DNA from: Escherichia coli
GTDB taxonomy: Bacteria > Pseudomonadota > Gammaproteobacteria > Enterobacterales > Enterobacteriaceae
Length of the DNA stretch: 64,000 bases
Assembly: GCF_003790525.1 (NCBI RefSeq)
Contig: NZ_CP033635.1
Direction: 5' to 3' (one strand)
The position numbers were made by a program, and so were the translations under genes. This document shows positions 1 to 64,000 of this stretch, piece by piece (position 1 is the stretch's first letter; each line of letters opens with the position of its first letter). The notes under the pieces were generated by a model. It did no database searches and was not told where the DNA came from. It saw only the letters and a program-made list of their open reading frames with translations.

Positions 1-27393: not shown

Positions 27394-29751
27394 ATGAAAA
27401 AACGTATCCCCACTCTCCTGGCCACCATGATTGCCACCGCCCTTTATAGTCAACAGGGACTGGCAGCCGACCTCGCCTCACAGTGCATGTTGGGCGTGCC
27501 AAGCTATGACCGTCCTCTGGTACAGGGCGATACCAATGACTTACCCGTGACTATCAATGCTGACCACGCGAAAGGGGACTACCCGGATGACGCCGTGTTT
27601 ACTGGCAGCGTGGATATCATGCAGGGTAACAGCCGTCTGCAGGCCGACGAAGTGCAGCTCCATCAAAAAGAGGCACCAGGACAACCGGAGCCGGTACGTA
27701 CCGTTGATGCGCTCGGTAATGTCCATTACGACGATAACCAGGTGATCCTCAAAGGGCCGAAAGGCTGGGCGAATCTGAACACCAAAGATACCAACGTCTG
27801 GGAGGGTGATTACCAGATGGTGGGTCGCCAGGGTCGCGGTAAAGCGGACCTGATGAAACAACGTGGCGAAAACCGCTATACCATTCTGGATAACGGTAGC
27901 TTTACCTCCTGTCTACCGGGTTCTGACACCTGGAGCGTGGTAGGTAGCGAAATTATTCATGACCGCGAAGAACAAGTTGCGGAGATCTGGAACGCCCGCT
28001 TTAAGGTGGGTCCGGTACCGATCTTTTATAGCCCATATTTGCAGTTGCCGGTGGGTGACAAACGTCGCTCTGGTTTCTTGATCCCGAACGCCAAGTACAC
28101 CACCACCAACTACTTTGAGTTCTACCTGCCGTATTACTGGAACATCGCGCCAAATATGGATGCCACCATCACGCCGCATTATATGCATCGTCGTGGCAAC
28201 ATTATGTGGGAAAACGAATTCCGTTATCTCACCCAGGCGGGCGCAGGCTTGATGGAACTGGACTATCTGCCTTCGGATAAAGTCTATGAAGATGAACATC
28301 CAGAAGATAGCAATTCACGCCGTTGGTTGTTCTACTGGCAACACTCCGGAGTGATGGATCAGGTTTGGCGCTTTAACATCGACTACACCAAAGTCAGCGA
28401 CCCGACCTATTTCAATGATTTTGATAATAAATATGGTTCCAGTACCGATGGCTACGCCACGCAAAAATTCAGCGTGGGCTATGCGGTGCAGAACTTTGAC
28501 GCCACGCTTTCGACTAAACAATTCCAGGTTTTTGATGATACCAGTGGCAACAGCTATGCCGCTGAACCGCAGTTAGACGTCAACTACTACCATAACGATC
28601 TCGGCCCGTTTGATACCCGTGTTTATGGTCAGGCAGTGCATTTTGTTAATACAAACAGCAATATGCCGGAGGCTACTCGCGTTCATCTGGAGCCGACGAT
28701 AAACCTGCCGTTATCTAACACCTGGGGCAGTATCAATACCGAAGCGAAGCTGCTGGCGACCCATTATCAGCAGACCAATCTCGACTGGTATAACAGCAAC
28801 CCACAAAACAATAAGCTGGCTGATTCTGTTAACCGCGTAATGCCGCAATTTAAAGTTGACGGCAAAATGGTCTTCGAACGTGATATGGAAATGCTGGCGC
28901 CGGGTTATACCCAAACGCTGGAGCCGCGCGCGCAATACCTGTATGTACCGTATCGCGATCAGAGCGACATCTATAACTACGACTCCTCCTTGCTGCAATC
29001 CGATTACTCGGGCCTGTTCCGGGACCGGACTTATGGCGGTCTTGACCGTATAGCTTCCGCGAACCAGGTCACGACCGGTATCACAACTCGCGTATATGAT
29101 GATGCAGCCGTTGAACGTTTTAATATTTCCGTTGGTCAAATCTACTATTTCACGGAGTCTCGCACTGGCGATGACAACATAACATGGGAGAATGACGACA
29201 AAACGGGCTCGCTGGTGTGGGCAGGCGATACTTACTGGCGTATCTCCGAGCGTTGGGGATTGCGTGGCGGGATTCAGTACGATACACGTCTGGATAACGT
29301 AGCGACCAGTAACTCCAGCATTGAATACCGTCGGGATGAAGACCGTCTGGTACAGCTGAATTACCGTTACGCCAGCCCGGAATATATTCAGGCTACGCTG
29401 CCTAAGTACTATTCCACAGCTGAGCAATATAAGAATGGTATTTCACAGGTAGGTGCCGTCGCCAGCTGGCCAATTGCCGATCGTTGGTCAATTGTTGGGG
29501 CCTACTATTACGACACCAATGCGAACAAGCAAGCCGACTCTATGTTAGGTGTGCAATACAGCTCCTGCTGCTATGCAATTCGCGTCGGTTACGAGCGGAA
29601 GCTGAACGGTTGGGATAACGATAAACAACATGCGGTATATGACAACGCAATCGGCTTTAACATCGAACTTCGCGGCCTGAGCTCCAACTACGGTCTGGGT
29701 ACGCAAGAGATGCTGCGTTCGAACATTCTGCCGTATCAAAACACTTTGTGA
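27394..29751 (+). CDS. lptD: LPS assembly outer membrane protein LptD
   Basis: 785-aa ORF with signal peptide [24 protein letters not shown]; upstream of surA-pdxA-rsmA. Confidence 0.97.
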
Positions 29752-29803
29752 TTTGTTGATTTACCACGTAATCCGCAGTGCGGTTAATTGAAATGGAAAA
29801 AGT

Positions 29804-32897
<3,094 letters not shown>

Positions 32898-32899
32898 CG

Positions 32900-33277
32900 A
32901 TGATCAATTCGCCCCGAGTGTGTATTCAGGTTCAAAGCGTCTACATTGAGGCACAATCTTCACCTGATAATGAACGTTACGTTTTTGCTTATACCGTAAC
33001 CATACGCAATCTGGGGCGAGCGCCAGTGCAGTTGTTGGGGCGTTACTGGCTGATCACCAATGGCAATGGCCGTGAAACCGAAGTCCAGGGCGAAGGAGTG
33101 GTTGGCGTCCAGCCACTTATCGCGCCTGGCGAAGAGTACCAGTACACCAGCGGTGCAATCATTGAAACCCCGCTGGGCACCATGCAGGGTCACTACGAAA
33201 TGATCGATGAAAATGGCGTCCCTTTCAGCATCGACATTCCCGTATTCCGACTCGCCGTTCCCACACTCATTCATTAA
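32900..33277 (+). CDS. apaG: ApaG protein
   Basis: ORF 32846..33277; start set at [23 protein letters not shown] (125 aa). Confidence 0.93.
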
Positions 33278-33283
33278 AAGAAT

Positions 33284-34132
33284 ATGGCGACATACCTTAT
33301 TGGCGACGTTCATGGTTGTTACGATGAACTGATCGCATTGCTGCATAAAGTAGAATTTACCCCTGGGAAAGATACCCTCTGGCTGACGGGCGATCTGGTC
33401 GCGCGCGGCCCGGGTTCGCTGGATGTTCTGCGCTATGTGAAATCCTTAGGCGACAGCGTACGTCTGGTGCTGGGCAATCACGATCTGCATCTGCTGGCGG
33501 TATTTGCCGGGATCAGCCGCAATAAACCGAAAGATCGCCTGACACCGCTGCTGGAAGCGCCGGATGCCGACGAGCTGCTTAACTGGCTGCGTCGCCAGCC
33601 TTTGCTGCAAATCGACGAAGAGAAAAAGCTGGTGATGGCCCACGCCGGGATCACGCCGCAGTGGGATCTGCAGACCGCCAAAGAGTGCGCGCGCGATGTA
33701 GAAGCGGTGCTGTCGAGTGACTCCTATCCCTTCTTCCTTGATGCCATGTACGGCGATATGCCAAATAACTGGTCACCGGAATTGCGGGGGCTGGGAAGAC
33801 TGCGGTTTATCACCAACGCCTTTACCCGGATGCGTTTTTGCTTCCCGAACGGTCAACTGGATATGTACAGCAAAGAATCGCCGGAAGAGGCCCCTGCCCC
33901 ACTGAAACCGTGGTTTGCGATTCCTGGCCCCGTCGCTGAAGAATACAGCATCGCCTTTGGTCACTGGGCATCGCTGGAGGGCAAAGGTACGCCGGAAGGT
34001 ATTTACGCGCTGGATACCGGCTGCTGTTGGGGCGGGACATTAACCTGCCTGCGCTGGGAAGATAAACAGTATTTTGTCCAGCCGTCGAACCGGCATAAAG
34101 ATATGGGTGAGGGAGAGGCGGCCGCGTCTTAA
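33284..34132 (+). CDS. apaH: Bis(5'-nucleosyl)-tetraphosphatase (symmetrical), Ap4A hydrolase
   Basis: 282-aa [23 protein letters not shown]...; metallophosphatase motifs GDxHG, GDLVARG, GNHD. Confidence 0.96.
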
Positions 34133-34156
34133 CGCTTTACCATTCAGGGAGGAATA

Positions 34157-34756
34157 ATGGCTGACTATTTTGAAATACGTGCTGATTACAATCAGCACAC
34201 CATCACGGTTTATCAGGCTTACAATGATGCAATCGCTGACGTCGCCGTACGTGACGGGCGATTTGGCGCACCTTTTTCATTCAACCGCATGACCTGGATT
34301 AAACCCTCTTTTATGTGGATGATGGAGCGTAGCAACTGGGGACTGAAAAAAGATCAACAACGCATTCTCGCAATCCGAATCAAACGCACCTTCTTTGATA
34401 CATTGCTGGAACAAGCGGTGCTAACCACGCCGGAAGCCCATGTCTATCCACATGCAGGAGTTTGGGAAACGTTATTTGCGCAAGCAAATGTATATGTTCA
34501 GTGGGACCCAGAACGCAGCATAAATGGCAAAAAACTGGAGCACCGATCATTACAGCTTGGTATTTCTCGTAACTTGATCAGTCAATTTAACGAAGACGCC
34601 ATTGTTGCCATTGATGATCTGACGCCGCTGGTGCGAAAGTGTCATAACCTTTTGATAAACGGTAAAACAACACAGGCGAAATCCTTCCTGCCGCCAGAAA
34701 AAATTTATCCTGTTAGTGCAACTGCAAGAAAGGCTTGGGGAATGAAAAATTCCTGA
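34157..34756 (+). CDS. Hypothetical protein, 199 aa, soluble; strain-specific insertion appended to apaH
   Basis: ATG 24 bp after apaH stop with GGAGG 8 bp upstream; intact ORF MADYFEIRADYNQHTITVYQAYNDA...; no motif I can assign. Confidence 0.7.
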   Translation: MADYFEIRADYNQHTITVYQAYNDAIADVAVRDGRFGAPFSFNRMTWIKPSFMWMMERSNWGLKKDQQRILAIRIKRTFFDTLLEQAVLTTPEAHVYPHAGVWETLFAQANVYVQWDPERSINGKKLEHRSLQLGISRNLISQFNEDAIVAIDDLTPLVRKCHNLLINGKTTQAKSFLPPEKIYPVSATARKAWGMKNS

Positions 34757-34791
34757 GACAAATACGCGCCTATTAAGCGGAAAATATCTAA

Positions 34792-35241
34792 GTGCGACAA
34801 ATCAACGCCGGGCTTAATACCAGAGAAATTATTCTGGAAATGATTGACGAAGCAGATGAACCCCCGTTTGCTGAGCAGCGAACCTGGCATCGCAGGCGAA
34901 TCGCTTTTCTTTGTGAGTGCATCAGCGTTGCTGTCGACTACGGCTTCTTCTGTTCTGTCTCTCAGCAGTCAATAATGAACATAACCAGGATGGCTGAAGA
35001 TGTATGGATAACAGAAAGTAAAACGACCCAACTCATTGATATCTGGCAGCAACTTAAGCAGCTTTATCCGCCAGAAACTATTCCCTATACCCAGCAGTTA
35101 CCCGCTAAAGAATTGCTTGAACTGCTACTTTCCAGTCCTGACGATCTTCGAATAATTGAAATCCCTGACATCATCGGCGATGTTTTTGATGACCAAACCT
35201 GGATTCGATTATTCAAAAAACACTTTGCTGATGTTATCTAA
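34792..35241 (+). CDS. Hypothetical protein, ~133-149 aa, acidic; second gene of the apaH-folA insertion
   Basis: ORF from GTG 34792 (alternative ATG at 34840, MIDEADEPPFAEQ...); 35 bp after upstream ORF, same strand; start uncertain. Confidence 0.6.
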   Translation: MRQINAGLNTREIILEMIDEADEPPFAEQRTWHRRRIAFLCECISVAVDYGFFCSVSQQSIMNITRMAEDVWITESKTTQLIDIWQQLKQLYPPETIPYTQQLPAKELLELLLSSPDDLRIIEIPDIIGDVFDDQTWIRLFKKHFADVI

Positions 35242-35557
35242 CTACGATGTGATGTGTAACAATCTAAAATACATCGCCAGACGACAGACCAAAAAGAAAG
35301 TATTTAGCAGATACTCAACATTCTGACTTCTGTACAGAAATAGCAGAGTTTAAAAACTTAAAATTTCCGGTACTCATCAGAGAAACATCCTGTTTCTTCT
35401 GCAAGTTCATTTAATGCCGAGATGGCATCCTCGTTTACTTCAGTCCACTGTAGAGTGGCTTGAGGGTTTAGACCTACGCAATGAGCGCGACTCACAAAAT
35501 CGCGCTCACTGGTAAAATCAGACGTCTTATCGTTCAATTTGTAGTCATAGCAAAAAC

Positions 35558-38083
<2,526 letters not shown>

Positions 38084-38091
<8 letters not shown>

Positions 38092-38614
38092 GATGTGCCT
38101 CCTGCCATTCCAGCAGACGTTGCTTATAGTGACGCGCCTGTCCTTCGAGGGTTTCGTCGTCACAAATAAAGGTGCAGTGCATGGCAAACGGTGGCAGCCA
38201 GTTCAGCCCGCAGTAGATTGCCGTCGCCTGTAGCGGCTGCGACAGCACATCAAAGCCCGGATGCGCACCAATCTCAAAATGGCTTTCCCCACCGCCGGTC
38301 GTCACCGCCCACAGCAAATGTTTGCCATGCAGCGCCGTGCCGCCGTGACCGTAAGCCCAGCCGTGCGAGAAGACTTTATCGATCCAAAGTTTGAGGAGCG
38401 GTGGAATGCTGTACCACTGCATCGGGTGCTGCCAGACGATCAGATCGGCGCGAGACAGCGCCTCCTGCTCGGCGGCAATATCGATATTGAAGTCAGGATA
38501 GAGTTGATAAAGAGAGCGAATTTCGACGCCTTCCAGCGTCCTTGCCTGTTCAAGCATCCGTTTATTCGCATGGGAATGATGCGGATACGGATGCGCATAA
38601 ATTATAAGAATCAT
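38084..38614 (-). CDS. kefF: KefC ancillary protein / quinone oxidoreductase KefF
   Basis: 176-aa [26 protein letters not shown]...; 8-nt overlap with kefC start. Confidence 0.95.
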
Positions 38615-38721
38615 AGGTAGCCCGCGTGATTACGCCTTTGTTTTCCCACAAAGTGTAGTCATATATTCACGCGGCTTATAGTCAATAATATTGATTCAGA
38701 AAAGAGAGAAATCTGAACAAA

Positions 38722-40053
38722 TTACCCCATTCTCTGCCCGCGGATCGTCATATTGCTGGTCTGCGCCAGTGACATCCCTCGAGTCTCCGGAGCAAACGCT
38801 ACGGAAATCAACAAGCCAAATAGCGAGATACCCGCCCCCATCAGCATGGTGCTACTGATGCCGTAATTATTGATAAAGATTGGCAGTGCCCAGGTCGAAA
38901 CAATGGTGCCAATACGGCTTAAGGACATAATCACGCCCACGGCAGAGGCGCGGATATCCGTCGGGAAGAGTTCATTAGGATAGAGCCACTGCAAATTACC
39001 CGGCCCGCCAGAGAAAAAGGCATACACCGCAAATGCCATCACTACCAGCCAGATCCCCATATCCGGGATCAGCCCCAAAACCGCCAGCGCCAGCGTCATC
39101 ATGGCAAAACTGCCAATCAACAATGGACGCCGTCCGGCGGTGTTTAACCACAGCATCGGCGGAATACAGCCAAGCATAAAGAACAGGCTAATCACCACAT
39201 TCCCCAACGCCGCGTTTTTGCCAACTCCCAATCCCAACAAACCAACGATTTGCGGGCCAAAGGTGTAAATGGCGAACATGGGGATCACCTGGCAGGTCCA
39301 GATGGCGGCAACAAACAGAACAAAAGGAAAATGGCGGCGATTAAACAGATCGCGAAAACGGGTTTGCTGCGGCTGCTCTTCATCGAAAGCCACCGGTTCG
39401 CCAAACAGTTTTATCATCATCTCTTCGCACTCTTTTACTCGCCCTTTGCGTAACAACCAGCGGGGAGATTCAGGCAGTTCGAATCGACCAATCAAAATCA
39501 ACAAACAGGGGATCGCTGCGCTACCCAGCATCCAGCGCCAACCACCTTCCACATCATAAAGCCAGTAACCGACCAGATCGGCGCAGGTCGCGCCGACATA
39601 CCACATCGCGGCAATAAAGCTGATGGAAAACGCCCGCTGACGGGTACTGGAGAACTCGGTGATCATTGAGGTGGCGATGGGATAATCCGCACCGATGACA
39701 ATGCCGATAAGTACCCGCATCACCAACAGTTCGACGGGGGATGAGACAAACATCGTCGCCACAGATATCACGCCGATGGCGATGATATCAATGAGGAACA
39801 TTTTGCGCCGTCCGACTTTATCGGAGATATAGCCAAACAGCGATGTGCCAACGAACAGCCCGGCGAGCGTTCCCGCGCCCAGCAAGCCAATCCAGTCAGC
39901 GTCCAGTTTCAGCGCCGGAGTCAGTTGCTCCAGCGCCACGCCAATCATTACCAGTACATAACCATCCAGAAACGGACCACCGCTTCCCCACAGCAAAATG
40001 CGGCGGTGAATAGAGGAGAATTTAAGATCGTCAAAGTTTCTGGACGGTTGCAT
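38722..40053 (-). CDS. yaaU: MFS transporter YaaU
   Basis: 443-aa polytopic ORF MQPSRNFDDLKFSSIHRRILLWGSGGPFLDGYV... Confidence 0.93.
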   Translation of the reverse strand: MQPSRNFDDLKFSSIHRRILLWGSGGPFLDGYVLVMIGVALEQLTPALKLDADWIGLLGAGTLAGLFVGTSLFGYISDKVGRRKMFLIDIIAIGVISVATMFVSSPVELLVMRVLIGIVIGADYPIATSMITEFSSTRQRAFSISFIAAMWYVGATCADLVGYWLYDVEGGWRWMLGSAAIPCLLILIGRFELPESPRWLLRKGRVKECEEMMIKLFGEPVAFDEEQPQQTRFRDLFNRRHFPFVLFVAAIWTCQVIPMFAIYTFGPQIVGLLGLGVGKNAALGNVVISLFFMLGCIPPMLWLNTAGRRPLLIGSFAMMTLALAVLGLIPDMGIWLVVMAFAVYAFFSGGPGNLQWLYPNELFPTDIRASAVGVIMSLSRIGTIVSTWALPIFINNYGISSTMLMGAGISLFGLLISVAFAPETRGMSLAQTSNMTIRGQRMG

Positions 40054-40111
40054 GGGTTATTCCTGTTTTTTTGCAATGAGAGTCAGTACGGCGTTACGTA
40101 TCAAACCAACA

Positions 40112-40399
40112 TCAGCCGTAACGGAACTCCACACCAAAGGTGCCGCGCGGGTATTCCCACTGTTCCAGCGCCGACCCCAGCCCCAGAATGCGACAGGTGC
40201 CGCACTCCAGACATCCGGCGTAATCGAAGCGCACACTGCCGTCATCCTGCTTCTTGTACAGACCTGCGGGGCACGCTTTCACCAGCAGCTCCAGCGCCTG
40301 TTTATCGGCATCGGCCTTCACAACAATGTGCGGATGCTCTTCATCGACATTGAATTTATTGACGCCCAGTTTGACGTCCACATTGACGGGAGAAGTCAT
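40112..40399 (-). CDS. fixX: Ferredoxin-like protein FixX
   Basis: 95-aa ORF with Cys cluster; last gene of fixABCX. Confidence 0.93.
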   Translation of the reverse strand: MTSPVNVDVKLGVNKFNVDEEHPHIVVKADADKQALELLVKACPAGLYKKQDDGSVRFDYAGCLECGTCRILGLGSALEQWEYPRGTFGVEFRYG

Positions 40400-41682
40400 A
40401 AAACGGTCACTCCTTTCATGCCATCCTTGATCAGATTGATGAAGCCCACTTTCTTGCCGTGGCGGAGGATTTTCTTGCGCATCAGTTCCGGCGCACTGCC
40501 GTCAATGGTGAACAGGTCACGCGCCACGCCCACCGCCAGTTCCGGGTAGCCGTTAAACATGCGTGGGTTATCAAGGAACGCCGGTAGTTTCTGGTACATG
40601 CGCATATCGCGCAGCGGGCCACTCTCAAGATGCTGACGATATTCCGCGAGTTTTTGCTTACTGAAATCGTCGCTTTTCATCGCTGAAAGCACAGTTTTTG
40701 CTGCTGCTTCCCCGGCGGCAATCGCCAGATCCATACCGCGAATGGTAAAACCGAGGTTCATACACATTCCGGCGGCATCACCGGCAATCAGTACGCCGTC
40801 ACCAACCAACTCCGGCAGCATGTTGATGCCTGCTTCCGGCACTACGTGAGCGGAATATTCCACCAGCTTGCCGCCTGCGATCAGCGGTGCAACGGCCGGA
40901 TGTTGTTTGAAATCTTCCAGCATTTGCGGCACCGATTTTTTTGCGTCATGCAGATGATGCAAACCACAAACCAGCCCCAGCGACAGGGTATTTTCATTGG
41001 TATAAAGGAAGCCACCGCCCATCAGGCCATCGGTGGGTGATCCCGCAAACAGGCAAGCCGCGCCCTGATTACCCTGCAACTGAAAACGGTCTTCGATAAC
41101 CGACTTCGGTAACTCGATCAGTTCCTTCACGCCAACCGCCACATCCGTCGGTTTAACGCGTTTTGCCATCCCCAGCTTTTCGGCAAGGATGGAATTCACC
41201 CCATCAGCAAGGATCACCGTTTTCGCTTCAATCACATCGCCATCAGCTTCTACGCCGACAACTTTGCCATCGCGCTGTACGAGGTTATCGACGCGGATCC
41301 CGGTAATTAACTGCGCGTCCGCTTCTTCGGCCTGCTCCATCAGCCAGGCATCAAATTTACTGCGCAAAACGGAGTAAGAACGCTGGGATGGCGAGGTTTC
41401 GTCGCCATTGCAGTAGTCCATAGTCATCGCTGACTTTTCCGTCATAAACGCGAGTTTTTCATGGGTGATCAGGCGTTCTACGGGGGCGGAGTCAGCGAAA
41501 CCAGGAATAATGTGTTCCAGACTGTGGGCATAGAGACGCCCGCCGGTGACGTTCTTGGCACCTGCGGAATTGCCTCGCTCGATAACTAACACTTGCGCAC
41601 CTTCGCGGGCGAGCACCAGTGCGGCAACCGAACCGGCAAGCCCTGCACCGACGATGATGGCGTCAAAGATATCTTCGGACAT
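40396..41682 (-). CDS. fixC: Electron-transfer flavoprotein-quinone oxidoreductase FixC
   Basis: 428-aa ORF MSEDIFDAIIVGAGLAGSVAALVLA (FAD-binding GxGxxG). Confidence 0.95.
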   Translation of the reverse strand: MSEDIFDAIIVGAGLAGSVAALVLAREGAQVLVIERGNSAGAKNVTGGRLYAHSLEHIIPGFADSAPVERLITHEKLAFMTEKSAMTMDYCNGDETSPSQRSYSVLRSKFDAWLMEQAEEADAQLITGIRVDNLVQRDGKVVGVEADGDVIEAKTVILADGVNSILAEKLGMAKRVKPTDVAVGVKELIELPKSVIEDRFQLQGNQGAACLFAGSPTDGLMGGGFLYTNENTLSLGLVCGLHHLHDAKKSVPQMLEDFKQHPAVAPLIAGGKLVEYSAHVVPEAGINMLPELVGDGVLIAGDAAGMCMNLGFTIRGMDLAIAAGEAAAKTVLSAMKSDDFSKQKLAEYRQHLESGPLRDMRMYQKLPAFLDNPRMFNGYPELAVGVARDLFTIDGSAPELMRKKILRHGKKVGFINLIKDGMKGVTVL

Positions 41683-41732
41683 AAGAGCTCCCTGTCAGCG
41701 GCAGGGCCAAAATGCAGCCCTGCCAGAGTGGA

Positions 41733-42674
41733 TCAACGCGCTAAAGCTGCGGTCAGTGCCGGAAGGATTTTCACGGCGTCGCCAACAATGCCGTAATCCG
41801 CGTACTGGAAGATCGGCGCATTTTTATCTTTGTTGATGGCGAAAATGGTTTGCGACGCATTAGCGCCAACCATGTGCTGGATCTGCCCGGAGATCCCCAC
41901 CGCCAGGTACAGTTCAGGTTTCAGCATCAGGTTGGAGATACCGACATAGCGTTCGTGCTCCATCCATTTTTCGTTTTCCGCCACCGGACGAGAACAGGCC
42001 AGCTCCGCACCTATCGCCTTACAAAGCTGTTCTGCCAGCGCAATGTTCTCTTTGCTGCCAATACCGCGACCGACGCTGACCACCAGTCGGGCTTTGTCGA
42101 GATCGACGCTGTTGCTCTGACGCGCCTGGGTTGCCGTGCGGGTAATCGCCACAGCCGGAGCCTGCCACTCCACGGTGTGCGTTTCGCCAGTGCGTGACGC
42201 GTCTGGCTGAGCCGCATCGAACGTGCCGCTGCTGATGGTCAGTACCGCATACGGCGTGGCAATGCGTTCTTCGCCAATCGCCAGACCGCCGTAAACCATG
42301 TGTTTCACTGTCGCTTTACCGTCCTGTACGCTGACGGTGCTGGCATCGTTAGACACCGCCGCTTTAAGGCGATAACCCAGTTTTGCCGCCAGTAATTTGC
42401 CGCGACGGGTGTTTGGCAACAGCACCAGACCGTCTGCGCCGTGCTGGCGAATAGTGTCAGCCATGACACCGGCGTAATCTTCGATCATCCGCTCGTCCGG
42501 TTTGCCGCTTAATTTCCAGACATGATTAGCGCCGAGCTGGATTGCCTGTGCGCCGTCGGCATCATTGAGGACAAAAGTGTTGATTTGATTAGCTAAAGCC
42601 TGCGCACCGTTCATCAGTTCCGGCAGACGAGAAGGGGTATCGCTGAATACCCAGACTTGAGAAAACGTGTTCAT
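41733..42674 (-). CDS. fixB: Electron transfer flavoprotein alpha-like subunit FixB
   Basis: 313-aa [28 protein letters not shown]... Confidence 0.95.
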
Positions 42675-42688
42675 AGCATCCCCTGTAA

Positions 42689-43459
42689 TTAAATGACTTT
42701 GCGAAGATTTTCAGCAAATGCGGCGATCTGTTCTTCGCCGTCGCCTTCAATCACGATGCGCTGACGCTCGCGCTGTTTCGGCGCGGCAACCTGTTGTTCT
42801 GACCAGGCTGCCTCTGCGTTAAAACCGATATCCGCCGCCGACCATACCTGGACTGGCTTTTTCGCCGCGCCGAGAATGGCTTTCATCGAAGGAATTTGTG
42901 GGGAGTTGATATCAGTGGAAACAGCAACAACCGCAGGCAGCGGAATGCTTAAGGTTTCGGTTTCATCTTCCAGTTCGCGCTCAACGGTGAGGGTATCTGC
43001 CGTCAGGGAGATAATTTTGCTGACGCCGTTAACTGCCGGAATATTGAGGATTTCGCCTACCAGCAAACCAACCTGCTGGGCATAAAGGTCGGAAGAACCA
43101 TCGCCACAGAGGATCAAATCAAAGCCTGCTTTCTGGGCGGCGGCAGCCAGTGCGCTCGCCGTTTGTTGCGGCAGTGCCTGCTCGAACTGGTCATCAATCA
43201 CCACAATCAGTTCATCCGGACCGCGCGATAGCACATCTTTACGCCCTTTGGCGTTGGTCAGGGCTTTTCCGCCCACACTTAAGGCCGTCACCTGCCCCTC
43301 TGCTGCCTGTTGCTTTAGCTGGCAAGCCGCTTCAATAGCGTTGAGATCGTATTGGCTTATTTTGGCATCGGCTTTACTGAAGTCTAACGAACCATCAGCA
43401 TTATTGACCGCAATATCCTGTTCATCAGGCACGCACTTATAGCAAGTAATAATCTTCAT
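42689..43459 (-). CDS. fixA: Electron transfer flavoprotein beta-like subunit FixA
   Basis: ORF 42689..43522; start set at [20 protein letters not shown] (256 aa). Confidence 0.93.
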
Positions 43460-45446
<1,987 letters not shown>

Positions 45447-45476
45447 TTAACCCCCAAAATATCAAGAGGTTGAAAG

Positions 45477-46619
45477 ATGGATTTTAATTTAAATGATGAG
45501 CAGGAACTGTTTGTCGCCGGTATCCGCGAACTGATGGCCAGCGAAAACTGGGAGGCCTATTTTGCCGAGTGCGACCGTGACAGCGTCTACCCGGAACGTT
45601 TTGTCAAAGCACTGGCGGATATGGGTATCGACAGTCTGCTGATCCCTGAAGAGCACGGTGGTCTGGACGCGGGGTTTGTTACTCTCGCCGCCGTGTGGAT
45701 GGAGCTGGGACGTCTGGGGGCACCAACCTATGTGCTGTACCAGTTGCCGGGCGGGTTCAATACCTTCCTGCGCGAAGGCACACAAGAGCAGATCGACAAG
45801 ATTATGGCTTTCCGCGGCACCGGTAAGCAGATGTGGAACTCAGCGATTACCGAACCGGGTGCGGGCTCCGACGTGGGTAGCCTGAAAACGACTTATACCC
45901 GTAGAAATGGTAAGATTTATCTTAATGGTAGTAAGTGTTTTATTACCAGTAGCGCCTACACCCCGTACATCGTGGTGATGGCGCGCGACGGGGCTTCTCC
46001 GGACAAACCTGTCTACACCGAATGGTTTGTTGATATGAGCAAACCGGGCATCAAAGTGACCAAACTTGAAAAGCTCGGTCTGCGTATGGATAGCTGCTGT
46101 GAAATCACTTTTGACGACGTGGAACTGGACGAGAAAGACATGTTCGGTCGGGAAGGTAACGGCTTTAACCGCGTCAAAGAAGAGTTCGACCATGAACGTT
46201 TCCTGGTAGCCCTGACCAACTACGGTACGGCGATGTGCGCCTTTGAAGATGCGGCGCGCTACGCCAACCAGCGTGTGCAGTTTGGCGAGGCTATTGGTCG
46301 TTTCCAGTTGATTCAGGAAAAATTCGCCCACATGGCGATCAAATTAAACTCCATGAAAAACATGCTGTATGAAGCAGCGTGGAAAGCAGACAACGGCACC
46401 ATCACCTCTGGCGATGCAGCGATGTGCAAATACTTCTGCGCCAATGCGGCATTTGAAGTGGTGGATAGCGCAATGCAGGTGCTGGGCGGTGTCGGGATTG
46501 CGGGCAACCACCGCATCAGCCGCTTCTGGCGTGACCTGCGTGTAGACCGCGTTTCCGGAGGATCTGACGAAATGCAGATCCTGACGCTGGGTCGCGCGGT
46601 GCTGAAGCAATACCGCTAA
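45477..46619 (+). CDS. caiA: Crotonobetainyl-CoA reductase (acyl-CoA dehydrogenase family)
   Basis: 380-aa [24 protein letters not shown]... Confidence 0.97.
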
Positions 46620-46629
46620 GTCCGTGCGC

Positions 46630-46712
46630 TGCCTGATGCGACGCTGACGCGTCTTATCAGACCTACGGGAGCACGAATGTAGGCCGGATAAAGCGTTTAC
46701 GCCGCATCCGGC
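46630..46712. repeat. REP elements between caiA and caiB
   Basis: gcctgatgcgacgctgacgcgtcttatcag ... gtaggccggataaagcgtttacgccgcatccggca. Confidence 0.8.
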
Positions 46713-46729
46713 AGTCATTCGCTACATAA

Positions 46730-47965
<1,236 letters not shown>

Positions 47966-64000: not shown

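Follow-up and report, generated by a model that had tools for sequence, protein, structure and literature searches.

The stretch of Escherichia coli DNA analysed here (64,000 nucleotides, hereafter the window) carries an accessory islet between the core genes apaH and folA. On balance we interpret it as a horizontally acquired insertion in a plastic site, bearing three mutually independent pieces of cargo rather than a toxin-antidote pair. The first piece is an intact gene of the DUF4291 family with a predicted ADP-ribosyltransferase (ART) fold, the second would be a leftover immunity-type helical protein that the first does not need, and the third a decayed ccdA without ccdB.

Extent and distribution of the islet

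In blastn comparisons with an O157-type and a K-12-type locus, similarity was lost after position 34132 and regained from position 35554, and the insert is therefore placed at 34133..35553, from the apaH stop to 4 nt short of the folA stop. The left flank is apaH (33284..34132, plus strand, from ORF and annotation, stop codon 34130-34132) and the right flank is folA (35558..36037, minus strand, from annotation). The preliminary description had set the end of the apaH stop at 34132 and the beginning of the folA stop at 35558, which ORFs and annotation confirm, and its figure of about 77 bp for the K-12 spacer agrees with the JM83 locus and the literature (77 bp). A 204-aa ORF at folA is an in-frame upstream extension of this gene. 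The GC content of the insert is 37-47% as compared to 52-59% for the flanks. E. coli SMS-3-5 is identical to the window (100% identity), and RefSeq annotates in that strain both of the plus-strand ORFs called earlier, ORF1 (34157..34756, 199 aa) and ORF2 (34792..35241, 149 aa).

A comparison of the folA-apaH interval, which the preliminary description had proposed, covered 5426 complete E. coli genomes, 536 of which (about 10%) carry the islet at a coverage of at least 80%. The ccdAB genes occupy the site in 2022 genomes (37%) and the remaining 53% or so carry neither islet nor ccdAB there; the site has already been described as plastic or variable in the literature. A plasmid origin was rejected: two small matching plasmids are IS1/IS26-captured chromosomal folA segments and no source element, and two very large matching "plasmid" records hold the entire chromosomal arrangement. 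A phage origin was likewise rejected, DUF4291 being absent from 50,697 phage records. The islet is bordered by no direct or inverted repeats of note and no att-like or REP-like signature, the promoter and terminator scan gave results no better than shuffled sequence (4 versus 2.2±1.4 and 3 versus 2.4±1.7), and an Rfam search of the insert returned no RNA family. None of the three islet proteins was matched by a PADLOC-DB 2.0 model at E <= 1 or by NCBIfam, and ORF1 and ORF2 had no match in PHROGs.

ORF1 is an intact DUF4291 gene under selection

ORF1 starts with an ATG after a spacer of only 24 nt behind the apaH stop. A Shine-Dalgarno-like GGGAGG (34147..34152, plus strand) can be read from the sequence 4 nt ahead of this start codon, and no terminator-like site was found by the scan between apaH and ORF1. 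ORF1 is probably read through from the pdxA-rsmA-apaG-apaH gene row, with which it would be co-transcribed. The preliminary description had found no assignable motif in either protein; for ORF1 this no longer holds, as residues 6-184 match positions 1-180 of the 180-position Pfam model DUF4291 (PF14124, E 2.2e-68) and the peptide TWIKPSF corresponds to the "WIK" motif of this family. The family motifs are present as Q20-A-Y22, W47-I-K49 and S131-L-Q133; Q20, W47 and K49 are invariant across 55 homologues, and all family-invariant residues are retained in ORF1. Full-length copies of the gene occur in E. coli, E. albertii, a cryptic-clade Escherichia and Superficieibacter, with dN/dS values of 0.12-0.24, including a comparison with a copy at dS of about 1. 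We conclude that ORF1 is an intact gene under selection. DUF4291 comprises about 7800 clusters at 90% identity, the best 120 relatives of ORF1 ranging from 129 to 258 aa, and is found in bacteria, fungi and some animals (PMC12522546). Our literature search found no experimental work on any DUF4291 protein.

ORF1 is predicted to adopt an RhsP2-like fold

The structure model of ORF1 (pLDDT 94.9) was submitted to fold searches by two methods, in both of which the toxin domain of RhsP2 was the sole strong structural match, and shows the ART core fold. In sequence the two proteins are about 10% identical and do not retrieve each other, and searches of the PDB with single sequences and family profiles gave nothing usable. 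DUF4291 was predicted in 2025 to be an atypical ART family, with its QAY, WIK and [AS]IQ motifs mapped to ART motifs I-III (PMC12522546). According to the structural alignment published there, Q20/W47/Q133 of ORF1 take the place of the canonical triad (H-Y-E, R-S-E, or the R-Y-E of RhsP2), which is missing. Since ORF1 has a Gln at the position of the catalytic Glu of RhsP2, and the RhsP2 E1576Q mutant is catalytically dead, a classical lethal ART activity of ORF1 is doubtful. The same study proposed NAD+ binding by DUF4291 from docking, saw its closest affinity with exotoxin A and RES and suggested protein targets, with no mention of RhsP2 (PMC12522546). The clear first rank of RhsP2 in our own fold searches points instead to RNA over protein as the substrate. 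To our knowledge, RhsP2 is the only RNA 2'-OH ADP-ribosyltransferase.

ORF2 and its association with ORF1

The profile and structure searches that had been suggested for both proteins thus gave ORF1 a family and a candidate fold and left ORF2 without a sequence family. ORF2 (plus strand) has a GTG start directly following an in-frame TAA and belongs to a small family (about 20 members) of acidic, all-helical proteins. Full-length members begin with a zinc-ribbon-like motif, which the E. coli protein, truncated at its N-terminus, lacks. It had no sequence match in Pfam, NCBIfam, PADLOC, PHROG or the PDB and belongs to no described Imm family. Its predicted fold is close to that of the immunity protein SsdAI (PDB 7JTU chain B). 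RhsI2, the immunity protein of RhsP2, is not among the top 60 fold matches, and homology of ORF2 to RhsI2 was rejected. Among distant relatives of ORF2, P0137 adjoins a TriTu gene and P0141 belongs to an array that also holds SUKH/SMI1_KNR4, Imm51, Ank and DUF1963 genes, while the contig of P0139 is too short for context; such immunity-gene arrays concern the distant relatives only, the E. coli copy lying outside any of them. By this context ORF2 is probably an immunity-type protein. Its dN/dS of 0.20-0.28, again including a copy at dS of about 1, indicates purifying selection, and ORF2 is thus not mere debris, a point that speaks against our preferred explanation.

The preliminary description had taken both genes for a compact toxin-antitoxin, effector/immunity or small defence cassette. 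In its most explicit form, this reading makes ORF1 an RhsP2-like RNA-ADP-ribosylating toxin that the acidic ORF2 would bind and block. Besides the RhsP2-like fold, the arrangement of the genes agrees with it: they stand in tandem on the same strand, 35 nt apart, the first protein, originally called neutral/basic, is basic and the second, as stated there, acidic (pI 9.3 and 4.6), and other strains host the ccdAB toxin-antitoxin system at the same site. The adjacency of DUF4291 and ORF2 is moreover kept between Escherichia and Superficieibacter, at protein identities of 81% and 48%. Such a conserved basic/acidic pair is toxin-immunity-like and counts against the independence of the cargo pieces. 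In another enterobacterium, an ORF2 homologue is found alone between apaH and folA. This agrees with the rule that antidotes may persist after their toxins are lost, but it is equally an argument for the mutual independence of ORF1 and ORF2.

The converse situation is nevertheless also observed. In a type II toxin-antitoxin or effector-immunity pair the two genes would be expected to co-occur, with no toxin lacking its antidote, whereas an intact ORF1 stands next to at least two independent disruptions of ORF2: a frameshift in E. albertii and an interruption at a further locus (L105). Five loci of distant ORF2 relatives had usable flanks (P0136/P0137 at three places and P0141 at one, plus the L015-L017 variants), and none has DUF4291 nearby. 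The ORF2 family has about 20 members as against about 7800 for DUF4291, and DUF4291 also occurs in fungi and animals (PMC12522546). Further arguments against a pair are the missing N-terminal element of the E. coli ORF2, the Q-W-Q in place of R-Y-E in ORF1, the absence of a delivery domain in a protein whose gene begins just behind a housekeeping gene, the failure to recover RhsI2 and the lack of a PADLOC match. The islet thus probably does not encode a functional toxin-antidote pair; the explicit toxin-immunity reading we regard as quite improbable.

A decayed ccdA forms the third piece

ORF2 is followed by an AT-rich spacer of 116 nt (35242..35357), on which ORF2 and a ccdA remnant converge from either side. 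No ORF of at least 40 aa lies wholly within this spacer (a 56-aa ORF at 35156..35326 merely overlaps it), nothing in it scored close to an Rfam gathering threshold, and it yielded no terminator-like site. The remnant itself (35358..35537, minus strand) consists of 59 codons with a TTG start and is annotated by RefSeq at 35358..35495 as a CcdA family antitoxin (WP_075210438.1). Its residues 27-59 match positions 39-71 of the 71-position Pfam CcdA model (PF07362, E 3e-8). Its identity to residues 12-77 of CcdA-O157 is 48%; relative to that protein, 14 internal residues are deleted and about 11 are absent from the N-terminus. At the DNA level positions 35366..35442 are 80.5% identical to O157 ccdA. 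The conserved C-terminal part of CcdA is therefore retained and the complete N-terminal domain missing. No ccdB homology was detected in the insert by blastn against the O157-type locus. The last 315 bp or so had been described as a non-coding tail; the presence of a decayed ccdA within it makes the unit one of three pieces and not of two genes.

The decay of ccdA and the absence of ccdB could suggest that the islet as a whole is a relic of old insertions with no present role. ORF2 is truncated, sometimes broken, and has a weak GTG start right after a stop codon, and the islet is missing from 90% of E. coli. This reading is, however, very improbable in view of the dN/dS values of ORF1 and ORF2, low even against the divergent copy, and of an ORF1 which retains every family-invariant residue and its full length across Escherichia and Superficieibacter.

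Genes of ADP-ribose metabolism among the neighbours of DUF4291

A census of 148 genes flanking DUF4291 counted 10 Macro, 7 NADAR, 3 ARH, 2 PARG, 3 KptA, 2 SIR2 and 2 NUDIX genes, the ADP-ribose-related neighbours being almost all from Bacteroidota in a sample weighted towards this phylum by unreliable ORF calling in high-GC loci (27 of 80). The macrodomains comprise DarG-like and YmdB-like types, and DraG-like ARH is found as well as KptA. The published association of DUF4291 with Macro, ARH, NUDIX and PTS_2-RNA (PMC12522546) is thereby reproduced, and NADAR, PARG and an ApaH/PrpE-like phosphoesterase are added to it. A bacterial PARG is located immediately upstream of DUF4291 in two loci; among hydrolase classes, only PARG has been shown to reverse the mark left by RhsP2. 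KptA adjoins DUF4291 in three loci of Flavobacteriia. DUF4291 also lies in arrays that pile up erasers of different specificity in one run, an example being NADAR, PARG, a DarG-like macrodomain and a second NADAR at one locus (L042). Two other neighbours, of 284 aa and 138 aa, recur beside DUF4291 in Chryseobacterium.

Stacking several erasers in a single run resembles a detoxification arsenal more than one writer with its eraser. The islet could accordingly be seen as a set of antidotes without poisons, in which ccdA would counter CcdB arriving from outside, ORF2 would be an immunity protein without its toxin, and DUF4291 a catalytically re-tooled ART fold that guards RNA from RhsP2-type toxins, whether it removes or processes the mark or instead occupies the target. 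Unlike our preferred explanation, this gives DUF4291 a specifically protective, anti-toxin role. Erasers of differing specificity that pile up beside DUF4291 have a parallel in the proposal that such erasers are defence modules against ART toxins (PMC11833690). The relatives of ORF2 in arrays with TriTu, SUKH/SMI1_KNR4 and Imm51, its SsdAI-like predicted fold, the C-terminal part kept by the ccdA remnant and the Gln of ORF1 at the position of the catalytic Glu of RhsP2 are all compatible with it. On the other hand, an ART-fold eraser or shield is not known, and two of the three supposed antidotes are degenerating, ORF2 being truncated and repeatedly broken and ccdA decayed. We consider this scenario unlikely, and still less likely its boldest form, according to which DUF4291 is a new protective class of ART-fold enzymes, with Gln-Trp-Gln on an RhsP2-like scaffold, recognising ADP-ribosylated or 2'/3'-modified RNA and repairing or shielding it within an antidotes-only island. 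If this were true, DUF4291, the immunity-type ORF2 and the orphan ccdA would arm some E. coli lineages against the RNA-ADP-ribosylating toxins of their competitors.

Discussion

In the explanation that we favour, that of three independent pieces of cargo, ORF1 would bind NAD+ or ADP-ribose in a cleft lined by invariant Gln-Trp-Gln where RhsP2 carries Arg-Tyr-Glu. It may perform a non-lethal ADP-ribose chemistry on a ribose or phosphate oxygen of RNA, in the manner of Tpt1/KptA or RhsP2, and act in a writer/eraser or repair network of nucleic-acid ADP-ribosylation. The preliminary description was right in kind in expecting conflict-system cargo at a hotspot, as illustrated by the predicted ART fold, the immunity arrays, the ccdA remnant and the frequency of ccdAB at the site; its two-gene cassette found no support. 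The islet is not a new defence system. To the toxin-antitoxin field, it offers a worked example of the folA-apaH hotspot gaining and eroding conflict-system cargo. DUF4291 is a large uncharacterised family, and the presence of one member behind apaH in about one tenth of ordinary E. coli makes it easy to study genetically. The link with RhsP2, together with the PARG, NADAR, macrodomain and KptA neighbours, provides a concrete and testable hypothesis for its substrate, RNA rather than protein.

Comparison with known systems

The closest fold to ORF1 is that of the RhsP2 toxin domain of the RhsP2/RhsI2 pair (Pseudomonas aeruginosa type VI secretion system, PDB 7RT7). In RhsP2 this domain is the C-terminal end of a delivery protein and has R1490/Y1524/E1576 in its active site, whereas ORF1 is a stand-alone protein of 199 aa with no Rhs or PAAR part and with Q20/W47/Q133 instead. 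An RhsI2-type immunity gene lies beside RhsP2, whereas the neighbour of ORF1 is not of this type according to the fold search. Unlike RhsP2, ORF1 is probably not toxic. As for the immunity proteins of polymorphic toxins (SUKH/Imm, SsdAI), ORF2 has no sequence match to any of them, and its E. coli copy is devoid of the zinc-ribbon-like element. The RNA 2'-phosphotransferase Tpt1/KptA, which is encoded beside some DUF4291 genes, provides a precedent for a non-toxic ART-fold enzyme using NAD+ on RNA. Tpt1/KptA works without the classical catalytic Glu.

With the DUF4291 family as previously delineated, ORF1 shares its full length and the QAY, WIK and [AS]IQ motifs (PMC12522546). The ccdAB genes of ccdO157 occupy the same folA-apaH site, and the ccdA of the islet, likewise adjoining folA, agrees with them in position and orientation. 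The islet, however, has no ccdB. Its ccdA is truncated and internally deleted, and the identity is no higher than 48% for the protein and 80% for 77 nt of DNA, which indicates that it did not arise recently from ccdO157. Mine et al. reportedly described in 2009 the chromosomal ccdAB of ccdO157 in the folA-apaH spacer, together with a class of isolates having a large piece of DNA there, in which ORFs without known function accompany the remains of a ccdA; we take this piece to be the islet. Finally, in the DarT-DarG and ART-NADAR pairs an ART-fold gene stands beside a macrodomain or NADAR eraser, and this is the layout in which DUF4291 is found in Bacteroidota.

Anatomy and distribution of the apaH–folA islet

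The window matches E. coli SMS-3-5 (NC_010498.1) at 100% identity. Its homology to both the O157-type and the K-12-type loci stops exactly at 34132 and restarts at 35554, so that the insert lying between the apaH stop codon (34130-34132) and the folA stop codon (beginning at 35558) spans 34133..35553. K-12-type strains have 77 bp at this site (PMC7232551), as does the K-12-type locus compared here and as the preliminary description had stated. The insert is AT-rich (GC 37-47% versus 52-59% in the flanks) and carries, where that description had placed them, two plus-strand genes, ORF1 (34157..34756, 199 aa) and ORF2 (34792..35241, 149 aa, GTG start). The '315-bp non-coding tail' that it had also reported holds a 59-codon minus-strand ORF, a decayed ccdA (35358..35537; Pfam CcdA, E 3e-8), whose product shares 48% identity with CcdA-O157 but lacks the N-terminus and 14 internal residues. 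Comparison with the O157-type locus revealed no homology to ccdB within the insert. In Superficieibacter electus the order is apaH, DUF4291 (81% identical), a 218-aa protein gene, a minus-strand PRiA4_ORF3 gene (PF07929; locus L009, 7558-8178) and folA; with PRiA4_ORF3 standing where E. coli has its ccdA remnant, the islet is thus variable at its right-hand end. It is very probable that the islet is hotspot cargo consisting of three mutually independent pieces.

Among 5426 complete E. coli genomes, the site carries the DUF4291 islet in 536 (9.9%), O157-type ccdAB in 2022 (37%) and neither in about 53%. The islet also lies between apaH and folA in E. albertii, cryptic-clade Escherichia and further E. 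coli lineages. Mine et al. reportedly observed in 2009 one isolate class in which a large piece of DNA comprised a remnant of ccdA together with uncharacterised ORFs, which we take to be an early description of this islet. The folA-apaH spacer is described in the literature as plastic and open to insertion of foreign DNA (PMC7232551 among other sources). Two islet haplotypes were distinguished in 543 E. coli genomes: 63 genomes share at least 99% identity with SMS-3-5 over the islet, and 477, O111 STEC strains among them, carry a haplotype at about 96.5% identity; in H75 (NZ_CP068591.1) the match was confined to the ccdA-remnant end. In comparisons between Escherichia species (the window against L011, L013 and L014), dS was 0.09-0.25 in the islet versus 0.44-0.49 in apaH, the ccdA remnant reached 99.4% identity in two cases out of three, and identity in the 3' third of apaH (33600-34050) fell to 85-88% in most of them. 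The lower divergence of the islet relative to the core genes around it suggests that it was swapped between lineages more recently than its flanks diverged.

The folA gene and the ccdA remnant also occur together on two E. coli resistance plasmids, pPK5074-69kb (NZ_CP072804.1, 4248-7363) and pSW2367-1 (NZ_MG252036.1, 4245-9735), in segments flanked by IS1 and IS26 and adjoining blaTEM-1. One also has an IS1-cut ORF2; the other has kefC and kefF as well, and aph(3')-Ia lies next to its segment. The arrangement suggests IS-mediated capture of folA from a strain carrying the islet and is possibly relevant to trimethoprim tolerance.

ORF1 is predicted to adopt an ADP-ribosyltransferase-like fold

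ORF1 is a full-length DUF4291 (PF14124) protein (E 2e-68) with about 7800 relatives in a collection clustered at 90% identity and a dN/dS of 0.12-0.24. No PDB chain could be linked to it by sequence. Its AlphaFold2 model, built from 55 homologues, is confident (pLDDT 94.9, pTM 0.90), and structure comparison of this model by two methods gave a single clear answer, the Pseudomonas aeruginosa T6SS toxin RhsP2, which in Foldseek was the sole match with E <0.001 (6e-5, probability 1.00, target-normalised TM 0.71). The substrate of RhsP2 is structured RNA, whose 2'-OH groups it ADP-ribosylates through the triad R1490-Y1524-E1576; the E1576Q mutant has no activity (PMC12340436). The single DUF4291 paper that we found predicts an atypical ADP-ribosyltransferase (ART) with motifs QA[YF], WIK and [AS]IQ (PMC12522546, 2025). 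These correspond in ORF1 to Q20, W47-I-K49 and S131-L-Q133, of which Q20, W47, K49 and Q133 are invariant in the homologue alignment. According to the mapping of PMC12522546, ORF1 has Q-W-Q where RhsP2 has R-Y-E. Since the motif residues are invariant and this triad is replaced, the modelled cleft appears to be conserved yet chemically unlike that of RhsP2.

Intact ORF1 is found beside broken ORF2

ORF2 had no match in Pfam, NCBIfam, PADLOC or PHROG, and its family numbers only 20 members in a profile search across 1.84 billion representatives. Its close relatives are limited to Escherichia, save for P0008 (189 aa, 57% identical), which stands alone between apaH and folA on another enterobacterial contig (L004), and the full-length 218-aa Superficieibacter protein (L009, 6801-7457; 48% identical). 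Both begin with a CxxC...CxxC zinc-ribbon-like motif, which is also present in about 15 of the 20 members, all distant and full-length. Because the alignment of E. coli ORF2 starts at its own residue 7, equivalent to residue 42 or 68 of these two homologues, and an in-frame TAA directly precedes its GTG, the gene is an N-terminal truncation retaining the helical domain. Its dN/dS of 0.20-0.28, including against L004 at a dS of about 1, indicates that it is still under purifying selection.

Two distant relatives are found among immunity genes: P0137 lies within a same-strand run of small genes including TriTu, the immunity partner of the TreTu toxin (7zhm entry title), and P0141 in a long array with SUKH/SMI1_KNR4, Imm51, ankyrin, DUF1963, DUF4261 and DUF2262 genes, which is a typical poly-immunity locus. 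No DUF4291 gene was detected near distant relatives in the loci examined, these two included. The gene of another, P0136 (227 aa), begins 1 nt past a DUF3828 gene (enterobacterial chromosome CP043271.1; L016, 4064-6661); an unannotated 115-aa gene and two LPP lipoprotein paralogues in tandem come next, completing a small same-strand cluster.

The toxin-antidote cassette proposed in the preliminary description would accord with the tandem genes, the pair being kept across two genera, the modelled toxin-like fold of ORF1 and the charge contrast, which that description had called correctly (pI 9.3 for ORF1, 4.6 for ORF2); a lone ORF2 homologue is likewise consistent with the rule that an antidote may outlive its toxin. 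However, ORF1 does not depend on ORF2. In E. albertii, a 1-nt insertion near codon 22 disrupts ORF2 while ORF1 is intact with all motifs kept, and in the L105 lineage (a cluster of 28 member sequences) ORF2 diverges past residue 108 and stops beside an intact ORF1. Moreover, E. coli ORF2 is already truncated, the DUF4291 family outnumbers that of ORF2 by roughly 400 to 1, and ORF1 has Gln at the position of RhsP2's catalytic Glu. ORF1 also lacks a delivery domain and starts 24 nt past the housekeeping gene apaH, behind GGGAGG and with no terminator-like site found between them; the two genes are probably co-transcribed. Taken together, these points make an ORF1-ORF2 toxin-antidote pair quite improbable.

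Some DUF4291 genes elsewhere neighbour ADP-ribose erasers

We fetched 80 genome loci carrying DUF4291 and scanned 148 neighbours against Pfam, taking two genes per side where gene calls were usable. Neighbours included Macro (10), NADAR (7), adenylosuccinate-synthase-like (5), Metallophos (4), Tpt1/KptA (3), ADP-ribosylglycohydrolase (3), Microbial PARG (2), SIR2 (2) and NUDIX (2) domains, in outline agreement with the published census (PMC12522546). Cluster representatives were DarG-like and YmdB-like macrodomains, NADAR, DraG-like ARH, RNA 2'-phosphotransferase and ApaH/PrpE/Pnkp-like phosphoesterase. In some arrays erasers of differing specificity are stacked around DUF4291 (NADAR, PARG, DUF4291, DarG-like macro, NADAR in L042), and in two Aquimarina loci a bacterial PARG gene (E 3.5e-50 to 3sig) lies immediately upstream; PARG is the only hydrolase class demonstrated to undo the 2'-OH RNA mark of RhsP2 (PMC11833690). 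The DUF4291 gene of Listeria costaricensis, which comes after a histidine-phosphatase gene, has no adjoining eraser.

Three Flavobacteriia loci carry an ApaH/PrpE/Pnkp-like metallophosphoesterase gene one or two genes downstream of DUF4291 (L031, 6654-7406; L044, 5604-6371; L055, 5608-6366), its product sharing 28% identity with E. coli ApaH across the N-terminal half (E 2e-10). As these loci echo it, the apaH-DUF4291 adjacency of Enterobacteriaceae may be more than a hotspot accident. Five Chryseobacterium genomes have a short adenylosuccinate-synthase-like (PurA/PurZ-like) gene of 356 aa nearby, directly upstream in L025, L027, L028 and L029 (~3878-4948) and two genes upstream in L026 (1210-2280), with every match far under NCBIfam equivalog cut-offs. 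A second DUF4291 copy lies directly upstream of the first in L041 (4363-4998) and L064 (4339-4938).

We tentatively propose that the ART-type cleft of ORF1 would accommodate NAD+ or ADP-ribose and that the protein would perform non-lethal ADP-ribose chemistry, like that of RhsP2 or Tpt1/KptA, on a ribose or phosphate oxygen of RNA, acting inside a nucleic-acid ADP-ribosylation writer/eraser or repair network. The main alternative, in which each of the three pieces is an antidote lacking its poison and DUF4291 specifically protects against RhsP2-type toxins, seems unlikely. Independent hotspot cargo with an RNA-directed ORF1, anatomy and mechanism taken together, is the explanation that we modestly favour.

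The three genes were already annotated in RefSeq, and DUF4291 had been predicted to be ART-like (PMC12522546). To this we add PARG, NADAR and the ApaH-like phosphoesterase as neighbours, the assignment of ORF2, in truncated form, to a small family of immunity type, and evidence contrary to a toxin-antidote pair. The specific DUF4291-RhsP2 link, absent from both PMC12340436 and PMC12522546, is likewise added here and favours RNA over protein as the substrate.

Follow-up and report, generated by a model that had tools for sequence, protein, structure and literature searches.

The window examined here is a 64-kb stretch of Escherichia coli DNA, of which the 1521 nt that were queried are 100% identical to the chromosome of E. 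coli SMS-3-5 (NC_010498.1). At the locus of interest, the genes are arranged in the order rsmA, apaG, apaH, a gene for a DUF4291 protein, a hypothetical gene, a short tail, folA and kefC. According to the list of open reading frames and the annotation, apaH (ending at 34132), the DUF4291 gene (34157-34756, also identified by Pfam) and the hypothetical gene (34792-35241) lie on the plus strand, and folA (35558-36037) lies on the minus strand, convergent with the inserted genes. The two inserted genes make up a cargo segment (34133-35241, plus strand) that stands in place of the toxin gene ccdB. The tail, which is the subject of this analysis, extends from the stop of the hypothetical gene (35241) to the folA stop codon (35558-35560) and is exactly 316 nt long (35242-35557), in agreement with the ~315 bp before the convergent folA stop given in an earlier note on this DNA. 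The same note had allowed for the tail being ordinary folA downstream sequence, an option that does not survive comparison with K-12, where the folA-apaH gap is 77 bp long and contains a REP element, and where alignment reveals no similarity past a few bases after the folA stop. An Rfam scan of positions 34000-36300 returned nothing near the gathering score, and the promoter and terminator scan yielded counts at the level of shuffled sequences, with nothing that would explain the tail.

On the minus strand, the tail carries an open reading frame that runs from 35537 to 35358, comprises 59 codons from a TTG start and ends in ALNELAEETGCFSDEYRKF. It has no in-frame ATG and opens at a TGA within the 3' end of folA, as had been described previously and as is evident from both the list of open reading frames and a direct reading of the sequence. 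The frame is matched by the Pfam CcdA profile PF07362 (E = 2e-8; 34.9 bits against a cutoff of 22.4), with residues 27-59 aligning to positions 39-71 of the 71-position profile, that is, to its C-terminal half only. It is collinear with intact CcdA(O157), the antitoxin of the chromosomal ccdO157 system, with which it shares 56% identity, compared to 21% with the F-plasmid CcdA. RefSeq/PGAP labels it a 'type II toxin-antitoxin system CcdA family antitoxin'; in the strain of the window, the call covers 35358-35495 (45 aa from a GTG start, WP_075210438.1), and in other strains the full 59 aa. No NCBIfam model assigned the frame to CcdA, and the intact CcdA(O157) itself matches NF010264 weakly; more generally, NCBIfam and PADLOC searches produced no matches for this frame, the DUF4291 protein or the hypothetical protein. 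A PDB sequence search with the 59-aa frame returned no CcdA, and its only hits, the designed repeat proteins Cake and Scone, resulted from summed weak repeats and were set aside as spurious.

The earlier note had hesitated between a remnant of a third gene and a mere insertion boundary. The first option can be made specific, because the frame matches PF07362 and is homologous to CcdA(O157) at the same chromosomal slot: it very probably represents a ccdA antitoxin gene in a degenerate state, of the type found in the chromosomal ccdO157 system, and hence a molecular fossil. The second option holds only insofar as the ccdA remnant forms the folA-side edge of the variable segment. That the frame is a chance ORF in ordinary folA downstream sequence or at an anonymous insertion boundary could be argued from its shortness and its missing ATG, but this reading deserves practically no credence in view of the significant CcdA profile match, the collinear homology with ccdA(O157), which occupies this same position on the chromosome, and the unrelated sequence found downstream of folA in K-12.

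The ccdAB(O157) islet, known from O157:H7 and present in about 37% of E. coli, occupies the same slot in the same orientation, with ccdA next to folA, and the relic conforms to this placement in that it lies between folA and apaH, proximal to folA and on the folA strand. The nucleotide identity between the two is ~80% over the last 77 nt and about 63% overall, and the other edge of the island in the window carries the same variant of the apaH 3' end. Unlike the intact islet, however, the relic is devoid of ccdB, of a promoter/operator and of a working start, and has suffered a 14-codon internal deletion. The F-plasmid CcdA (PF07362) consists of an RHH domain and a disordered C-terminal CcdB-binding domain; the C-terminal pattern W..N......G.F.DE.R.. 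of this protein is kept in the relic, whereas the RHH is not intact and the relic is neither located next to a toxin gene nor autoregulated.

The lesions were mapped by aligning the tail DNA with two intact ccdAB(O157) loci and with K-12. In the intact loci, 85 nt separate the folA stop from the ccdA ATG and include a GTATAC palindrome, whereas in the window 9 nt remain (35549-35557), corresponding to an upstream loss of about 76 bp (alignment columns 55-130). GTATAC palindromes form the operator of the F-plasmid ccd system (PMC5389731). Given that the stretch containing the palindrome has been deleted, the promoter/operator region of ccdA is gone, and the promoter scan scored no promoter-like site pointing into the relic. 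Within the old start region (35534-35548, minus strand), delineated by DNA alignment and sequence reading, the ancestral ATGACT is kept, with the ATG at 35548-35546, but is now out of frame. Codon 5, counted from this ATG, is a TGA (35536-35534), and reading returns to the original frame through the loss of 1 nt near 35515; the distance from the ATG to a conserved CGCGCTC motif is 59 nt in the relic versus 60 nt in the intact gene. As a result of the TGA and the 1-nt deletion, the surviving ORF has only TTG and GTG start candidates, and its first ~8 codons are read in a shifted frame. In the commoner relic allele, the ancestral ATG has been changed to AGG.

Further downstream, protein and DNA alignments both place a 42-nt in-frame deletion (35450|35451; junction at 35448-35453, minus strand) between relic codons 29 and 30. 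The 14 codons lost are equivalent to residues 34-47 of CcdA(O157) and 29-42 of the F CcdA, and cover helix 2 of the RHH together with the first six residues of the CcdB-binding domain, according to the published domain limits (N-terminal RHH; CcdB-binding domain, residues 37-72; PMC5389731). No intact N-terminal RHH DNA-binding/dimerisation domain is thus present. By contrast, the CcdB-binding tail retains about 30 of its 36 residues, which is why the relic still matches the CcdA profile and is annotated as an antitoxin. An independent 18-codon in-frame deletion (MSATLTVALNAELKKHAA) is found at almost the same place in a 59-aa CcdA(O157) variant (P0030), and the near coincidence of the 18- and 14-codon deletions hints at a deletion-prone stretch in ccdA.

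There is no adjacent, co-oriented ccdB downstream of the relic; instead, the next gene is convergent and unrelated. In the 116-nt spacer (35242-35357) that separates the stop codons of the relic and the hypothetical gene, where ccdB would have begun, a Smith-Waterman comparison with ccdB(O157) detected no ccdB remnant (score of 16 against a shuffle mean of 16.7). Two alignments of the spacer with the ccdB start made by eye (35330-35350 and 35264-35277) were rejected, as the Smith-Waterman scores were no better than those of shuffles. On the opposite edge of the island, the apaH 3' end matches that of a ccdAB strain without a difference as far as the stop codon and exceeds that of K-12 by 6 nt, the divergence starts exactly at the apaH stop, and in intact loci the ccdB stop overlaps apaH; furthermore, a ccdAB strain encodes identical ApaH and FolA proteins. 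Because both edges of the island are ccdO157-like, we infer that the ancestral locus contained a ccdAB islet and that the cassette of the DUF4291 and hypothetical genes took the place of ccdB. Judging from these comparisons, the tail would in all likelihood be the folA-proximal end of a former ccdAB islet of a diverged lineage, with its ccdA now decayed. Decay is also seen in other strains: in PEC1020, an intact ccdA is accompanied by a ccdB that is interrupted by an internal stop (869-1183 of its locus), and HH45 has only an unannotated 74-nt ccdB fragment left in its genome. These two states are consistent with toxin-first decay.

The cargo that stands in place of ccdB consists of two dissimilar genes. 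The DUF4291 protein is full-length (PF14124, E = 2e-68); a 2025 bioinformatic survey predicted for DUF4291 an atypical ADP-ribosyltransferase-like fold with QAY and WIK motifs, both of which are visible in the window protein (VYQAYND and MTWIKPS, respectively). The hypothetical gene matches no known family and occurs almost exclusively in Escherichia; the coordinates in the comparison loci are L006:951-1418 and L015:5001-5570. A homologue of 189 aa, 56% identical, occurs in a more distant enterobacterial metagenome contig (folA 83% identical), where it is found alone between apaH and folA, without DUF4291 or the ccdA relic, which makes the hypothetical gene a recurrent occupant of the slot, independent of DUF4291. 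In some E. albertii, the gene is uncalled or truncated to 94 aa, with DUF4291 intact (4139-4738 in the comparison loci). The copy in the window (stop codon at 35239-35241) is six codons shorter than the common 155-aa form, such that in most alleles the gene runs 18 nt further into the spacer, and its dN/dS is high, about 0.38. The hypothetical gene is thus itself in decay, which argues against an essential antitoxin or immunity partner of DUF4291.

The inverted repeat gagcgcg/cgcgctc to which the earlier note had drawn attention is indeed present (35483-35489 and 35501-35507) but is larger than was stated. Its perfect core is 9 bp long (TGAGCGCGA, 35482-35490; TCGCGCTCA, 35500-35508) and extends to 12-nt arms that are 11/12 complementary (92%; 35479-35490 and 35500-35511) around a 9-nt loop, the entire GC-rich hairpin, delimited by repeat search and RNA folding, being contained within the relic (35479-35511). 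The minus-strand RNA, which is folA-sense, folds at -27.4 kcal/mol (z = -6.7 versus shuffles), whereas the corresponding segment of the intact ccdA(O157) gene is unstructured (-12.6 kcal/mol, z = +0.5). Complementarity of the arms rose from 7/12 in intact ccdA to 11/12 in the relic, and the changes include a paired one where the stem ends. The hairpin is therefore a derived feature absent from intact ccdA, and decay alone is insufficient to account for it.

One explanation for such a structure would be that the relic DNA has been co-opted at the RNA level, with the hairpin serving as a stabiliser or barrier at the 3' end of the folA mRNA and also blocking antisense read-through from the convergent DUF4291 and hypothetical genes, a role that one REP element may play in K-12-type strains. 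Besides its stability and the increase in complementarity relative to the unstructured ccdA counterpart, the position of the hairpin is suggestive, 47 nt downstream of the folA stop and between convergent genes. In K-12, a REP hairpin occupies the equivalent position, likewise GC-rich and shortly after the folA stop. However, the two gaps share no similarity beyond a few bases, and the relic hairpin derives from coding sequence and is present in a single copy in the window. A REP element was accordingly ruled out, given that the only copy in the 64 kb (with two mismatches allowed) aligns to ccdA coding sequence. So was a Rho-independent terminator: directly after the stem-loop, the minus strand reads UUGCGUAGG and the plus strand CUGGUAAAAUC, with no U-tract on either, and the terminator scan did not score the structure.

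The lack of a U-tract means that the hairpin is not an intrinsic terminator, and in ccdO157-type strains folA is not followed by a comparable hairpin, so the gene can do without one. Furthermore, some relic alleles carry stem-breaking changes (A18T and C20Y), and any 64 kb of sequence can be expected to contain a few repeats as large as this one. The window contains nine inverted repeats of the same class, three of them true stem-loops, and the one in the relic is not statistically remarkable. The other two true stem-loops, with repeats of at least 12 nt, lie at 805-834 and 14713-14745; one of them (AAAAAACCCGCGC/GCGCGGGTTTTTT) has the look of a bidirectional terminator, and the remaining one is a 16-nt perfect repeat (AAGAAAGCAAGGGGGG/CCCCCCTTGCTTTCTT). 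Imperfect repeats can be perfected by quasipalindrome correction through template switching, and this neutral process may have perfected the hairpin. Overall, co-option as a structural element of the folA mRNA strikes us as quite improbable, and a selected role for the hairpin as unlikely.

In E. coli O39:NM F8704-2, the relic is interrupted by IS621, a member of the IS110 family (1349-2625 of its locus). The insertion site corresponds to positions 35474-35475 of the window, at the base of the hairpin, and shows a 2-nt AG/CT overlap. IS621 targets REP sequences, and the flank at the insertion, AGACCTAC, resembles the GGCCTAC tail of REP elements. The insertion of IS621 beside the relic hairpin in this one strain is thus a further parallel with the REP of K-12.

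The distribution of the relic was assessed in 5426 complete E. coli genomes, with the relic defined as the full-length tail at no less than 95% identity. The tail was detected in 535 genomes (9.9%) and the whole insert in 536, whereas ccdB(O157) is present in 2028 (37.4%), always as a single copy beside apaH. About 2860 genomes (about 53%) display neither state, having a K-12-like REP-type gap or another arrangement. DNA resembling ccdA of either kind occurs in 2564 genomes, and subtraction of the 535 relic carriers leaves about 2028, which matches the count for ccdB(O157) and implies that relic and intact system are alternatives at a single locus; by these counts, none of the relic carriers among the 5426 complete genomes has ccdB(O157). 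Beyond E. coli, the island order apaH, DUF4291, hypothetical gene, relic and folA is found in E. albertii and E. whittamii, and the same island is present in a fourth Escherichia lineage, whose sequence was assembled from sequencing runs. No closer intact parent of the relic emerged from a HMMER search against 1.84 billion protein representatives, a set in which the clustering at 50% identity could hide one, or when 100,044 species genomes were scanned for the pattern; both searches recovered only relic alleles, in Escherichia, and CcdA(O157), at about 57% identity, is its nearest intact relative.

Differences between the relic and ccdA(O157) are distributed over codon positions 1, 2 and 3 as 15, 17 and 32, respectively. 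This third-position excess indicates that most of the divergence arose while both genes were still coding, and the relic accordingly stems from a distinct, once-functional ccd lineage rather than from a recently decayed allele of the E. coli ccdO157. The history of the island differs from that of its surroundings. When the window is compared with E. albertii or E. whittamii, the flanking genes show dS of 0.27-0.45, whereas dS of DUF4291 is 0.06-0.09 and the relic and spacer differ by 2-5%. The low divergence of the island relative to its flanks implies that the island, including the relic, moved between species after their split, presumably through recombination in the conserved flanking genes folA and apaH. 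Positions 35365-35590 of the window (226 nt, comprising the relic and the last 33 nt of folA) are identical in the fourth Escherichia lineage, in which the adjacent folA has a dS of 0.37 and DUF4291 a dS of 0.23 relative to the window. The identical stretch reflects either a very short recombination patch or local constraint, and the exchange of the island between species appears to be mosaic.

Does the relic still evolve under constraint? In the fetched alleles, which form a small sample, the relic ORF has nine nonsynonymous and three synonymous polymorphic sites, with a site ratio of about 3.7 and an omega of about 0.8; the value for DUF4291 is about 0.1-0.2, and that for folA lies below 0.05. 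At least 17 different amino-acid substitutions, scattered evenly over the relic peptide, are recorded in the protein database, among them G50E, which affects a glycine that is invariant in functional CcdAs. In allele P0009, the C-terminal part of the relic is frameshifted. The near-neutral ratio, together with the frameshifted and IS-disrupted alleles, shows no sign of purifying selection. Besides the derived hairpin, three observations count against the pseudogene reading: the frame is open in most of the alleles examined, across four species; the last ten residues, GCFSDEYRKF, are nearly unchanged; and in the comparison with E. albertii, the tail differs at 10 of 316 nt and DUF4291 at 11 of 130 synonymous sites. 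The lower divergence of the tail could stem from weak constraint, or from the usual excess of synonymous-site rates combined with small numbers.

The open frame invites the alternative that the relic encodes an orphan mini-antitoxin, that is, a C-terminal CcdB-binding segment translated at a low level from folA read-through, which would act in anti-addiction and protect against ccdB(O157)-type toxins arriving by recombination or on mobile elements. The part retained corresponds to residues 43-72 of the F CcdA, most of the 37-72 domain which is able to bind CcdB on its own (PMC5389731), and anti-addiction has been documented for a chromosomal ccd system (PMC2654758). The frame open in most alleles of four species would fit this scenario, as would the lack of a predicted terminator between folA and the frame. 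On the other hand, signals for expression are weak, there being no promoter, no ATG and no evident Shine-Dalgarno sequence, and the dimerisation domain is missing, as are the six residues with which the binding domain begins. In addition, the 9:3 ratio of nonsynonymous to synonymous sites is near neutral, the binding segment, including G50, is mutated as often as the rest, and frameshift and IS621 alleles exist. We regard such a mini-antitoxin as very improbable. Taking both forms of retained activity together, the prospect that the relic is not inert, whether through immunity conferred by its CcdB-binding tail or through recruitment of the hairpin as a folA 3'-UTR element or antisense barrier, is a slim one; if either were true, it would explain the persistence of the frame and the hairpin across four Escherichia species.

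The degenerate ccdA of a former islet remains the preferred reading, and with its promoter, start codon, ribosome-binding site, dimerisation domain and toxin missing and its constraint relaxed, the relic is best viewed as a pseudogene that drifts. As a protein, it most likely does nothing; at the RNA level, it is probably transcribed passively as a 3' trailer of folA, because no predicted terminator separates the two. The 'non-coding' label that the earlier note gave to the tail is therefore defensible for a decayed gene without purifying selection, yet RefSeq annotates a CcdA-family CDS here. The sequence of events may have been as follows. The ccdB toxin gene would have been lost first, its slot being taken by the DUF4291 and hypothetical genes, and ccdA, with no toxin to neutralise, would then have decayed. 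The promoter/operator was lost, the start was disabled by a nonsense codon and the 1-nt deletion, and the loss of 14 internal codons destroyed the RHH DNA-binding/dimerisation domain. What is left is a fortuitous TTG/GTG-started frame that still covers most of the CcdB-binding tail (about 30 of 36 residues). The whole unit of relic, spacer, hypothetical gene and DUF4291 has subsequently passed between Escherichia species, presumably by recombination in the flanks.

Arrangements of this kind are not without precedent. The abstract of a 2009 study by Mine and colleagues is said to describe a class of folA-apaH regions in which a large DNA piece contains a ccdA(O157) remnant and ORFs of unknown function, and reportedly also an IS-containing variant of the region. 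This remnant class appears to be exactly the arrangement of the window, with its two ORFs and a ccdA remnant, and is not known to differ from it, and the IS-interrupted variant presumably resembles the IS621 form of O39:NM F8704-2. A literature search for papers mentioning a ccdA remnant produced nothing useful. The folA-apaH interval is a plastic locus with decaying ccdO157 (PMC3184786; PMC7232551; PMC2654758). Our analysis adds to that class the exact lesions, the frequency in 5426 genomes, the occurrence in three further Escherichia lineages and the evidence for interspecies transfer. The arrangement is thus already annotated in RefSeq and, reportedly, already described.

Overall, the relic is no new gene but a molecular fossil of a familiar kind, located at a spot already recognised as variable. 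It bears on inventories of toxin-antitoxin systems, in that the RefSeq name attaches an antitoxin to about 10% of E. coli genomes, such that censuses which count it as an orphan antitoxin overcount. Furthermore, the relic provides a worked example of the death of a chromosomal toxin-antitoxin islet, in which the toxin would have gone first and the antitoxin drifted afterwards, the decayed scar being carried between species inside a small replacement island at a recombination hot spot.
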